From: Clostridia bacterium
Lineage (GTDB): Bacteria > Bacillota > Clostridia > Oscillospirales > CAG-272
Reading direction: 5' to 3'
Length of the DNA stretch: 64,000 nt
Assembly: GCA_017455905.1 (NCBI GenBank)
Contig: JAFTLQ010000010.1
Span: 33,468-97,467, forward strand
A model generated the notes under the pieces. The model was not told where the DNA came from and did no database searches. It saw nothing but the letters and a program-made list of their open reading frames with translations. Of the stretch, positions 1-64,000 are shown piece by piece. The position numbers and the translations under genes were made by a program. Position 1 is the stretch's first letter. Each line of letters begins with the position of its first letter.

Positions 1-734
1 CGGCGATGTCTGTGCGCGAGCAGGTGGAGGACTACTTCCGCCGCCCCCACCGACAAAAGAAATTCGTCGCCTATTTTCAGAACTTTACCAACACCTACGC
101 CTCGCCCGACGTCCTTATGCGTCGGTACACCGACGCCCTCATTGACCCTCGCATCGTCGCTCTGGCGATCGGTACGCGCCCCGACTGTCTCGGCGAGGAC
201 GTCCTGGACGTCCTGTCCGCCATAAAGGAGCGCATCGACCTTTGGGTCGAGCTGGGTCTGCAAACGACCAACGACGACACCGCTCGCCGCATCCGCCGCG
301 GCTATGCGACCGAGGAGTATCTCCGCGCCTGTGAGCGACTGCGAGCGCGCGGCATTCCCTTTGCCGTGCATCTGATGATTGGTCTGCCGGGCGAGGGGAC
401 GGACGAGCTGCGCACGACCGTCGATACCGTGGCACGCACCCATCCCTTCGGCGTCAAGCTGCACGGTGTCTACGTTATGGACGGCACCGACCTGCAAGCG
501 GACTATCTCGCGGGCCGCTATACACCCATCGAAAAGGACGCGTATATCGAAGCGGTCATCGACACCCTGCTCCGCCTGCCGCCCGATACGGTCATCCTGC
601 GCCTGATGTCCGACTGCCCGCCGGGTCGTCTCGTCGCCCCTGCGTGGAACACTGACAAGGCCGAGGTCCACGCCGAGATCCGCCGCCGTATGGCCGAGCG
701 CGGTCTAACCCAAGGCATGCTCTTTACACCCTGA
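1..734 (+). CDS. TIGR01212/YhcC-type radical SAM family protein, C-terminal part (5' end lies upstream of the window)
   Basis: ORF 6..734 is open to the window edge. The translation (YFQNFTNTYA, GLQTTNDDT, IPFAVHLMIGLPGE, VKLHGVYVMDG) matches my memory of this family downstream of the Cys cluster. Confidence 0.7.
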   Translation, partial: AMSVREQVEDYFRRPHRQKKFVAYFQNFTNTYASPDVLMRRYTDALIDPRIVALAIGTRPDCLGEDVLDVLSAIKERIDLWVELGLQTTNDDTARRIRRGYATEEYLRACERLRARGIPFAVHLMIGLPGEGTDELRTTVDTVARTHPFGVKLHGVYVMDGTDLQADYLAGRYTPIEKDAYIEAVIDTLLRLPPDTVILRLMSDCPPGRLVAPAWNTDKAEVHAEIRRRMAERGLTQGMLFTP

Positions 735-770
735 ACCGTCTTTTATATCGACATATGGGAGGAACGAGCT

Positions 771-1097
771 ATGAATAACGAAAAAATATTTTTTCAAAAG
801 GTAAAAGATATCATCAATACGTGCGAGCATCTTTTAAATGATACTGAATACAAGACACCAAATACTTTTGTAATACAGGTAATTTTGCGAGAATTTAAAG
901 ACATACAAGATTTCTATGCCTGTAACAAGAAGGTTTTATTGCTCAGTAAACAGCATTGGACGTTGTGGTCCATTAGAACCATTATTGACTCGGCAGATTA
1001 TGATTACGACGAGGAACTTTTTGATAAAGTCAGAGAATTTGCTCAATTTTGCAAAACATTGAGTGAAAATATGGTTGTTTATAAATATTCCAATTAA
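771..1097 (+). CDS. hypothetical small protein (108 aa) in an AT-rich islet
   Basis: ATG at 771 is preceded by GGGAGG at 755-760. The ORF is uninterrupted, its composition is strikingly AT-rich versus both flanks, and I recognise no family. Confidence 0.5.
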   Translation: MNNEKIFFQKVKDIINTCEHLLNDTEYKTPNTFVIQVILREFKDIQDFYACNKKVLLLSKQHWTLWSIRTIIDSADYDYDEELFDKVREFAQFCKTLSENMVVYKYSN

Positions 1098-1247
1098 AAT
1101 CATCTATACCGTGAGCAAAGCTAAAACAAATGAAAACAAGCAGAGCTCTCGCAAGCTTTTCCGAAAGACAAACGAACGACAAGTGCATGAGTTAAACCAT
1201 ATTTTTTGATTTAAAAGGATCGCACTACACTTTTTTCGGCGCAAAAA

Positions 1248-1283
1248 GCGTCGGCCTCACGAATCGTGAAGCCGACGCTTTTT
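1248..1283. terminator. bidirectional intrinsic terminator between convergent genes
   Basis: GCGTCGGC (1248-1255) pairs with GCCGACGC (1271-1278), with inner TCACGA/TCGTGA pairing. An A-run lies upstream and a T-run downstream. Confidence 0.75.
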
Positions 1284-1301
1284 CTTTTTCGTTATGTACG
1301 A

Positions 1302-2177
1302 TCAAAGCACCGTGATGTCGATATGCGCCTCGTGCGACGCACCGGCGGGCAGCTGACACATATACGCCTTGGTGGCGAAGTCGTCCACGACACCCATGCG
1401 CGACGGCAGGCCGTGCCACGGCTCGATGCAGACGAAGGGTGCGTCGGTGTGATCGGGCTTCCAAAAGCCGAGGTGCGTCATGCCGGTATAGCACAGGCGC
1501 ACACCGCCGCCATGCTTGCGCGACGTCAGCGTTACGGTATCGCCCATGTCGGCGAGGAAGATGCCCGCGCCGTCAAAGGCCTCGTGCGACAGCGCAAACA
1601 CGCCATCCGTCAGCGCAAAGGGCGTGCTTGCACCGGTAGGAAAGCCCGTCGGGCTGATCTCGACCTGCTGCGGCACGATCCCCGCGCCAAACGCGATGTG
1701 ATAATCGGAAAACGCCTCGCCCTCATGCAAAGGCACGCGGAAGCCGGGGTGCGCCCCGTAGGAAAAGGGCAGCGTGCCGTCGCCCGTGTTCGTGATCAGA
1801 AAGCTCTGCCGCAGCGTGCTTCCCGTCAGCTCGTAGCGCACGCGGAAGGTATAGGAAAAGGGATACGAGGCGGCAAAGGCCTCCTGCTGTGTAAAGACAA
1901 GGGTCAGCGACGTGTCCGTCTGCTCCTCAAGGGAAAAGCACGTGCCGCGCACGAAGCCGTGCAGCCCCATCTCGTAGCTCTTGCCTCCGTAGGTATACCG
2001 TCCCTCGGTCAGTCGGCCGCAAATGGGAAAGAGGACAGGCGCCCGCTCATCCCAATAGGCGGCGTCGCCCTGCCAGAGATATTCCGTGCCGTCGGACGTG
2101 CGCCGCAGGCTCTGCAGCTCGGCGCCTCGATCGGATACCGTAACGGAAAGGAACTTGTTTTGGATCGTGTACTTCAT
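1302..2177 (-). CDS. aldose 1-epimerase (galactose mutarotase-like) family protein
   Basis: The translation MKYTIQNKFLSVTVSDRGAELQSL...VLFPICGRL is typical of the family. GGGAG lies 6 nt upstream of the ATG at 2177, and the track's alternative start is 2183. Confidence 0.8.
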   Translation of the reverse strand: MKYTIQNKFLSVTVSDRGAELQSLRRTSDGTEYLWQGDAAYWDERAPVLFPICGRLTEGRYTYGGKSYEMGLHGFVRGTCFSLEEQTDTSLTLVFTQQEAFAASYPFSYTFRVRYELTGSTLRQSFLITNTGDGTLPFSYGAHPGFRVPLHEGEAFSDYHIAFGAGIVPQQVEISPTGFPTGASTPFALTDGVFALSHEAFDGAGIFLADMGDTVTLTSRKHGGGVRLCYTGMTHLGFWKPDHTDAPFVCIEPWHGLPSRMGVVDDFATKAYMCQLPAGASHEAHIDITVL

Positions 2178-2282
2178 ACGCATCTCCCGTACCGATGGTT
2201 TTTATCTTATTCTACCACGCTTTTTTCAATTGTCAAGACACAAGCACCACGGAAAAAAGAGAAAATAAAGCGTCAAAAGCCC

Positions 2283-2311
2283 TTGCAAAGTGCCCTCGCC
2301 TGTGCTATAAT
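2283..2311 (+). promoter_or_regulatory. sigma-A-like promoter
   Basis: TTGCAA (2283-2288), a 17-nt spacer, then TATAAT (2306-2311), located upstream of the 2347 ORF. Confidence 0.55.
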
Positions 2312-2346
2312 GAAGCAAATATCTTTCCCGTAAAGGAGATGCCGTT

Positions 2347-2706
2347 ATGTCACGCCTTTCCGCCCTTTGTCCTGCCGCGCCCTCCGTTCGCACGGTGCAA
2401 GCCGATGCCTCGTACGCCGAGTGCGAGATATCCTACGTCTTTTCCTCCGCGACACCGATCGCCCTCATGCTGCACCTTTGCATTAAGCACAAGGACGGCT
2501 CGACCGTCAACACCGCGGACGCCGCCCTGCACGTAAAGGACTCTACCGCCACCGCGCTGCGTGTATGCCTGCAAAAGCCGACGCTAGACGACGCCGTCTA
2601 CACGCTCTGCACCACGCTGGAAGCGAATGGCGAGACCTGTGAGCTTTCTCCGACGGTCTTTTCCATTACTCCCTGCCGCATGCCCATCCCCGACGACGCA
2701 AGATGA
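2347..2706 (+). CDS. hypothetical protein (119 aa)
   Basis: AAGGAG lies 8 nt upstream of the ATG, with a promoter upstream and a terminator downstream. I recognise no family. Confidence 0.5.
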   Translation: MSRLSALCPAAPSVRTVQADASYAECEISYVFSSATPIALMLHLCIKHKDGSTVNTADAALHVKDSTATALRVCLQKPTLDDAVYTLCTTLEANGETCELSPTVFSITPCRMPIPDDAR

Positions 2707-2752
2707 CAATTTTGTAAATATACATTGTCAAATATGCCTTTTTACAAACACA

Positions 2753-2790
2753 AAGCCGTCGCGATGCACGATCGCGGCGGCTTCTTTTAT
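2753..2790. terminator. bidirectional intrinsic terminator
   Basis: AAGCCGTCGCGAT (2753-2765) pairs with ATCGCGGCGGCTT (2771-2783) with one G-U pair, followed by CTTTTATT. It sits between convergent ORFs. Confidence 0.7.
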
Positions 2791-2799
2791 TGAACGCAA

Positions 2800-3027
2800 T
2801 TACGCTTTCTCCGTCGGCTCACCGCAAACGGGGCAGCGATGCACAGCTCCCTCACAGGACGTGCTCTTTTTCTTTCGGCAGAGCATACCCTTGGCCATAT
2901 CGGCCATCTGCATCATTTTTTCCTTGGTGGCAGACACCACGGCACACACGCCGATCGCCGTCATGGCACAAACGGCCAGCTTGCAGAAGGGATGTCTGTG
3001 TTTTTGCTCGTGTTTTTTAAACAGCAT
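2800..3027 (-). CDS. hypothetical small protein with a hydrophobic segment and a C-terminal Cys cluster
   Basis: Translation MLFKKHEQKHRHPFCKLAVCAMTAIGVCAVVSA...SCEGAVHRCPVCGEPTEKA. The start at 3027 was chosen for a GAGG upstream, and the track start is 3054. No family recognised. Confidence 0.4.
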   Translation of the reverse strand: MLFKKHEQKHRHPFCKLAVCAMTAIGVCAVVSATKEKMMQMADMAKGMLCRKKKSTSCEGAVHRCPVCGEPTEKA

Positions 3028-3137
3028 ATTGTTAGACCGCCTCTGTGGCGGCATACTCCTTGTTTGATCCGCATCTATCTTTTCCGCGCCGTCCCGCTCT
3101 TATGCACAGGCGCGGCAAATTTCGCGCTTTTTTTGTC

Positions 3138-3166
3138 TTGACAAACGCCTGTAATTTTTTTATAAT
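3138..3166 (+). promoter_or_regulatory. sigma-A-like promoter
   Basis: TTGACA (3138-3143), a 17-nt spacer, then TATAAT (3161-3166), upstream of the Sel1-repeat gene. Confidence 0.6.
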
Positions 3167-3212
3167 AAAGAAAAAACGCCGACGTCAATCGGCTGAAAAA
3201 AAGGAGGCTCCT

Positions 3213-4955
3213 ATGGTCACCTGTTTACGCTGCGGCAAGGCGGATACCTACCGCTCGCCCGTCTGTCCGCACTGCGGTACACCGTACGTCTTTTCCGACG
3301 AGGATATAGAAGCCCGCCTGTCGGCCGTACGCCGTGGCGGACGCCGCAAGGACGACGCGTACGCCGAAAGCTGTCATATTCTCGCCGATCTTGGTCGGCC
3401 CGAGGGCGTGCGCCTGTACGGTGCGCTCCTGGAGCAGATGGGGCACGTCGATCACGCCGTCGGCCTCTACCGTGCCCACGCGGATGCCGACCCGTACGCC
3501 GCTTACCGCTACGCCATCCACGCGCGGCACACCGATGCACAGCAGAGCTTTTTCCGTCTGCGCTTTGCCTCCTATTTCGGATGTGAGGAAAGCTTTGAGC
3601 CCATGGCCGAGGCCTTCGCCGAGCGCTCGCAGACCGAGCGCGCCATGTACTTTTTCCGTCTGGCCTCCGATCGGGGCAGCCGCACGGCGAGCATCGCCCT
3701 GGCACGGCTGTATATCGATCGTGCCAAGGAAGACGACCTCGGCTACGCCCGCTATATGCTCGGCCGCACCTCGCTTGCCTCTCTGCGCACACCGCGCTTG
3801 TACGCCAAGGTAAAGGCCTGCGCCCCCATCGAGCCGCCCCTGCCCGACGACACCTTCCGCATCCCCGCGCTGTACGAGCTGGCCAACGAGGCCGAGCGTC
3901 TTGGGGAGCGTTCGGTATACGCCACGCTGTGTGAGCGTCTTCTCTCTATGGGACGCACCGATATGCAGGCGACCGTCGCCCGCTTGCTGATCGCCGGTGA
4001 CGGCTGTCCGCAGGACGTGACGCGCGGTCTGTCGCTTCTTCACGCGCTGTCCGAGCGCGGCGATACCGCCGCCGCGATCCGTCTCGGCGACCTGTATCAG
4101 AAGGGCTCGCCCATTCCGAAGGACTATGCGCGGGCGCTGACCTATTATCAGCGCGCCGCCGAGTTTGGTGACGGACGCGGCTACGAGCGTCTTGGCGACT
4201 ATTATCGCGCCGGCGTCGAGGATCGGCCGCGCATCGCGCGCGCCATTGAGCTGTACGAGCAGGGCGCCGCACACGGATCGACCGATGCCGCCCGCAAGGC
4301 GCGCGATCTCAAGGCACAGCGCGAGCACTATTACACGCGTGCCATGAACGAGCGTGACAGCTCCCCGAAGGATGCCTACCGTCATTTCGTTGCCGCCGCC
4401 GACATGGGCTATCTGCCCGCGGAAGTGCGCATCGGTGATTGCTATCTTGTCGGTATCGGCGTGCCTGTTGACCGTCGCCGTGCCTTCCTGTGGTACAAAT
4501 ACGCCGCCGAGCACAAAAACGAGGAGGCGTACTACCCCTTGGCCATGTGCTATTCACGCGGTGTCGGCACTCCCTTCAACTACCGTGAGGCGCTGACGTA
4601 TCTGCGCCGCGCCCACGCCCTCGGCTGTGAGCCGGCGATGGAGGAGGCCACCCGTCTGCTGGAGGCAAGACGCAAGAAAAAGGAGCGTGCCCTGCACGCC
4701 TGCGTCTGCGAACTGCTCTATCAAGGCAAGGCGGCCGAGGCCGCGCCCTTGGCCGAGCTGTCGGCAGGACTGGGCAACGGCAAGGCGCTGTATACCCTCG
4801 GCGCCATGTATGAGTTCGGCATCGGTGTCCGCTCCGACGGGCAGACGGCAGCCGATCTGTACGCCCGTGCCGAGGAGGCCGGCTTCACCGACGAGCGCGC
4901 CCATCTCAAGCGCATCCTCCTGCGGCAGGCAAACGCCCGTCATCCCGCCGTGTAA
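3213..4955 (+). CDS. Sel1/TPR-like repeat protein with an N-terminal CxxC...CxxC zinc ribbon
   Basis: AAGGAGG at 3201-3207 precedes the ATG at 3213. The N-terminus reads CLRCG...CPHCG, followed by many Sel1-type repeats (e.g. AFLWYKYAAEHKNEEAYYPLAMCYSRGVG). The track ORF start at 3045 was rejected. Confidence 0.8.
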   Translation: MVTCLRCGKADTYRSPVCPHCGTPYVFSDEDIEARLSAVRRGGRRKDDAYAESCHILADLGRPEGVRLYGALLEQMGHVDHAVGLYRAHADADPYAAYRYAIHARHTDAQQSFFRLRFASYFGCEESFEPMAEAFAERSQTERAMYFFRLASDRGSRTASIALARLYIDRAKEDDLGYARYMLGRTSLASLRTPRLYAKVKACAPIEPPLPDDTFRIPALYELANEAERLGERSVYATLCERLLSMGRTDMQATVARLLIAGDGCPQDVTRGLSLLHALSERGDTAAAIRLGDLYQKGSPIPKDYARALTYYQRAAEFGDGRGYERLGDYYRAGVEDRPRIARAIELYEQGAAHGSTDAARKARDLKAQREHYYTRAMNERDSSPKDAYRHFVAAADMGYLPAEVRIGDCYLVGIGVPVDRRRAFLWYKYAAEHKNEEAYYPLAMCYSRGVGTPFNYREALTYLRRAHALGCEPAMEEATRLLEARRKKKERALHACVCELLYQGKAAEAAPLAELSAGLGNGKALYTLGAMYEFGIGVRSDGQTAADLYARAEEAGFTDERAHLKRILLRQANARHPAV

Positions 4956-4972
4956 CGTATATCGTATAAAGC

Positions 4973-5019
4973 AACAAGCACGGAACGAGCCTGCCGCCCG
5001 TTCCGTGCTTGTTCTTTTT
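4973..5019. terminator. intrinsic terminator
   Basis: A 15-bp stem forms between AACAAGCACGGAACG (4973-4987) and CGTTCCGTGCTTGTT (4999-5013), followed by a T-run. Confidence 0.8.
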
Positions 5020-5033
5020 CGGTTTCATTGCGA

Positions 5034-6047
5034 TCAAAAGCCCGTATCCGTGCTTCTGCGCCGCGTATCGTTCGGATCGTCCCCGTCGAATCCGTCACCG
5101 TCACCGTCGCCGCGCTTACGCACCGCCAGCACGATCGCTACGATGATCGCCGCGACCAGCACGACAAGAAGCACCAAAACGATCGGACGCACGCGCCAGC
5201 CGAACAGATCGACATAGGTATGTGCAAAGATGTCCTCTGCATCCTCGACCACCACGCAGATGGAAATGCCCGTTTGGGCGGTGAAGTCCTCCAGCGCCTC
5301 ATTGACCGTCGCATCCGAGATCGGCAGATCCGTGCGGTTATCGATGCGCGAGGCGACCTGTACGTGCGTTTCCGAGCAATCGAAGGGATCGACGGATGCC
5401 GCTATGACCGGGTCGATCATGGCACGCACCGTATCGGCCAGCCCCATAGTCATCGAATACTTCATCGTGCCGTCGCTCGGCATATGCGAGAGTAGCGTCC
5501 GGCCAAAGGTCGTATATTCGTTCCCGAACAGATCGCGCACCGACTTCGTCAGATCGAAGCCCAGCCATGCGATCGCATAGTAGCCCTCGTTGTCCTCGTC
5601 CATCGAAATAACGATGAGGATGTTATCCTCATACGCGGTGCTGCCGCCGAACATATCCAGATACGCCGCGTTGGCAAAGTCCTGATAGGCCTCCTCGTCG
5701 TAGGTGTATCCGTCGCCGACCGACACACAGCTGCCGACCGAGCTGAAGATGACGATCGCGACCACCAGCACCAAGATGATGGGGATCATCAAAAAGCCAA
5801 AGCAACCGCCTCCGCCGTAATACCGACGACCCCAGCCCCAGCCCCAACCCCAGCCGTAAGGATGATGGTGATGATGGGGATGGTGATGGTGCGGGCCTCC
5901 AAAGCCGCCGTGCGGACGGGGTCCTCCTCCGAAGCCGCCTCCGTGACTGCCGCCACCGAAGCCACCTCCGCGACTGCCGCCAAAGCCACCGCCGTGGCTG
6001 CCTCCTCCGAAGCCGCCTCCGCGGCTACCTCCTCCGGGTCCCGGCAT
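5034..6047 (-). CDS. membrane protein with an N-terminal Gly/His/Trp low-complexity region, two TM helices and a TPM-like central region
   Basis: AAGGAGG lies 8 nt upstream of the ATG at 6047. The N-terminus has SRGGGFGGGSHGGGFGG repeats, HHHHPHHHHHP and YGWGWGWGWG, followed by two hydrophobic helices and an acidic DGDGDGFDGDD tail. Confidence 0.6.
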   Translation of the reverse strand: MPGPGGGSRGGGFGGGSHGGGFGGSRGGGFGGGSHGGGFGGGPRPHGGFGGPHHHHPHHHHHPYGWGWGWGWGRRYYGGGGCFGFLMIPIILVLVVAIVIFSSVGSCVSVGDGYTYDEEAYQDFANAAYLDMFGGSTAYEDNILIVISMDEDNEGYYAIAWLGFDLTKSVRDLFGNEYTTFGRTLLSHMPSDGTMKYSMTMGLADTVRAMIDPVIAASVDPFDCSETHVQVASRIDNRTDLPISDATVNEALEDFTAQTGISICVVVEDAEDIFAHTYVDLFGWRVRPIVLVLLVVLVAAIIVAIVLAVRKRGDGDGDGFDGDDPNDTRRRSTDTGF

Positions 6048-6281
6048 ATCCTGTTCCTCCTTATCACTCGCCTCGTGCGAGCTTTTTCTTTATTGTAGCA
6101 CAGCCCCGCGCGCCTTGTCAAGCCGACGAAACGAAAATTCACAATGCGGAAATATCCTCTCGGCTCTCGGTACGAAGAGGACGCGCGACGCATACACTGA
6201 CAGTAGCCGATGTCCGTCTGCGCGACACTCCCATGCCACACGGCCGGGGTCGGCTTAGATACAACATCAAGGAAAAGACCC

Positions 6282-6530
6282 ATGAACCAAGTTTGTGCCG
6301 CGCGCCTGTGCGATCTGCCCGTTGGCGCGCGAACCACGATACACGAGCTGCGGGCGGCGGGAGCGATGCGCCGCCGCTTGTGTGACCTCGGCTTTCTGCC
6401 CGGTGCCACGGTCCGTTGCGTCGGCATCGCTCCTATGGGCGATCCGAAGGCGTACGAGGTACGCGGTGCTATCATTGCTCTGCGTGCGCGGGACGGGGCG
6501 GCCGTGCTGACGGAGGCCTGCCGTGAGTGA
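6282..6530 (+). CDS. feoA: ferrous iron transport protein A
   Basis: The small FeoA-type sequence (LCDLPVGARTTIHEL...RRRLCDLGFLPGATV) directly precedes feoB. The ATG at 6282 was preferred to the track start at 6210. Confidence 0.85.
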   Translation: MNQVCAARLCDLPVGARTTIHELRAAGAMRRRLCDLGFLPGATVRCVGIAPMGDPKAYEVRGAIIALRARDGAAVLTEACRE

Positions 6531-8604
6531 ACGATCCGTGTATACCGTCGCCTTGGCGGGAAATCCCAACGTCGGAAAAAGCACGCTGTTCAACGCGCTG
6601 ACGGGTCTGCATCAGCATACAGGCAACTGGCCGGGCAAGACCGTCGCTCGGGCAGAGGGCACGCTGCGGACGCAGACGCGCACCCTGCGTCTTGTCGATC
6701 TGCCGGGCACCTACTCCCTGCTGTCGCACTCGGCCGAGGAGGACGTCACGCGGGACTTTCTCGCCTTCGGGATGGCGGATGCCGCCATCGTCGTATGCGA
6801 CGCGACCTGCCTCAGCCGCAGCCTGTCCCTGGCTCTGCAGGTGATGGAGGCGGTGCCTTGCACCGTCGTTTGCGTGAATCTGCTCGACGAGGCTCGCAGC
6901 AAGGGCATTCGCATCGATCTCAACCGTCTGGCCGACAAGCTCGGCGTCCCCGTTGTCGGGACCGTAGCCAGGCGTCGTGCGTCGGCACGGCGTATTCTGT
7001 CAACCGTTGATGCGCTTTTTGACAAGTATTGTGCGCAGAAAGAGCCTGTTTTATCCTACGATGCGCCAATTGAAGACGCCGTATCCCACGTAGCGCAGGC
7101 GCTGGAATCGGCAGGCATTCGTCCGGCCGACCCCCGCTTTTGCGCGCTGCGTCTGCTGGAGGGGGACGAGGGCTTTTCGGACAGTGCGCACACCCACCTC
7201 GGTGCCGCCGTCCTGACGAGCGATGCGGTCGTACGCGCCCGCGCCGACGCGGAGCGCACGCTGTTCCTGGCGGGCATTGACGCCGACGGCTTTCGCGACC
7301 GTATGGCCGGTGCACTGCAGGCACGCGCCGAGGCCGTTTGCCATGCGTGCGTAACGTATACCAACGAGCAGGCACATCGGCGCGACCGACGCATCGACCG
7401 CCTGTTGACGGGGCGTTACACCGCCTATCCCTGTATGCTCGCCTTTCTGGCGCTCATCCTGTGGATCACCGTTTCCCTCTCCTCCTATCCGTCCGAATGG
7501 TTGAGTCGCCTCTTCCTTTGGCTGGAGGAGCCCTTGACGTCCGGTCTTTTGGCTCTGCATACACCCCCGTGGCTGTACGGCCTGCTGATCGACGGCCTTT
7601 GGCGCGTTTGCACTTGGGTCATCGCGGTCATGCTGCCGCCGATGGCCATCTTCTTCCCTCTCTTTACCTTCCTTGAGGACGTCGGGTACCTGCCGCGCAT
7701 CGCCTACAATCTCGACCGCCCCTTTGCCGCCTGCCGCGCCTGCGGCAAGCAGGCCCTGACGATGTGCATGGGGCTCGGCTGTAACGCCGTCGGCGTAACA
7801 GGCTGTCGCATCATGGATTCGGGGCGCGAGCGCACGCTGGCGCTGATCACCAACAGCTTCATGCCCTGCAACGGCCGTCTGCCGACCGTGATCGCGCTGC
7901 TCACCGTCTTTTTCGTCGGTGTCTCGGGCGGTGCCCTGGCCGGCCTCGCCTCCGCCGGTCTTCTGACGCTGGCGATCGCCCTGTGTGTCGCCGTCACGTT
8001 GCTCGTCACGCGCCTGTTATCCGTGACGCTGCTGCGCGGAGAGCCGTCCTCCTTTACCCTTGAACTGCCGCCGTACCGCACGCCGCAGGTCGGACGCATC
8101 CTCCTTCGCTCGCTGCTGGATCGCACGCTCTTCGTCCTTGGGCGTGCCGTAGCGGTCGCCGCCCCGGCGGGGATCCTGCTATGGGCGATGACCTATATCA
8201 CCGTCGGTGAGCAGTCGCTCTTGCTCACGATCGCCGGCGCGCTCGATCCCATTGGACACTTCTTTGGCATGGACGGCGTCATTCTGTCCGCCTTTATCTT
8301 CGGCTTCCCTGCCGGGGAGATCGTCGTCCCCATCATGCTGATGGCCTATCTCTCCCTCGGCTCGCTGAGTGCCGCGCCCTCCCTCGCCTATATGCACGAG
8401 GTGCTGACCGCCGCCGGATGGGACGGACAGACGGCGCTTTGCACGGTGCTGTTCTGCCTCTTTCACTTTCCCTGCTCCACAACGCTTCTTACCGTATGGA
8501 AGGAAACCAAGCGCCCGCTCTACACCGCCCTGGCGGCCCTTGTGCCGACGGTCGTCGGCCTTACCCTCTGTGCGCTGGTGCATTGGATCTGCATGCTGTT
8601 CTGA
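6523..8604 (+). CDS. feoB: ferrous iron transport protein B
   Basis: An N-terminal G domain (GNPNVGKST) is followed by a polytopic permease. The GTG start overlaps the feoA stop by 8 nt. Confidence 0.95.
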   Translation: MSERSVYTVALAGNPNVGKSTLFNALTGLHQHTGNWPGKTVARAEGTLRTQTRTLRLVDLPGTYSLLSHSAEEDVTRDFLAFGMADAAIVVCDATCLSRSLSLALQVMEAVPCTVVCVNLLDEARSKGIRIDLNRLADKLGVPVVGTVARRRASARRILSTVDALFDKYCAQKEPVLSYDAPIEDAVSHVAQALESAGIRPADPRFCALRLLEGDEGFSDSAHTHLGAAVLTSDAVVRARADAERTLFLAGIDADGFRDRMAGALQARAEAVCHACVTYTNEQAHRRDRRIDRLLTGRYTAYPCMLAFLALILWITVSLSSYPSEWLSRLFLWLEEPLTSGLLALHTPPWLYGLLIDGLWRVCTWVIAVMLPPMAIFFPLFTFLEDVGYLPRIAYNLDRPFAACRACGKQALTMCMGLGCNAVGVTGCRIMDSGRERTLALITNSFMPCNGRLPTVIALLTVFFVGVSGGALAGLASAGLLTLAIALCVAVTLLVTRLLSVTLLRGEPSSFTLELPPYRTPQVGRILLRSLLDRTLFVLGRAVAVAAPAGILLWAMTYITVGEQSLLLTIAGALDPIGHFFGMDGVILSAFIFGFPAGEIVVPIMLMAYLSLGSLSAAPSLAYMHEVLTAAGWDGQTALCTVLFCLFHFPCSTTLLTVWKETKRPLYTALAALVPTVVGLTLCALVHWICMLF

Positions 8605-8609
8605 GCGTC

Positions 8610-8655
8610 CCTCGGCCGGACGGTATCGTGTGATGTCGTCCGGCCGAGGTTTTTT
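8610..8655 (+). terminator. intrinsic terminator after feoB
   Basis: A 13-bp stem forms between CCTCGGCCGGACG (8610-8622) and CGTCCGGCCGAGG (8637-8649), followed by TTTTTT. Confidence 0.85.
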
Positions 8656-8727
8656 GTCGATCGCGTGATCTGACCGCCGCGCGGCACCGTCTTTTTTCCG
8701 TCGCACACGCAAATCTTCTTTAAAAAC

Positions 8728-8755
8728 TTGACAGACGAAAAAAATCGTGTATAAT
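8728..8755 (+). promoter_or_regulatory. sigma-A-like promoter
   Basis: TTGACA (8728-8733), a 16-nt spacer, then TATAAT (8750-8755). Confidence 0.5.
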
Positions 8756-8801
8756 TTATATATTAATATGTTGATCATAAAACGAGAGACCAGGAGGCAC
8801 T

Positions 8802-9260
8802 ATGGATCTGCAGCACGGAAAATATATGGCCGTCGATTACGGCGACGTACGCACCGGCCTTGCCGAATGCGACCCGTCGGGCACCCTGGCCTCCGGCATC
8901 GGAACGATCAAGGAGAGCGGCATGCGCCACACCGCCGAGCGCGTCGTGGCCGAGGCACTCGCCCGCGGATGCAAGCGGATCATCATCGGCCTGCCGAAGA
9001 ACATGGATGGCACGCAGGGCGGCCGCGTCGATACCGTACACGCCTTTGGCGACATCGTCGCACAGCTCACCGACCTACCCGTCGTCTATTACGACGAGCG
9101 CATGACCACGATGATCGCCTACCGCTACCTGTCCTCGACCAACACCTACGGCAAGCAAAGGCGTGACCGTGTGGACACGCTGTCCGCCGAGATCATTCTG
9201 CAGGATTACCTCGACGCCGAGCGCGCCGGTAAAATACAACCTCCAGCAAAGGACATATGA
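8802..9260 (+). CDS. ruvX: Holliday junction resolvase-like protein RuvX (YqgF)
   Basis: AGGAGG lies upstream. The translation carries the YqgF signature (MAVDYGDVRTGLA...IIIGLPKNMDGT). Confidence 0.9.
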   Translation: MDLQHGKYMAVDYGDVRTGLAECDPSGTLASGIGTIKESGMRHTAERVVAEALARGCKRIIIGLPKNMDGTQGGRVDTVHAFGDIVAQLTDLPVVYYDERMTTMIAYRYLSSTNTYGKQRRDRVDTLSAEIILQDYLDAERAGKIQPPAKDI

Positions 9261-10396
9261 AGGAAATGGAAGAAAAAGAAAAAGAACAGGACGTCGGTAG
9301 ATTTCGCGCGTTTTTAAACAAAAAAGATATCTCCCTCTCGCCTAAGGTCTATTTCGTCGACGCCATGGGTGCGATGGCCCTCGGTCTGTTTGCCACCCTT
9401 CTCATCGGTACCATTTTCGGTACGGTCTACGACCTGTTCTGCGATATCCCCGTCAAGACATACGTTCCCGGAATGGCGAACGTGTTCGTTGATTTCCTCT
9501 ATTACATCTATACCTACGCACAGGGCGCGACGGGCATCGTCCTCGGTATCGCCGTGGCGCAGGCGCTCAAGGCACCGCCGCTGGTGCTGTTTTCCTCGGG
9601 CGTCGTCGGCATGTGTGCCAACGCACTTCCCACCCTGATTACCGTAGGGGACGTGCCCAAGACGGTCACCGCCGGCCCCGCCGGCGCCTTCCTGTGCGTC
9701 CTCGTCGCCGCCGAGATCGGTAAGCTCGTATCCAAGGAGACCAAGGTGGACATCCTCGTGACTCCCGTCGTCACCATCGGCACGGGCGTGCTCGTGTCCA
9801 TGCTGCTGTGCCCCGCGATCGCGTGGGTCGTCTATTGGATCGGCTCCTTCGTCAATTACGCTACCACCGTCATGCCCCTGCTGATGGGCATTCTCATCGC
9901 CGTCATTGTCGGCATTCTTCTCACCCTACCCATCAGCTCGGCCGCCATATGCGCGATGATCGGCATATCGGGACTGGCGGGCGGCGCGGCTACGGCCGGC
10001 TGCTGTGCACAGATGATCGGCTTCGCCGTCATCTCCTTCCGTGAGAACCGCTTCGGCGGCCTGATCGCCCAAGGGCTCGGCACCTCCATGCTGCAGATGG
10101 GCAACATCGTCAAGAATCCGCGCATCTGGATCCCCCCGACACTCGCCGCCGCGATCACCGGCCCCATCGCCACCTGCGTGTTCAAGCTGGAATGCACCGG
10201 CGTCAGCGCCGGTATGGGCACCTGCGGTCTTGTCGGCCCCATCGGCATCTTCACCGATATGGGCTTTACCCCCATGTCGATCATCGGCACCCTCGTCACC
10301 TGCTTGATCCTGCCGGCGGTGCTGTCGCTTATATTTGATTACCTTCTTCGCCGCATCGGCTGGATCCGTGACGGCGATATGACCCTGGCTCTTTGA
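9257..10396 (+). CDS. polytopic membrane protein, PTS EIIC_2-like family
   Basis: The start overlaps the ruvX stop (ATGA). The sequence is hydrophobic throughout, and the N-terminus FLNKKDISLSPKVYFVDAMGAMALGLFATLLIGTIFG resembles stand-alone EIIC_2-type proteins from memory. Confidence 0.55.
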   Translation: MKEMEEKEKEQDVGRFRAFLNKKDISLSPKVYFVDAMGAMALGLFATLLIGTIFGTVYDLFCDIPVKTYVPGMANVFVDFLYYIYTYAQGATGIVLGIAVAQALKAPPLVLFSSGVVGMCANALPTLITVGDVPKTVTAGPAGAFLCVLVAAEIGKLVSKETKVDILVTPVVTIGTGVLVSMLLCPAIAWVVYWIGSFVNYATTVMPLLMGILIAVIVGILLTLPISSAAICAMIGISGLAGGAATAGCCAQMIGFAVISFRENRFGGLIAQGLGTSMLQMGNIVKNPRIWIPPTLAAAITGPIATCVFKLECTGVSAGMGTCGLVGPIGIFTDMGFTPMSIIGTLVTCLILPAVLSLIFDYLLRRIGWIRDGDMTLAL

Positions 10397-10420
10397 CGGG
10401 CCTATCAGAAAGGAGTGCAT

Positions 10421-11860
10421 ATGAACAACCGTACACTGCTTTGCGATTTCTACGAGCTGACCATGGGCAACGGCTATTTTGAGCTGGGCAAGGGAGAGGA
10501 GATCACGTATTTCGACGTCTTCTACCGCACCGTGCCCGACGGCGGCGGCTTTGCCATCGCAGCAGGCCTTGAGCAGGTCATCGAATACATCAAGGATCTG
10601 TCCTTCACCGAGGACGACATTGCCTTCCTTCGCTCCAAGGCGCTCTTCTCCGAGGATTTTCTCGAATACCTCGCACACTTCCGCTTCTCAGGTGATATCT
10701 TCGCCGTGCCCGAGGGCACGCCTATCTTCCCCGGTGAGCCCATCATGACGGTACGCGCCCCTGCCATTGAGGCACAGTTCGTCGAGACCTTTATCCTGCT
10801 GGCTATCAATCATCAATCCCTCATCGCGACCAAGGCCAACCGCGTCGTCCGCGCGGCCGACGGCCGTCCCGTGGCGGAATTCGGCTCGCGCCGTGCGCAG
10901 GGTGCCGACGGTGCCATGCTCGGCGCCAGAGCGTCGTACATCGGCGGCTGCTCCGCCACCGCCTGCACCATCTCCGACCGTATGTTCGGTATCCCCGCTA
11001 CGGGTACGATGGCGCACTCGTGGGTACAGATGTTCGACAACGAATACGACGCCTTCGTCAGCTACTGCAGGACCTATCCGCACAACGCCACGCTGCTCGT
11101 CGATACCTACGACGTGCTTCGCAGCGGTATCCCAAACGCCATCCGCGCCTTCCGCGAGGTCCTGACACCCTTAGGCATCACCTCCTGCGGCATCCGCATC
11201 GACTCGGGCGATATCACGTATCTGACCAAGCGCGCACGCAAGATGCTCGACGAGGCGGGCTTCCCCGACTGCAAGATCGTCGTGTCCAACTCCCTTGACG
11301 AAAACATCATCCGCGACATCATCCTGCAGGGCGCATGCATCGACTCCTTCGGTGTCGGCGAGCGTCTGATCACCGCTAAGAGCGATCCCGTCTTCGGCGG
11401 CGTATACAAGCTCGTCGCCAAGGAAGAGAACGGCGAGATCATCCCCAAGATCAAGATCTCCGAAAACCCCGAAAAGATCACCAATCCCCACTTCAAAAAG
11501 ATCTACCGCATCTTTGATAACGAAACGGGCAAGGCCACGGCCGACCTCATGTGCGTCTACGATGAGACCGTCGACGAAAGACAGCCGCTGGAGCTGTTCG
11601 ATCCTCAGCAGACCTGGAAGCGCAAGATCTGCGTCAACTTCACGGCTAAGGAGCTGCTCGTCCCCATCTTCAAGGACGGCGTGTGCGTATACGAATGCCC
11701 CTCCATCGACGAGGTGCGTGCCTACTGCCGCGAGCAGATCGACTGCCTGTGGGACGAGGTCAAACGCTTCGAAAATCCCCACCGCTACTACGTCGACCTG
11801 TCGCAGAAGCTGTGGGATATCAAGCACCGCCTGCTGGAAGAAAAGCACGGAAAGCCGTAA
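10421..11860 (+). CDS. pncB: nicotinate phosphoribosyltransferase
   Basis: MNNRTLLCDFYELTMGNGYF... and GTMAHSWVQ are typical of NAPRTase. AAAGGAG lies upstream of the ATG at 10421. Confidence 0.9.
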   Translation: MNNRTLLCDFYELTMGNGYFELGKGEEITYFDVFYRTVPDGGGFAIAAGLEQVIEYIKDLSFTEDDIAFLRSKALFSEDFLEYLAHFRFSGDIFAVPEGTPIFPGEPIMTVRAPAIEAQFVETFILLAINHQSLIATKANRVVRAADGRPVAEFGSRRAQGADGAMLGARASYIGGCSATACTISDRMFGIPATGTMAHSWVQMFDNEYDAFVSYCRTYPHNATLLVDTYDVLRSGIPNAIRAFREVLTPLGITSCGIRIDSGDITYLTKRARKMLDEAGFPDCKIVVSNSLDENIIRDIILQGACIDSFGVGERLITAKSDPVFGGVYKLVAKEENGEIIPKIKISENPEKITNPHFKKIYRIFDNETGKATADLMCVYDETVDERQPLELFDPQQTWKRKICVNFTAKELLVPIFKDGVCVYECPSIDEVRAYCREQIDCLWDEVKRFENPHRYYVDLSQKLWDIKHRLLEEKHGKP

Positions 11861-11891
11861 GCAAGAGAATCAAACGAGAAAGGATAGCAAC

Positions 11892-12887
11892 ATGTTAGGA
11901 GAACAAAAGGTCGTATTCTCCGGCGTACAGCCGTCGGGTAACCTGACCATTGGAAACTATCTCGGCGCGATCAAGAATTTTTCGCGCTTCTCCGATACCT
12001 ATAAAACCTTCTATTGCGTCGTCGACCTGCACGCCATCACCGTGCGTCAGGTGCCTGCCGAGCTTCGTCGGAGAACCTACGAGACCTTAGCCCTTTATAT
12101 GGCGTGTGGGCTGGATGAAAAGAAAAACACGCTGTTCGTGCAATCGCAGGTTTCGGCACACGCCGAGCTTGGCTGGATCCTCGACTGCTATACCATGTTC
12201 GGCGAGCTGTCGCGGATGACGCAATTTAAGGATAAAAGTGCCAAGCATGCGCAAAATATCAACGCGGGCCTCTTTACCTACCCTTCGCTGATGGCGGCCG
12301 ATATTCTGCTGTACCAGACCGACGTCGTTCCCGTCGGTATTGACCAAAAGCAGCATCTGGAGCTCGCACGCGATATCGCTCTGCGCTTCAACCAGCTCCA
12401 CGGCGATACCTTCACCGTCCCCGACGGCTATATCAACACGGACACGATGAAGATCATGTCGCTCGCCGAGCCCACCGCTAAGATGTCCAAATCCGACCCC
12501 AACCCCAACGCCGTCGTGTATATCCTTGACACCAAGGACGACATCATGCGCAAGTTCAAGCGCGCCGTCACCGATTCCGAGGCCTGCGTGCGCATGGCTG
12601 AGGGCAAGGACGGCATCAACAACCTCATCACCATCTACCGCGCCTTCACGGGCAAGACGGTCGAGGAGGTCGAGCGCGAATTTGACGGCCGCGGCTACGG
12701 CGACTTCAAGGAGGCCGTCGGCGAGGCCTGTGCGGAGGGACTGCGTCCCGTCCGCGAGGAGTTCGCCCGTCTGTCCGCCGACAAGGCGTTCCTTGAGAGC
12801 GTCATGAAGAACGGCGCCGACGAGGCCGCCTACTACGCACGCAAAACCATGTCCAAGGTACGCAGAAAGCTCGGTTTTGTCAACTGA
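11892..12887 (+). CDS. trpS: tryptophan--tRNA ligase
   Basis: It has the class I signature region (SGVQPSGNLTIGNYLGA) and a KMSKS motif. The ATG at 11892 was chosen because the track ORF start at 11514 overlaps pncB. Confidence 0.95.
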   Translation: MLGEQKVVFSGVQPSGNLTIGNYLGAIKNFSRFSDTYKTFYCVVDLHAITVRQVPAELRRRTYETLALYMACGLDEKKNTLFVQSQVSAHAELGWILDCYTMFGELSRMTQFKDKSAKHAQNINAGLFTYPSLMAADILLYQTDVVPVGIDQKQHLELARDIALRFNQLHGDTFTVPDGYINTDTMKIMSLAEPTAKMSKSDPNPNAVVYILDTKDDIMRKFKRAVTDSEACVRMAEGKDGINNLITIYRAFTGKTVEEVEREFDGRGYGDFKEAVGEACAEGLRPVREEFARLSADKAFLESVMKNGADEAAYYARKTMSKVRRKLGFVN

Positions 12888-12908
12888 TTGCAAACATATC
12901 TATACAAA

Positions 12909-12967
12909 ATCACCGCATTCGTACATACCGCGTCTCAGAAACGCCGTACGATCGCGGTGATTTTTTT
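12909..12967 (+). terminator. intrinsic terminator after trpS (long nested hairpin)
   Basis: ATCACCGC (12909-12916) pairs with GCGGTGAT (12954-12961), with nested CGTAC/GTACG and GCGT/ACGC pairs, followed by a T7 run. Confidence 0.7.
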
Positions 12968-12984
12968 GCAGAGGTTGTTTTTTC

Positions 12985-13899
12985 ATGAATGCTCTCGTAT
13001 ATATTGGTTCCTTCGGCATCACGCTGGTCGGCATGCCTCTGATCCTGCGGCTGGCCTTTGCCGTCGGAGCGGTCGATCAGCCCGACGGGGTGCGCAAGCG
13101 GCACACCCGCCCGACGCCGCGCCTTGGCGGCCTTTGGGTCTTTTCGGTGTTCTTCGTCAGCGCGTGTCTTTGCGTGCCGCTGTCCGACGGGCGCTTCGTC
13201 GCGCTTCTTTCAGGCGGCACGCTCCTGGTCGCCGCCGGCGTCATCGACGACACGCAGGATCTGCCCCCCGCCGCCAAGCTGTGCTTTCAGACGGTGGCAG
13301 CGCTGATCGCGCTCCTGTTCGTTCGGCTGCCGTCGACGTGGGAGCTGCTTGGCCTTTCACTGACGCTCCCCGCGTGGCTGAGCTTTGCGCTGTATCTTCT
13401 CTTTACCGTGCTCGTCATCAACGCCGTCAACCTCATCGACGGCGTCGACGGCCTGGCGAGCGGCGTCATGGCGGTGGTCCTGTTGGGGGCGGCGTTGCTC
13501 GCTCACGCCCGCGCGGATGCGCAAGGAGGTACGCTCGCCTTGCTGCTGTGCGTGCCGTTGCTCGCTTTTTTGCTGTATAACCGCCATCCTGCCACCGTCT
13601 TTCTCGGCGATGCGGGAGCGCAGTTTCTCGGCCTCGCGGCCGCCGTGCTGCTGCTTCCGGGGCAAGACGACACCCCCTTTCCCATCGGGTCGGTGGCGTT
13701 GCTGGCCGTACCGCTGTGCGAGCTGATCGTATCCATCGTGCGCCGCCTGTCCAAGGGACAAAGTCCTTTGCGTGCCGACGACGGGCATTTGCACCATCGG
13801 CTGCTGCGCAACGGTATGTCCGAGGCGGCCGTCGTCGCTTCGTACGTTCTCCTTAGCGCGTGCGCCGCGCTCGTCGGTTACACCCTTGGCGTCTCTTGA
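12985..13899 (+). CDS. glycosyltransferase family 4 (MraY/WecA/TagO-like polyprenyl-phosphate sugar-1-phosphate transferase)
   Basis: It is a polytopic protein with the NAVNLIDGVDGLASG motif and an N-terminus typical of WecA/TagO proteins. Confidence 0.8.
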   Translation: MNALVYIGSFGITLVGMPLILRLAFAVGAVDQPDGVRKRHTRPTPRLGGLWVFSVFFVSACLCVPLSDGRFVALLSGGTLLVAAGVIDDTQDLPPAAKLCFQTVAALIALLFVRLPSTWELLGLSLTLPAWLSFALYLLFTVLVINAVNLIDGVDGLASGVMAVVLLGAALLAHARADAQGGTLALLLCVPLLAFLLYNRHPATVFLGDAGAQFLGLAAAVLLLPGQDDTPFPIGSVALLAVPLCELIVSIVRRLSKGQSPLRADDGHLHHRLLRNGMSEAAVVASYVLLSACAALVGYTLGVS

Positions 13900-13962
13900 C
13901 TTTTTCCGCGCACTTTGCTATACTATGGTCATATAAAAACCATGGGGCAAGGAGGCGCCGCT

Positions 13963-14799
13963 ATGCCGCATATCATTGAGATCCACGATCTGTCCATGAA
14001 GGAGCTGGATGTGTTCGTCCGTCTGACGGGTGCACAGCTTCGCTCGCGCCTGGAGCCGGAGCAAGGCATATTTATAGCGGAAAGCCCGACCGTCATCGAC
14101 GTGGCGCTGAAGGCCGGCTGTCAGCCGTTGTCGCTTCTGACCGATCGCCGCCTGCTGCACGGCACGGTCGAGGCGCTTCTTCCGCGTCTTGGCGATATCC
14201 CCGTGTACGTGGCGGAGGAGACCGTCCTGCGCGAGCTGACGGGCTTCGCACTGACGCGGGGCGCCCTTTGCGCCATGCGCCGACCAATGCTGCCCACCGT
14301 GGAGGATATCTGCCGGGGGGCACGCCGCATCGCCGTGCTGGAGAACATCACCGACTCCACCAATATCGGTGCCGTCTTTCGTTCGGCGGCCGCCTTTGCG
14401 ATCGACGCCGTGCTGATCACGCCCTCCTGCTGTGATCCGCTGTGCCGCCGCGCTCTGCGCGTCAGCATGGGCACGGTGCTGCAGATCCCCTTTACCCGCA
14501 TCGGAGATACCGCCGCCGACTGGCCGACGGACGGTCTGCGTCGGCTGCACGCGATGGGCTTTACCACCTGTGCGATGGCGCTGAGCGACGATTCCATATC
14601 CATCGACGACCCGCGCCTTTTGCGTGAGGAACGGCTGGCGATCATCCTCGGCACGGAGGGCGACGGCCTGTCAGGGTCGACGGTCGCCGCCTGCGACTAC
14701 ACCGTCAAGATCCCCATGTCGCACAGCGTCGACTCTCTCAACGTCGCGGCGGCAGGCGCCGTCGCCTTCTGGCAGCTGACCCGCCCGACCAACGGCTGA
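13963..14799 (+). CDS. TrmH/SpoU-family RNA 2'-O-methyltransferase
   Basis: GGAGG at 13951 precedes the ATG at 13963. The SpoU motifs NIGAVFRSAAAF, LGTEGDGLS and SLNVAAAGAVAFW are present. Confidence 0.85.
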   Translation: MPHIIEIHDLSMKELDVFVRLTGAQLRSRLEPEQGIFIAESPTVIDVALKAGCQPLSLLTDRRLLHGTVEALLPRLGDIPVYVAEETVLRELTGFALTRGALCAMRRPMLPTVEDICRGARRIAVLENITDSTNIGAVFRSAAAFAIDAVLITPSCCDPLCRRALRVSMGTVLQIPFTRIGDTAADWPTDGLRRLHAMGFTTCAMALSDDSISIDDPRLLREERLAIILGTEGDGLSGSTVAACDYTVKIPMSHSVDSLNVAAAGAVAFWQLTRPTNG

Positions 14800-14846
14800 C
14801 GCGCACCCGTGTGTAAAAAGGATTTTAAATTTTTTTCAAAAAGGGG

Positions 14847-14875
14847 TTGACAAACCCGATCCTGCGTGCTATAAT
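14847..14875 (+). promoter_or_regulatory. consensus sigma-A promoter of the tRNA operon
   Basis: TTGACA (14847-14852), a 17-nt spacer, then TATAAT (14870-14875), with an A/T-rich UP-like tract upstream. Confidence 0.75.
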
Positions 14876-14893
14876 AATCCATGCACGTTGATC

Positions 14894-14969
14894 GGAAGGT
14901 TAGCTCAGTTGGGAGAGCAACTGCCTTACAAGCAGTGGGTCGGGGGTTCGAGCCCCTCACTTTCCACCA
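14894..14969 (+). tRNA. tRNA-Val (anticodon TAC)
   Basis: A cloverleaf folds by hand, with acceptor GGAAGGT/ACTTTCC, anticodon loop CTTACAA, T-arm GGTTCGAGCCC and an encoded CCA. Confidence 0.9.
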
Positions 14970-14970
14970 A

Positions 14971-14996
14971 TCGCCGCTTGCAAAAGCGGCGATTTT
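14971..14996 (+). terminator. terminator-like hairpin inside the tRNA operon
   Basis: TCGCCGC (14971-14977) pairs with GCGGCGA (14986-14992), followed by TTTT, between tRNA-Val and tRNA-Asp. Confidence 0.5.
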
Positions 14997-15004
14997 ACAG
15001 GAAT

Positions 15005-15081
15005 GGCTTGGTAGCTCAGTTGGTTAGAGCGCTAGCCTGTCACGCTAGAGGTCGTGGGTTCGAGCCCCATCCGAGTCGCCA
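15005..15081 (+). tRNA. tRNA-Asp (anticodon GTC)
   Basis: Acceptor GGCTTGG/CCGAGTC, anticodon loop CTGTCAC, T-arm GGTTCGAGCCC and an encoded CCA. Confidence 0.9.
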
Positions 15082-15089
15082 TCCTGTAC

Positions 15090-15165
15090 GCCTCTGTAGC
15101 TCAGTTGGTAGAGCAGGGGACTGAAAATCCCCGTGTCGTTGGTTCGATTCCGACCGGAGGCACCA
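15090..15165 (+). tRNA. tRNA-Phe (anticodon GAA)
   Basis: Acceptor GCCTCTG/CGGAGGC, anticodon loop CTGAAAA, T-arm GGTTCGATTCC and an encoded CCA. Confidence 0.9.
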
Positions 15166-15168
15166 CAT

Positions 15169-15244
15169 GCGGATTTAGCTCATTTGGTAGAGCGCGACCT
15201 TGCCAAGGTCGAGGTGGCGGGTTCGAGCCCCGTAATCCGCTCCA
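15169..15244 (+). tRNA. tRNA-Gly (anticodon GCC)
   Basis: Acceptor GCGGATT/AATCCGC, anticodon loop TTGCCAA, T-arm GGTTCGAGCCC and an encoded CCA. Confidence 0.9.
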
Positions 15245-15295
15245 ACAAGAAACGGCACCGCGATAGCGGTGCCGTTTCTTGTTGGAGCGGATTAC
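15232..15295 (+). terminator. perfect 30-bp inverted repeat (loop GATA) acting as the operon terminator and including the last 13 nt of tRNA-Gly
   Basis: GTAATCCGCTCCAACAAGAAACGGCACCGC (15232-15261) is the exact reverse complement of 15266-15295. The inner part (AAACGGCACCGC/GCGGTGCCGTTTCTTGTT) looks like a normal terminator. Confidence 0.8.
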
Positions 15296-15616
15296 GATGA
15301 TGATAAACCTGCCGTGAAACGCAACGCGTTTCACGCGGGGCAACGTTTCCCCGCAGGGGAAACTTGCCAACTTGCGAGGCCTGCCCGAGCAAGTTGTACG
15401 GGCCCCGTAATCTGCCCCTCCGCTCAGAATGACACAGAAAGGATAGCACGGTTTTCTATTTCGCCCTTCGCTCACATTTTGACGCTTCGCGTCGTGGCGT
15501 GTCTGTATATCATTCTAAAATTCAAATAAAATTTATTTTCTGTTCATGTTTTCCTCTGTTTCGGCGTCTATAATATAAGGTACAAACAAAATCAAACTCT
15601 AAAAAAAGGAACCGCT

Positions 15617-18403
15617 ATGCTCAGACTTCACTCCATCCAGAAGGTCTATGAGACCGCGTCCGAACAGGTCCACGCGCTGCGCGGCGTCGATCTGTGCTTT
15701 CGGCAGAGAGAATTCGTGTCCATCCTCGGTCCGTCGGGCTGCGGAAAGACCACGCTTCTCAACATCATCGGCGGTCTTGACCATTACTCCGGCGGCGACC
15801 TGATCATCAACGGAAAGAGCACCAAGACCTTCTCGGACCGCGATTGGGACGTCTACCGCAACCACCGCGTCGGCTTTATCTTCCAAAGCTACAACCTCAT
15901 CCCCCACCAGACCATCCTCGGTAACGTCGAGCTGGCCCTCACCATCGCGGGCATCAGTCGCCGCGAGCGCACCGAGCGCGCCAAGCGCGTGCTGGATCGT
16001 GTGGGCCTCAGTGGTCAATATTACAAAAAGCCCAACCAGCTCTCGGGCGGTCAATGCCAGCGCGTAGCCATCGCACGTGCCCTTGTCAACGATCCCGAAA
16101 TTCTGTTGGCCGACGAGCCGACGGGCGCCTTGGATACGGTGACCTCCGTACAGATCATGGACCTCATCCGCGAGATCTCCGGCGAGCGTCTGGTCATCAT
16201 GGTCACACACAACCCCGATCTGGCCAAGCGGTACTCCAACCGTATCATCAACCTGCTCGACGGTCGCGTGCAAAGCGACACACGTCCCTTCTCCGCCGAA
16301 TCCGAGCGCATCGAATGCGAGCATCTGCGCCGCGGCTACACCATTGAGACCGTGCGCGGTCGCTTCGGCCGCAAAAAGCAGGTCGCCGTTCCCATCAAGA
16401 CGATCGCAGGAGAAAAAAAGGAAAAGGCCAAGATGTCCTTCTGGACGGCCTTCCGTCTGTCGGCGCGCAACCTCATTTCAAAAAAGGGACGCACCGCCAT
16501 GGTCGGTATCGCCGGCTCCATCGGTATCATCGGTATTGCCATGGTCCTTGCCTTCTCTGCCGGCATCAAGGGCTACGTCGCCTCCATGCAGGACGATATG
16601 CTCTCGGGCAATCCCATCACCATCGAGGAAACGACGCTGGACTTCAACGCCATGTCCGATATGATGGATCATGATGACAAGGCCGATATCGTCAAGCAGC
16701 CCAACCGCGTTTACATCAATTCCATGGTCGAATATCTCGCCAGGATGAACAAAAACATCAACTCGCTCATCGTGGAAAACGAGCTGACCAAGGACTATAT
16801 CGATTACGTCAAGGCCATGCCGAGCGAATACTACGCCGCCATGCTCCTCGATTACGGCATCGATATGACCAACGCCGTCTACACCGACTTCACCGAGAGT
16901 GCGGGCGGGTCGACGCAGAACCTCTCCATCAACGCGCTGACGTCCATATATACCTCCGTTCTCAAGGACACCGATTTTTCGGACTATGCAAGCTACGTCT
17001 CCACCCTCGCGCCATCTCTGCAGCAGGCACCGAACAGCGAGGACTACATCGCCTCACAGTATGACCTCGTGGCCGGTACGATCGCAACGGGAAAGAATGA
17101 GATCATGCTCGTCCTCAACCACAACGACGAGCTGTCCGACCTTCTCCTTGCCCGCCTCGGTTATTACACGCTTGACGAATTCTTTGAGATCGTCAACAAA
17201 GCGACCGCCGAGGACGGCACGTACGACGAAGCCATCTACCGTGACTCCTTCTCCTACGATGAGCTTCTTGGCAAGACCTTCACGTGGTACCCCAACAACA
17301 CTATCTTCACAAAGAGCGTCGTATCCATGCCGCAGGCAGGCGATGTGACAACCTTTAGTTACAATTACACGTCCGACAGCTTCTCCAAGGACGACTCCGT
17401 CGAGCTGCGTGTGGTCGGCATCCTGACGGCAAAGGAAAACATTTCGTACGGTTGTCTGTCCTCGGGCATCTACTACACCGAGGCGCTGACCGAGCACATT
17501 CTCACGACCAACGCCGACTCCGAGATCGTTCACCACCTGCAGGATGAGCAGGCGAGTGCCCTGATGGCACAGACCGCTTACCGCATCTATTACACCTACA
17601 CCTACCGCACCTACGAGGGTGAGGAAGCCTCCGATATGGGCTACGTCGGTGCCGCGATGACCATGTCCGACATGCTCGGCAGCGGCATGATGGGCGGCAT
17701 GGGCGGCTCCGGCAGCACAGGCGGCGCGGGCGGCAGCGGTGCTACCATTGATATGTCCTCGCTGCGCGAGCGCTTCATTCGCAACCTCGGCGGTAACGAC
17801 CTGGCTAACAACGTGTCCATCTTCCCTGTCACCTTTGATTCCAAGGACACCGTCACCGACTACCTCGACCGCTGGAACGATGAGAACGTCGATATTACAA
17901 TGCCCGACGGACGCACGCTTACCTACGCCGAGCGCTCCGACGTCACCTACGGCGACACGCTGGAGCTGATCATCAACATCATCAACACCATGATCGATAT
18001 CGTGTCCTACGCGCTGATCGCCTTCACCTCCATCTCCCTCGTCGTTTCGACAGTCATGATCGGTATCATCACCTACGTCTCCGTCGTTGAGCGCATCAAG
18101 GAGATCGGTGTCATTCGCTCCCTCGGCGGACGCAAAAAGGACGTCAGCCACCTGTTCAACGCCGAAACCTTCATCATCGGCGCCCTCGCGGGTCTGTTTG
18201 GTGTCGGTATGACCTACGGCATATGCGAGATCGCCAACGCGATCCTGTACCCGCTCATCGGCATCCGCCGTATTGCCCTGCTCCCCGTATCCAACGCGAT
18301 CCTTCTCGTATTGCTCAGCATTCTTCTGACGACCATCTCGGGTCTTCTTCCCGCACGCAGTGCTGCCAAGAAGGATCCCGTCGTCGCCCTGCGCACCGAA
18401 TAA
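15617..18403 (+). CDS. ABC transporter, fused ATP-binding domain and FtsX/MacB-type permease with a large extracytoplasmic domain
   Basis: Walker A (GPSGCGKTT), signature (LSGGQCQR) and Walker B (ILLADEPTGALD) are present. The C-terminal FtsX-type helices end in ...LPARSAAKKDPVVALRTE. Confidence 0.9.
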   Translation: MLRLHSIQKVYETASEQVHALRGVDLCFRQREFVSILGPSGCGKTTLLNIIGGLDHYSGGDLIINGKSTKTFSDRDWDVYRNHRVGFIFQSYNLIPHQTILGNVELALTIAGISRRERTERAKRVLDRVGLSGQYYKKPNQLSGGQCQRVAIARALVNDPEILLADEPTGALDTVTSVQIMDLIREISGERLVIMVTHNPDLAKRYSNRIINLLDGRVQSDTRPFSAESERIECEHLRRGYTIETVRGRFGRKKQVAVPIKTIAGEKKEKAKMSFWTAFRLSARNLISKKGRTAMVGIAGSIGIIGIAMVLAFSAGIKGYVASMQDDMLSGNPITIEETTLDFNAMSDMMDHDDKADIVKQPNRVYINSMVEYLARMNKNINSLIVENELTKDYIDYVKAMPSEYYAAMLLDYGIDMTNAVYTDFTESAGGSTQNLSINALTSIYTSVLKDTDFSDYASYVSTLAPSLQQAPNSEDYIASQYDLVAGTIATGKNEIMLVLNHNDELSDLLLARLGYYTLDEFFEIVNKATAEDGTYDEAIYRDSFSYDELLGKTFTWYPNNTIFTKSVVSMPQAGDVTTFSYNYTSDSFSKDDSVELRVVGILTAKENISYGCLSSGIYYTEALTEHILTTNADSEIVHHLQDEQASALMAQTAYRIYYTYTYRTYEGEEASDMGYVGAAMTMSDMLGSGMMGGMGGSGSTGGAGGSGATIDMSSLRERFIRNLGGNDLANNVSIFPVTFDSKDTVTDYLDRWNDENVDITMPDGRTLTYAERSDVTYGDTLELIINIINTMIDIVSYALIAFTSISLVVSTVMIGIITYVSVVERIKEIGVIRSLGGRKKDVSHLFNAETFIIGALAGLFGVGMTYGICEIANAILYPLIGIRRIALLPVSNAILLVLLSILLTTISGLLPARSAAKKDPVVALRTE

Positions 18404-18446
18404 GCGCATCCTACGATCTTACAATTTTCATGGGAGGTCTGACACT

Positions 18447-19148
18447 ATGATCCTATACTACGTTCGCCACGGCGACCCCATCTACGAGCCCGACTCGCTG
18501 ACGCCCCTCGGCCAACGACAGGCCGAGGCCGTCGGCCGCCGTCTCGGCACACGCGGACTTAACCGCATCTATGCCTCCAGCTCCAATCGAGCCATCCTGA
18601 CGGCGACTCCTGCATCCGAGATCACACAAAAGCCGATCGAGATCCTTGATTGGTGCAACGAGCAGTATACCGCTCGTTCCATGATGGACATCGACCCAAA
18701 GACAGGCACGTACACCTGGTGCTTCAACATTGACCACCACCGCCGCCTGTTCAATCGCGCCGACGTACGCGCCCTCGGTATGCAATGGTATCGCCACGAG
18801 GCCTTCGCCGCCTTGCCCTTCGAAAAGGAGGTGCTCCGCGTGGAGCGTGAAGCCGACGCCTTCCTTCTCTCCCTTGGCTACCGACACGACCGCGAAAGCT
18901 GTCTGTACGAGCCCGTCGCACCGACGAACGAGCGCATCGCGCTGTTCGCGCATCAGGGCTTCGGCCTGCTGTTTTTGAGCGTCCTTCTGGATATTCCCTA
19001 TCCCCTGCTCTGCACCCACACCGACATTACGCGCAGCAGCGTATCCGTCATCGAATTTATTCCGCGCGACGGCATCGTCATTCCGCGCATGATCTCCATG
19101 TCCAACGAAGGCCACCTCTACAAGGAAAATTTACCTACCTTTATCTAA
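18447..19148 (+). CDS. histidine phosphatase family protein
   Basis: GGGAGG lies upstream of the ATG at 18447. The N-terminal RHG motif (LYYVRHGDP) is present. The track start at 18360 overlaps the ABC gene. Confidence 0.8.
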   Translation: MILYYVRHGDPIYEPDSLTPLGQRQAEAVGRRLGTRGLNRIYASSSNRAILTATPASEITQKPIEILDWCNEQYTARSMMDIDPKTGTYTWCFNIDHHRRLFNRADVRALGMQWYRHEAFAALPFEKEVLRVEREADAFLLSLGYRHDRESCLYEPVAPTNERIALFAHQGFGLLFLSVLLDIPYPLLCTHTDITRSSVSVIEFIPRDGIVIPRMISMSNEGHLYKENLPTFI

Positions 19149-19204
19149 GCGTAGAAAACGGCGCCAAGCCCGCCGCTCTATTTTCACATGGACCTTCAAA
19201 CAAG

Positions 19205-19237
19205 ACCCCCGCCGTCCGTTCATCGGACGGCGGGGGT
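19205..19237. terminator. bidirectional intrinsic terminator
   Basis: A 14-bp GC-rich stem forms between ACCCCCGCCGTCCG and CGGACGGCGGGGGT, followed by TTTGTTG, between convergent genes. Confidence 0.8.
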
Positions 19238-19254
19238 TTGTTGCTCCGCGACGG

Positions 19255-20685
19255 CTACGTCGGCTCGCACAGCTGCGCCTTGACGCGGAAGGCGTAGCGG
19301 ACAAGGTACACCGCGAGAGCGGCACACAGAAAAAGGCGCGGCAGGGGGTACGGGAACAGCGGAACGGCCAACAGGCACAGCGTCGCCGACAGCACGAACA
19401 AGGCGCAGGTGCCGCCGATGTCCAGCACGTCGCCGTCGCCGCCGCGGCGCAGGACGGCGTAGGACAGCACGCCAAGGAACAGATACGACACGGGTACCGA
19501 CCACGCTGCGCCCGCCATGCCAAAGGCGTCAATGAGCAGCACGCACGCGCCGATCGACAAAGCGGCGGCACACACCGCCCCCACGGTCACCTGCCGCGCG
19601 CGCTCACGGAAGAGCGACACGGCCGTCATGGACAAAAAGAGCACGTGCGCCAGCACGGACAGGGTGACGGGAATGACGAGGGGCATCGCGTCGCGATAGC
19701 CCTCGGGCGCCAGCAAGGAAAACAGCTCGGGCGACAGATGCGCCACGGCGACCGAGAGGGCGGCCGCGCCGATGCAGACATGGCGCAGGACGGTGCGCAC
19801 CGTCTCTCGCTCGCCTGCTGCCAGCTTGCGGAGCATCCACGGCTGAAGCACGGCGCTGATACCGGAGCTCGCCAACATGGGAGCGGTGCCGACGGCACAG
19901 GCGATGCCGAATTTGGCCAGCGCCGCCGCGCCCACGCGCGCACCGAGAAGCAGGCGCGGCACCTCCTCAACGGACACGAGCGCCAGCGCATACGGCAAAA
20001 GGGCCAGTCCCTCACGAAGCAGCCGACCGCCCTGCCGCAGCGGCTGTGGCCGCCCCACACCGCGAAACAGCGATACGCCCGCTACGATGGCCGCCGCCAC
20101 GCTGACGAGCGCGGGACCTACGATACGGCTCTGCCCGCCGAGGGATGTGTACCGAAGCAGGGCGGCCGTCACGAGCGGGCTGAGCACCGCCACCGACAAC
20201 GTCGCACAGGCATACGGCCATGCCCCGTACAAGAACCGGCACTTGGCATAATAAAAGGCCAGCACCGTATTCGCCGCGATCTCAACGAACAGCACGACGC
20301 TCAACGGCACCGACAGTCCCAGCGAATCGGGCGATACCCATGCGAGGACGGCGTACACGGCGAGCGTCAGACAAAAGGGCACCGCCGTCAGACACAGCGA
20401 CTCGGTCACGGCACGATCACGCCCGACAGGGCCGGCACGCTGCATGCGGCGGTAGAGCGTGCCGCCGTACAGATGCCACGTGGCAAAGACGCTCACCAGA
20501 CCGAGCCGCGCGGTATATAATGGATACAGGCCGTAGGCCTCCGGTGGCAGCAGGCGCGTAAACCAAGCGGTGGATAAAAAGGCGATCCCACGCGCGGCGA
20601 CGGCGGTAAGGGTAAAGATGACCGAGGCGCGCACAGGGGTACGAAGCCGTCCCCAACCGGCCCTCAGCGTACGGACAGATACCAT
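19255..20685 (-). CDS. polysaccharide biosynthesis / oligosaccharide flippase-like (MOP superfamily) membrane protein
   Basis: It is a 476-aa polytopic protein. The N-terminal pattern (LTAVAARGIAFLSTAWFTRLLPPEAYGLYPLY) resembles Wzx/Polysacc_synt proteins, and this assignment is from memory only. Confidence 0.55.
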   Translation of the reverse strand: MVSVRTLRAGWGRLRTPVRASVIFTLTAVAARGIAFLSTAWFTRLLPPEAYGLYPLYTARLGLVSVFATWHLYGGTLYRRMQRAGPVGRDRAVTESLCLTAVPFCLTLAVYAVLAWVSPDSLGLSVPLSVVLFVEIAANTVLAFYYAKCRFLYGAWPYACATLSVAVLSPLVTAALLRYTSLGGQSRIVGPALVSVAAAIVAGVSLFRGVGRPQPLRQGGRLLREGLALLPYALALVSVEEVPRLLLGARVGAAALAKFGIACAVGTAPMLASSGISAVLQPWMLRKLAAGERETVRTVLRHVCIGAAALSVAVAHLSPELFSLLAPEGYRDAMPLVIPVTLSVLAHVLFLSMTAVSLFRERARQVTVGAVCAAALSIGACVLLIDAFGMAGAAWSVPVSYLFLGVLSYAVLRRGGDGDVLDIGGTCALFVLSATLCLLAVPLFPYPLPRLFLCAALAVYLVRYAFRVKAQLCEPT

Positions 20686-20857
20686 ATCAGCTCACTTTTT
20701 CACATTTCTTTTTTACAGTTTGTCACGCAGGCGGCAAGGAAATCGAGGAAATGACAACCGTTTTTTCCTTTTTATATCAAAAGAGCAGCAAAAACGGGGA
20801 AATGTTTATGAAATTTGCAGGAAATTAAATATAACTTGCATTTTTTAGAAAAAGCCC

Positions 20858-20886
20858 TTGCAATTTTCTACGGTATGATGTATAAT
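20858..20886 (+). promoter_or_regulatory. sigma-A-like promoter of gdhA
   Basis: TTGCAA (20858-20863), a 17-nt spacer, then TATAAT (20881-20886). Confidence 0.6.
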
Positions 20887-20926
20887 ATTCCGCATAAGAA
20901 ACCTTTTTATTGAGGAGATCAAGATC

Positions 20927-22276
20927 ATGTTTAAGTTAGCGTATCTCAACGAGCTGATGGAGCGTGTCAAGCGCCGCAATCCCGGCGAGGCCGAGTTCCA
21001 TCAAACCGTCGAGGAGGTTCTGTCCTCCATCGAGCCCGTCATCGCCGCACGTCCCGACTACATCGAAAGCGGCGTGCTTGAGCGTATGGTCGAGCCCGAA
21101 CGCATCATCAAGTTCCGTGTTCCGTGGGTCGACGACAAGGGTGTCGTACAGGTCAACCGCGGCTTCCGTATCCAGTTCAACAGCGCCATCGGTCCGTACA
21201 AGGGCGGTCTTCGCTTCCATCCCACCGTCAACGAGAGCATCATCAAGTTCCTCGGCTTTGAGCAGACCTTTAAGAACTCCCTGACCTCCCTGCCCATGGG
21301 CGGCGGTAAGGGCGGCTCCGACTTTGACCCGCAGGGCAAGTCCGACGCCGAGGTCATGCGCTTCTGCCAGAGCTTCATGACCGAGCTGCAGAAGTACATC
21401 GGTGCCGATACCGACGTTCCTGCCGGCGATATTGGTGTCGGCGCACGTGAGATCGGCTACCTCTTTGGCCAGTATAAGCGTCTGCGCGACGAATTTACCG
21501 GTGTGCTGACCGGTAAGGGACTTCCCTACGGCGGCTCGCTCATCCGTCCCGAGGCCACCGGCTTCGGCGCGGTCTACTACACCGTAGAAATGCTCAAATA
21601 CTTTGGGGACGACATCAAGGGCAAGACCTTTGCCATCTCCGGCTTCGGTAACGTGGCTTGGGGTACCGTCCGCAAGGTCAACGAGCTGGGTGGCAAGGTC
21701 GTGACCATCTCCGGTCCCGACGGCTACGTATACGATCCCGACGGTATCGCTACCGAGGAAAAGATCAACTATATGCTGGAAATGCGTGCCTCCTGCCGCA
21801 ACCGCGTACAGGACTACGCCGACAAATTCGGTGTCAAGTTCTTCCCCGGCGAAAAGCCCTGGGGCGTCAAGGCCGACATCCTCATGCCCTGCGCAACGCA
21901 GAACGAGGTCGGCATGAAGGAGGCCGAGCAGATCGTAGCCAACGGCGTCAAGTATTACGTCGAGGTATCCAACATGCCCACGACCAACGAGGCCGTAGCG
22001 TACCTGAAGGCGAACGGCGTCACCGTCGCTCCCTCCAAGGCCGTTAACGCCGGCGGCGTTGCCGTATCGGGTCTTGAAATGTCGCAGAACTCCATGCGTT
22101 ACAGCTGGTCGGCCGAGGAGGTCGATGCCAAGCTCTACACCATCATGTCCAACATCTTCCACAACTCCGTCAAGGCCGCTAACGAGTACGGTCTCGGCGA
22201 TGACCTCGTAGCCGGCGCCAACATCGCAGGCTTCCTCAAGGTCGCGGATGCCATGAAGGCACAGGGCGTGGTCTGA
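20927..22276 (+). CDS. gdhA: NADP-specific glutamate dehydrogenase
   Basis: It is collinear over its full length with hexameric GDH and carries the PMGGGKGGSDFDP motif. Confidence 0.95.
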   Translation: MFKLAYLNELMERVKRRNPGEAEFHQTVEEVLSSIEPVIAARPDYIESGVLERMVEPERIIKFRVPWVDDKGVVQVNRGFRIQFNSAIGPYKGGLRFHPTVNESIIKFLGFEQTFKNSLTSLPMGGGKGGSDFDPQGKSDAEVMRFCQSFMTELQKYIGADTDVPAGDIGVGAREIGYLFGQYKRLRDEFTGVLTGKGLPYGGSLIRPEATGFGAVYYTVEMLKYFGDDIKGKTFAISGFGNVAWGTVRKVNELGGKVVTISGPDGYVYDPDGIATEEKINYMLEMRASCRNRVQDYADKFGVKFFPGEKPWGVKADILMPCATQNEVGMKEAEQIVANGVKYYVEVSNMPTTNEAVAYLKANGVTVAPSKAVNAGGVAVSGLEMSQNSMRYSWSAEEVDAKLYTIMSNIFHNSVKAANEYGLGDDLVAGANIAGFLKVADAMKAQGVV

Positions 22277-22295
22277 TCCCGTTTCGCTATATTAC

Positions 22296-22340
22296 ATCAT
22301 GACCGTCGGTACATTCCGACGGTCATGATTATTTTTTTAT
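22296..22340 (+). terminator. intrinsic terminator after gdhA
   Basis: A 14-bp stem forms between ATCATGACCGTCGG (22296-22309) and CCGACGGTCATGAT (22316-22329), followed by a T-rich run. Confidence 0.85.
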
Positions 22341-22349
22341 AAAAACCCC

Positions 22350-22378
22350 TTGCAAGGCGAGAAAAATTATGTTACAAT
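22350..22378 (+). promoter_or_regulatory. sigma-A-like promoter of the methyltransferase/GTPase-NYN operon
   Basis: TTGCAA (22350-22355), a 17-nt spacer with TGT (extended -10 like), then TACAAT (22373-22378). Confidence 0.55.
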
Positions 22379-22416
22379 AAATCAAGGCAGAAATTTACGA
22401 ACAGGAAGGCAAGTCT

Positions 22417-23976
22417 ATGTTAAATTTAGCATGTCGGAACACCAATAAGCTCATACGCGAGCGATCCAAGGAGGAGAACGTACGCCTCGGCCGTCTGTTT
22501 ACCAAAAAAGACACCGCGCGTCGCATGGCCGACATGGTCACCCTCGACCCTTCCAAGACCGCCTATACCATCCTGGACCCCGGTGCGGGCACGGGCATTC
22601 TGTCGGCGGCGCTCATTGAGCGCATCTGCCGTGAGGTTCCCGCCTGCCGCCAGATCTTCATCACCTGCTACGAAACGGAGCAGCTCTTTTTGCCCATGCT
22701 GGCAGACAACCTGGAGCGCATCCGCCGCAAGTGCCGTCACGACTTTGACGTCAAGCTGTTTGTGACCATCTTCGACGAAAACTACGTCGTCGATTCCAAG
22801 CATCACTATACGGTGACCTTCTCGCGCACCGAGCAGGACACCTTCGATCTCATCATCTGCAATCCGCCGAGCGAGCTGTGCCTCAAGGATTCCGAGGAGG
22901 CAGAAAGCGCGGGCGGCGTGACGCAGGTCAAGATCAACTCAGCCTATCTCTTTGCCAAGATGGCGGCCGGCCATCTGGAGCCCGGCGGACAGCTGGTCAT
23001 CCTGCTTCCGACCACCGCCGCCACCGCGTCACAGCTGACGCCCTTCCGCCGCTTTATGCACGAGACGCTCACGCTTCGCGCGGTGCATCTGTTCATCGGC
23101 GTACAAAAGAATCCCAAGCGTGCCGTCCCGCTCAAGAAGACGATGATCCTCGCCTTTGCCGCCACCGACGTGCGCGATACGGTCGCGATCACGACCTCCA
23201 CCGATCAGGGCTCTCCCGAGCATACGGTCGCCCTGCCCAAACTGGCCTACGACTTCGTCGTGGATAAGACGGACGGCTCGCTGACCCTTCCCAAGAGCGT
23301 GGAGGACACCAATATCGTCCGTTACATATCCGCCTTCCCCGAAACGCTGTCCTCGCTCGGGCTCAAGATCGCCACGGGACGCATTTTGGACGCACGCTGC
23401 AAGGATCTGCTCTTCAACGACGCCGCCAAGGGCCTTGTTCCCCTGTTCCGTCCCTGTACCATTCAGGGCGGACGCATCGAATTCCCCGGCACGCAGAAAA
23501 AGAATCCCAATCTGCCGCCGATGGTCGCGCCGCATCAGTATATCGCCCCCGTTACGGCCAATCTCGTACAGCGTAACAAAAATATGATCTTCATCAAGCG
23601 CGTCTTTTCCAAGAGTGACGAGCGCTTTATCAACGCGGGCGTGCATATGGCCGCCTCCCTGCCGGCGTATCCCTACATCAGCACCCACAACAAGATCCTC
23701 TTCATCGATACCAAAAACGCCAAGGGCGAGATGAGCGCGCGCTTCGTCTACGGTCTGTTTGCTCTGCTCAACTCCACCATCTACGATCGCTACGTATCCA
23801 TCATCTCCAAGTCCAAGCAGATCAACGCCAAGGAATTCCGCGATCTTCCCCTGCCGCCCGCCAACCTGATCGAAAACATGGGTATGCGCCTGATGTCCCT
23901 CCGTATGACGACCGTGCAGGCCTGTGATTCCATCGTCAATCCCACGCTGCATATCATCGACAAGACCAAGGAATAA
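22417..23976 (+). CDS. orphan N6-adenine methyltransferase, Eco57I/TaqI-like (gamma class), with a TaqI_C-like specificity domain
   Basis: The SAM motif DPGAGTGIL lies upstream of the catalytic-type motif ICNPPSEL (NPPS rather than NPPY/F). The C-terminus (LLNSTIYDRYVSIISKSKQINAKEFRDLPLP) resembles a TaqI-type target recognition domain. No nuclease domain is visible. Confidence 0.75.
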   Translation: MLNLACRNTNKLIRERSKEENVRLGRLFTKKDTARRMADMVTLDPSKTAYTILDPGAGTGILSAALIERICREVPACRQIFITCYETEQLFLPMLADNLERIRRKCRHDFDVKLFVTIFDENYVVDSKHHYTVTFSRTEQDTFDLIICNPPSELCLKDSEEAESAGGVTQVKINSAYLFAKMAAGHLEPGGQLVILLPTTAATASQLTPFRRFMHETLTLRAVHLFIGVQKNPKRAVPLKKTMILAFAATDVRDTVAITTSTDQGSPEHTVALPKLAYDFVVDKTDGSLTLPKSVEDTNIVRYISAFPETLSSLGLKIATGRILDARCKDLLFNDAAKGLVPLFRPCTIQGGRIEFPGTQKKNPNLPPMVAPHQYIAPVTANLVQRNKNMIFIKRVFSKSDERFINAGVHMAASLPAYPYISTHNKILFIDTKNAKGEMSARFVYGLFALLNSTIYDRYVSIISKSKQINAKEFRDLPLPPANLIENMGMRLMSLRMTTVQACDSIVNPTLHIIDKTKE

Positions 23977-24006
23977 ACCCATAAAATCCATCGAAAGGAG
24001 TCCGTC

Positions 24007-26580
24007 ATGCGTACCCTGACCGTTGGCATCGTCGCCCACGTCGACGCGGGCAAAACGACCCTGACGGAAGCTCTTTTATACACGGCCGGTGCCATTAAGC
24101 GCATCGGCCGTGTTGATAAAGGGGATTGCTTCCTTGATACGCACAGCATCGAGCGCGAGCGCGGCATCACCGTGTTTTCCAAGCAGGCCGTGTGTACCCA
24201 CGCGGACACGGACATCACCTTCGTCGACACACCGGGGCACATCGATTTCGCCTGTGAGACCGAGCGCACCCTCGCGGTGCTGGATGCCTGTATCCTCGTC
24301 GTCAGCGCGACGGAGCCCATCCGCGCCCACACCAAGACGCTATGGCGTATGCTCGCCTCTCACCGCATCCCCGTCCTTCTCTTCGTCAACAAAATGGATA
24401 TGGCCTCCCGCACGCGTGCGGAGATATTGGCCGATCTGCGTGCGGAGCTTGACGACCGCTGTGCCGACTTTTGCCTGAGCGCTCCCCGTTTCGCTGAGGA
24501 AACGGCCGCGGTCAACGAGGCGTTGATGGCGCACTATTTTGCAAATGAATGTTTACCAGACGAGGCCATTCGACACGAGATCCGTGCCAGACGCCTCTTT
24601 CCCGTCTGGTTCGGATCGGCGCTGCGCAACGACGGCGTACGCGCCTTTCTTGACGGGCTCGTCAAATACGCCGAGGCGCCCGTCTACGGCGATCTGCTCG
24701 GTCTGAAGGTCTTTAAGATCGCGCGCGACGCGCAGGGCAACCGTCTAAGCTACGTCAAGGTGACAGGCGGCGTGCTGCGCACCAAGGATCGTCTGACCCT
24801 GCGCGGTGCCGACGGACGGGTCAGCGAAGAAAAGGTCGAGCAGCTGCGCATCTATTCCGGGGATAAATTCCGCACGGAAAACGAGATCGAGGCCGGACGC
24901 GTGTGCGCCATGCTCGGCCCGCAGAACACCTATTGCGGCCAAGGCATCGGCATCGAGATGTCGGAGGAGCAAGCCGCTCTTGAGCCCATTCTCACCTACC
25001 GTCTGCAGCTGCCGCACGGTACCGACCTGTTCTCGGCCTACGAGATCCTGTTGCGCCTTTCCGAGGAGGATCCCTCCCTGCACCCCGTATACGATGAGCG
25101 ACACGGTGAGCTTTTGCTCCGTCTGATGGGCGACATACAGGCCGAGATCCTGCGCCGCGTGCTGCAGGATCGCTTTGGCCTCTCCGTCACCTTCGGACAG
25201 GGAAAGATCTTATATAAGGAAACGATCGCCTCGTGCGTTCACGGTGCCGGCCACTTTGAGCCGCTGTGCCACTATGCCGAGGTGCATCTGCGCATGACGC
25301 CGCTTTCCCCCGGCTCGGGGCTTGTCTTTACCTCCGATTGCTCCACCGACGTCCTCTCGCTCCATTGGCAGCGCCTCGTGCTAACGCATCTGGAGGAGCG
25401 TGCCCATCTCGGCGTGCTGACGGGCTCCCCCATCACCGATATGGAAATCGCCCTCATCGGCGGCCGCGCCCACAACAAGCATACCGAGGGCGGCGATTTC
25501 CGTCAAGCCACCTACCGTGCCGTTAGGCAGGGACTGATGAAGGCGGACTCCGTCCTTCTTGAGCCCTATATGTCCTTCCGCATCGAGCTACCGAACGAAT
25601 ACGTCGGGCGGGCAATGACCGATCTTTCGGTGCGCTCGGCGACACCGAGCGCACCCGAGACCGACGGCCAAACGGCCATTCTGACGGGCATCGGCCCCGC
25701 CGCCACGCTGCGCGATTATCCCGCCGAGCTGCGCGCCTATACTCGCGCCGAGGGACAGATGCAGATGACCATGGTCGGCTACTACCCCTGTCACAATACC
25801 GACGAGGTCCTCGCCGCGACGGGCTACGATCCCCTGCTCGACGAGCGTCATCCGCCGCATTCGGTCTTTTGCAAGAACGGTGCCGGCTACGTCGTCCCGT
25901 GGGACGAGGCCGACGCGCTCATGCACGTGCCGTGCGACGACAGCCTCCGCACACACGCCGCCGAGCCCGTGCGCACCGTACGGGCATCGACGCGCACCTA
26001 TCAAAGCTCGGCCGAGGAGGATCGCGAGCTGATGCGCATCTTTGAGGCGACCTACGGCAAGGTGCGTAGGCGCACGGTCAGCGACAAGCAGCAATACACC
26101 GCCGCCGAGCCCTCGCCCAAGCGCCAAACGCCAAAGGCACGGCCGCGCGGCGATACCTACCTTCTCGTCGACGGCTACAACATCATTCACGCATGGGACG
26201 ATCTGCGCGCCTTAGCGTCCCCTACGCTGGCGCACGCCCGTGACACGCTGATCCGACGCCTGTGTAACTACGCAGGCTTCCGCCACATACACGTCATTCT
26301 CGTCTTTGACGCCTATCTCGTCAAGGGCGGTCAGGGCAGCGTCGAATCCTACGGCCCCGTATCGGTGGTCTACACCAAGGAGCGGCAAACGGCCGACGCC
26401 TACATTGAGCGCGCGTCGTACGAGATCGCCCGCGAGCATACCGTCCGCGTCGCCACCTCCGACGCCGCCGAGCAGCTCATCGTCCTCGGCAACGGCGCCC
26501 TGCGCATCACGCCCGAGGAGCTGCGCGAGGAGCTGAAGCTCGCCGACGAGCAGATCGGCGCCTGCCTGGAGGCTCGCTGA
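24007..26580 (+). CDS. EF-G/TetM-like translational GTPase fused to a C-terminal Rae1/YacP-type NYN ribonuclease domain
   Basis: It carries G motifs AHVDAGKT, DTPGH and NKMD and is collinear with TetM/EF-G through LLEPYMSFRIELP. The last ~140 aa (from nt 26158) align with B. subtilis Rae1 at LLVDGYN, VFDA and ATSD. Confidence 0.85.
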   Translation: MRTLTVGIVAHVDAGKTTLTEALLYTAGAIKRIGRVDKGDCFLDTHSIERERGITVFSKQAVCTHADTDITFVDTPGHIDFACETERTLAVLDACILVVSATEPIRAHTKTLWRMLASHRIPVLLFVNKMDMASRTRAEILADLRAELDDRCADFCLSAPRFAEETAAVNEALMAHYFANECLPDEAIRHEIRARRLFPVWFGSALRNDGVRAFLDGLVKYAEAPVYGDLLGLKVFKIARDAQGNRLSYVKVTGGVLRTKDRLTLRGADGRVSEEKVEQLRIYSGDKFRTENEIEAGRVCAMLGPQNTYCGQGIGIEMSEEQAALEPILTYRLQLPHGTDLFSAYEILLRLSEEDPSLHPVYDERHGELLLRLMGDIQAEILRRVLQDRFGLSVTFGQGKILYKETIASCVHGAGHFEPLCHYAEVHLRMTPLSPGSGLVFTSDCSTDVLSLHWQRLVLTHLEERAHLGVLTGSPITDMEIALIGGRAHNKHTEGGDFRQATYRAVRQGLMKADSVLLEPYMSFRIELPNEYVGRAMTDLSVRSATPSAPETDGQTAILTGIGPAATLRDYPAELRAYTRAEGQMQMTMVGYYPCHNTDEVLAATGYDPLLDERHPPHSVFCKNGAGYVVPWDEADALMHVPCDDSLRTHAAEPVRTVRASTRTYQSSAEEDRELMRIFEATYGKVRRRTVSDKQQYTAAEPSPKRQTPKARPRGDTYLLVDGYNIIHAWDDLRALASPTLAHARDTLIRRLCNYAGFRHIHVILVFDAYLVKGGQGSVESYGPVSVVYTKERQTADAYIERASYEIAREHTVRVATSDAAEQLIVLGNGALRITPEELREELKLADEQIGACLEAR

Positions 26581-26587
26581 AAAACAG

Positions 26588-26624
26588 CAAGCGGGCGGCC
26601 TGCACCTGGCAGGTCGCCCGCTTG
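26588..26624. terminator. hairpin terminator between convergent genes (T-run on the minus strand)
   Basis: A 16-bp stem with one mismatch forms between CAAGCGGGCGGCCTGC and GCAGGTCGCCCGCTTG. The minus-strand side is followed by CTGTTTT. Confidence 0.7.
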
Positions 26625-26650
26625 GGTTCATAGGTGTTTACACAAACGTA

Positions 26651-27121
26651 TCAGAAGGATCCGCTGATGTCGCCGCTGGGATACGATTGCTCGATCTCCT
26701 CGATCATCTCCCAGAAGGTCTCGTCAAGACTCAGCGTCACGATGCCGATCAAGATGACCACGCCGAACAGGAATCCGAAGATGCCGAAGATCAAGCCGAG
26801 CAGGGCCATCGTATCAAAATAGCCGAGATGCTTCTTCGCCACAATGGCAAAGACGATCGCCAGCACACCGCAGATCACGGGAAGGACCATGGTGCAGCAG
26901 GAAATAAGCGATACGATACCTGTGATCAGCGACACGATCGAAAAGGCCTTGGTCTTAGGCTTTCCCAAATCAAGCTTGACCGCCTCGTAGGTGTACCGAT
27001 TTTCCTGAGGCTTCTTTACAGGCTCGCTGTATTCGCGAAAATCGGAGCCGTAGAAATCCCCCTTCGGCTGTGTGTTTTCGTTTGTGCCGTCCTCGGGACG
27101 GTATTCGTTGGGTTCGTTCAT
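26651..27121 (-). CDS. DUF4190-like small membrane protein
   Basis: AGGAGG lies upstream of the ATG at 27121. The N-terminus is Pro/Glu-rich, followed by two hydrophobic hairpin helices (AFSIVSLITGIVSLISCC..., LLGLIFGIFGFLFGVVIL). The track start at 27283 was rejected. Confidence 0.6.
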   Translation of the reverse strand: MNEPNEYRPEDGTNENTQPKGDFYGSDFREYSEPVKKPQENRYTYEAVKLDLGKPKTKAFSIVSLITGIVSLISCCTMVLPVICGVLAIVFAIVAKKHLGYFDTMALLGLIFGIFGFLFGVVILIGIVTLSLDETFWEMIEEIEQSYPSGDISGSF

Positions 27122-27172
27122 AAGAATGCCTCCTATGTATTTTTTCTGATCTATCGTAAAGAAAGGAACGCT

Positions 27173-27619
27173 ATGCGCTCGCTGACTTACAAACAAAAGA
27201 TATGGCTGCTCGCCTTGCTCAACGGCGGCACGCTTCTCATCGCCACGCTCTACGTCATCGCATATCGCTACGCGACGGCGCACGGATACGGCTGGTTCGA
27301 CTGCATCGTACGCGACACGATCGGCATCTACTGCCCCTCGTGCGGCGGCTCTCGCAGTGTCAATGCGCTGCTATCGCTGGACCTTCTCGGTGCTTGGAGG
27401 TATTATCCTCCCATTCCCATCACCGTCCTGCTGTTGTGCGAGGTCGACGTGCGTCTGTGCTTTGATCTGCTGACGCGCGGCGAACGAGGCATGTCGACCT
27501 ACCGACCATGGCGGTGGCTCATCGTCCTCATCGCGATCCTTGTGACCTTTCTTGTACGCCTGCTTGCCGTAACGGTATGGGGCGTCGATCCTCTCGGGGA
27601 TCTTCATTTGCCGGCGTGA
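27173..27619 (+). CDS. DUF2752-like membrane protein
   Basis: The CPSCGGSR motif after the first TM helix is typical of DUF2752. ATG at 27173, because the track ORF start at 26687 is antisense to the neighbouring gene. Confidence 0.6.
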   Translation: MRSLTYKQKIWLLALLNGGTLLIATLYVIAYRYATAHGYGWFDCIVRDTIGIYCPSCGGSRSVNALLSLDLLGAWRYYPPIPITVLLLCEVDVRLCFDLLTRGERGMSTYRPWRWLIVLIAILVTFLVRLLAVTVWGVDPLGDLHLPA

Positions 27620-27671
27620 CCTTGGAAGCTATGGCTTGCGGCTGTCCCGCTTGCGTGGTTGGTTTTACGTA

Positions 27672-27715
27672 AGAGTCCGATCCTCCCGAAAGGCGAGGCG
27701 GGCTCTTTTTGTTTT
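27672..27715 (+). terminator. intrinsic terminator
   Basis: An imperfect stem forms between AGAGTCCG..CCTC and GAGGCGGGCTCT, followed by TTTTTGTTTT. Confidence 0.65.
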
Positions 27716-28286
27716 AAAACGCGTCCGCGTCCTCCGGCTTGGTATAGATGGACACCGAATCCTCCGCATCCACGGGCGTGACGCGTACGCGCACGACCTC
27801 ACGGTGCGAGGTGGGAATATTCTTTCCGACGAAGTCAGGCTTGAATGGCAGCTCACGCAGACCGCGGTCGATCATGACCGCCAAACCTACCGTGGACGGT
27901 CGTCCCAGACGGAAGAGGGCGTCGATGGCGGCGCGTACGGTGCGGCCGGTGTAGATAACGTCATCCACCAGCACGACGTGCTTGCCGGTGATATCGAAGG
28001 GAATATGCGTTTCGTGCAGAACGGGCTGCGGCACGTCCGACGTCCGATCGTCGCGGTAAAAGGTGATATCCAGCGATCCGACGGGTACCGTCACGCCCTC
28101 CATGCGCTCGATCTGCGTCGCGATGCGACGCGCCAAAGGAACGCCTCGGCGGATAATGCCGACGAGAACGAGATCCTGCGCGCCCTTGTTGCGCTCGGTG
28201 ATCTCGTGCGAGATGCGGATCAGCGAGCGATTCATCGCCGCACCGTCCAGGATCTGCGCCTTCAGCTTCAAACACGTGTCATCCAT
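27714..28286 (-). CDS. pyrR: bifunctional pyrimidine operon regulator / uracil phosphoribosyltransferase PyrR
   Basis: ISHEITERN and the PRPP-binding loop VVLVDDVIYTGRT are present, and the length is typical. The ATG at 28286 has an AAGGAAG RBS. Confidence 0.9.
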   Translation of the reverse strand: MDDTCLKLKAQILDGAAMNRSLIRISHEITERNKGAQDLVLVGIIRRGVPLARRIATQIERMEGVTVPVGSLDITFYRDDRTSDVPQPVLHETHIPFDITGKHVVLVDDVIYTGRTVRAAIDALFRLGRPSTVGLAVMIDRGLRELPFKPDFVGKNIPTSHREVVRVRVTPVDAEDSVSIYTKPEDADAF

Positions 28287-28380
28287 ATGCGTTCTTCCTT
28301 TTTTCGATGCATACCGCGACAAAAACGCGGCATACTATCGGCATAATGTAAAGACTTGTTTTCGTTTGGGAGATGTTTTT

Positions 28381-28821
28381 ATGAAAAACGAACCGTATAC
28401 CTCTCGCATCCGGCGGCATACGCCGCCCTCCCCCACGAAGAAGAATTGCCTGTTCGCCTTTTTGATCGGCGGGGGCATCTGCTTTGCGGGACAATGGCTT
28501 TTGTACCTGTACGAGGCCCTGGGAGCGACGCGGGACGACGCCTCGACACTCGTTACGGTGACGCTCATCTTTTTGAGTGCCCTTTTGACGGGGATCGGCG
28601 TGTACGACCGCATCGCCCGCGTCGCGGGCGCCGGTACGCTCGTGCCGGTCACAGGCTTTGCCAACGCCGTCGTGTCCCCTGCCATTGATACGAAGCAGGA
28701 GGGCTTTATCCTCGGCGTCGGTGCCAAGATCTTCACCGTCGCAGGGCCCGTTATCCTGTACGGCGTATTGTGCGGCGCCGTATACGGCGTGCTGTATTCC
28801 GTTATTTTGTGGTTTGTATAA
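28381..28821 (+). CDS. spoVAC: stage V sporulation protein AC
   Basis: The sequence is typical of SpoVAC (FAFLIGGGICFAGQ...TGFANAVVSPAIDTKQEGFILGVGAKIF). Confidence 0.9.
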   Translation: MKNEPYTSRIRRHTPPSPTKKNCLFAFLIGGGICFAGQWLLYLYEALGATRDDASTLVTVTLIFLSALLTGIGVYDRIARVAGAGTLVPVTGFANAVVSPAIDTKQEGFILGVGAKIFTVAGPVILYGVLCGAVYGVLYSVILWFV

Positions 28822-28831
28822 AGGAGAGCTT

Positions 28832-29839
28832 ATGCGACAACGTATCCGTTATCTATCCTCCCCACCGTCCTTCGTCAGCTTTGCCGCCGTCGGCGGCCGC
28901 GAGGAGGGACAAGGCCCTCTCGGCCCCTGCTTCGACCATCTGGATCCGTCCGATCGCTTCGGTCAGACGTCGTGGGAGCGTGCCGAGGGAGAGATGGGGC
29001 GCATCGCACTCAATTTCGCGCTGAAAAAGGCGTCGCTTTCGCCGCAGCAGCTGTCGGTGCTGTTCGCCGGCGACCTGCAAAACCAATGCGTCGCCTCCTC
29101 GGGAGGCCTGTATTCCTTCGGCATCCCGTATATCGGTCTGTACGGCGCTTGCTCGACCTGTACGGAGGGACTGCTGTCACTGTCCGTCTGGCTCTCAGAG
29201 CAGGCCGACCGACAGGACGTTATGGGTGCGGCCGTTACGACCTCGCACAACTGCGCCGCCGAGCGGCAATTCCGCCAGCCCATCGAATACGGCGGCCAGC
29301 GTCCGCCAAGCGCCCAATGGACGGCTACGGCGGCAGGCGCCTTTATCCTCGGGAGTCGGGAGGGTGACGTGCGCATCACGGAGGTATGCCCCGGCAAGAT
29401 CGTCGACGGAGAGATCTCCGATGCGACCAATATGGGCGCCGCCATGGCGCCGGCGGCGGTCGATACCCTGCTGACGTATATGCAGCAGAGTGGCCGTGCG
29501 CCGTCCTCCTTTGACGCGATCGTGACGGGTGACCTCGGAGCGGTCGGCACCTCCCTGCTTCAGGAGATGCTCCTTGAGGAGGGCATCGACGTCCGTCAGA
29601 ATCACCTCGATTGCGGCAATCTTCTGTTCGACAGCGAGCGGCAGGACGTGCACAGCGGCGGCTCGGGATGCGGATGCTCCGCCTCGGTGCTGGCTACGCA
29701 CATTTTACCCGCGCTGATGCGTGCCGAGATGAAGGACGTGCTGTTCCTGTCAACGGGGGCGCTGATGAGCACCTCCAGCGTACAGCAGGGCGAGCATATC
29801 TTCGGTATCGCGCCGCTCATTCGCATCCAGCGCTTTTAG
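28832..29839 (+). CDS. spoVAD: stage V sporulation protein AD
   Basis: It is thiolase-fold-like SpoVAD (GDLQNQC...GACSTCTEGL...) and sits between spoVAC and spoVAE. AAGGAG lies upstream. Confidence 0.9.
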   Translation: MRQRIRYLSSPPSFVSFAAVGGREEGQGPLGPCFDHLDPSDRFGQTSWERAEGEMGRIALNFALKKASLSPQQLSVLFAGDLQNQCVASSGGLYSFGIPYIGLYGACSTCTEGLLSLSVWLSEQADRQDVMGAAVTTSHNCAAERQFRQPIEYGGQRPPSAQWTATAAGAFILGSREGDVRITEVCPGKIVDGEISDATNMGAAMAPAAVDTLLTYMQQSGRAPSSFDAIVTGDLGAVGTSLLQEMLLEEGIDVRQNHLDCGNLLFDSERQDVHSGGSGCGCSASVLATHILPALMRAEMKDVLFLSTGALMSTSSVQQGEHIFGIAPLIRIQRF

Positions 29840-29881
29840 AAAAAGTCAAAAACAAAAGAGCGTAAAGAAAGGAAGCACGCT

Positions 29882-30262
29882 ATGTTCTTATCCATGATGA
29901 CAACGAGCCTTCTGGCCTTTGCCGTCGGGGGCGGCCTGTGCGTCGTGGCACAGCTGCTCATTGACAAGACGGCCTTAACACCGGCGAGGATCCTCGTTTT
30001 GTACGTGTCCTTCGGCGTCCTGCTCGGCGCCGTCGGTCTCTTTGAGCCGCTTGTTTCGCTCGTGGGGTGCGGCATCACCGTCCCTCTCGTGGGCTTCGGC
30101 GGCAATATTGCCCGCGGCGTGCGCGAGGCCGTGCTGGAGCAGGGCCTGCTCGGCGCACTCAGCGGGGGCTTTACCGCGGCGGCGGTTGGCTGTGCCGCCG
30201 CGCTGCTGTTCGGCTATCTCGCTGCGCTCTGCTTTCGCGGTCAACCCAAGCGCATATCATAG
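29882..30262 (+). CDS. spoVAE: stage V sporulation protein AE (SpoVAEb type)
   Basis: It is a small polytopic protein (VPLVGFGGNIARGV) and the third gene of the spoVA cluster. Confidence 0.85.
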   Translation: MFLSMMTTSLLAFAVGGGLCVVAQLLIDKTALTPARILVLYVSFGVLLGAVGLFEPLVSLVGCGITVPLVGFGGNIARGVREAVLEQGLLGALSGGFTAAAVGCAAALLFGYLAALCFRGQPKRIS

Positions 30263-30288
30263 CCGTACGGTTATTTACCGGTTGACGT

Positions 30289-31923
30289 TTACAGATGTTC
30301 CGCGATCTTGCGATTGATGGCCTCGCGCACCTCGTGCATCAGGTACGCGGCGTGGGGATATACGCGATAGCCGTAGACGCCGTAGGCGTGAAGCAGCTGC
30401 TCGATCTCCTCACGGCCGACCAAGCGGTCAAGGAGCATCAGCGCACGGTAATCCTGCAGGGAGTTGCGCATGATGTGATAACGAATCGACTTCTGAACGC
30501 CACCGCGCTTGACGTCGGGGTATACGATAAAGCTGTCTCCGCTGGGGAGTTGGCCGCCGGCAGCGGTGTCGGTGTACGGATCGACCACTCCGCGGGACAG
30601 TACCGTATGATAGAAGTTGTAGCCCCAATGCAGGAAGCCGGAGGAGTGGTTGAGATACAGCTGCATACCCATGGGGCGGATGCGCTCACCGGGCATGATG
30701 AAGAAGCGGTTGGATTCGTGACGGTCGCGAGGACCGCAGCAGTAGTAGGACAGATGGCGCGTGCCATGATCGCGGAAGACGTCAGCGGTGCTCGTCACAC
30801 AGACGGGCAGGTCGACGACGCCCTTTTCATAAAAGTCGTAATGGCTAAGCGCGTCGATCGTCTGCACGCGGCCCATCAGCGGCTTGACGAAGGCGTAGAG
30901 GCTCATGTATTTTTCGAGATGTGCCTCCTGCGGCTCGTCCGACAGATGGTAGAAGCTGCGATCGGCGATGCCGAGCGACTCCAAGTGTGCCGTCAGCGCC
31001 GGCAGATAAGCGGTCAGGAACGCCTTGTATTCCTCGGAATCCGAGGCAACGTCCCATCCGAAGATGCGCTTGTACTCGCCGTTCACCGTCGCCATGACCT
31101 TGGGACAGAATTCTGCGCCCCACTGCGTGAACAGGTGCGCGATCTCAAAATAGCGAATGCCGTGTGCCTGTGCAAAGGCGATGTAGCGATCGAGCTTATC
31201 AAAGCCAAAGGTGTAGCTCTTGCCATCATAGGCGACGTCGACCAGCTGGGCCGTCATACGCTCGCTGCCAACCTCCGTATCCAGCGCCGGCGTAATGGTC
31301 GGCACGAGAAGCATGGTATTGCCAAGATCGACGTAGGCCGTCAGATAGTGATCGAAAACGCGATAGAAGGCGTCGGAAAACATCTCTACCCCGTGCAGCT
31401 CGCAAATGCAGTCGCAGTGCATCCAATGCGTGATGATGAGGTCGGTCTCGGGCAGATCGGCATCGACGACCTGCAGCACGTAGGTGGTCGCACCGAGCGT
31501 TTCGTCGTCGACGGTCAGCACGACGGGAATGTCGTACTTGCCGGCAGCGGGAGCGCCGTTGACGTTGACCCAAATGCCCTTGTATTCGCCGGGAGCGACG
31601 TCAAAGCAGATGGTCTCCTCGCACAGCTCGGGATACATAGCGTCGGGGGACATATCAAGGTAATCGTCGTGATCCGGGCATATGCTGAGATCGTGATTCG
31701 CCTTCAGCTCGCGGACGGGATAGTACGCGATACGCTCGGCCAGATCACCGCCGAAGCGGAGCATGGCGCTCGAAACGCCGCGCTCGCCGCCCTCAACGAC
31801 GATCTGGAAGGAATATATCTCGTTCTTCAGCATGCTGCCCGACGTCTCGGTCATGTAGGGCTTGCGGCCGTGAAAGACCTTGTTCATGGAGGACACGGGA
31901 TATAGTTTTACGGACTGGTTCAT
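30289..31923 (-). CDS. DUF4091-containing protein (GH123-like putative glycoside hydrolase), no signal peptide
   Basis: The 544-aa translation resembles DUF4091 proteins from memory. It lies directly downstream of the hexosamine kinase / nucleotidyltransferase pair on the same strand. Confidence 0.6.
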   Translation of the reverse strand: MNQSVKLYPVSSMNKVFHGRKPYMTETSGSMLKNEIYSFQIVVEGGERGVSSAMLRFGGDLAERIAYYPVRELKANHDLSICPDHDDYLDMSPDAMYPELCEETICFDVAPGEYKGIWVNVNGAPAAGKYDIPVVLTVDDETLGATTYVLQVVDADLPETDLIITHWMHCDCICELHGVEMFSDAFYRVFDHYLTAYVDLGNTMLLVPTITPALDTEVGSERMTAQLVDVAYDGKSYTFGFDKLDRYIAFAQAHGIRYFEIAHLFTQWGAEFCPKVMATVNGEYKRIFGWDVASDSEEYKAFLTAYLPALTAHLESLGIADRSFYHLSDEPQEAHLEKYMSLYAFVKPLMGRVQTIDALSHYDFYEKGVVDLPVCVTSTADVFRDHGTRHLSYYCCGPRDRHESNRFFIMPGERIRPMGMQLYLNHSSGFLHWGYNFYHTVLSRGVVDPYTDTAAGGQLPSGDSFIVYPDVKRGGVQKSIRYHIMRNSLQDYRALMLLDRLVGREEIEQLLHAYGVYGYRVYPHAAYLMHEVREAINRKIAEHL

Positions 31924-31954
31924 GGGATTGATCTCTCCTTTTATGACCTATATG

Positions 31955-31989
31955 CGTTTGCGCGCCTTTGAGGCGCGCAAACGTTTTTT
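31955..31989 (+). terminator. terminator-shaped hairpin oriented opposite to the flanking genes
   Basis: A 13-bp stem forms between CGTTTGCGCGCCT and AGGCGCGCAAACG with loop TTG, followed by a T6 run on the plus strand, while both neighbours are on the minus strand. Confidence 0.55.
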
Positions 31990-31992
31990 CTT

Positions 31993-33898
<1,906 letters not shown>

Positions 33899-34038
33899 GT
33901 GGATTCTCCTTTATAGTATATATAAATTTTTTCTTTGAACTTCCCTTGTTAGTGTACCATATTTGTCGGGCGATGTCAAGATTATTTTATTCAAAATAAA
34001 TAAAAAGCCTCGGCGCGCGAGATTTTTCAAAAAAACTC

Positions 34039-34075
34039 TTGACAACGGTTTTGCATATATGTATAATTGTATACA
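34039..34075 (+). promoter_or_regulatory. consensus sigma-A promoter plus an adjacent TGTATACA palindrome (candidate GntR-type operator)
   Basis: TTGACA (34039-34044), a 17-nt spacer, TATAAT (34062-34067), then the palindrome TGTATACA (34068-34075). Confidence 0.6.
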
Positions 34076-34109
34076 TTATTTCCGCAAACGCAAAGAAAGG
34101 AACGTAGCC

Positions 34110-35486
34110 ATGCTGGAAATTTCCCAGAGCACCAACCTGCTCGAACAAAAAAGCTATCGCTATTCCCTGCAGGATGTCGCCGAGCCTAACCTGTATCGGG
34201 ACGTCTATCCGTACACCGAGGTCCCACGCATTTCCTTCAACCACCGACGCGTGCCCATCGGTATGCCCCAAGAGATCTGGATCACCGACACCTCCTTCCG
34301 TGACGGGCAGCAGTCGGTCGAGCCCTACACCGTCCGACAGATCGTCGATCTATATAAGCTTATGTCGCGCCTCGGCGGACCGTACGGCATCATCCGCCAG
34401 ACCGAGTTCTTCGTATACAGCGAAAAGGATAAGCAGGCCATTGCCGAATGTCAGTCTCTCGGTCTGCCCTTCCCCGAGATCACGACGTGGATCCGTGCCA
34501 GCAAGGAGGACTTCAAGCTGGTGCGCGACCTCGGCATCCGCGAAACGGGTATCCTCGTATCCTGCAGCGACTACCACATCTTTAAGAAAATGAAAATGAC
34601 GCGAAAGGAGTGCATGAACTACTACCTCGCCACCGTGGCCGAGGCCTTTGAGGCGGGCATCATGCCGCGCTGTCATCTGGAGGACATCACCCGCGCCGAC
34701 TTTTACGGCTTCGTCGTCCCCTTCGTCAACGAGCTGACCAAAATGAGCGAGGACGCCGGCATCCCCGTGCGTATCCGCGCGTGCGATACCTTAGGCTACG
34801 GCGTTCCTTACAGCGAGGTCGCCCTGCCGCGCAGCGTACCGGGCATCATCTACGGTCTGCAGCACTACGCCGACGTGCCGAGCGAGCTGCTCGAATGGCA
34901 CGGACACAACGACTTCTACAAGGCCGTCACCAACGCGGCGACTGCCTGGCTGTACGGTGCGTGCGGCGTCAACTGCTCCCTGCTCGGCATCGGCGAGCGC
35001 ACGGGCAATATTCCTTTGGAGGCCATGGTCTTTGAATACGCCGCCCTGCGCGGCTCCCTCGACGGCATGGACCCCACCGCTATCACCGAGATCGCCGATT
35101 ATTTCCGTCAGGAGATGGGTTATCGCATTCCGCCGATGACCCCCTTCGTCGGCCGCAACTTCAACGTCACCCGCGCCGGCATCCACGCCGACGGTCTGAT
35201 GAAGGATCAGGAGATCTACAACATCTTCGATACCGAAAAGCTGCTGCACCGTCGCCCCACCGTCATGATCGGAAAGACCTCAGGCCTTTCGGGCATCGCC
35301 TATTGGATCAACGACATCTACGGCCTCAGCGGCGCGCAAGCCGTCGACAAGCACAGCGAGCTCGTCACACGCCTCAAGGCGTGGATCGACGAGGAATACG
35401 CCGACGGACGGCAGACCGCCCTATCCACGGGCGAGCTCGCCGAAAAGATCGACCTCTTCTCCGGCGGCGCACTAAAACTTACGTAA
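34110..35486 (+). CDS. Re-citrate synthase-like enzyme (isopropylmalate/homocitrate synthase family)
   Basis: It has the DTSFRDGQQS HMGL-type motif and IPMS-family collinearity, and it lies upstream of aconitase and IDH. The track start at 33963 was rejected. Confidence 0.7.
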   Translation: MLEISQSTNLLEQKSYRYSLQDVAEPNLYRDVYPYTEVPRISFNHRRVPIGMPQEIWITDTSFRDGQQSVEPYTVRQIVDLYKLMSRLGGPYGIIRQTEFFVYSEKDKQAIAECQSLGLPFPEITTWIRASKEDFKLVRDLGIRETGILVSCSDYHIFKKMKMTRKECMNYYLATVAEAFEAGIMPRCHLEDITRADFYGFVVPFVNELTKMSEDAGIPVRIRACDTLGYGVPYSEVALPRSVPGIIYGLQHYADVPSELLEWHGHNDFYKAVTNAATAWLYGACGVNCSLLGIGERTGNIPLEAMVFEYAALRGSLDGMDPTAITEIADYFRQEMGYRIPPMTPFVGRNFNVTRAGIHADGLMKDQEIYNIFDTEKLLHRRPTVMIGKTSGLSGIAYWINDIYGLSGAQAVDKHSELVTRLKAWIDEEYADGRQTALSTGELAEKIDLFSGGALKLT

Positions 35487-35496
35487 GGAGTCTGTC

Positions 35497-36138
35497 ATGA
35501 TCGAACACAAGACCGTATCGCTGGCCGATCAGGTATTTGAACGGCTGGAAAGCGATATACTCACAGGAAAATATACTCGCGGCGAGATCCTCACCGAGCT
35601 TCGTCTGTCCGAGGACATGGGCGTCAGCCGCACCCCCATCCGCGAGGCGCTGCGCCGTCTGGAGCAGGAGCATCTCGTGGAAAGCGCAAGCAAGGGCATC
35701 GCCGTCCTCGGCGTGAGCGAGGACGACCTCTACGACATTTACGCCATCCGTATACGTCTGGAGGGGATGGCGGCGGCGCGGGCCGCCGAGCGGGCAAACG
35801 AAGAGACCTTAGCCGATCTGCGCGAGGCGCTCGATCTGCAGGAATATTACGTCACGCGTCACGATGCCGACCGCATCAAGTCGCAGGACTCCATGTTCCA
35901 CGAGCATCTCTATCGCCTCTCGGGCAGCACCACCCTCTTCGACACCCTGTATCCGCTGCACAAAAAGGTGCAGAAATTCCGCCGTGCCTCCGTGCAAAAC
36001 GAGGACCGCGCCGAGCAATCGCTGAACGAGCACAAGCGTATTTTTGCCTGCCTGCTCGCCCGTGATGCGGCGGGCGCCGAGGCGGCTATGACCGAGCATG
36101 TCAAAAACGCCATGAACACCATTTTGAAAAGGAGCTGA
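35497..36138 (+). CDS. GntR-family (FadR/FCD type) transcriptional regulator
   Basis: An N-terminal winged HTH (LSEDMGVSRTPIREALRRLEQEHLV) is followed by a helical FCD-like C-terminal domain. Confidence 0.85.
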   Translation: MIEHKTVSLADQVFERLESDILTGKYTRGEILTELRLSEDMGVSRTPIREALRRLEQEHLVESASKGIAVLGVSEDDLYDIYAIRIRLEGMAAARAAERANEETLADLREALDLQEYYVTRHDADRIKSQDSMFHEHLYRLSGSTTLFDTLYPLHKKVQKFRRASVQNEDRAEQSLNEHKRIFACLLARDAAGAEAAMTEHVKNAMNTILKRS

Positions 36139-36140
36139 CC

Positions 36141-38072
36141 ATGGGACTTACCTTAGCACAAAAGATCATTCGGGATCACCTCCTATCGGGAGATATGACG
36201 CCCGGACAGGAGATCGCCCTTCGTATCGACCAAACGCTGACGCAGGACGCCACGGGTACGATGGCGTACCTCGAATTTGAGGCCATCGGCATTCCGCGCG
36301 TGCGCACTGAGCTGAGTGTGGCCTATATTGACCATAATACGTTACAATCCGGCTTCGAAAATGCCGATGACCACCGCTATATCCAATCCGTTGCCAAGAA
36401 GCACGGCATCCGCTTCTCGCGCCCCGGAAACGGCATCTGCCACCAGGTGCATCTGGAGCGCTTCGGCAAGCCGGGCAAGACGCTCATCGGCTCCGACAGC
36501 CATACGCCGACCGGCGGCGGTATCGGCATGCTCGCCTTTGGCGCGGGCGGTATGGACGTCGCCGTCGCCATGGGCGGCGGTGCCTACTACATCACCATGC
36601 CGCGCATGATCAAGGTCAACCTGACGGGCAAGCTCTCCCCCTGGGTCAGCGCCAAGGACGTCAGCCTGGAGCTGTTGCGCATCCTGTCCGTCAAGGGCGG
36701 TGTCGGCTACATCATTGAATGGGGCGGCGAGGGCGTACGCACGCTATCCGTTCCCGAGCGCGCCACCATCACCAACATGGGCACCGAGCTGGGTGCCACC
36801 ACCTCCATCTTCCCCTCCGACGACACCACCCGCGCCTTCCTTGCCGCACAGGGACGCGAGGAGGACTACCGTCCCCTGGCCGCCGATCCCGACGCCGTCT
36901 ACGACCGCGTCATCGACATCGATCTGTCCACCCTTGAGCCTCTGCTCGCCTGCCCTCACAGTCCCGACAACATCCGCTCCGCCACGAGCCTGTCGGGTGT
37001 CAAGGTCGATCAGGTCTGCATCGGCTCCTGCACCAACTCGTCCCTGCGCGATATGCTGCGCGTCGCCGCGATCCTCAAGGGCAAGACCATCGCCGACTCC
37101 GTCAGCCTGTCGGTATCCCCCGGCTCCAAGCAGGTCCTTTCCATGCTGGCCTCCTGCGGTGCGCTGACCGACATCCTCGCGTCGGGCGCCCGTGTGCTGG
37201 AATGCGCCTGCGGCCCCTGCATCGGTATGGGCTTTTCTCCCAATTCCGCCGGCGTATCCCTGCGCACCTTCAACCGCAACTTTGAGGGACGCAGCGGCAC
37301 CAAGGACGCACAGGTCTATCTCGTATCTCCCGAGATCGCAGCCGCCTCTGCCCTGACCGGCTACATCACCGATCCGCGCACGCTGGGTGACTATCCCGAT
37401 ATCGTCATGCCCGACGCCTTCCGCATCGATGATAGCGCCGTCGTCCTGCCCGCCGCCGAGGAGGAGGCCGCCTCGCTTGAGGTGCTGCGCGGCCCGAACA
37501 TCAAGCCCTTGCCCGACGCGCATCCCGTGACCGATACCGTGCACGGCCGTCTGACACTCAAGGTCGGTGACAACATCACCACCGACCACATTATGCCCGC
37601 CGGTGCCAAGATCCTTCCCTATCGCTCCAATATCCCCTATCTCTCCAAGTTTTGCTTCGCCGTATGCGACGAGCAGTTTGCCGAGCGCGCCAAGGCCGCG
37701 GGGGATACCATCCTCGTCGGCGGCTCCAACTACGGACAGGGCTCCTCGCGTGAGCACGCCGCGCTTGTTCCGCTGTACCTCGGCGTACGCGCCGTCGTCG
37801 CCAAGAGCTTCGCCCGTATCCACGTGGCCAACCTCATCAATGCGGGCATCCTGCCGCTGACCTTTGAGGATCCCGCGGATTACGACCTGCTGCGCGAGGG
37901 CGACGATCTGTCGATCGAGGGCGTCTTTGAGGGTCTGCAGACCGGCCGCTTCCTTCTGATGGACCGCACGACCGGCAAGACCATACCGCTCATCGGCAGC
38001 TTCACCGACCGCCAGATCGCCATGCTCCGCGCAGGCGGCCTGCTCCCCTACACCAAAGAAGCACAAGAATAA
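36141..38072 (+). CDS. aconitate hydratase
   Basis: The Fe-S ligand motifs GSDSHT, IGSCTNSS and CGPCIGMG are present, with a swivel domain at the C-terminus. Confidence 0.9.
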   Translation: MGLTLAQKIIRDHLLSGDMTPGQEIALRIDQTLTQDATGTMAYLEFEAIGIPRVRTELSVAYIDHNTLQSGFENADDHRYIQSVAKKHGIRFSRPGNGICHQVHLERFGKPGKTLIGSDSHTPTGGGIGMLAFGAGGMDVAVAMGGGAYYITMPRMIKVNLTGKLSPWVSAKDVSLELLRILSVKGGVGYIIEWGGEGVRTLSVPERATITNMGTELGATTSIFPSDDTTRAFLAAQGREEDYRPLAADPDAVYDRVIDIDLSTLEPLLACPHSPDNIRSATSLSGVKVDQVCIGSCTNSSLRDMLRVAAILKGKTIADSVSLSVSPGSKQVLSMLASCGALTDILASGARVLECACGPCIGMGFSPNSAGVSLRTFNRNFEGRSGTKDAQVYLVSPEIAAASALTGYITDPRTLGDYPDIVMPDAFRIDDSAVVLPAAEEEAASLEVLRGPNIKPLPDAHPVTDTVHGRLTLKVGDNITTDHIMPAGAKILPYRSNIPYLSKFCFAVCDEQFAERAKAAGDTILVGGSNYGQGSSREHAALVPLYLGVRAVVAKSFARIHVANLINAGILPLTFEDPADYDLLREGDDLSIEGVFEGLQTGRFLLMDRTTGKTIPLIGSFTDRQIAMLRAGGLLPYTKEAQE

Positions 38073-38082
38073 GGAGAACGCC

Positions 38083-39312
38083 GTGAAAGCCTTTACGAAA
38101 ATTCCGATGACTACCCCCCTCGTCGAAATGGACGGGGATGAAATGACCCGTATTTTGTGGGCGATGATCAAGGAGGAGCTCATCCTTCCCTTCGTTGACC
38201 TCAAGACCGAGTATTACGACCTCGGCCTGCCCGAGCGCGAGCGCACCAAGGATGCCGTGACCCACGCGGCCGCCGAGGCCAACCGCCGTCTGGGCGTCGC
38301 CGTCAAGTGCGCCACCATCACTCCCAACAAGCAGCGCGTCGAGGAATACAATCTCACCGAGATGTGGAAGAGCCCCAACGGCACCATCCGTGCCGCCCTT
38401 GACGGCACCGTCTTCCGCGCCCCCATCCTCATCGATTCCGTCAAGCCGCAGGTGCGCGGCTGGAAAAAGCCCATCACCGTCGCCCGTCACGCCTACGGCG
38501 ACGTGTATAAGGCAACGGAGTTCCGCATCCCCGGTGAGGGCAAGGCGGAGCTGCTGTTCACCGATCGCGACGGCAACGAGCGCCGCGAGACCATCTACGA
38601 CTTTGAATGCCCCGGCGTCCTGCAGGGTCAGTACAACAAGGATACCTCCATCCGTGCCTTTGCGCACGCCTGCTTCCGCTACGCCATCGATACCAAGCAG
38701 GATCTGTGGTTCTCCACCAAGGACACCATTTCCAAGCAGTACGATCAGACCTTCAAGCTCATCTTTGAGGAGATCTACGAAAGCAACTACAAGGCCACCT
38801 TCGAGAAGCTCGGCATCACCTATTTCTACACCCTCATCGACGACGCGGTCGCCCGCGTCATCCGCAGCGAGGGCGGCTTCATCTGGGCGTGCAAGAACTA
38901 CGACGGCGACGTCATGAGCGACATGATCTCCACCGCCTTCGGCTCGCTTGCCATGATGACCTCCGTGCTGGTGTCCCCCGACGGCAAGTTTGAATACGAG
39001 GCCGCACACGGCACCGTCACCCGTCACTACTACCGTTACCTTAAGGGCGAGGAGACCTCCACCAACCCCATGGCTACCATCTTCGCCTGGAGCGGCGCTC
39101 TGCGCAAGCGCGGCGAGCTTGACGCCCTGCCCGCCCTTGTCGAATACGCCGACAAGCTGGAGGCCGCCTGCCTGCAAACGCTCCGCGACGGCATCATGAC
39201 CAAGGACCTCACCGGCCTCGTCGACGAGGGTACACCCGTCACCGCCGTCAATAGCGCCGATTTCCTAAAAGCCATCCGTTCTCGCCTCGAAAACCTGCTG
39301 ATTTGCGAATAA
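38083..39312 (+). CDS. icd: NADP-dependent isocitrate dehydrogenase (type II, eukaryote-like homodimeric)
   Basis: VEMDGDEMTRILW and CATITPN are typical motifs. The GTG start has AAGGAG upstream. Confidence 0.9.
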   Translation: MKAFTKIPMTTPLVEMDGDEMTRILWAMIKEELILPFVDLKTEYYDLGLPERERTKDAVTHAAAEANRRLGVAVKCATITPNKQRVEEYNLTEMWKSPNGTIRAALDGTVFRAPILIDSVKPQVRGWKKPITVARHAYGDVYKATEFRIPGEGKAELLFTDRDGNERRETIYDFECPGVLQGQYNKDTSIRAFAHACFRYAIDTKQDLWFSTKDTISKQYDQTFKLIFEEIYESNYKATFEKLGITYFYTLIDDAVARVIRSEGGFIWACKNYDGDVMSDMISTAFGSLAMMTSVLVSPDGKFEYEAAHGTVTRHYYRYLKGEETSTNPMATIFAWSGALRKRGELDALPALVEYADKLEAACLQTLRDGIMTKDLTGLVDEGTPVTAVNSADFLKAIRSRLENLLICE

Positions 39313-39364
39313 TTGTTTGCAAATTATCTTTTTAAACATTAAACAAGCGTGAAACGCACAAAAA

Positions 39365-39399
39365 AGAGCAAAGGATTTTTCTCCTTTGCTCTTTCTTTT
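39365..39399 (+). terminator. intrinsic terminator after icd
   Basis: AGAGCAAAGGA (39365-39375) pairs with TCCTTTGCTCT (39382-39392), followed by a T-rich run. Confidence 0.8.
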
Positions 39400-39463
39400 C
39401 TTATTTGAAGAGAACACTTCACAGGGGCGTTTGAGGCAAAGCAACCGATCGACTTCAGCTGCG

Positions 39464-39775
39464 TCAGCGTTTGAGCATATCCTTGACAAGCGAGTCAAGG
39501 ATGTCCAGTTGTCCGTCGTTCAATTCCTTTAAATTCTTTACAATCGCAGCCAATTTGGATGGGTTGGAGGATTCCATATCAAAAAATTCACTTGGAGTTA
39601 CGCCCAGATATTCGCAAATAAAGAAGATGCCGTCCAAAGAAGGCTTAGACTTCCCTGTTTCTATATTGTTGATGTATCCCGGATTTTGACCGATCGACAA
39701 GCTCATATCACGAGCAGAAACACCCTTTTTCTCACGCAACCGCGCCAAGCGCAGGGCAAACTCTTTCTCGTCCAT
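39464..39775 (-). CDS. XRE-family helix-turn-helix transcriptional regulator
   Basis: LARLREKKGVSARDMSLSIGQNPGYINNIETGKSKPSL is a Cro/C1-type HTH. The ATG at 39775 was chosen. Composition is low-GC. Confidence 0.8.
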   Translation of the reverse strand: MDEKEFALRLARLREKKGVSARDMSLSIGQNPGYINNIETGKSKPSLDGIFFICEYLGVTPSEFFDMESSNPSKLAAIVKNLKELNDGQLDILDSLVKDMLKR

Positions 39776-39855
39776 TCCGCCACCTCGCAACCAATATATA
39801 TATTATTGTACCCCATGACTTTGTCAAAATTGTTGGTTTTGAGGCTTTATTTGTA

Positions 39856-39884
39856 TTGAATTAACGGTTTTCAGATGATATAAT
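39856..39884 (+). promoter_or_regulatory. sigma-A-like promoter of the SLOG-like gene
   Basis: TTGAAT (39856-39861), a 17-nt spacer, then TATAAT (39879-39884). Confidence 0.6.
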
Positions 39885-39941
39885 GGAATATATAGAGGCA
39901 TACAGCCCACATATTATCTATTTGGAGGAATAGGACAAACT

Positions 39942-40406
39942 ATGATTTACAAGGTTACATTATTTGGCCACAGGGATCTATATGCATATTGAACGATCGA
40001 AGAACGATTGTACCCGATCCTAAAGGAACTGATACAAACGAAGCCATTTGTGGAGATTTATATAGGGCGCAACGGAGAGTTTGATATGTTTGCCGCGTCG
40101 ATTGTCAAGAGAGCGCAAAAAGCGTTTGGAGAGGAACGGTGCGCCATGACGCTTGTCCTCCCTTATGTGCAAAAAGATATAGCATCCTACGAACAATATT
40201 ACGATAGCGTGTTGATACCCGAATGTATCGAAAAAACGCACCCCAAAGGTGCAATTACAAAGCGAAATCGTTGGATGGTAGAAGTCTGTGATCTATGTAT
40301 CGGATACGTTGAGCATGAAAACGGCGGAGCGTACACCGCATTGAAGTATGCCAAGAAGCTTGGCAAAAAGGTCATTAATTTAGCCATTGAAGATAATGAT
40401 ATATAA
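39942..40406 (+). pseudogene. SLOG/DUF1273-like protein gene interrupted by one in-frame TGA (codon 17, nt 39990-39992)
   Basis: GGAGG RBS and ATG at 39942 give MIYKVTLFGHRDLYAY, then TGA, then in the same frame TIEERLYPILKELIQ...RNRWMVEVCDLCIGYVEHENGGAYTALKYAKKLGKKVINL. The F-GHR start and RNR...GG..T..YA motifs resemble DUF1273. Confidence 0.6.
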
Positions 40407-40528
40407 CAAGTGGATCATAGAGCACAAGCGTCCGATGTGTTCGCACACATTTATCGAACAAATACAGGTATTTGTCTACATAAAAAAGAACAAAACCGTA
40501 TAACCCCACACCAAAGCATATAAAAAGG

Positions 40529-40568
40529 CACGTATGATAAACGATTTTTCGGTATCATACGTGCTTTT
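40529..40568. terminator. bidirectional hairpin terminator
   Basis: An 11-bp stem forms between CACGTATGATA (40529-40539) and TATCATACGTG (40553-40563), with T-rich tracts on both strands. Confidence 0.65.
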
Positions 40569-40637
40569 GCATTGCTTTGAAAACATACGTTCCGTAAGAA
40601 AGGAATTGCCATCCTACGACATGACAAGCATGGGTAA

Positions 40638-40942
40638 GGGGATGCTGTGCAGACATCTTCGTTCTTCGCACCGCCGGGCATACACGGGTACGTCCAGGTG
40701 CGAAAACGGAGAGGTATATCGACAGACGACAGCCGGGGAGAGGGAATGCTGTGCAGAAGTCTTCGTTCTTCGCACCGCCGGGCGTACACGGGTACGTCCA
40801 GGTGCGAAAACGGAGAGGTATATCGGCAGACGACAGCCGGGGAGAGGGGATGCTGTGCAGACGTCTTCGTTCTTCGCACCGCCGGGCGTACAAGCGTACG
40901 TCCAGGTGCGAAAACGGAGAGGTATGCCGGCAGACGACAGCC
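40638..40942. repeat. tandem repeat, 3 copies of a 104-bp unit, each with a conserved ~40-nt hairpin
   Basis: Units start at 40638, 40742 and 40846 (GGGGATGCTGTGCAGAC...) with only a few substitutions between copies. Each has TTCGCACC...GGTGCGAA enclosing GGGCGTAC-loop-GTACGTCC. Confidence 0.9.
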
Positions 40943-40949
40943 CCCAATC

Positions 40950-42911
40950 TTATTCAAGCTCGAAGGCGCCGGTATATAGCTGATAATACGTCCCCTTCGC
41001 CTCGATCAAGGCCTCGTGCGTGCCGCGCTCAATGATGCGGCCGTGATCAAGCACCATGATGACGTCGGAGTCCATGACCGTCGACAGACGGTGGGCGATG
41101 ACGAAGACGGTACGGTTCTCCATCAGGCGATCCATGCCGCGCTGAACGATGGCCTCGGTGCGCGTATCGATGGAGGAGGTCGCCTCGTCCATGATCATAA
41201 CGGGCGGATCGGCAACCGCCGCACGGGCGATCGCCAGCAGCTGACGCTGACCCTGCGACAGGTTGGAGCCGTTGTTGGCAAGCTCGGTGTCATAGCCCTT
41301 GGGCAGACGGCTGATAAAGTCGTGGGCGCCCGCCAGGCGTGCCGCCTCGATGCACTGCTCGTCGGTGGCGTCCAGGTTGCCGTAACGGATGTTATCCATG
41401 ACCGTGCCGCTGAACAGGTTGGTCTCCTGCAGGACGATGCCGAGGGAGCGGCGCAGATCGGATTTTTTGATCTTGTTGATATTGATGCCGTCGTAGCGGA
41501 TCTTGCCGTCGGCAATATCGTAGAAGCGGTTGATAAGGTTGGTGATGGTGGTCTTTCCGGCACCGGTGGCACCGACGAAGGCGACCTTTTGTCCCGGGGC
41601 GGCGTATACGCTGACGTCGTGCAGGACGGGCTTGCCCTCCTCGTACGCAAAGTCGACGCCGTTGAGACGTACATCGCCCTCCAGCGGCGTGTACGTCAGC
41701 GTACCGTCACCGTGCGGATGCTTCCATGCCCAAAGGCCGGTATGCTCCTCGGTCTCGACGATGGAGCCGTCCTCGGCGCGGCGGGCGTTGACAAGGGTGA
41801 CGTAGCCCTCGTCGGCCTCGGGCTCTACGTCCATGAGCGCGAAGACGCGCTTGGCGCCTGCCAGACCCATGGCGATGGTGTTGAACTGCTGGGATACCTG
41901 GTTGATGCTGCCGGTGAACTGTCTGGTCATGTTCAGGAAGGGGACGATGACCGAGATGGAGATGATACCGATGCCCGTGATCGTAAGGTTGGGCGCTTCG
42001 AAGGCGAGCAGAAGGCCGCCGACCATTGCCATCAGCGCGTACAGCACGTGGCCAATGTTGTTAATGATGGGGCCGAGGATGTTGGCGTACGCATGGGCGC
42101 GGAAGCTGTCCTCACGCAGGTTGTTGTTGAGCACCTCGAAATCCTTGCGGCATGCATCCTCATGGCAGAAGACCTTGACGACCTTCTGTCCGTTCATCAT
42201 CTCCTGCACAAAGGCCTCGTTCGCAGCGACGGACCTTTGCTGACGGATGAAGTACTTGGACGAGCCGGCGCCGATGCGCCCCGATGCCATGAGCATGACG
42301 GTAACGCCGACGAGAAGCACGAGGGTCATCCACACGCTGAAGGAGATCATGATACAGAAGATGACGAGCAGCGTGACCGATGACTGCACCAGCGTAGGCA
42401 AGGAACGGGAGATCAGCTCACGCATCGTGTCGATATCGTTGGTGTAATAGCTCATGATATCGCCGTGCTTGTTGGTATCGAAGTATTTGATCGGCAGGTT
42501 CTGCATGCGGTCGAACATGGCACAGCGCATCTTGTGAAGAAAGCCCTGCGTCATATAGACCATCAATTGGTTATAGAGCGTGATGGCGATGATCGACACG
42601 ACGTACAGGCCGATCAGGATAAGCACCATCGGGATGATCTCGGTGCGAGCGCTTGCCCAGTCACCCGTGTCAATCCACGTTTCAATCGAGGAGATGACGC
42701 GCTCGATAAAGAGTGCGGGAATCGCGGAGGTCGCAGCGGAAAAGATGATGCAGGCGACCGTCACGGGAAGGAGGACGGGATAAAACTCGCGCAGCATGCG
42801 GAGTACGCGTCCCAAGGCGCGGAAATCGATCTTAGGCTTCGGACGCTTCATGGGTGCGCCCGTCGGAGGCGTTTCGTTTTTCTTCATAGGAGGCATCTCA
42901 TGCTTCTTCAT
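40950..42911 (-). CDS. ABC exporter, fused permease/ATP-binding subunit (heterodimer partner 2)
   Basis: A six-helix TMD is followed by Walker A (GATGAGKTT), signature (LSQGQRQ) and Walker B (VMIMDEATS). The ATG at 42911 has GGGAGG upstream and overlaps the upstream gene by 14 nt. Confidence 0.9.
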   Translation of the reverse strand: MKKHEMPPMKKNETPPTGAPMKRPKPKIDFRALGRVLRMLREFYPVLLPVTVACIIFSAATSAIPALFIERVISSIETWIDTGDWASARTEIIPMVLILIGLYVVSIIAITLYNQLMVYMTQGFLHKMRCAMFDRMQNLPIKYFDTNKHGDIMSYYTNDIDTMRELISRSLPTLVQSSVTLLVIFCIMISFSVWMTLVLLVGVTVMLMASGRIGAGSSKYFIRQQRSVAANEAFVQEMMNGQKVVKVFCHEDACRKDFEVLNNNLREDSFRAHAYANILGPIINNIGHVLYALMAMVGGLLLAFEAPNLTITGIGIISISVIVPFLNMTRQFTGSINQVSQQFNTIAMGLAGAKRVFALMDVEPEADEGYVTLVNARRAEDGSIVETEEHTGLWAWKHPHGDGTLTYTPLEGDVRLNGVDFAYEEGKPVLHDVSVYAAPGQKVAFVGATGAGKTTITNLINRFYDIADGKIRYDGININKIKKSDLRRSLGIVLQETNLFSGTVMDNIRYGNLDATDEQCIEAARLAGAHDFISRLPKGYDTELANNGSNLSQGQRQLLAIARAAVADPPVMIMDEATSSIDTRTEAIVQRGMDRLMENRTVFVIAHRLSTVMDSDVIMVLDHGRIIERGTHEALIEAKGTYYQLYTGAFELE

Positions 42912-44646
42912 CGGACGAACCTCCCTTCGTTTGTTGCTCGTACACCTCGCGGTAGATATCGCTCGTGCCCAGCAGCTGCTCGTGCGTGCCCTGTGCCGCG
43001 ATGCGACCGCCGTCCATGACGAGGATGAGGTCGGCGTCCATGACCGAAGCCACACGCTGAGCGATGATGATCTTGGTCGTTTCGGGAATGTAGGTGCGGA
43101 AGGCGTGACGGATCTTGGCGTCCGTCTTGGTGTCAACGGCGCTGGTGGAGTCGTCCAGGATCAGGATCTTGGGCTTCTTGATCAGCGCACGGGCGATGCA
43201 CAGACGTTGCTTCTGACCGCCCGACACGTTCGTGCCTCCCTGCTCTATGTAGGTGTCATAGCCATCGGGGAAGCTCGATACGAACTCGTCGGCGCATGCC
43301 AGGCGGCAGGCCTCCACGAGCTGCTCGTCGGTAGCCTCGGCGTTGCCCCAGCGCAGATTGTCCTTAATCGTACCGGAAAAAAGAAGGTTCTTTTGCAAGA
43401 CCATGGCGACCTCGCCGCGCAGGGCTTCGATCGCATACTGACGCACGTCGACGCCGCCGACACGGACGGTGCCCTCGGTGACGTCATACAGACGGGGAAT
43501 GAGCTGAACGAGCGAGCTCTTGGAGGAGCCCGTGCCGCCAAGGATGCCGACGGTCATACCCGAGCGAATATGCAGGTCGATGCCCTCCAGGGCGTACTTT
43601 TTGGCATCGGCGGCGTACTTAAAGCTGACGCTGTCAAAATCGATCGAGCCATCGGCGACCTCGCGTATAGGATCGGCACACTCGTGCATGGAGGGCTCCT
43701 CATCGAGGACCTCGCAGATACGCTTGGCACTCTCGGTGGACATGGTCAGCATGACGTAGATCATCGACAGCATCATCAGGGACATGAGGATCTGTATACC
43801 GTAGGTAAGCATCGCGGAGATCTGTCCGACATCGATCGTCACGCCTTGGCTCTCAATGGCCATTTTCGAGCCGACAATAAGCACAAATGCCATGTTAAAG
43901 TAAAGACATATTTGCATTAACGGTGTATTCAGGGCTACAATGCGCTCTGCCTTTGTGAAATCCACACGGATGGTTTCGGCGGCCGCACCGAACTTTTTCT
44001 TCTCGTATTCCTCACGGGCGAAGCCCTTGACGACGCGCATGCCGCGCACGTTTTCCTCAATGGATTCGTTGAGGCGATCGTACTTTTTGAACACGCGGCG
44101 GAAGGCAGGCATCGCCTTGTGCGCGATGAACAGAAGGCCGACGACCAGCACGGGAACGACGACGACGAAGGTCGTCGACAGCGCGCCGCCCATGATGTAC
44201 GCCATGACGATGGAGAAGATAAACATCAAAGGGCTGCGGATCGCCGTACGGATGAGCATCATGAAGGCCATCTGCACGTTGTTGACGTCGGTCGTCATAC
44301 GGGTGACGAGCGAGGTGGAGGAAAAGCGGTCAATGTTCCCGAAGGAAAAGCTCTGGATCTTGTCGAACATATCGTGCCGCAGATTCTTGGCAAAGCCGGC
44401 GGACGCCTTAGCACACGTGTAGCCTGCCAGACCGCCGCAAACGAGCGAAACGACCGCCATGGCGACCAGAAGGAGTCCTGTTGTGAGGATATCCGTGGGC
44501 TGTGCACCGGCATTGATGCGGTTGACGAGGTCAGCGGTAATAAACGGGATCAGACATTCGATAATAACTTCGAACACAATAAACACAAGAGTCAGTATGG
44601 CGGGGCGCTTGTTTTCCCGCACGCACCGGGAAAGTCGCTTGAGCAT
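42898..44646 (-). CDS. ABC exporter, fused permease/ATP-binding subunit (heterodimer partner 1)
   Basis: A TMD is followed by Walker A (GGTGSSKSS), signature (VSGGQKQR) and Walker B (ILILDDSTS). Confidence 0.9.
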   Translation of the reverse strand: MLKRLSRCVRENKRPAILTLVFIVFEVIIECLIPFITADLVNRINAGAQPTDILTTGLLLVAMAVVSLVCGGLAGYTCAKASAGFAKNLRHDMFDKIQSFSFGNIDRFSSTSLVTRMTTDVNNVQMAFMMLIRTAIRSPLMFIFSIVMAYIMGGALSTTFVVVVPVLVVGLLFIAHKAMPAFRRVFKKYDRLNESIEENVRGMRVVKGFAREEYEKKKFGAAAETIRVDFTKAERIVALNTPLMQICLYFNMAFVLIVGSKMAIESQGVTIDVGQISAMLTYGIQILMSLMMLSMIYVMLTMSTESAKRICEVLDEEPSMHECADPIREVADGSIDFDSVSFKYAADAKKYALEGIDLHIRSGMTVGILGGTGSSKSSLVQLIPRLYDVTEGTVRVGGVDVRQYAIEALRGEVAMVLQKNLLFSGTIKDNLRWGNAEATDEQLVEACRLACADEFVSSFPDGYDTYIEQGGTNVSGGQKQRLCIARALIKKPKILILDDSTSAVDTKTDAKIRHAFRTYIPETTKIIIAQRVASVMDADLILVMDGGRIAAQGTHEQLLGTSDIYREVYEQQTKGGSSDEEA

Positions 44647-44696
44647 GTCTGTGTATCGTCTCCTTTTTCTATTTTTCTATTTTTCGCACGAAGATT

Positions 44697-44725
44697 ATTT
44701 TACCATCCGAGCGCTCGCTTGTCAA
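44697..44725 (-). promoter_or_regulatory. sigma-A-like promoter of the ABC exporter operon
   Basis: On the minus strand, TTGACA (44725-44720), a 17-nt spacer, then TAAAAT (44702-44697). Confidence 0.55.
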
Positions 44726-44819
44726 TGCTTTTTGTGAATTAATCCCCTTTTTTTTTGCGCGCGTTGAAAATAATATGTAAAATTTTTTTAAATATTTTTT
44801 GTTTTTTTGTTGAAAACGC

Positions 44820-44848
44820 TTGACAAAGGTATAGTCGCGTGTTAAAAT
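44820..44848 (+). promoter_or_regulatory. sigma-A-like promoter with an extended -10
   Basis: TTGACA (44820-44825), a 17-nt spacer ending in TGT, then TAAAAT (44843-44848). Confidence 0.6.
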
Positions 44849-44891
44849 GAAAAAAATACATTCTTTTATATTATTTTAAGGAGACATAATC

Positions 44892-45116
44892 ATGCCTGAA
44901 ATCAAGTATGAAGTCGTCGACTGCATCGGCATCGTCAGCGAAGGAACCAACGGCTGGAATAAGGAGCTCAATCTCATCAGCTGGAACGAGCGCGAACCGG
45001 TCTACGACATCCGTACGTGGGCTCCCGATCACGCGAAGATGGGCAAGGGTGTGACCATTTCGGCCGCCGAAGCCAAGGTCCTGCGGGATATGCTCAATCA
45101 GTTGAACCTCGACTGA
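44892..45116 (+). CDS. YdbC-like (PC4-type single-stranded DNA-binding fold) small protein
   Basis: MPEIKYEVVDCIGIVSEGTNGWNKELNLISWNEREPVYDIRTWAPDHAKMGKGVT closely matches my memory of B. subtilis YdbC. AAGGAG RBS. Confidence 0.7.
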   Translation: MPEIKYEVVDCIGIVSEGTNGWNKELNLISWNEREPVYDIRTWAPDHAKMGKGVTISAAEAKVLRDMLNQLNLD

Positions 45117-45343
45117 TCTTACAGATCCTTACCGATCTCTACGTTGCAAGAGGCGTAGCCTACGCGAAGCCGAGCGGGCTTCTGCCGGCTATGAGGCTGT
45201 CACGTGCTGAGCCAAGCTATACGACCGTGTTCGGTTCTTCGTCAAACGGGGAGCTGTCGGCCGTTTGGCTTTTGCGCCCTTTTAGAAGAGGGCGGCTCGC
45301 CCGTTGACGGCCTCTTTTTTGTTTTTTAAAGATCGGAGAGCAT

Positions 45344-45383
45344 CCCCGCACACTCGTTTTCGACCCCGCTGCGGGGCTTTTTT
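45344..45383 (+). terminator. terminator-like hairpin immediately upstream of the response-regulator gene (possible attenuator)
   Basis: CCCCGC (45344-45349) or its second copy (45364-45369) can pair with GCGGGG (45371-45376), followed by CTTTTTT. The RBS and ATG of the regulator follow within 25 nt. Confidence 0.5.
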
Positions 45384-45407
45384 ACACATGACAGAAGGGA
45401 GCGGCTT

Positions 45408-46106
45408 ATGAAGCTGTTGATCGTTGACGACGAAAGCGAGATCCGCAACGTCTTACGCCTGTTGCTGGAAAATAAAGCGTACGAGGTGCTGGAGGCATCA
45501 AGCGGTGCCCAGGCCATCGAGCTTGTGCGTAACACGAGCGACATCGATATGATCATCATGGACGTCATGATGCCGGGCATCAGCGGCATCGAGGCTACGC
45601 GTACCCTGCGCAATTTTACCGATGCCCCTGTGCTCTTCCTGACGGCCAACTCCCTGGAGCAGAGCAAGATCGACGCCTATGCGGCGGGCGGCGACGATTA
45701 CCTCGTCAAGCCCTTTTCCGCGCGCGAGCTGTTGCTGAAGGTCGAGGCGCTGACGCGCCGCTACAACGTCTACCGCACCAAGCAGACGCCGACCGACGAG
45801 GAGGCCATCACGCTCGGGCACGGCGTTCTGCTCCTGCCGGCGCGACGCGAGGTATTCAAGAACGGCCTGCCGCTTGACGTGCGCGACAAGGAGCTGGACG
45901 TGCTCATCTATCTCGCCCGCCACCGAGGTGTCACCGTCAGCCCGCACGAGCTGTACGAGGCCGTCTGGGGTGAGCGTCCGCTGCCCTCCTCGGGCAACAC
46001 GGTCACCGTGCACGTCCTCAACCTTCGCCGCACGCTGGAGGACCGTCCCTCCTCTCCCAAGATCATCCGCACGGTGTGGGGAAAGGGGTACCAGATCGAT
46101 GAGTAA
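45408..46106 (+). CDS. OmpR-family response regulator
   Basis: The receiver domain (LIVDDE, IIMDVMMPG, LVKPF) is followed by a winged-helix output domain (IRTVWGKGYQI). Confidence 0.9.
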   Translation: MKLLIVDDESEIRNVLRLLLENKAYEVLEASSGAQAIELVRNTSDIDMIIMDVMMPGISGIEATRTLRNFTDAPVLFLTANSLEQSKIDAYAAGGDDYLVKPFSARELLLKVEALTRRYNVYRTKQTPTDEEAITLGHGVLLLPARREVFKNGLPLDVRDKELDVLIYLARHRGVTVSPHELYEAVWGERPLPSSGNTVTVHVLNLRRTLEDRPSSPKIIRTVWGKGYQIDE

Positions 46107-47514
46107 CAAACCGAAGGACGGCCGCTTTCGCCTGTTCGGACCGCAGTACTCTCTGCGCAACAGTCTGTTCGCTCTCATCCTCTTAGGCATCCTCTTCGCC
46201 TCGCTCACCTTCGTCGTGGTGCGCTTTGCCGGCATCTTCGTCGTCGACCGCTACTACGTAACCGAGGAGAACAGGACCAAGCGCGAGGTGCGCTACGTAA
46301 CCGAGCTGCAAAGCTTCATCACCGACGAGCAGTTGTCCTCCGCGGACATATCCCGCGTGTCGGAATGGCTGTCGCTCAACCGCTTCGTGTACGTGGCCGT
46401 GTACCGCGACGACGAGCTGGTATTCTCTCCCGACGAATGGGGCAGCTCGCAGGGCGTCCCCGGCTCGCCCGACACGGGCATCACCGTCAAATACCCCTCC
46501 GAGGAGGAGCTGCTGCGCTATGCGGAAAACGGTGCGCTCTACCCGCTCGTTTTCTCCGATCAGACCGTCGCCTGCTCTGTCGCGGAATTTACCGAATATC
46601 TTTACTACGACGCGATCAACCTCATCAGCCTCGTGCTGGCCATGGTCACCCTGGCTGCGATCATGATCGTCTACTTTCACAAGATCACCGTGCGCATCTC
46701 GCGGCTGGCCGATGACGTCTCCGTGGTATCGGGTGGCGATATGTCTCACGTCATCCGCGCCGACGCACGGGAGGACGAGATATCCGACCTGTCGCGTCAC
46801 GTCGAGGCCATGCGAAGCTCCATCGTCCATACGCTGGAAAGCGAACGGCAGGCCGTCGACGCCAACACCGAGCTGATCACCGCCATGTCTCACGACATCC
46901 GCACGCCCCTGACCGTTCTGCTCGGCTATATCGACGTGCTCAAGCTACACAGCGAAAGCGAGCTGTGCGCCTCCTACGTCAAGGCGGCCGAGGCGACGGC
47001 TCTTCGTCTGAAGGAGCTTTCGGACGATATGTTTCGCTACTTCGTCGTCTTCGGCAACCGCCTCGAGGTCACCATACAAAGCTACGACGCCGCAACGCTT
47101 CTGGAGCAGCTGCTCGCCGAGCACATCCTGCTGCTTACCGAGCAGGGATACGTCTTTGAGGCCGACGAGACGTCCGCATTCCCCGAGCAGGCAAGCCTGA
47201 CGACCGACGCGCCTAACCTCATGCGCATCATTGACAATATCTTCTCTAACATCAAGAAATACGCGGATCCGTCAACCCCTATCTATATTGCCTTGTGCGC
47301 GGAAAATGACAATTGTTGTTTGCAAATACGCAACAAGGTCCGCCAGGACGGCGTCCCGTCCGAAAGCACGGGCATCGGCCTTAAGACCTGCGACCGTATC
47401 GCATCGGCGATCGGCTCTACCTTTGAAGCCAAGCGCGAGGGAGACGTCTTTACCGTGCGCATCACGCTGCCAATGTCCGCGCAGGAAGCACCGAAGGAGG
47501 GCAAAAACGCATGA
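46099..47514 (+). CDS. sensor histidine kinase
   Basis: Two TM segments are followed by the H-box (MSHDIRTPLTVLLGYIDVL) and an HATPase region (IGLKTCDRI). The ATG at 46099 overlaps the regulator stop. Confidence 0.85.
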   Translation: MSNKPKDGRFRLFGPQYSLRNSLFALILLGILFASLTFVVVRFAGIFVVDRYYVTEENRTKREVRYVTELQSFITDEQLSSADISRVSEWLSLNRFVYVAVYRDDELVFSPDEWGSSQGVPGSPDTGITVKYPSEEELLRYAENGALYPLVFSDQTVACSVAEFTEYLYYDAINLISLVLAMVTLAAIMIVYFHKITVRISRLADDVSVVSGGDMSHVIRADAREDEISDLSRHVEAMRSSIVHTLESERQAVDANTELITAMSHDIRTPLTVLLGYIDVLKLHSESELCASYVKAAEATALRLKELSDDMFRYFVVFGNRLEVTIQSYDAATLLEQLLAEHILLLTEQGYVFEADETSAFPEQASLTTDAPNLMRIIDNIFSNIKKYADPSTPIYIALCAENDNCCLQIRNKVRQDGVPSESTGIGLKTCDRIASAIGSTFEAKREGDVFTVRITLPMSAQEAPKEGKNA

Positions 47515-48401
47515 TCTCTTTTGCCGACACCCCCGAAGGACGCGCCGTCCTTGCGAGCGAGCAGGCACGCGTCGCGTCCCTTGCCGCGCTGACCGAGGCC
47601 TTTGCCGACATGGGGGATAGCATCGCGCTGACCGTCGCCCACGGGCATCTTCTGGCACGCGCCGAGGTCGACGAGGGCGAATACGCCTTCTTCTTCCCCG
47701 AGCCGTACGAGGACGGTGCCGACACCGAACGGGCGATCGAGGCGCTGGAGCTTTATGCCAAGCGGCACGAGATCCCCCTGACCTATCTTGACCTGACGCA
47801 CGAGCAGACCGAGCGTCTGCGCTCGCGCTACCGCGCCCCGCGCGTGTACGCCATGGACGACGACGGTGATCGCTTCGTCCTCACGGTCGAGCACGAGCTG
47901 GCCTTCCTTGACGGCATTCCCACGCTCGACGGCGAACGGGTGCGTCTGTATGCCCCCGACGAGGCGGACGCCCACGCCTACGGCGCGCTCTGCCGCGACG
48001 CCGAGGGGATGCGCTACTTTGGCTACGATGCCCTGCGCGACCGCCCCGATGCCTCGGACGAGCTGTTGGTTCGTGCGTTGCTCCGCGAGCGGCAAGGTGA
48101 CGTGGCCTGCCCCTTCTTTATCCGCGCGGACGGCCGCTTCGTGGGTGAGCTCGTCCTGTACGCCTTCGACGGCAAGGGTGGCGCTGAGCTGTCGGTGCGC
48201 CTGACGGCATCGGCGCGCGGGCAGGGCCTCGCCGAGGATGCCGTACGCACGGCGATGCGCTTCGCCGCCGATGACCTGCAGCTGTGCGTGCTGTACGCCG
48301 ATTGCCGCGAGGAAAACACCGCCGCCATCCGCCTGTTTACCCGCCTGTTCGGGGACGGCGTCCGTGACGGAGGCGTCCGACACTTCTGCGCCCGCCTTTG
48401 A
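47511..48401 (+). CDS. GNAT-family N-acetyltransferase-like protein with an extra N-terminal domain
   Basis: The C-terminal half (RGQGLAEDAVRTAMRFAADDL...ENTAAIRLFTRLF) resembles the RimJ/RimL-type GNAT core. The start overlaps the kinase stop (ATGA). Confidence 0.6.
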   Translation: MISFADTPEGRAVLASEQARVASLAALTEAFADMGDSIALTVAHGHLLARAEVDEGEYAFFFPEPYEDGADTERAIEALELYAKRHEIPLTYLDLTHEQTERLRSRYRAPRVYAMDDDGDRFVLTVEHELAFLDGIPTLDGERVRLYAPDEADAHAYGALCRDAEGMRYFGYDALRDRPDASDELLVRALLRERQGDVACPFFIRADGRFVGELVLYAFDGKGGAELSVRLTASARGQGLAEDAVRTAMRFAADDLQLCVLYADCREENTAAIRLFTRLFGDGVRDGGVRHFCARL

Positions 48402-48543
48402 ACGTCGGAAAGTCCCCTTCCCTTCCAAGCGTCTTTCGCAGCCGTTGCATAAAAACAAAAACCGCTCCTTTCGTGTGTCTCTGTCAAGAAACCGCGCGAA
48501 AGGGGCGATTTTGTTATTTTTGCAAATAATTCTTTGCTTTTCG

Positions 48544-49986
48544 TTACATACAACGGCCATACATACGGTTCATTGCACGCAGCTCATCGGTCGAAAGGGA
48601 GGCCAGCTGATCGCTCGTTACGCGGTATGACCAGTTGCCCTCGGCGCGGCCGGGGGTGTTGATACGCGTGTCCGCACCGTGCATCAGAAGGTCCTGGATC
48701 GGCACGATGCACAGTCCCGCCGCGCTCGCGAGAAGCGTACGAAGCACCGCTCGGTAGACGCAGGGGCGGTTGAAGTCCTCGCCCTCACGCCCGATATACG
48801 CGAGCAGTCGCGCACGCTCCTCGGGCGATTGCTCGAACATATAGCCGAGCAGCGTGTTGTTGTCGTGCGTGCCTGTGTAGGCGATGCAGTTATTCTCGTA
48901 CATATGCGGCTGATGGATGGACGCTCCGTCCGACAGGAAGGCGAACTGCAGCACGCGCATGCCGGGCAGGCCGCTCTTTTTCAGCAGCGCCCGCACCTCG
49001 GGGGTAATGTCCCCCAGATCCTCTGCGATCAGCAGCGTATCTCCCGCGACCTCACGCAGAGCGCGGATCAGCGGCATGCCGGGGCCGCGCTTCCAGACGC
49101 CGCCCTTGGCGTTCACCGCATCGTGGGGAATGCTGTAATACGCCTCAAAGGCGCGAAAATGGTCAATACGCACACCGTCAAACCACTCGGTCATGGCGGC
49201 CATGCGCCGGCGCCACCAGCCGAAGTCCGTCGCCTTCATATACCGCCAATCGTACAGGGGGTTGCCCCACAACTGTCCGTCCTCGCTGAAATAATCGGGC
49301 GGCACGCCCGCTACCGCCAACGGATATCCGTCGGCATCCAGCTGAAATTCCTTTGGGTTCGCCCAGACGTCGGCGCTGTCGTGCGCGACGTACATGGGGA
49401 TGTCACCGAGGATGCGCACGCCGTGCGCGTTGGCATAGGCGCGCAGCGCCAGCCATTGCTCGGAGAAGATATACTGAACGAATTGCCACACCGCCTCGGT
49501 CTCGCGGTCGCAGGCGTCCGAGGTCCACTCGTACCAAGGCCGTCCGTCGTTTGCCTCCCGACGTCCCATGAACTCGCAGAAGCGAGCCGCATCGGGGTGC
49601 GAGGAAAGATACGCGTCAATGGCCGAGCGATCCGTCATGCGCTCGCTCGCCTTGCGCAGCAGCGGCAGTCGCTCACGCGACAGACGCTCGTATTCGCAGG
49701 CAAAGGGGGACGTCTGCCGTGCGCCGTCCAGCTCCTCCCTCGTCAGAAGGCCGCGTGCATACAGATCCTCCAAATCGATAAAATACGGGTTACCGCTGAA
49801 GGCACTGTACGACTTATACGGCGAATGGCATTCATCGGGCAGGCAAAAGGGCAACACCTGCCACGCCGAAAATCCACCCCTCTCAAGAAAGTCAACGAAG
49901 GCACGTGCCGAGGCGCCGAAGGCGCCGATGGAATAATCGCCCGGCAGGGCTGATATGGGTAAAAGAACGCCGCTTTGCCGTTTCAT
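48544..49986 (-). CDS. malQ: 4-alpha-glucanotransferase (amylomaltase, GH77)
   Basis: MKRQSGVLLPISALPGDYSIGAFG...FSGNPYFIDLE...DSADVWANP are typical of MalQ. The ATG at 49986 was preferred to the track start at 50313. Confidence 0.9.
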   Translation of the reverse strand: MKRQSGVLLPISALPGDYSIGAFGASARAFVDFLERGGFSAWQVLPFCLPDECHSPYKSYSAFSGNPYFIDLEDLYARGLLTREELDGARQTSPFACEYERLSRERLPLLRKASERMTDRSAIDAYLSSHPDAARFCEFMGRREANDGRPWYEWTSDACDRETEAVWQFVQYIFSEQWLALRAYANAHGVRILGDIPMYVAHDSADVWANPKEFQLDADGYPLAVAGVPPDYFSEDGQLWGNPLYDWRYMKATDFGWWRRRMAAMTEWFDGVRIDHFRAFEAYYSIPHDAVNAKGGVWKRGPGMPLIRALREVAGDTLLIAEDLGDITPEVRALLKKSGLPGMRVLQFAFLSDGASIHQPHMYENNCIAYTGTHDNNTLLGYMFEQSPEERARLLAYIGREGEDFNRPCVYRAVLRTLLASAAGLCIVPIQDLLMHGADTRINTPGRAEGNWSYRVTSDQLASLSTDELRAMNRMYGRCM

Positions 49987-50215
49987 TCTCTGTTTCCTTT
50001 CGATCCGGTGGCAAGATACTCCCACGGGACGCGCACGCCGCACGGGGACTGTAACATTGTACCACATCGGGCAATGTATGTCAAGAGGAGGCCGCATCTT
50101 CTCCATATCCTGCCCGCGGTGGAAATTACGGGTCGCGACGGCAAAAAGTGTGCCTTGCGTCCCACGTATCAGCATGCTACAATAAAGACATCTTATACGA
50201 AAGGATGTGTTTCTC

Positions 50216-51121
50216 ATGTCACCTACATACCGACGAAGGCGGTGGGTGAGCCTGTTGCTCCTGACCCTTATCGGGTGCCTCGTCCTCGTCACACCGGCGT
50301 CCGCCGCCGTCACGTCTCCCTATAAAGAGCAGACCGTGCGTACGCTGCACACCGTCAGCGAGCGGAGCGTCAACGCCTATCCACGCATCCGCGTACATAC
50401 CGCCGGCGGCGCCGTGATCGACGGCCGCCTCATCGGGGATACCACCTACGTTGCCCTGCGCGCCTTTGGCGATGCCTACGGCGGCACGGTCAGCTATCGC
50501 TCCGACACCCGCACGGCCACCGTACGGGCGGACGGCCTGACGCTCACCGCCTCGGACGGCGGCTACGTCGTTTACGCCAACGGACGCACGCTCTTTGCCG
50601 ATACGCCCTGCGTCATCCTCAGCGACGGACGCATGTACGCCCCCGTACGCACGATGGCCAAGGCCTACGGGCTGACGGTCGAATGGCAGGCGTCCACACG
50701 CACCGTCCGTCTGCACGGCACGATGACACCCCTTGCCGATGCGTCCGTCTATTACCGTGCGGACGATGTATATTGGCTGTCGCGCATCATCAGCGCGGAA
50801 AGCGGCGGTGAGCCTCTGCTCGGGCAGATCGCCGTCGGATGCGTCGTTCTCAACCGACGCGACAGCGCGGATTTTCCCTCGACGATCTGGGGCGTCATCT
50901 TTGACCGCACGTATGGCACGCAGTTCACGCCTGCGGCGACGGGCACCGTGTACCGCACGCCAAGCGCACAGTCGGTGCTGGCAGCCAAGATCTGTCTGGA
51001 GGGCTATTCGCTCGACGGGGATATCCTCTTTTTCCTGGAGCCGAACAAGTCGACCTCCTCGTGGATCCCTCGCTCGCGCCGCTACTGCTTCTCCATCGGG
51101 CACCACGATTTTTACGCGTAA
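50216..51121 (+). CDS. SleB/CwlJ-type cell wall hydrolase with a signal peptide and a copper-amine-oxidase-N-like domain
   Basis: The signal-like N-terminus (RRRRWVSLLLLTLIGCLVLVTPASA) is followed by a C-terminal Hydrolase_2 region (LSRIISAESGGEPLLGQIAVGCVVLNR...GTQFTP). Confidence 0.8.
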   Translation: MSPTYRRRRWVSLLLLTLIGCLVLVTPASAAVTSPYKEQTVRTLHTVSERSVNAYPRIRVHTAGGAVIDGRLIGDTTYVALRAFGDAYGGTVSYRSDTRTATVRADGLTLTASDGGYVVYANGRTLFADTPCVILSDGRMYAPVRTMAKAYGLTVEWQASTRTVRLHGTMTPLADASVYYRADDVYWLSRIISAESGGEPLLGQIAVGCVVLNRRDSADFPSTIWGVIFDRTYGTQFTPAATGTVYRTPSAQSVLAAKICLEGYSLDGDILFFLEPNKSTSSWIPRSRRYCFSIGHHDFYA

Positions 51122-51215
51122 AAGCGAAAAAAGGGGTTGCAAAGTGCCAAGAACTGTTGTATACTGAATACAGTACGAAATGAGGCATTCGCCTAAAAGA
51201 AACGAGGTACTTTTC

Positions 51216-51770
51216 ATGGTATACGATATCAACATCCAAGGCCTGCATCGCGACCTGCCCCTGTGTCCCATCTCCGACGAGCTGTATATCGGAGCGTTCG
51301 TCCTCTTTGGCGACGTTGAGCTGACCTGCCATTGCGCGAAGGAGCTTCTCAAGCGCGCACCGGCCTACGACGTGATGATCACCGCCGAATCCAAGGGCAT
51401 TCCTCTCGTATACGAAATGTGCCGCCAATCGGGCGAAAATCGCTACGTCCTGGCCCGCAAGGGCGTCAAGCTGTATATGAAGAACGTCGTCAAATGCGAG
51501 GTCAAGTCCATCACGACAAGCGGCTCACAAACGCTCTATATCGACGGCGACGACGCCGCATATATGAAGGGGCGCCGCATCCTCATCGTGGACGACGTCA
51601 TCAGCACGGGCGAGTCGCTTAACGCGCTGGAGCAGCTCGTTAAGCAAGCGGGCGGCGAGATCGTCGGCAAAATGGCCATCCTCGCCGAAGGAGACGCCAC
51701 CAAGCGCGACGATATCCTCTATCTGCAAAAGCTGCCGCTGTTTGATAAAAACGGCCGCCCGATCGAATAA
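51216..51770 (+). CDS. phosphoribosyltransferase family protein (adenine PRT-like)
   Basis: It has the PRPP-binding loop ILIVDDVISTGES. The ATG at 51216 has a GAGG upstream. Confidence 0.75.
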   Translation: MVYDINIQGLHRDLPLCPISDELYIGAFVLFGDVELTCHCAKELLKRAPAYDVMITAESKGIPLVYEMCRQSGENRYVLARKGVKLYMKNVVKCEVKSITTSGSQTLYIDGDDAAYMKGRRILIVDDVISTGESLNALEQLVKQAGGEIVGKMAILAEGDATKRDDILYLQKLPLFDKNGRPIE

Positions 51771-51786
51771 TTTTTTCAATCAAAAA

Positions 51787-51817
51787 GCCGCCGAGGAAAC
51801 AACCTCGGCGGCTTTTT
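51787..51817. terminator. bidirectional intrinsic terminator
   Basis: GCCGCCGAGG (51787-51796) pairs with CCTCGGCGGC (51803-51812), flanked by A5 and T5 runs. Confidence 0.85.
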
Positions 51818-51845
51818 CTTTTGTATTGCATATAATTGTTTGCAT

Positions 51846-53768
51846 TTATGCTTCTTTTGTCAGAGATTCGTTGAAACGCCAGCGGTATGTCGTGCGTACG
51901 CCGCCCTTTTCATACGAGATAAGAGTAGCACCGTTTTCCTCCTCAATGCGCACGTCCTTGACCGACGCGTCCGTCGTAAAGACGGTCAGGTACTGTGCGT
52001 CCGTGGCGCCGCAACGATCCTCCAGCACGAGGCGACGGGTGGGTGCCTGACGGTCCATGCCGGGCGCCTTGGCAGCGTCAATGGCCTGCACCTGCAGCTC
52101 GCCTGCCCAAAGGATGCGCACGTGCTCGCCGCGCGCCTCGGTGTGACCGATCGTAAGAGTCGGATCGTTGACATGGAAGGTAAGGGTGACGTCCTCGTTC
52201 GCGTCGTTATGCACGCGATCGGCTACAAGGAACAGGTCGTCGCCGACCAACGCGCACAGGCGGCGATGCTCGCTCGGCAGATAGTTGTCGTGTGCGCCGT
52301 CGCACGCCATAACGTCCTCCAAGCGGTAGTCGCGGTAAAGGTGTCCGTCACGCTGCCGGGTGAAGCCCCAGCTGCTCGTGCAGTAGAAGGGCATACGGTG
52401 TCCGAAGGTCAGACAGGAATGATACGCAGGCGATTTATAGACGTAGCGCGACACGTTGTCCTGATAGGTATAACAGGATGGGTCGATGACGATGTCGTAT
52501 CCCCGAAGAGCCAGCGTAAAGGTCAGCGGATCCTGATGGGAGTGACCGTTGTTGACGGGGGTATGACAGCAGAACATAACGTGCGAAGCGTCACGGCCCC
52601 AGCCGGTACGCGCCATATAATGACCGAGGCCGTGCTGGAAATGCACCTCAGCGCCAAGACGGCTGACGTAGCGCTCGGCATCGGCACGCACGTCGGCAGG
52701 CAGACGCTCCTTGGCAGTGTTCGACAGCAGAGGATACAGCTTACGGAAGACGCCAAGCTCGCCGAAATGCTCATAATAGGACATCGCCGCGGTTTCGCCG
52801 ATCCTACCGATGCCGGTATCGCCGATGGAGCAGGTGATGCCGCTCGGCGGCGTGACGTAGCACATATACTCCGACGCCTTGTTCATCGTTTCGGTAAAGT
52901 GTGCGGGCAAGGTAAAGCCGCGTTCATCCGCCATGCAGCGAATGCTGAACAGGCGCGTCAGACACAGGGAATGGTATCCGGGCGAGCCCTCGATCTGACC
53001 GCCCTCGTCGGTGAATTGGAACAGCGCACAGCGCACGACCTCCTGTACCGACAGGTCAAGCCACGTCTTCGACATCTCCCATTCCGGGAACAGGCACACG
53101 GCGTCCAGAACGCCCTGCATCTGCACCAGGTAATGGTTATGCGCGGCGTCGGGATGCAGGATCGGGGCGACGACGACCAGCATCTGCGCGTGCTCGTAGG
53201 CCGACAGCGAGATGCGTGCGTGAAGGTGCGGCGTCATCAGGTCGGTCAGCAGCAGCTTTTCATATAAGCTTCGCCAGCTCTCCGACATACGCACACCCGC
53301 CTCAAAGGAGCGCCACGGATTGACGCCGTAGCCAAATTCCTTACAAAGGTGCTCCTTCTCCGTGCCGTGCACGGGGTAGCAGGGGCATTGATCGATCCAG
53401 TCCTCAAGGTCGGCGATCGCCTGCTCGGCGTACGCACGCTCGCCCGTCAAAAGATAGGCATCGACCAAGGGCGTGAAATATTGGTGTCGGTTGAGCACCC
53501 ACGTATACTCGGCGTCTCCGCTTCGGCATTCGTGCCAGGCGGGCGGATTGCCGACGTCCATGGGAACCCCGTCCGTGCCGGGCAGAACGAAGCGATGCGT
53601 CATGGCCTCCTTCGCCTGCGCCAGCGTGCTCCTGACGAAGGCCTCGTCCGTTTTTTTCTCGCGGATCTTCTCCATGACGGCACCGTAGGTATCCTTCATA
53701 AGCTCCCGCTTGTACGCGAGGTATTCCTCCTCGGTCATCGGCTTGGTCAATATATCATTCAGTTGCAT
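51846..53768 (-). CDS. heparinase II/III-like (polysaccharide-lyase-like) protein, paralogue 1, no signal peptide
   Basis: It has the NNGHSHQDPLTF motif (H-x-H-x-D..F) and an N-terminal alpha/alpha-toroid-like region (PPAWHECR...WVLNR). AAGGAG lies upstream of the ATG at 53768. Confidence 0.75.
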   Translation of the reverse strand: MQLNDILTKPMTEEEYLAYKRELMKDTYGAVMEKIREKKTDEAFVRSTLAQAKEAMTHRFVLPGTDGVPMDVGNPPAWHECRSGDAEYTWVLNRHQYFTPLVDAYLLTGERAYAEQAIADLEDWIDQCPCYPVHGTEKEHLCKEFGYGVNPWRSFEAGVRMSESWRSLYEKLLLTDLMTPHLHARISLSAYEHAQMLVVVAPILHPDAAHNHYLVQMQGVLDAVCLFPEWEMSKTWLDLSVQEVVRCALFQFTDEGGQIEGSPGYHSLCLTRLFSIRCMADERGFTLPAHFTETMNKASEYMCYVTPPSGITCSIGDTGIGRIGETAAMSYYEHFGELGVFRKLYPLLSNTAKERLPADVRADAERYVSRLGAEVHFQHGLGHYMARTGWGRDASHVMFCCHTPVNNGHSHQDPLTFTLALRGYDIVIDPSCYTYQDNVSRYVYKSPAYHSCLTFGHRMPFYCTSSWGFTRQRDGHLYRDYRLEDVMACDGAHDNYLPSEHRRLCALVGDDLFLVADRVHNDANEDVTLTFHVNDPTLTIGHTEARGEHVRILWAGELQVQAIDAAKAPGMDRQAPTRRLVLEDRCGATDAQYLTVFTTDASVKDVRIEEENGATLISYEKGGVRTTYRWRFNESLTKEA

Positions 53769-53790
53769 AATAAACTCCTTTTCTGCGTGC

Positions 53791-55722
53791 TCACGCATCG
53801 ATCGTCAGACTACAGCTAAAGCTCCAAAGGAAGGACACCGTCTTCCCTGCCGCCTTGTAGGATATACGAACGCCCTGCGTCGTGCGCTCGATGTGTGCAT
53901 CGGTAATGTCGTCGCGCTTGGTAAACAGCGTTAGATACAGCGCGTGCTCATGCGAGGTATCGGTCAGACGGATACGCGCCGAGGGCTCGCGGATGTCGTT
54001 GCGCGGTGATTTCTCCGACGGAAGAACCTCCGCCGTAAGGCCGCGCGGAAGCAGAACGCGAATGCGCTCCGACACCGCTTCTCCGCCCTCGATACGCACG
54101 TTGGGATCGTCCATGTGAAAGTACAGACGCACGTCCGTCTTCGTCATGTTCACTACGTCGTCGGCGACGATAAAGACGTCGTCACCCACGAGAGCGCACA
54201 GGCGCTTGTGGTAATCGGGATCGTAGTTATGATGCGAGGCATCGGCGGCGTATACGCCGCCCATGCGATAGGTCTTGCGGATGCTTCCCTCCTTTTGCGG
54301 CGAGTACGACCACATACCGGTGTAGGCAAAGGGCGGCTTGTCGTCAAAGGTCAGGGTGCTGTGATATTCGGGGGATTTGAAGAGCCGACGTTCGGGTCCT
54401 TCGCGGTAGGTGCAGAACGACGGATCAACGACAACGGGGTCTCCGCGCAGCGTCAGCACAAAGGACATGGGATCTTGATGCGCGTGCCCGTTGTTGACGG
54501 GGGTACAGCAGATAAACAGGAAATGCGAGTCGTCCGGCCGCCAGCCTGTGCGCGCGATGTACTGACCGAGGGTGCGCTGATAATTGTCACCGCCGGACAG
54601 CTTCGCGGCACGCGCACGCGCAACCGCCTGCACCTCCTCGGGAATGATGTGCACGTCATGGTTCGGATGAATGGCAAAGATGGCTTCCGTCGGGCCAAGC
54701 TCGCCGAAGCAGGTGTAATACCAATCCGCGGTGTCCGCGCCGCCGCGGCGCATGGCACTGTCACCGACGGAGGCCATATGGCCGTTTGGCAAAACGACGA
54801 ACAGATCGTATAGCGTCGCCTTGCGGCACGCCTCGATGATACGGTCGGGAAGGGCGAAATCGAAGGCGCGCGCCAAAGCGGCCATACGGAAGAACATGCT
54901 CAGACAGACGTTGTGGTAGTTGGGACTTCCCTCCACCTGTCCGCCGTCCGAGGTCAGCTGTTGATCGACGCACCGCGCCAGCTCGTGAATGGCGTATGTG
55001 CGCCACGTATCGGCCTCGCGCATATCGGGGAACAGGCAAACGATCTGAAGCAAGCCGAGCATCTCCATCAGATAATGGTTGTGATCCGCCTTCGGCCAGA
55101 AAATGGGGGACATGACGCGCAATGCTACGGCGTGCTCGTAAAAGCTTGTCACAAGCTTCGTATGTATTTCGGGTGTCATATGCTCGCTCAAAAGCAGCCG
55201 GTCGTACGCTACGTTCCATGCGTCAAACATACGGATACCGACCTCCAGGGTACGCCACGGCGTTACCAGCTGATACGGCTTTTTAAGCTCACGAAGCTCC
55301 TCGGGGGTCTCCCCTCCCTTGGGGAGCGGATAGGTGGGACACGTGTCGATCCAGTTAAGCCAATCCGAAAGCAGACCTTTTGCATAGATCTCTTCTCCGG
55401 TGAGCAGATACATTTCCGACAGGGTGTAAAACCATCCCATGCGGTTTAAGCACCACAAATATTCTTCGTCGCCCGTGCGGCACTCGTGCCACGCCGGCGG
55501 GGTGCCTACGTGCATACGCTCGCCGCCCGAGCCCGGAAGGACGAACCGATGCTGCATCGCATACGCAGCCTCCTCGCGTTTTCTCTCGATATACGCCTCA
55601 TTGTCCTTGTTGCGACGGATGTCCTCTACGGCGCGCTCAATGCGTGTACGGTGCGTTGCACGCTGATGCGAAAGATACGACGCATCGGTAAACTCACGCG
55701 ACATAATATCCGAAAGTTCCAT
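53791..55722 (-). CDS. heparinase II/III-like protein, paralogue 2, no signal peptide
   Basis: It has the NNGHAHQDPMSF motif and is collinear with paralogues 1 and 3. Confidence 0.75.
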   Translation of the reverse strand: MELSDIMSREFTDASYLSHQRATHRTRIERAVEDIRRNKDNEAYIERKREEAAYAMQHRFVLPGSGGERMHVGTPPAWHECRTGDEEYLWCLNRMGWFYTLSEMYLLTGEEIYAKGLLSDWLNWIDTCPTYPLPKGGETPEELRELKKPYQLVTPWRTLEVGIRMFDAWNVAYDRLLLSEHMTPEIHTKLVTSFYEHAVALRVMSPIFWPKADHNHYLMEMLGLLQIVCLFPDMREADTWRTYAIHELARCVDQQLTSDGGQVEGSPNYHNVCLSMFFRMAALARAFDFALPDRIIEACRKATLYDLFVVLPNGHMASVGDSAMRRGGADTADWYYTCFGELGPTEAIFAIHPNHDVHIIPEEVQAVARARAAKLSGGDNYQRTLGQYIARTGWRPDDSHFLFICCTPVNNGHAHQDPMSFVLTLRGDPVVVDPSFCTYREGPERRLFKSPEYHSTLTFDDKPPFAYTGMWSYSPQKEGSIRKTYRMGGVYAADASHHNYDPDYHKRLCALVGDDVFIVADDVVNMTKTDVRLYFHMDDPNVRIEGGEAVSERIRVLLPRGLTAEVLPSEKSPRNDIREPSARIRLTDTSHEHALYLTLFTKRDDITDAHIERTTQGVRISYKAAGKTVSFLWSFSCSLTIDA

Positions 55723-55778
55723 GCTTCTTTTTCCTTTTTCTGCGTTTTTTGTTTCGTTTGCAAAGTTTTATTTACGGA

Positions 55779-57713
55779 TTACTGCACTTTACCGAACGAG
55801 CAGCTGAATACCCAGCGATAGATATGCTCGCCATCCGCATCGGTATAGGAGATATACACACCGTCCTCGCGACGCTGTATGTATGCCTTCGTAACGTCGT
55901 CGCGCTTGGTAAAGATGGTAAGATACAGGCGGCTGTCGTGCGATGTGTCCGTCAAGCGGATACGCGAGGTCGGCTCACGGAGATCGGTGAAGGGCGATTT
56001 TTCGCCCGGGAGCATCTCGGCCTCGACCCCCTCGGGCAGAAGCACGCGGATGCGCGAGGATACCGCTTCCCCACCCTCGATGCGTACGGTGGGATCGTCC
56101 ATGTGGAAGTACAGACGCACGTCCGTCTTCGTCATATTCACCACGTCGTCGGCGACGATAAAGACGTCGTCACCCACCAGGGCGCACAGGCGCTTGTGAA
56201 AATCGGGATCGTAGTTATGATGCGAGGCATCGGCGGCGTATACGCCGTCCATGCGATAGCTATTGCGGATATGCCCCTCCTTTTGCGCCGAATAGCCCCA
56301 CATGCTGAGGTATTCAAACGGCGGCTTGTCGTCGAAGGTCAGCGTACTGTGATATTCGGGCGACTTAAAAAGCTTGCGCTCCGGGCAGGAGCGATAGGCA
56401 AAGTACGACGGGTCGATGACGACCGGGTCGCCCTGCAGGTACAGAATAAAGGACATGGGGTCCTGATGGGTATGTCCGTTGTTGATGGGGGTCGCACAGG
56501 AGAACAGGAAATAGGAATCCTCTCTCGTCCAGCCCGTACGCGCCATATACTGTCCGAGGGTACGCTGATCGTTGTCCCCTCCGGGGGCGGCTGCCGCCTG
56601 TGCGCGTGCTGCCTCCTGTACCGAGGCGGGAATGATGCGCTCATCGTGGTTCGGGTGGATCGCAAGAATATTGGCCATCGGGCCAAGCTCGCCGAAGCTT
56701 TGGTAGTAGCAGCGCGTCGTATGCACGACGCCCGTCAGCATGGGCGTGTCGCCGATGGAGGCCCAGCGGCCGTCGGGCAGCGTGGTATACACTGCGTGAC
56801 GCGCCGCACGGGTGCAGAGCGTACGCATCTCATCGGGGAAGGTAAAGCCGAAATCACGCGCCATGCGGGCGACGGTCAGGTATTCGTTCAGACTGCCCGA
56901 ATGATAGCCGGGACAGCCCTCGACCTGTGCTCCCTCGGGGGTGAACTGGTTTTTCGCACAGCGGCCGAGCTCTCGCAGAGCGAAGGCCTGCCAATCCTGT
57001 GCCTGCCGCACGTCCGGGAACAGGCAAGCGGCACGCAGAAGACCGAGCATCTCCGTCAGATAATGGTTGTGGTTGGCCGCGGGCCAGAAGCGCGTCGTCA
57101 GTCGATACAGCGCGAGCATATGCTCGTAAAAGCTGACGGCGATCTTGGTGTGGACCTCGGGGGTCATGAGATCGGTCAGAAGCAGGCGATCGTACAGAAC
57201 CGCCCACGAGCCGTTGACACGGATACCGACCTCCAACGAGCGCCAAGGGTCGACCTCGCCGCGAAAGGGCTTAGCAAGGGCCCAGAAGTCCTCCTCCGTC
57301 GCACCCTCGTCGGGCAGCGGATACATCGGGCAGGTGTCGATCCAGTTGATTAGGTCCCCGAGCGCCTTTTCGCCATAGGCACGCTCGCCCGTCAACACGT
57401 ACAGCTCGCTCAGCGTATGGAAATAGTCCATACGGTTGAGATGCCACACATATTCCTCGTCATCGGTACGGCGCTCATGCCAGGCAGGCGGTGTTCCGAC
57501 GTGCATACGCTCGCCGCCCGAGCCCGGCAGGACGAACATATCCTGCATGGCGTACGAGGCCGCGGTGCGCAAGCGCGCAACGTATTCCTCGTCCGTCCGT
57601 TTTTCTGCAAGGAAGTCCGTATCCTTCGTAATGCGCGCGCGATGGCGCTCGCGCTGACAGGCAAGATACGCCTCGTCGGTGCGATCCTGTATAAGAATGT
57701 CCGATAGCTTCAT
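55779..57713 (-). CDS. heparinase II/III-like protein, paralogue 3, no signal peptide
   Basis: It has the NNGHTHQDPMSF motif. AAGGAG lies upstream of the ATG at 57713, and the track start at 57803 was rejected. Confidence 0.75.
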   Translation of the reverse strand: MKLSDILIQDRTDEAYLACQRERHRARITKDTDFLAEKRTDEEYVARLRTAASYAMQDMFVLPGSGGERMHVGTPPAWHERRTDDEEYVWHLNRMDYFHTLSELYVLTGERAYGEKALGDLINWIDTCPMYPLPDEGATEEDFWALAKPFRGEVDPWRSLEVGIRVNGSWAVLYDRLLLTDLMTPEVHTKIAVSFYEHMLALYRLTTRFWPAANHNHYLTEMLGLLRAACLFPDVRQAQDWQAFALRELGRCAKNQFTPEGAQVEGCPGYHSGSLNEYLTVARMARDFGFTFPDEMRTLCTRAARHAVYTTLPDGRWASIGDTPMLTGVVHTTRCYYQSFGELGPMANILAIHPNHDERIIPASVQEAARAQAAAAPGGDNDQRTLGQYMARTGWTREDSYFLFSCATPINNGHTHQDPMSFILYLQGDPVVIDPSYFAYRSCPERKLFKSPEYHSTLTFDDKPPFEYLSMWGYSAQKEGHIRNSYRMDGVYAADASHHNYDPDFHKRLCALVGDDVFIVADDVVNMTKTDVRLYFHMDDPTVRIEGGEAVSSRIRVLLPEGVEAEMLPGEKSPFTDLREPTSRIRLTDTSHDSRLYLTIFTKRDDVTKAYIQRREDGVYISYTDADGEHIYRWVFSCSFGKVQ

Positions 57714-57891
57714 CCTAAACGGTCTCCTTTGATAGCGGCTTATGCCGCAGGTTATTCCAATTATAGCACGTGAGTCACGTAAAATCAACCGCCAAAGGAA
57801 CATTTTTTCCTTTTGGCAAAGGATATTTTCCTGTGTTTATAAGCAAAGGGAAGCCGCCGCACCTCCCTCGGCGCGACCGCTTCCCTTTTCT

Positions 57892-58410
57892 TTACATATA
57901 CGCAATGGTGTCGGCGGCGTCACGCAGAATGCTGTGACGCTCGTTGGGCACGACGTCGTCGGCGGCATAGCCGAGGGGCAACAGCGCACACACCTCGACC
58001 GTCGACGGGATACCAAACGCCTCGCGCAGCTGCGCGGGGTCAAACCAACCGACATAGCACGAGCCGATGCCAAGATCCCACGCGCACAGCATCATGTGCG
58101 TCATGGCGATCGCCACATCCGTTTCGCCAAAGCGGCGGCCGCCCAGGCGCTCGGTCTTACACTCTCGTTCGGTATCAAAGCCGACGACGAGCACGCAGGG
58201 CGCGTCAAAGGCGCACGGCGTCAGCGCACGCACCTTAGCCAGCGCCTGCTCGCTTTGCAGGACGTAGATCTTATGCGGACGGGTGTTCTTGGCGCTGGGG
58301 GCGACACGGGCCGCCTCAAGGATCTGCGCAAGGATATCGTCCGGAATAGGATCGGGCTTAAAGCGGCGAACGGAATACCGTTCCTTTGCAAGATCAAGAA
58401 ATTGCTTCAT
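57892..58410 (-). CDS. nitroreductase family protein
   Basis: RYSVRRFKPDPIPDDILAQILEAARVAPSAKNTRP is the classic nitroreductase N-terminus. Confidence 0.85.
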   Translation of the reverse strand: MKQFLDLAKERYSVRRFKPDPIPDDILAQILEAARVAPSAKNTRPHKIYVLQSEQALAKVRALTPCAFDAPCVLVVGFDTERECKTERLGGRRFGETDVAIAMTHMMLCAWDLGIGSCYVGWFDPAQLREAFGIPSTVEVCALLPLGYAADDVVPNERHSILRDAADTIAYM

Positions 58411-58448
58411 ACGGATAGTTCCTTTCTATCAGATCGATGCGACATCTA

Positions 58449-59732
58449 TCAGAATATCTGCAGACCGTCGATACGGGCGAGGACGGGGCCGTGATAGGAG
58501 TCCTCGGTCGCGCATTCGGTCGACATGGTCAGCGTGCGCAGAGCCTCGCTCAGCTTACCGCTGATGGAGATGCCCGTGACGGGTATGCGCGTCTTGCCGT
58601 CGAAATAATACGCCAAGCGGACCTCGCCGCCGATATAATCGTTAAACAGATCGACCTGCAGTCCCGACATCGATACGCACGCGAGATGCGCCTCGGCACG
58701 CAGCGTCTCAGCGCTCACCGAGCCCGCCGCCACGCAAAGGCAGGGCAGCTGCCCCGTCGGCTCCTCTCCGAGATACCGGGCAAAGCGGTGACTGCCGAAG
58801 CGGCCGACGCATACGCCGTCGCGGATGAGCACGCGGTCGACAAGCGTCGTGCCGTCGCCGTCAAACGGCGCTCCCGAGGGACTTCCCTCGACCGTGCGGC
58901 AGGCGGTGATCGTCATGGTGTCCCCGACGCAGTCGGGCTGAACGGCATCGCCGACGGAGCGGAGGTTGGAGTGGTTATATACCGTCTGATACGAAAGATC
59001 GTGCGCCAGCTCCCGGACAAGTGAGCGAAACTCGCGGATGGGAAGAAGCACGGGACAAGCAAGTGCTGCGGTCGGTGCCTTGGCCTCCATACGGGCGGCC
59101 ACGTCCGCCATATGCTCGCTGACGCTTGCGCGCAGCGCCTCGGTATCCAGAACGGCCAGCGTGTCAAACTGATACAGCTCAACGGAGCCGTCTTTGCCGT
59201 TGTAGGTCGGGATATATTCCAGCGATGCGGTGCGCTTGTGCCGAGTTTTATCGATGCCGCGGCTGTTCATCACGCGCACGGCGCTATCCTTGACGAAGAT
59301 CTCCAGCGCGTTGACCGCAGCCCCCTCGGGCGCTGGTGCGCCGAATACGGCTTCGGCTATATCTGCGCCGATCTGCTCGGGGGTGAGCTTGGTCAGCACA
59401 CCGTCGTCCTCATAGACCTCGGTGCCGCCCGTCGGCAGATCGTACGGCTCGTCAAAGACCAGCCGCGCCCGACGGAGTGCGCTCGCTATGGCCTCCGCCA
59501 TCTCCGCCTCCTCCTGCGAGGGATAGACCTGCACGGTACTGCTGCCCGTTTTGCCGTCGTGATCGACGTAGACCGTTACGCTGAGGTCACGTGTGTCGGT
59601 GCTGCGCACCGTTTCCAAGCGTCCCTTGACGAAAAACATCTCGTAGGAGGCGGTATCCGTCTGCGTGATCTTGTACGACGCCACGTCGTGCGCCTGCAAA
59701 AGGCTCTGAACGTATACGATATCGTGCTTCAT
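58449..59732 (-). CDS. PmbA/TldE-like protein (TldD/PmbA family, non-catalytic partner)
   Basis: It is collinear with the TldD/PmbA family but lacks the HExxxH motif. The ATG at 59732 overlaps the tldD stop (ATGA). Confidence 0.75.
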   Translation of the reverse strand: MKHDIVYVQSLLQAHDVASYKITQTDTASYEMFFVKGRLETVRSTDTRDLSVTVYVDHDGKTGSSTVQVYPSQEEAEMAEAIASALRRARLVFDEPYDLPTGGTEVYEDDGVLTKLTPEQIGADIAEAVFGAPAPEGAAVNALEIFVKDSAVRVMNSRGIDKTRHKRTASLEYIPTYNGKDGSVELYQFDTLAVLDTEALRASVSEHMADVAARMEAKAPTAALACPVLLPIREFRSLVRELAHDLSYQTVYNHSNLRSVGDAVQPDCVGDTMTITACRTVEGSPSGAPFDGDGTTLVDRVLIRDGVCVGRFGSHRFARYLGEEPTGQLPCLCVAAGSVSAETLRAEAHLACVSMSGLQVDLFNDYIGGEVRLAYYFDGKTRIPVTGISISGKLSEALRTLTMSTECATEDSYHGPVLARIDGLQIF

Positions 59733-61135
59733 CCGAGCTTCACCTTCACTTTCAGCGCGGGACCGCCGTCGGATACCCGCACCCATTCTTTGTAGCCCTT
59801 ACCGCAGAAGCCTGCCCCCTCGATGGTCACCGTGTCGGAGATCATGGAGATGGACATGAGCAGATCGGGCACATAGCCGCTGATGACGACGGGCGACACG
59901 TAGCGATCGGTCAGCTTGCCGTGCTCGATCTCGATGCCGTATTCCGCCACGCATTGGATCGCCCAGTTTTTGGGGTCCTCCATGCCGTTGTTTGTCTCAA
60001 AGAGCATATAGCCGTGCTCGATGGAGGCGATCATATCCTCCAGCGTATCCGTGCCGGCCTCAAAAAAAGTGTTCGTCATGCGGGAGTAGGCCTTGCGCTT
60101 GTAGCTTTCGCGACGGCCGTTGCCCGTCGGCTCGGTGCCGAGCTGACCGGCGCTGATGAGGTCAGATATGCCCGCAACGAGCACACCGTCCTTGATGATC
60201 TGCGTGTCGTGCGCCAGCACGCCGTCGTCGTCAAAGAAATAGCTGGCCGCGCTGAGCGCAGCGGCCGCGCCGTCACGCATGTTAACGATCGGGGAGGCCA
60301 CGGGCTTACCCATGTACGAGCGGGCAAGCGCACGCTCCTTGACAAACATATCCATCTCCACACCGTGGCCAAAGGCCTCGTGGGCGATGAGCCCCGTAAT
60401 GGACGGAGCGGTAATGACGTCGTAGACGCCGGGGGTAATGGGCGTTGCGTGGGCAAGGTGACGCGCCTTTTCCACGAGCGCGTCCACCTTCGTGGGGAGC
60501 TCGCGCAGGACATCGGCGATCAAATGTGCATTCGCACCGGTGCGCGCCTGCACCATCTTGCCGTCTCCCTCGCGGTAGAGCACCATCATCATGCCGTTGA
60601 CCCATGCATAGGACTGCGTCAGGGTACGGTGCTCGGACACAAAGAGCTTGCTGACCGACAGCGTACGAAGGATCACGAAGGCGTTGAGAATGTGCTCGTC
60701 GCTCGCCAGCACGCGGTCGCGCAGCTCGGCGGACAGGGTAAGAAGCTCCTCCTCGCTGTAGGCGTCGACGTCGCTCTCCCGCTCAAAGTCGCGTACCAGC
60801 GGCTCGTCGGTCACGGCCGCGGGAGAGATGGTCGCCGTGCGGTACCGCTCGTCGACGCGCAGCTGCTCGGTGATCCTTTCGGCGATCTGCTTCGGATCGC
60901 CCTCCAGACTGTCGGTGGAATATTCATAAAACGCGCCGCCGCGCGACAGCTTAAAGACAAAGCCGCGCTCGCTGTCGGTGCCGTCCCCGACGTTCGACAG
61001 GCGACGGTTGACCTGCATTTGGGTCGATCGGATATCCGTTCCGAGAACGCTGACGTAGGTAAAGGTACGGCGAAGCTCCGTCACCAGCGCACGGCACAGA
61101 TCCTTTTTGGACAAAAGATACGAGGAACAAGCCAT
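59729..61135 (-). CDS. tldD: TldD-like metalloprotease
   Basis: It carries the HEAFGH zinc motif in a TldD-family context. Confidence 0.85.
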   Translation of the reverse strand: MACSSYLLSKKDLCRALVTELRRTFTYVSVLGTDIRSTQMQVNRRLSNVGDGTDSERGFVFKLSRGGAFYEYSTDSLEGDPKQIAERITEQLRVDERYRTATISPAAVTDEPLVRDFERESDVDAYSEEELLTLSAELRDRVLASDEHILNAFVILRTLSVSKLFVSEHRTLTQSYAWVNGMMMVLYREGDGKMVQARTGANAHLIADVLRELPTKVDALVEKARHLAHATPITPGVYDVITAPSITGLIAHEAFGHGVEMDMFVKERALARSYMGKPVASPIVNMRDGAAAALSAASYFFDDDGVLAHDTQIIKDGVLVAGISDLISAGQLGTEPTGNGRRESYKRKAYSRMTNTFFEAGTDTLEDMIASIEHGYMLFETNNGMEDPKNWAIQCVAEYGIEIEHGKLTDRYVSPVVISGYVPDLLMSISMISDTVTIEGAGFCGKGYKEWVRVSDGGPALKVKVKLG

Positions 61136-61195
61136 ATTGGTTCCCTTTCTATGCTTTTTGCAAATAATTGTTTGCTTTTATGCCGGATTTTTTCA

Positions 61196-61861
61196 TCACT
61201 TGTTGTGAATTTCATCAAAAATGGCCTTAGCAATACACTTCATGCCGAAGTCGCTCGGATGCATCGCCACGCCCTCGTGGGCAAACTGACCGAGCGCCAT
61301 GGTGCGATGATCCTCGGCAAAATGGATATTGAGACACGTCTGCCCGCGCTCACGGGCAACGGTAGCGATATCGGCATCGATCGAGTCGTGCCACCAGAAG
61401 CACGTCGTATAGACGATCCGTCCCGAGGGAGGGCATATAAAGGCAGACAGCTGACGCAGCGCGTCGGCAAAGGCGGCATGAGAGTCCTCGGGAACGTTCT
61501 CGCCAAGGCGGAAAAGGAAGACGTCGGGCTTGAAATCTCGCTCGTCCTCATAGTGCGACAGAACGTCTGCCTCTTGCAGATGACGCTCCCAGAAGGACGC
61601 CTGACGTACCATGATCCGCACGTCCTCGCCCGCCTCGCACAGCATCGCGTACAGCTGATGCACGTAGTCAAGCTCGGGGGCACTGGCCGCCATACCCCAG
61701 TCGCCGTGCCAGCCGATATCGGCGTTCGGCCCGTGACGGGTGATGGAATTGCCCATGATGAGGATGCGGCGGGGCGCATCCTCGCGTCCAAGGAAGTAGA
61801 GCTCCGAGGAGTTCTTCATCTGTCCGTCGGCGCTGACGGTGTTTTTCTTAATATCGACCAT
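61196..61861 (-). CDS. SGNH/GDSL-like hydrolase family protein
   Basis: It has a block I-like ILIMGNSITRHG and a C-terminal HPSD-type block. No signal peptide is present. Confidence 0.6.
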   Translation of the reverse strand: MVDIKKNTVSADGQMKNSSELYFLGREDAPRRILIMGNSITRHGPNADIGWHGDWGMAASAPELDYVHQLYAMLCEAGEDVRIMVRQASFWERHLQEADVLSHYEDERDFKPDVFLFRLGENVPEDSHAAFADALRQLSAFICPPSGRIVYTTCFWWHDSIDADIATVARERGQTCLNIHFAEDHRTMALGQFAHEGVAMHPSDFGMKCIAKAIFDEIHNK

Positions 61862-61873
61862 GATCTCTCCTTA

Positions 61874-64000
61874 TCAGAACTGCAGGCGATGCTCACCCTC
61901 GGTGAGCTCGTAGCTCTTTCCGTTATACATAAATGTCGTTTTGGTATCGTGAGGAACGGTCAGGCGGAAGCTCACGTGCCCCTCGCCGCGCTCGTAGCCG
62001 ACGCGTACGACACCGTTCGGCGTCATGCGCTCACCCTGCAGACGGTCGATGGCGTCCACCAACGTCGGGGCGATGACGAGCTCGGTGTAGCCGGCCCCGC
62101 CCTCAGGCTGTCCGATGCCGAGCAGATGATCGTACAAAAGGCCCGTGACCGCGCCGAACATCGGATGGTTGTGCGAGCGGTCGCGCAGCGACTGCGGCCA
62201 GTATTCGCCCAGCGTCGTAGCGCCCAGGCGGCGCATCTCGCCAAAGGAATGGGGGCGCTCGGAGAGCAGCAGCTGCATGGCAACGTCGGCGTCGCCGCGC
62301 TCAAAGAGCAGGCGCGTGACAAGCTCCGTGCCGAAGATGCCCGTATCATATTCACCGAGGGCGCGATAGCGCGCGACCATGTTGGGATAGGTACGCTCGT
62401 CGCCAAGGCCGATATCCAGCGCAAAGGCGTTCGCGCCCTGCACGCCGCCGAGGAAGTTGCCGTCCCACACGTTGTAGTAGGCATCCATGATCGCGGCGCT
62501 ACGCGTAGCGATGCGCTCCTCAAGCATCGGAATATCCTCCTCGTGACCGACGAGACGCGCGATCTCGACCGCACGCTTCAGCGAGCGGATATAGAAATAG
62601 TTGTTGACGAACGGCGCAGGCAGCACCACCTCCGTCGGCGGGCACCAATCGCCAAGGCACCACTCGCCCTCCTTGTCGGACAGGACGAGGTCGCGTGCCG
62701 AATGGCTCTCCATATACGTAAAGTAGCGAAGCATGGAGGGGTACATCTCGGCAAGCACCGATACGTCGCCGTAGTGGCGATAGAACTGATACGGCACCTC
62801 TACGATGGCACAGCCCCAGCCGCCGGGACCGCCGCCCGAACGGGTATAGGGCGCCGTGTACTGCACGTGGCCGCTTTCGACGTCCTGACAGTCGCGGATA
62901 TCCTCGATCCACTTGCGATAGAAGGCCTCGGCGTCCAGCACGGTCATCGCGCTGTGGCAGATGAGCTGACCGTCGCCCGTGTAGCCCCGACGCTCCAGGT
63001 GCGGGCAGTCGGAGGGAATGCCGGCGTGCATATTGGTCAGCTGGGTATTGACGAAGGTATCGTGCAGCCAGTTGAGCAGAGCGTTATCCGAGCGGAAGGC
63101 ACCCGTGACGGCTGCCTTGGTATGTACGACCTCAATGGCCTCGACCTCGGCCGGGCCCAGCACGCATACGTAGCGGAAGCCGTACCACGTCAGGGCGGGG
63201 CGCACCGTGCGCGGCTCGCCGTCGCACACGACAAGGAAGGTCTGCCCATGGGTAAATTCGTCAACGAGCGAGCCGTCGGGCGCGCATTCCTCCGCCAAGG
63301 CGACGCGCACGATCTCGCCACGCTTACCCGTCACACGCAGAACGGGATAGCCGCTGATATTCTTGCCGCCGTCGTACACCGTCGCATGCGACACGCGGTT
63401 CGTGGCAAATACCGTGCCCGTTACGGTGTAGGCGCGTTGTCCGCCGCTTGCCTCGTCCGTGGTAAATACGGTCATGGGCACGTCGCTCGCCGACACGCGC
63501 ACAGGAAGCACCTCAGCAACGCCGTCCGCCGGGCAATCCGAAAACTCGTACGTGGTCTTGGGCGCGGGCGCCTCGCACACGGGGCGGAAATCGGCACACG
63601 ACACGTCGCCCACCAATGCCCCCTCGCTCGCTCTCGTATAATCCTGCGTTTCCCAGAAGGTAAAATAGTAATGCGTCACAAAGCTCGGTGCGACCAGATC
63701 GTCAAGTGAGCTGACGACCTCAAATGCGCCGTCCTTCCCGTCGCCGAACAGGCGGAAGATCGCCTTGGGATCGCCGAAGCGGCAGTCCCAGTCGTAGGTG
63801 TACCAGCCGCCGCCGAAATGGATGGTCAGCACGTTCTCGCCCTCGTGCAGATACGAGGTCACGTCGTACTCCGGCACGTAGATGCGGTGCCCCTGTACGC
63901 ACTCGTTCACAGGATAGCTCTCACGCGGCTCAAAGTCGCTGTTCAGCGGCAGGAACAGATCGTCCCCCACGCGACAGCCGTTGATATAACAATGAAAAAA
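61874..64000 (-). CDS. alpha-L-rhamnosidase (GH78), N-terminus beyond the window edge
   Basis: The catalytic-domain sequence IPSDCPHLERRGYTGDGQ and the six-hairpin region are present. The reading frame stays open to nt 64000. Confidence 0.8.
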   Translation of the reverse strand, partial: FFHCYINGCRVGDDLFLPLNSDFEPRESYPVNECVQGHRIYVPEYDVTSYLHEGENVLTIHFGGGWYTYDWDCRFGDPKAIFRLFGDGKDGAFEVVSSLDDLVAPSFVTHYYFTFWETQDYTRASEGALVGDVSCADFRPVCEAPAPKTTYEFSDCPADGVAEVLPVRVSASDVPMTVFTTDEASGGQRAYTVTGTVFATNRVSHATVYDGGKNISGYPVLRVTGKRGEIVRVALAEECAPDGSLVDEFTHGQTFLVVCDGEPRTVRPALTWYGFRYVCVLGPAEVEAIEVVHTKAAVTGAFRSDNALLNWLHDTFVNTQLTNMHAGIPSDCPHLERRGYTGDGQLICHSAMTVLDAEAFYRKWIEDIRDCQDVESGHVQYTAPYTRSGGGPGGWGCAIVEVPYQFYRHYGDVSVLAEMYPSMLRYFTYMESHSARDLVLSDKEGEWCLGDWCPPTEVVLPAPFVNNYFYIRSLKRAVEIARLVGHEEDIPMLEERIATRSAAIMDAYYNVWDGNFLGGVQGANAFALDIGLGDERTYPNMVARYRALGEYDTGIFGTELVTRLLFERGDADVAMQLLLSERPHSFGEMRRLGATTLGEYWPQSLRDRSHNHPMFGAVTGLLYDHLLGIGQPEGGAGYTELVIAPTLVDAIDRLQGERMTPNGVVRVGYERGEGHVSFRLTVPHDTKTTFMYNGKSYELTEGEHRLQF

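Follow-up and report, generated by a model that had tools for sequence, protein, structure and literature searches.

Why should a TetM-like translational GTPase and a Rae1/YacP-type nuclease be joined in one polypeptide, and what might that polypeptide do on the ribosome? The question is raised by an open reading frame (ORF) in a 64,000-nt stretch of DNA, here called the window, from a Clostridia bacterium of the CAG-272 lineage (GCA_017455905.1, contig JAFTLQ010000010.1, positions 33,468-97,467 of the forward strand). A first-pass annotation made from the letters alone had read two modules in a single 857-residue ORF, and Pfam searches, independent contigs and a survey of sequence clusters establish that this architecture is real.

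Two modules in one reading frame

The ORF is the sole long one at its position, its translation gives 857 amino acids, and all of the strings quoted from it at first reading (AHVDAGKT, DTPGH, NKMD, LLVDGYN, VFDA and ATSD) are found there. The Pfam check that the annotation had suggested (GTP_EFTU, EFG_III/IV/C and NYN_YacP) confirmed the order of domains with values well outside what chance would give, and the AF2 model of the whole protein (mean pLDDT 83, pTM 0.58) consists of two confident bodies joined by the stretch of residues 645-716. The features, by window coordinate, are as follows.

23993..24000 (+): Shine-Dalgarno sequence GAAAGGAG, spaced 6 nt from the ATG (sequence reading)
24007..26580 (+): whole ORF, TetM-like translational GTPase plus Rae1/YacP-type NYN nuclease, 857 residues plus stop (ORF list, Pfam)
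24010..24675 (+): G domain, residues 2-223, with G1 AHVDAGKT, switch I RGIT, G3 DTPGH (H78) and G4 NKMD (Pfam GTP_EFTU, E=2.1e-49)
24709..25197 (+): domains II and III, residues 235-397 (Pfam EF-G_D2, weak, and EFG_III, E=8.5e-9; confident in AF2)
25204..25545 (+): domain IV, residues 400-513 (Pfam EFG_IV, E=8.7e-16)
25468..25503 (+): equivalent of domain IV loop III, AHNKHTEGGDFR, residues 488-499 (Tet(M) alignment; family signature)
25552..25797 (+): domain V, residues 516-597 (Pfam EFG_C, E=1.2e-16; aligned to domain V of TetO, TetM and EF-G)
25798..25938 (+): family-specific folded C-terminal extension, residues 598-644 (AF2 pLDDT ~80-88; conservation)
25939..26154 (+): flexible tether, residues 645-716, basic and Ser/Pro-rich (AF2 pLDDT <50 for 645-668 and 688-713)
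26011..26061 (+): conserved amphipathic helix in the tether, residues 669-685, EEDRELMRIFEATYGK (helix predicted by AF2 at 669-683)
26155..26577 (+): NYN (PIN-like) endoribonuclease domain of the YacP/Rae1 type, residues 717-857 (Pfam NYN_YacP, E=5.4e-45; confident in AF2)

The GTPase motifs are intact, as first reported, and the protein carries the full G1-G4 set together with the histidine of DxxGH that characterizes the EF-G/EF2 family. Among 150 diverse relatives the invariant positions of G1, switch I, G3 (including the catalytic histidine, H78) and G4 are conserved at 94-99%, and the GTPase of the fusion is therefore likely to be active. The five-domain architecture and the EF-G fold were recovered both with Pfam, in which the weak EF-G_D2 match covers residues 235-308 and EFG_III covers residues 334-397, and with Foldseek against EF-G structures (E ~1e-54 over ~690 columns). 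Collinearity with TetM extends through domain V, and our alignment places LLEPYMSFRIELP of the fusion opposite LLEPYLSFKIYAP of Tet(M). As in TetM, the G' insert is reduced, fusion residues 142-162 spanning EF-G residues 151-216. Against the NCBIfam/TIGRFAM models the protein falls short of both EF-G equivalog cut-offs (TIGR00484, 285 bits versus 659; NF009381, 318 versus 583), and it has neither the full G' insertion of EF-G proper, most of which is absent, nor a gene in the str operon.

The GTPase part had been taken to end at about residue 640. The five-domain module stands, and since domain V is followed by the conserved C-terminal extension, the folded body reaches about residue 644. The extension is a helix, a beta-hairpin and a second helix with conserved SVFC.xG.G, W632 and H640; it is common to a GTPase-only homolog from Ligilactobacillus salivarius and is not shared with Tet(M).

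Domain IV of EF-G and TetM reaches the decoding center. In the fusion family the domain IV loop GxGHFEPL (413-420) is near-invariant, and in the loop III equivalent residues K491, H492, T493, G495, G496, D497, F498 and R499 are conserved in 87-99% of the 150 relatives, with E494 at 77%. The tip KHTEGGDFR is thus under strong constraint, and the conservation of the two loops speaks for a specific contact within the decoding region.

The linker is basic and Ser/Pro-rich, as the annotation had it, and AF2 predicts its ~70 residues between GTPase and NYN domain to be mostly disordered and hence flexible. Its length ranges from 15 to 191 residues in the family, with a median of 85. The helix within it is conserved at E674 (137 of 151 relatives), I678 (134 of 151) and G684 (107 of 151). 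The helix segment ELMRIFEATYG was considered as a displaced form of the Rae1 C-terminal tail EVLKTFEKWRRG and was rejected, the fragments giving no NYN_YacP match with hmmscan.

The assignment of the C-terminal domain to the Rae1/YacP type is significant by profile, NYN_YacP (PF05991) matching residues 719-851 at 153.8 bits against a gathering threshold of 24.6 and covering profile positions 1-135 of 166; Rae1 itself has no matching NCBIfam model. The domain matches the sequences of the B. subtilis YacP/Rae1 crystal structures 5mq8/5mq9 at E=2e-24 and is ~42% identical to B. subtilis Rae1 over 130 residues. All of the catalytic aspartates are retained: D722, D768, D797 and D819 align with Rae1 D7, D53, D81 and D104, and each is conserved in 147-148 of 151 relatives (97-98%). 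D722 and D797 are the counterparts of the two residues changed in the published Rae1 catalytic mutant D7N/D81N (PMC10351889). The sequence therefore supports both catalytic centers of the fusion being intact.

The fusion shares with B. subtilis Rae1 (5mq8/5mq9) the NYN fold, the four acidic residues and a presumed action on ribosome-bound mRNA. However, Rae1 is a free 170-residue protein that is encoded in a cysS-mrnC-rlmB-rae1-sigH operon and binds ribosomes transiently, whereas the domain described here has a covalent tether to a factor-site GTPase, and the gene stands as a monocistronic unit or in variable settings. The fusion also lacks the C-terminal tail of Rae1 (residues about 136-170; profile positions ~136-166), with 6 residues remaining past the NYN_YacP match. 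The window protein in this respect belongs to a subclade of its family, as 66 of 151 relatives have kept a Rae1-like tail, carrying at least 20 further C-terminal residues; the longest of these tails share the pattern ..YLFD.L....L..IRLG.

Distribution and genomic setting of the family

The fusion is not in itself a new observation. Tet-like-NYN_YacP fusions were reported from bioinformatic work by Atkinson 2015 (PMC4342817) and Matelska 2017 (PMC5499597), at which time they were known from about ten species. The window protein, a TetM-like GTPase and an NYN_YacP domain in one polypeptide from the Clostridia, is identical to these in architecture, class and length and is a member of the same family. 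What we add are at least 598 genome matches, at least 150 clusters, the conservation of the catalytic sites and the lack of an operon partner. The literature that we searched contained no characterized member, in agreement with the first-pass annotation.

A frameshift or assembly artefact, which that annotation had named as a way for the fusion to be spurious, is excluded. The identical protein occurs on 11 independent contigs, the same Pfam architecture is present in 120 of the 120 best clusters at 90% identity, and the representatives of the top 150 clusters at 50% identity, which share only 39-53% identity with the query, are almost all 830-1000 residues long and are matched end to end. The fusion architecture is common to at least 150 clusters at 50% identity. 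With the KHTEGGDFR loop as the search pattern, we confirmed at least 598 matches in species-representative genomes, all bearing the GTPase signature of the family; in the best 80 of these the match runs through the NYN domain. The family is spread in these genomes over the Oscillospirales, Lachnospirales and Monoglobales, in genera that include Faecalibacterium, Ruminococcus, Flavonifractor, Blautia and Butyrivibrio. Nearest neighbors stay within the order for 16 of 18 Lachnospirales and 31 of 39 Oscillospirales sequences, and the sequence relationships point to an inheritance that is mostly vertical across the Clostridia. Indeed, the fusion behaves like a core gene across whole orders of this class.

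In the window the fusion is surrounded by genes for GDH, a methyltransferase, a DUF2752 protein and spoVA, the type II-like DNA methyltransferase lying 30 nt upstream. A survey of frequency and neighborhood, as had been proposed at first reading, shows an architecture that is widespread and, across 83 loci, has no conserved neighbor or operon partner and no conserved mobile neighbors. We rejected a functional link to the methyltransferase, which occupies position -1 in 4 of the 83 loci and is split or absent in strains with the identical fusion. PADLOC matched the fusion to 0 families and placed it in no defense-island context.

A second NYN copy was not found within +-8 kb of the fusion in the 83 loci. 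The nusG loci of Monoglobus and Agathobacter are without the cysS-mrnC-rlmB-rae1-sigH block, as is the cysS locus of Subdoligranulum, and a query with the free-standing NYN protein of C. difficile returned Peptostreptococcaceae only. When the NYN domain was compared with a plasmid collection by tblastn, only the fused copy appeared in the Monoglobus and Agathobacter records; both full-length matches are large records with secA, rpoB/C and ribosomal protein genes, and plasmid carriage was rejected. Phage carriage was likewise rejected for the contig examined, MT835563. The 'Bacteriophage sp.' matches are two unannotated human-faecal contigs, MT835563 and MT835514, of which MT835563 is marked UNVERIFIED and encodes a DAP epimerase, an NAD(P)HX dehydratase and a LysR protein.

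A proposed role in ribosome rescue and its alternatives

Rae1 cleaves mRNA on stalled or collided ribosomes, feeding tmRNA (PMC12407103, PMC13622287). Cleavage in the A site, the premise of the first-pass annotation, is outdated: it has been withdrawn by the laboratory that proposed it, and work from 2025-26 puts the cut, on ribosomes that have stalled or collided, at 12 nt upstream of the A site. Because its binding is transient, there is no structure of ribosome-bound Rae1 (PMC13622287).

The reading that we favor, and that we think about as likely to be right as wrong, is that the fusion is an mRNA endonuclease with a housekeeping role, gated by GTP and tethered to the ribosome, that serves the rescue of stalled ribosomes in Clostridia. 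The number of genome matches, the order-level taxonomy, the lack of a conserved neighbor and the lack of a PADLOC match indicate a housekeeping rather than an accessory function. We infer ribosome binding, the ribosomal state that is recognized, the mRNA substrate, the position of the cut and the link to tmRNA. In its GTP form the TetM-like module (domains I-V and the extension) would dock at the factor-binding site of the ribosome and direct domain IV into an unoccupied A site, much as TetM recognizes ribosomes with an empty A site. The Rae1-type NYN domain would hang from the C-terminal end by its ~70-residue flexible tether and would cut the mRNA held by the stalled ribosome or by its collided neighbor. 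Truncation of the message would then allow the stall to be cleared by trans-translation and mRNA decay, a route now proposed for Rae1 in its free-standing form, and GTP hydrolysis would release the factor.

The proposed logic resembles that of SmrB in E. coli and Cue2 in yeast, in which a nuclease recruited to the ribosome cuts the stalled mRNA for rescue. However, those nucleases have an unrelated fold (SMR) and reach the ribosome by way of the disome interface or ubiquitin and not through a translational GTPase module. The GTPase-only homolog mentioned above, LSL_RS10690 (644 residues) of L. salivarius pMP118, is 44% identical to the fusion over residues 1-640 and has the same domain IV loops (GVGHFEPL and HTVGGDFRQ) and C-terminal extension (PCHN...SVFCAHGAGY), but it lacks both tether and NYN domain; its gene adjoins an rpsN paralog on a genuine megaplasmid. 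The occurrence of the same domain IV loop in GTPase-only homologs suggests that the GTPase module has a job that is independent of the nuclease.

A broader version of the rescue proposal can be put forward tentatively, its several parts being possible rather than probable when taken together. The fusion might be a collision-independent sensor and effector of ribosome rescue, in which the TetM-like module recognizes any ribosome whose A site is unoccupied and, in a step that depends on GTP, licenses the attached Rae1 nuclease. It may have replaced free-standing Rae1 in much of the Clostridia and, read as a Rosetta stone, would suggest that Rae1 in other bacteria acts from the side of the ribosome where factors bind, perhaps in partnership with a translational GTPase.

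It is rather unlikely that the nuclease targets rRNA or pre-rRNA instead of mRNA, with the GTPase recognizing a ribosome or subunit and the nuclease acting in the inactivation and degradation of damaged or idle ribosomes or in rRNA maturation. The EF-G relatives LepA and BipA do act in subunit biogenesis, and rRNA/tRNA processing was the first prediction made for YacP, on account of an operon with Mini-III and RlmB that we also observed. Atkinson (PMC4342817) favored an rRNA target for the fusion. Yet the substrates so far established for Rae1, a close relative, are all translated mRNAs (PMC12407103, PMC10351889, PMC13622287), the NYN domain retains the catalytic residues of Rae1 at ~42% identity, and in none of the 83 loci does the fusion lie beside rRNA-processing genes.

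Delivery of the NYN domain into the A site, with RelE-like cleavage of the A-site codon under GTP control, had been the original suggestion for this locus, and we now give it little credence. The architecture would fit: in EF-G/TetM-type factors the C-terminus comes back to domain IV by the decoding center, so that the NYN domain begins its tether close to the A site. However, in TetM and EF-G complexes it is domain IV itself that fills the decoding region of the A site. Domain IV of the same polypeptide would thus leave little room there for a 15-kDa NYN domain, making simultaneous occupancy sterically unlikely, and the long and variable tether is better suited to reaching a site farther off.

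A very small chance attaches to the fusion being a tetracycline ribosomal protection protein with an accessory NYN domain. Public records invite this reading, as NCBI calls the same protein cluster a 'TetM/TetW/TetO/TetS family ... protection protein', tet_protect is the best NCBIfam model at 397 bits, and Atkinson (PMC4342817) placed the family in the Tet subfamily. Like Tet(M) and Tet(O), with which it is collinear through domain V, the fusion has an EF-G-like GTPase of five domains in which the G' insert is reduced. However, its identity with Tet(M) is only 29%, the tet_protect score (NF012153) is half the equivalog cut-off of 775, and NF033148 (TetM/W/O/S) gives 266 bits against a cut-off of 1100. 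For tetracycline release, no element matters more than loop III of domain IV (PMC4750697). The fusion segment GGRAHNKHTEGGDFRQ aligns to the Tet(M) loop YYSPVSTPADFR without indels, but Tet(M) Y506-P513, YYSPVSTP, faces AHNKHTEG with no residue in common before DFR, and the replacement (KHTEGGDFR in place of YSPVSTPADFR) is conserved within the fusion family. The C-terminal extension of Tet(M) is not conserved, the fusion having a different one and an appended NYN domain. Tet genes are mobile, whereas the fusion gene is chromosomal, without a leader peptide, and appears mostly vertically inherited; the surveyed loci gave no mobile-element context and nearest neighbors that track taxonomy gave no sign of horizontal spread. 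The first-pass annotation had already judged tetracycline resistance improbable from loop III, and the identity, model scores and loop sequence agree that such a function is unlikely.

Finally, it is hardly to be credited that the fusion is a toxin, an abortive-infection effector of the kind first suggested or another defense effector that answers phage infection or stress by cutting RNA on the ribosome and so stopping translation, for although ribosome-directed RNases often serve as toxins, the methyltransferase is adjacent in the window and a BrnT/CopG pair lies upstream in Agathobacter, the fusion has no PADLOC match and no conserved antitoxin-like partner or other neighbor, the methyltransferase is at -1 in just those 4 loci and split or missing beside identical fusions in other strains, the 'phage' contig MT835563 is unverified and full of housekeeping genes, no carriage by a real phage or plasmid was found, and the gene is core-like and, by largely vertical inheritance, found throughout orders of Clostridia.

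Significance for Rae1 and for gut Clostridia

The fusion bears on a question in bacterial ribosome quality control, namely how Rae1 locates ribosomes that have stalled or collided. TetM has been locked on ribosomes with a non-hydrolysable GTP analog, and a Rae1 domain joined by nature to a factor amenable to the same locking offers a practical handle on the question and a means of trapping Rae1 on the ribosome. The fusion is often mislabeled as a tetracycline-resistance gene in databases, and its public TetM/W/O/S labels could inflate the counts of such genes in metagenomic surveys that rely on labels. The family is found in very abundant commensals of the human and animal gut, Faecalibacterium, Ruminococcus, Blautia and Agathobacter among them, and given this abundance its activity would form a large, so far unstudied share of how translation is controlled in the microbiome.

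Architecture of the fusion protein

Both modules that the first-pass annotation described, a TetM/EF-G-like GTPase and a Rae1 (YacP)-type NYN nuclease, are borne out as parts of one polypeptide by the translation and the Pfam domains, and all of the motifs that it quoted are found in the protein.

Features of the fusion gene and its product
24007..26580, + strand: fusion ORF, 857 residues on translation, identical to the protein quoted in the first-pass annotation
Upstream of the ORF: Shine-Dalgarno sequence GAAAGGAG, with 6 nt between its end and the fusion ATG
Residues 2-223: GTP_EFTU (Pfam, E=2.1e-49)
Residues 235-308: EF-G_D2 (Pfam, weak)
Residues 334-397: EFG_III (Pfam)
Residues 400-513: EFG_IV (Pfam)
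Residues 516-597: EFG_C (Pfam)
Residues 719-851: NYN_YacP (Pfam, E=5.4e-45, 153.8 bits against a cut-off of 24.6)

An AlphaFold2 model computed from 61 family sequences (mean pLDDT 83, pTM 0.58) is confident for an EF-G-like body (residues 1 to 644) and for the NYN domain (717-857). The body continues past domain V into a folded extension particular to this family, built of a helix (598-605), a hairpin (619-630) and a second helix (632-638). By Foldseek the body groups with EF-G structures (E ~1e-54 over ~690 columns). Residues 645-716 are of low confidence with one predicted helix (669-683), and form a flexible tether that joins the GTPase to the nuclease. Tether length ranges across the family from 15 to 191 residues (median 85), and within the tether an amphipathic helix is moderately conserved (E674, I678, G684). 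This helix, E-L-M-R-I-F-E-A-T-Y-G (window 26011-26061, residues 669-685), bears a superficial likeness to the Rae1 C-terminal tail, E-V-L-K-T-F-E-K-W-R-R-G, a resemblance that is unproven since the fragment gave no NYN_YacP match by hmmscan. In 66 of 151 relatives (~44%) the protein runs on for at least 20 residues as a C-terminal tail, and the longest tails share a motif, ..YLFD.L....L..IRLG, similar to the tail of Rae1; the window protein has no tail and ends directly after the NYN domain.

The nuclease part matches the B. subtilis YacP/Rae1 crystal-structure sequences 5mq8/5mq9 (E=2e-24), and the alignment pairs Rae1 D7, D53, D81 and D104 with fusion D722, D768, D797 and D819; D7N/D81N is a published catalytic mutant of Rae1 (PMC10351889). 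Among 150 diverse representatives the four aspartates are kept in 97-98%, and the invariant positions of G1, switch I, G3 (catalytic H78) and G4 are 94-99% conserved. Judged by these residues, the Rae1-type nuclease and the translational GTPase are both presumably active. The tip of domain IV is strongly constrained: in the same 150 sequences the loop GxGHFEPL (413-420) is near-invariant and most positions of the loop KHTEGGDFR (491-499) are 87-99% conserved, with E494 at 77%. Within the C-terminal extension (window 25789-25926, residues 595-640), Cys595 and Cys622 are both Cys in 116 of 151 relatives and His640 is present in 138 of 151, while position 624 is His in most relatives and Asn in the window protein; these residues could form a metal site or a redox pair.

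A TetM-like paralogue family

Among NCBIfam models, the GTPase module scores best against the tetracycline ribosomal-protection equivalog, but its 397 bits are half of the 775-bit cut-off, and it does not reach the cut-offs of the EF-G models either. Identity to the window protein is 29% for Tet(M) of pCF10, 47% for the Monoglobus fusion, 45% for the Agathobacter fusion and 44% for a GTPase-only protein of Ligilactobacillus salivarius, which has the domain IV loops and the C-terminal extension in common with it.

L003 5986-7920 (L. salivarius pMP118 megaplasmid): GTPase-only subfamily member, 644 aa

From these scores, identities and shared features, we conclude that the module represents a distinct TetM-like paralogue family, which occurs both with and without the nuclease. 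The L. salivarius gene, found in dozens of megaplasmids of that species, is divergent from an adjoining rpsN (S14) paralogue and also lies beside a gene for a 'putative metal homeostasis protein'; this placement suggests a possible connection with alternative-ribosome or zinc regulation.

In public databases the fusion family is largely labelled as tetracycline resistance. Three members (P0271, MBQ7314805.1; P0277, MBQ8413751.1; and the protein at 7974-10775 of locus L002, WP_306784676.1) carry the NCBI name 'TetM/TetW/TetO/TetS family tetracycline resistance ribosomal protection protein', and proteins so named score far below the NCBIfam cut-offs. Such labels probably lead to tetracycline resistance being called falsely in gut metagenomes.

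Distribution and genomic setting

The fusion is neither an artefact nor rare. The identical protein is found on 11 independent metagenomic contigs, and each of the best 120 clusters at the 90%-identity level (53-100% identity) has the same Pfam architecture in 840-890 aa. When a 50%-identity library of 1.84 billion representatives was searched, almost all of the top 150 matches (39-53% identity) were 830-1000 aa long and aligned from residue 1 to ~850. Two domain IV peptide patterns specific to the family, scanned against a single genome per species, gave at least 598 confirmed matches, the best 80 of which all extend through the NYN domain. These 80 belong to Oscillospirales (by record title Oscillospiraceae, Ruminococcus, Faecalibacterium including F. 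prausnitzii, Flavonifractor, Intestinimonas, Dysosmobacter, Anaerotruncus), Acutalibacteraceae, Monoglobales-type organisms and Lachnospiraceae (Blautia, Butyrivibrio, Dorea, Anaerobutyricum, Herbinix, Mobilitalea). The same fusion has already been reported by Atkinson (PMC4342817) and Matelska et al. (PMC5499597), and the window protein is a further member of a described family and not a discovery; the literature searched contained no experimental work on this family.

Nearest sequence neighbours belong to the same order for 16 of 18 Lachnospirales and 31 of 39 Oscillospirales, and the overall picture is of a core gene passed on mostly vertically, not of a mobile resistance or defence gene. 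One record places the fusion on a 6.7-kb contig binned to a Bacteroidota genome (L056, CAVEPP010000094.1, 'Alloprevotella sp.'), which is probably binning contamination rather than transfer out of Clostridia. Two human-faecal sequences deposited in GenBank as 'Bacteriophage sp.', MT835563.1 (L086) and MT835514.1, also encode the C-terminal part of the family. We rejected phage carriage on MT835563, which looks like a bacterial contig of housekeeping genes since it is marked UNVERIFIED and encodes a DAP epimerase, an NAD(P)HX dehydratase and a LysR regulator. Plasmid carriage was likewise rejected, the two full-length matches in a plasmid collection being large records with core chromosomal genes.

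Features upstream of the fusion in the window
22296-22329: strong terminator, upstream of the methyltransferase gene
22350-22378: promoter-like site, upstream of the methyltransferase gene
22417-23976, + strand: type II-like N6-adenine DNA methyltransferase, 519 aa (PADLOC MTase_II, E=6e-58)

A gap of 30 nt separates the methyltransferase gene from the fusion, and the two are probably co-transcribed. Of 83 loci, just 4 have this methyltransferase at position -1, and in other strains with the identical fusion protein it is split into two ORFs (L088) or a 105-aa gene is found instead (L089). When all neighbouring ORFs of the 83 loci were clustered, no family exceeded 11 loci and no family kept a constant position. 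The only one of these loci to retain anything of the ancestral rae1 surroundings is that of Anaerotruncus sp. (L015), where sigH, the gene next after rae1 in Bacillus, lies ~5 kb downstream of the fusion (14637-15242). A SpoU/RlmB-like methyltransferase segment of the window (14335-14793, + strand; 25% identity to B. subtilis RlmB, E=1e-12) is ~10 kb upstream of the fusion and not adjacent to it. Just downstream of the fusion are spoVAD and a SpoVAC/SpoVAEB-family gene in the window (28658-30262, + strand) and cotJA/cotJB in Monoglobus (L001 10911-11367), an adjacency in two distant species that is probably coincidence given that the fusion is also found in non-sporulating genera.

A candidate role in ribosome rescue

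Our best reading, held with moderate confidence, is that the fusion is a tethered mRNA endonuclease for the rescue of stalled ribosomes. By analogy with TetM and EF-G, it would dock at the GTPase centre and place domain IV in an empty A site, with its C-terminus emerging beside that domain. Following Rae1 biology, the substrate would be the mRNA of the stalled ribosome and the cleavage product would pass to tmRNA and mRNA decay. Atkinson's suggestion of an rRNA-directed activity seems to us unlikely.

Slightly less likely again is cleavage in the A site, as the first-pass annotation proposed. Its observation of the fusion is confirmed and its interpretation is upheld in part. A-site cleavage by Rae1, which it took as established, is an outdated view: work of 2025-26 puts the cut 12 nt upstream of the A site, on stalled or collided ribosomes, and in a 2026 preprint Rae1 cuts the mRNA of collided ribosomes and thereby feeds trans-translation (PMC13622287). 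Because the decoding site would be filled by domain IV itself and the tether is long, a cut outside the A-site codon, on the mRNA entry side or on a neighbouring collided ribosome, is more likely than one inside it.

Genuine tetracycline protection is improbable. Tetracycline release by Tet(M) depends most on loop III of domain IV (PMC4750697), and the fusion has a different loop of the same length, conserved within its family (YYSPVSTPADFR in Tet(M) and GGRAHNKHTEGGDFRQ in the fusion, aligned without indels). Least probable is a toxin or defence effector; no PADLOC model matches the fusion.

Whatever its role, the fusion belongs to a family that is large, conserved and found in dominant gut bacteria. 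No Rae1-ribosome structure exists owing to transient binding (2026 preprint, PMC13622287), and this natural Rosetta-stone fusion could open ribosome recognition by Rae1 to experiment.
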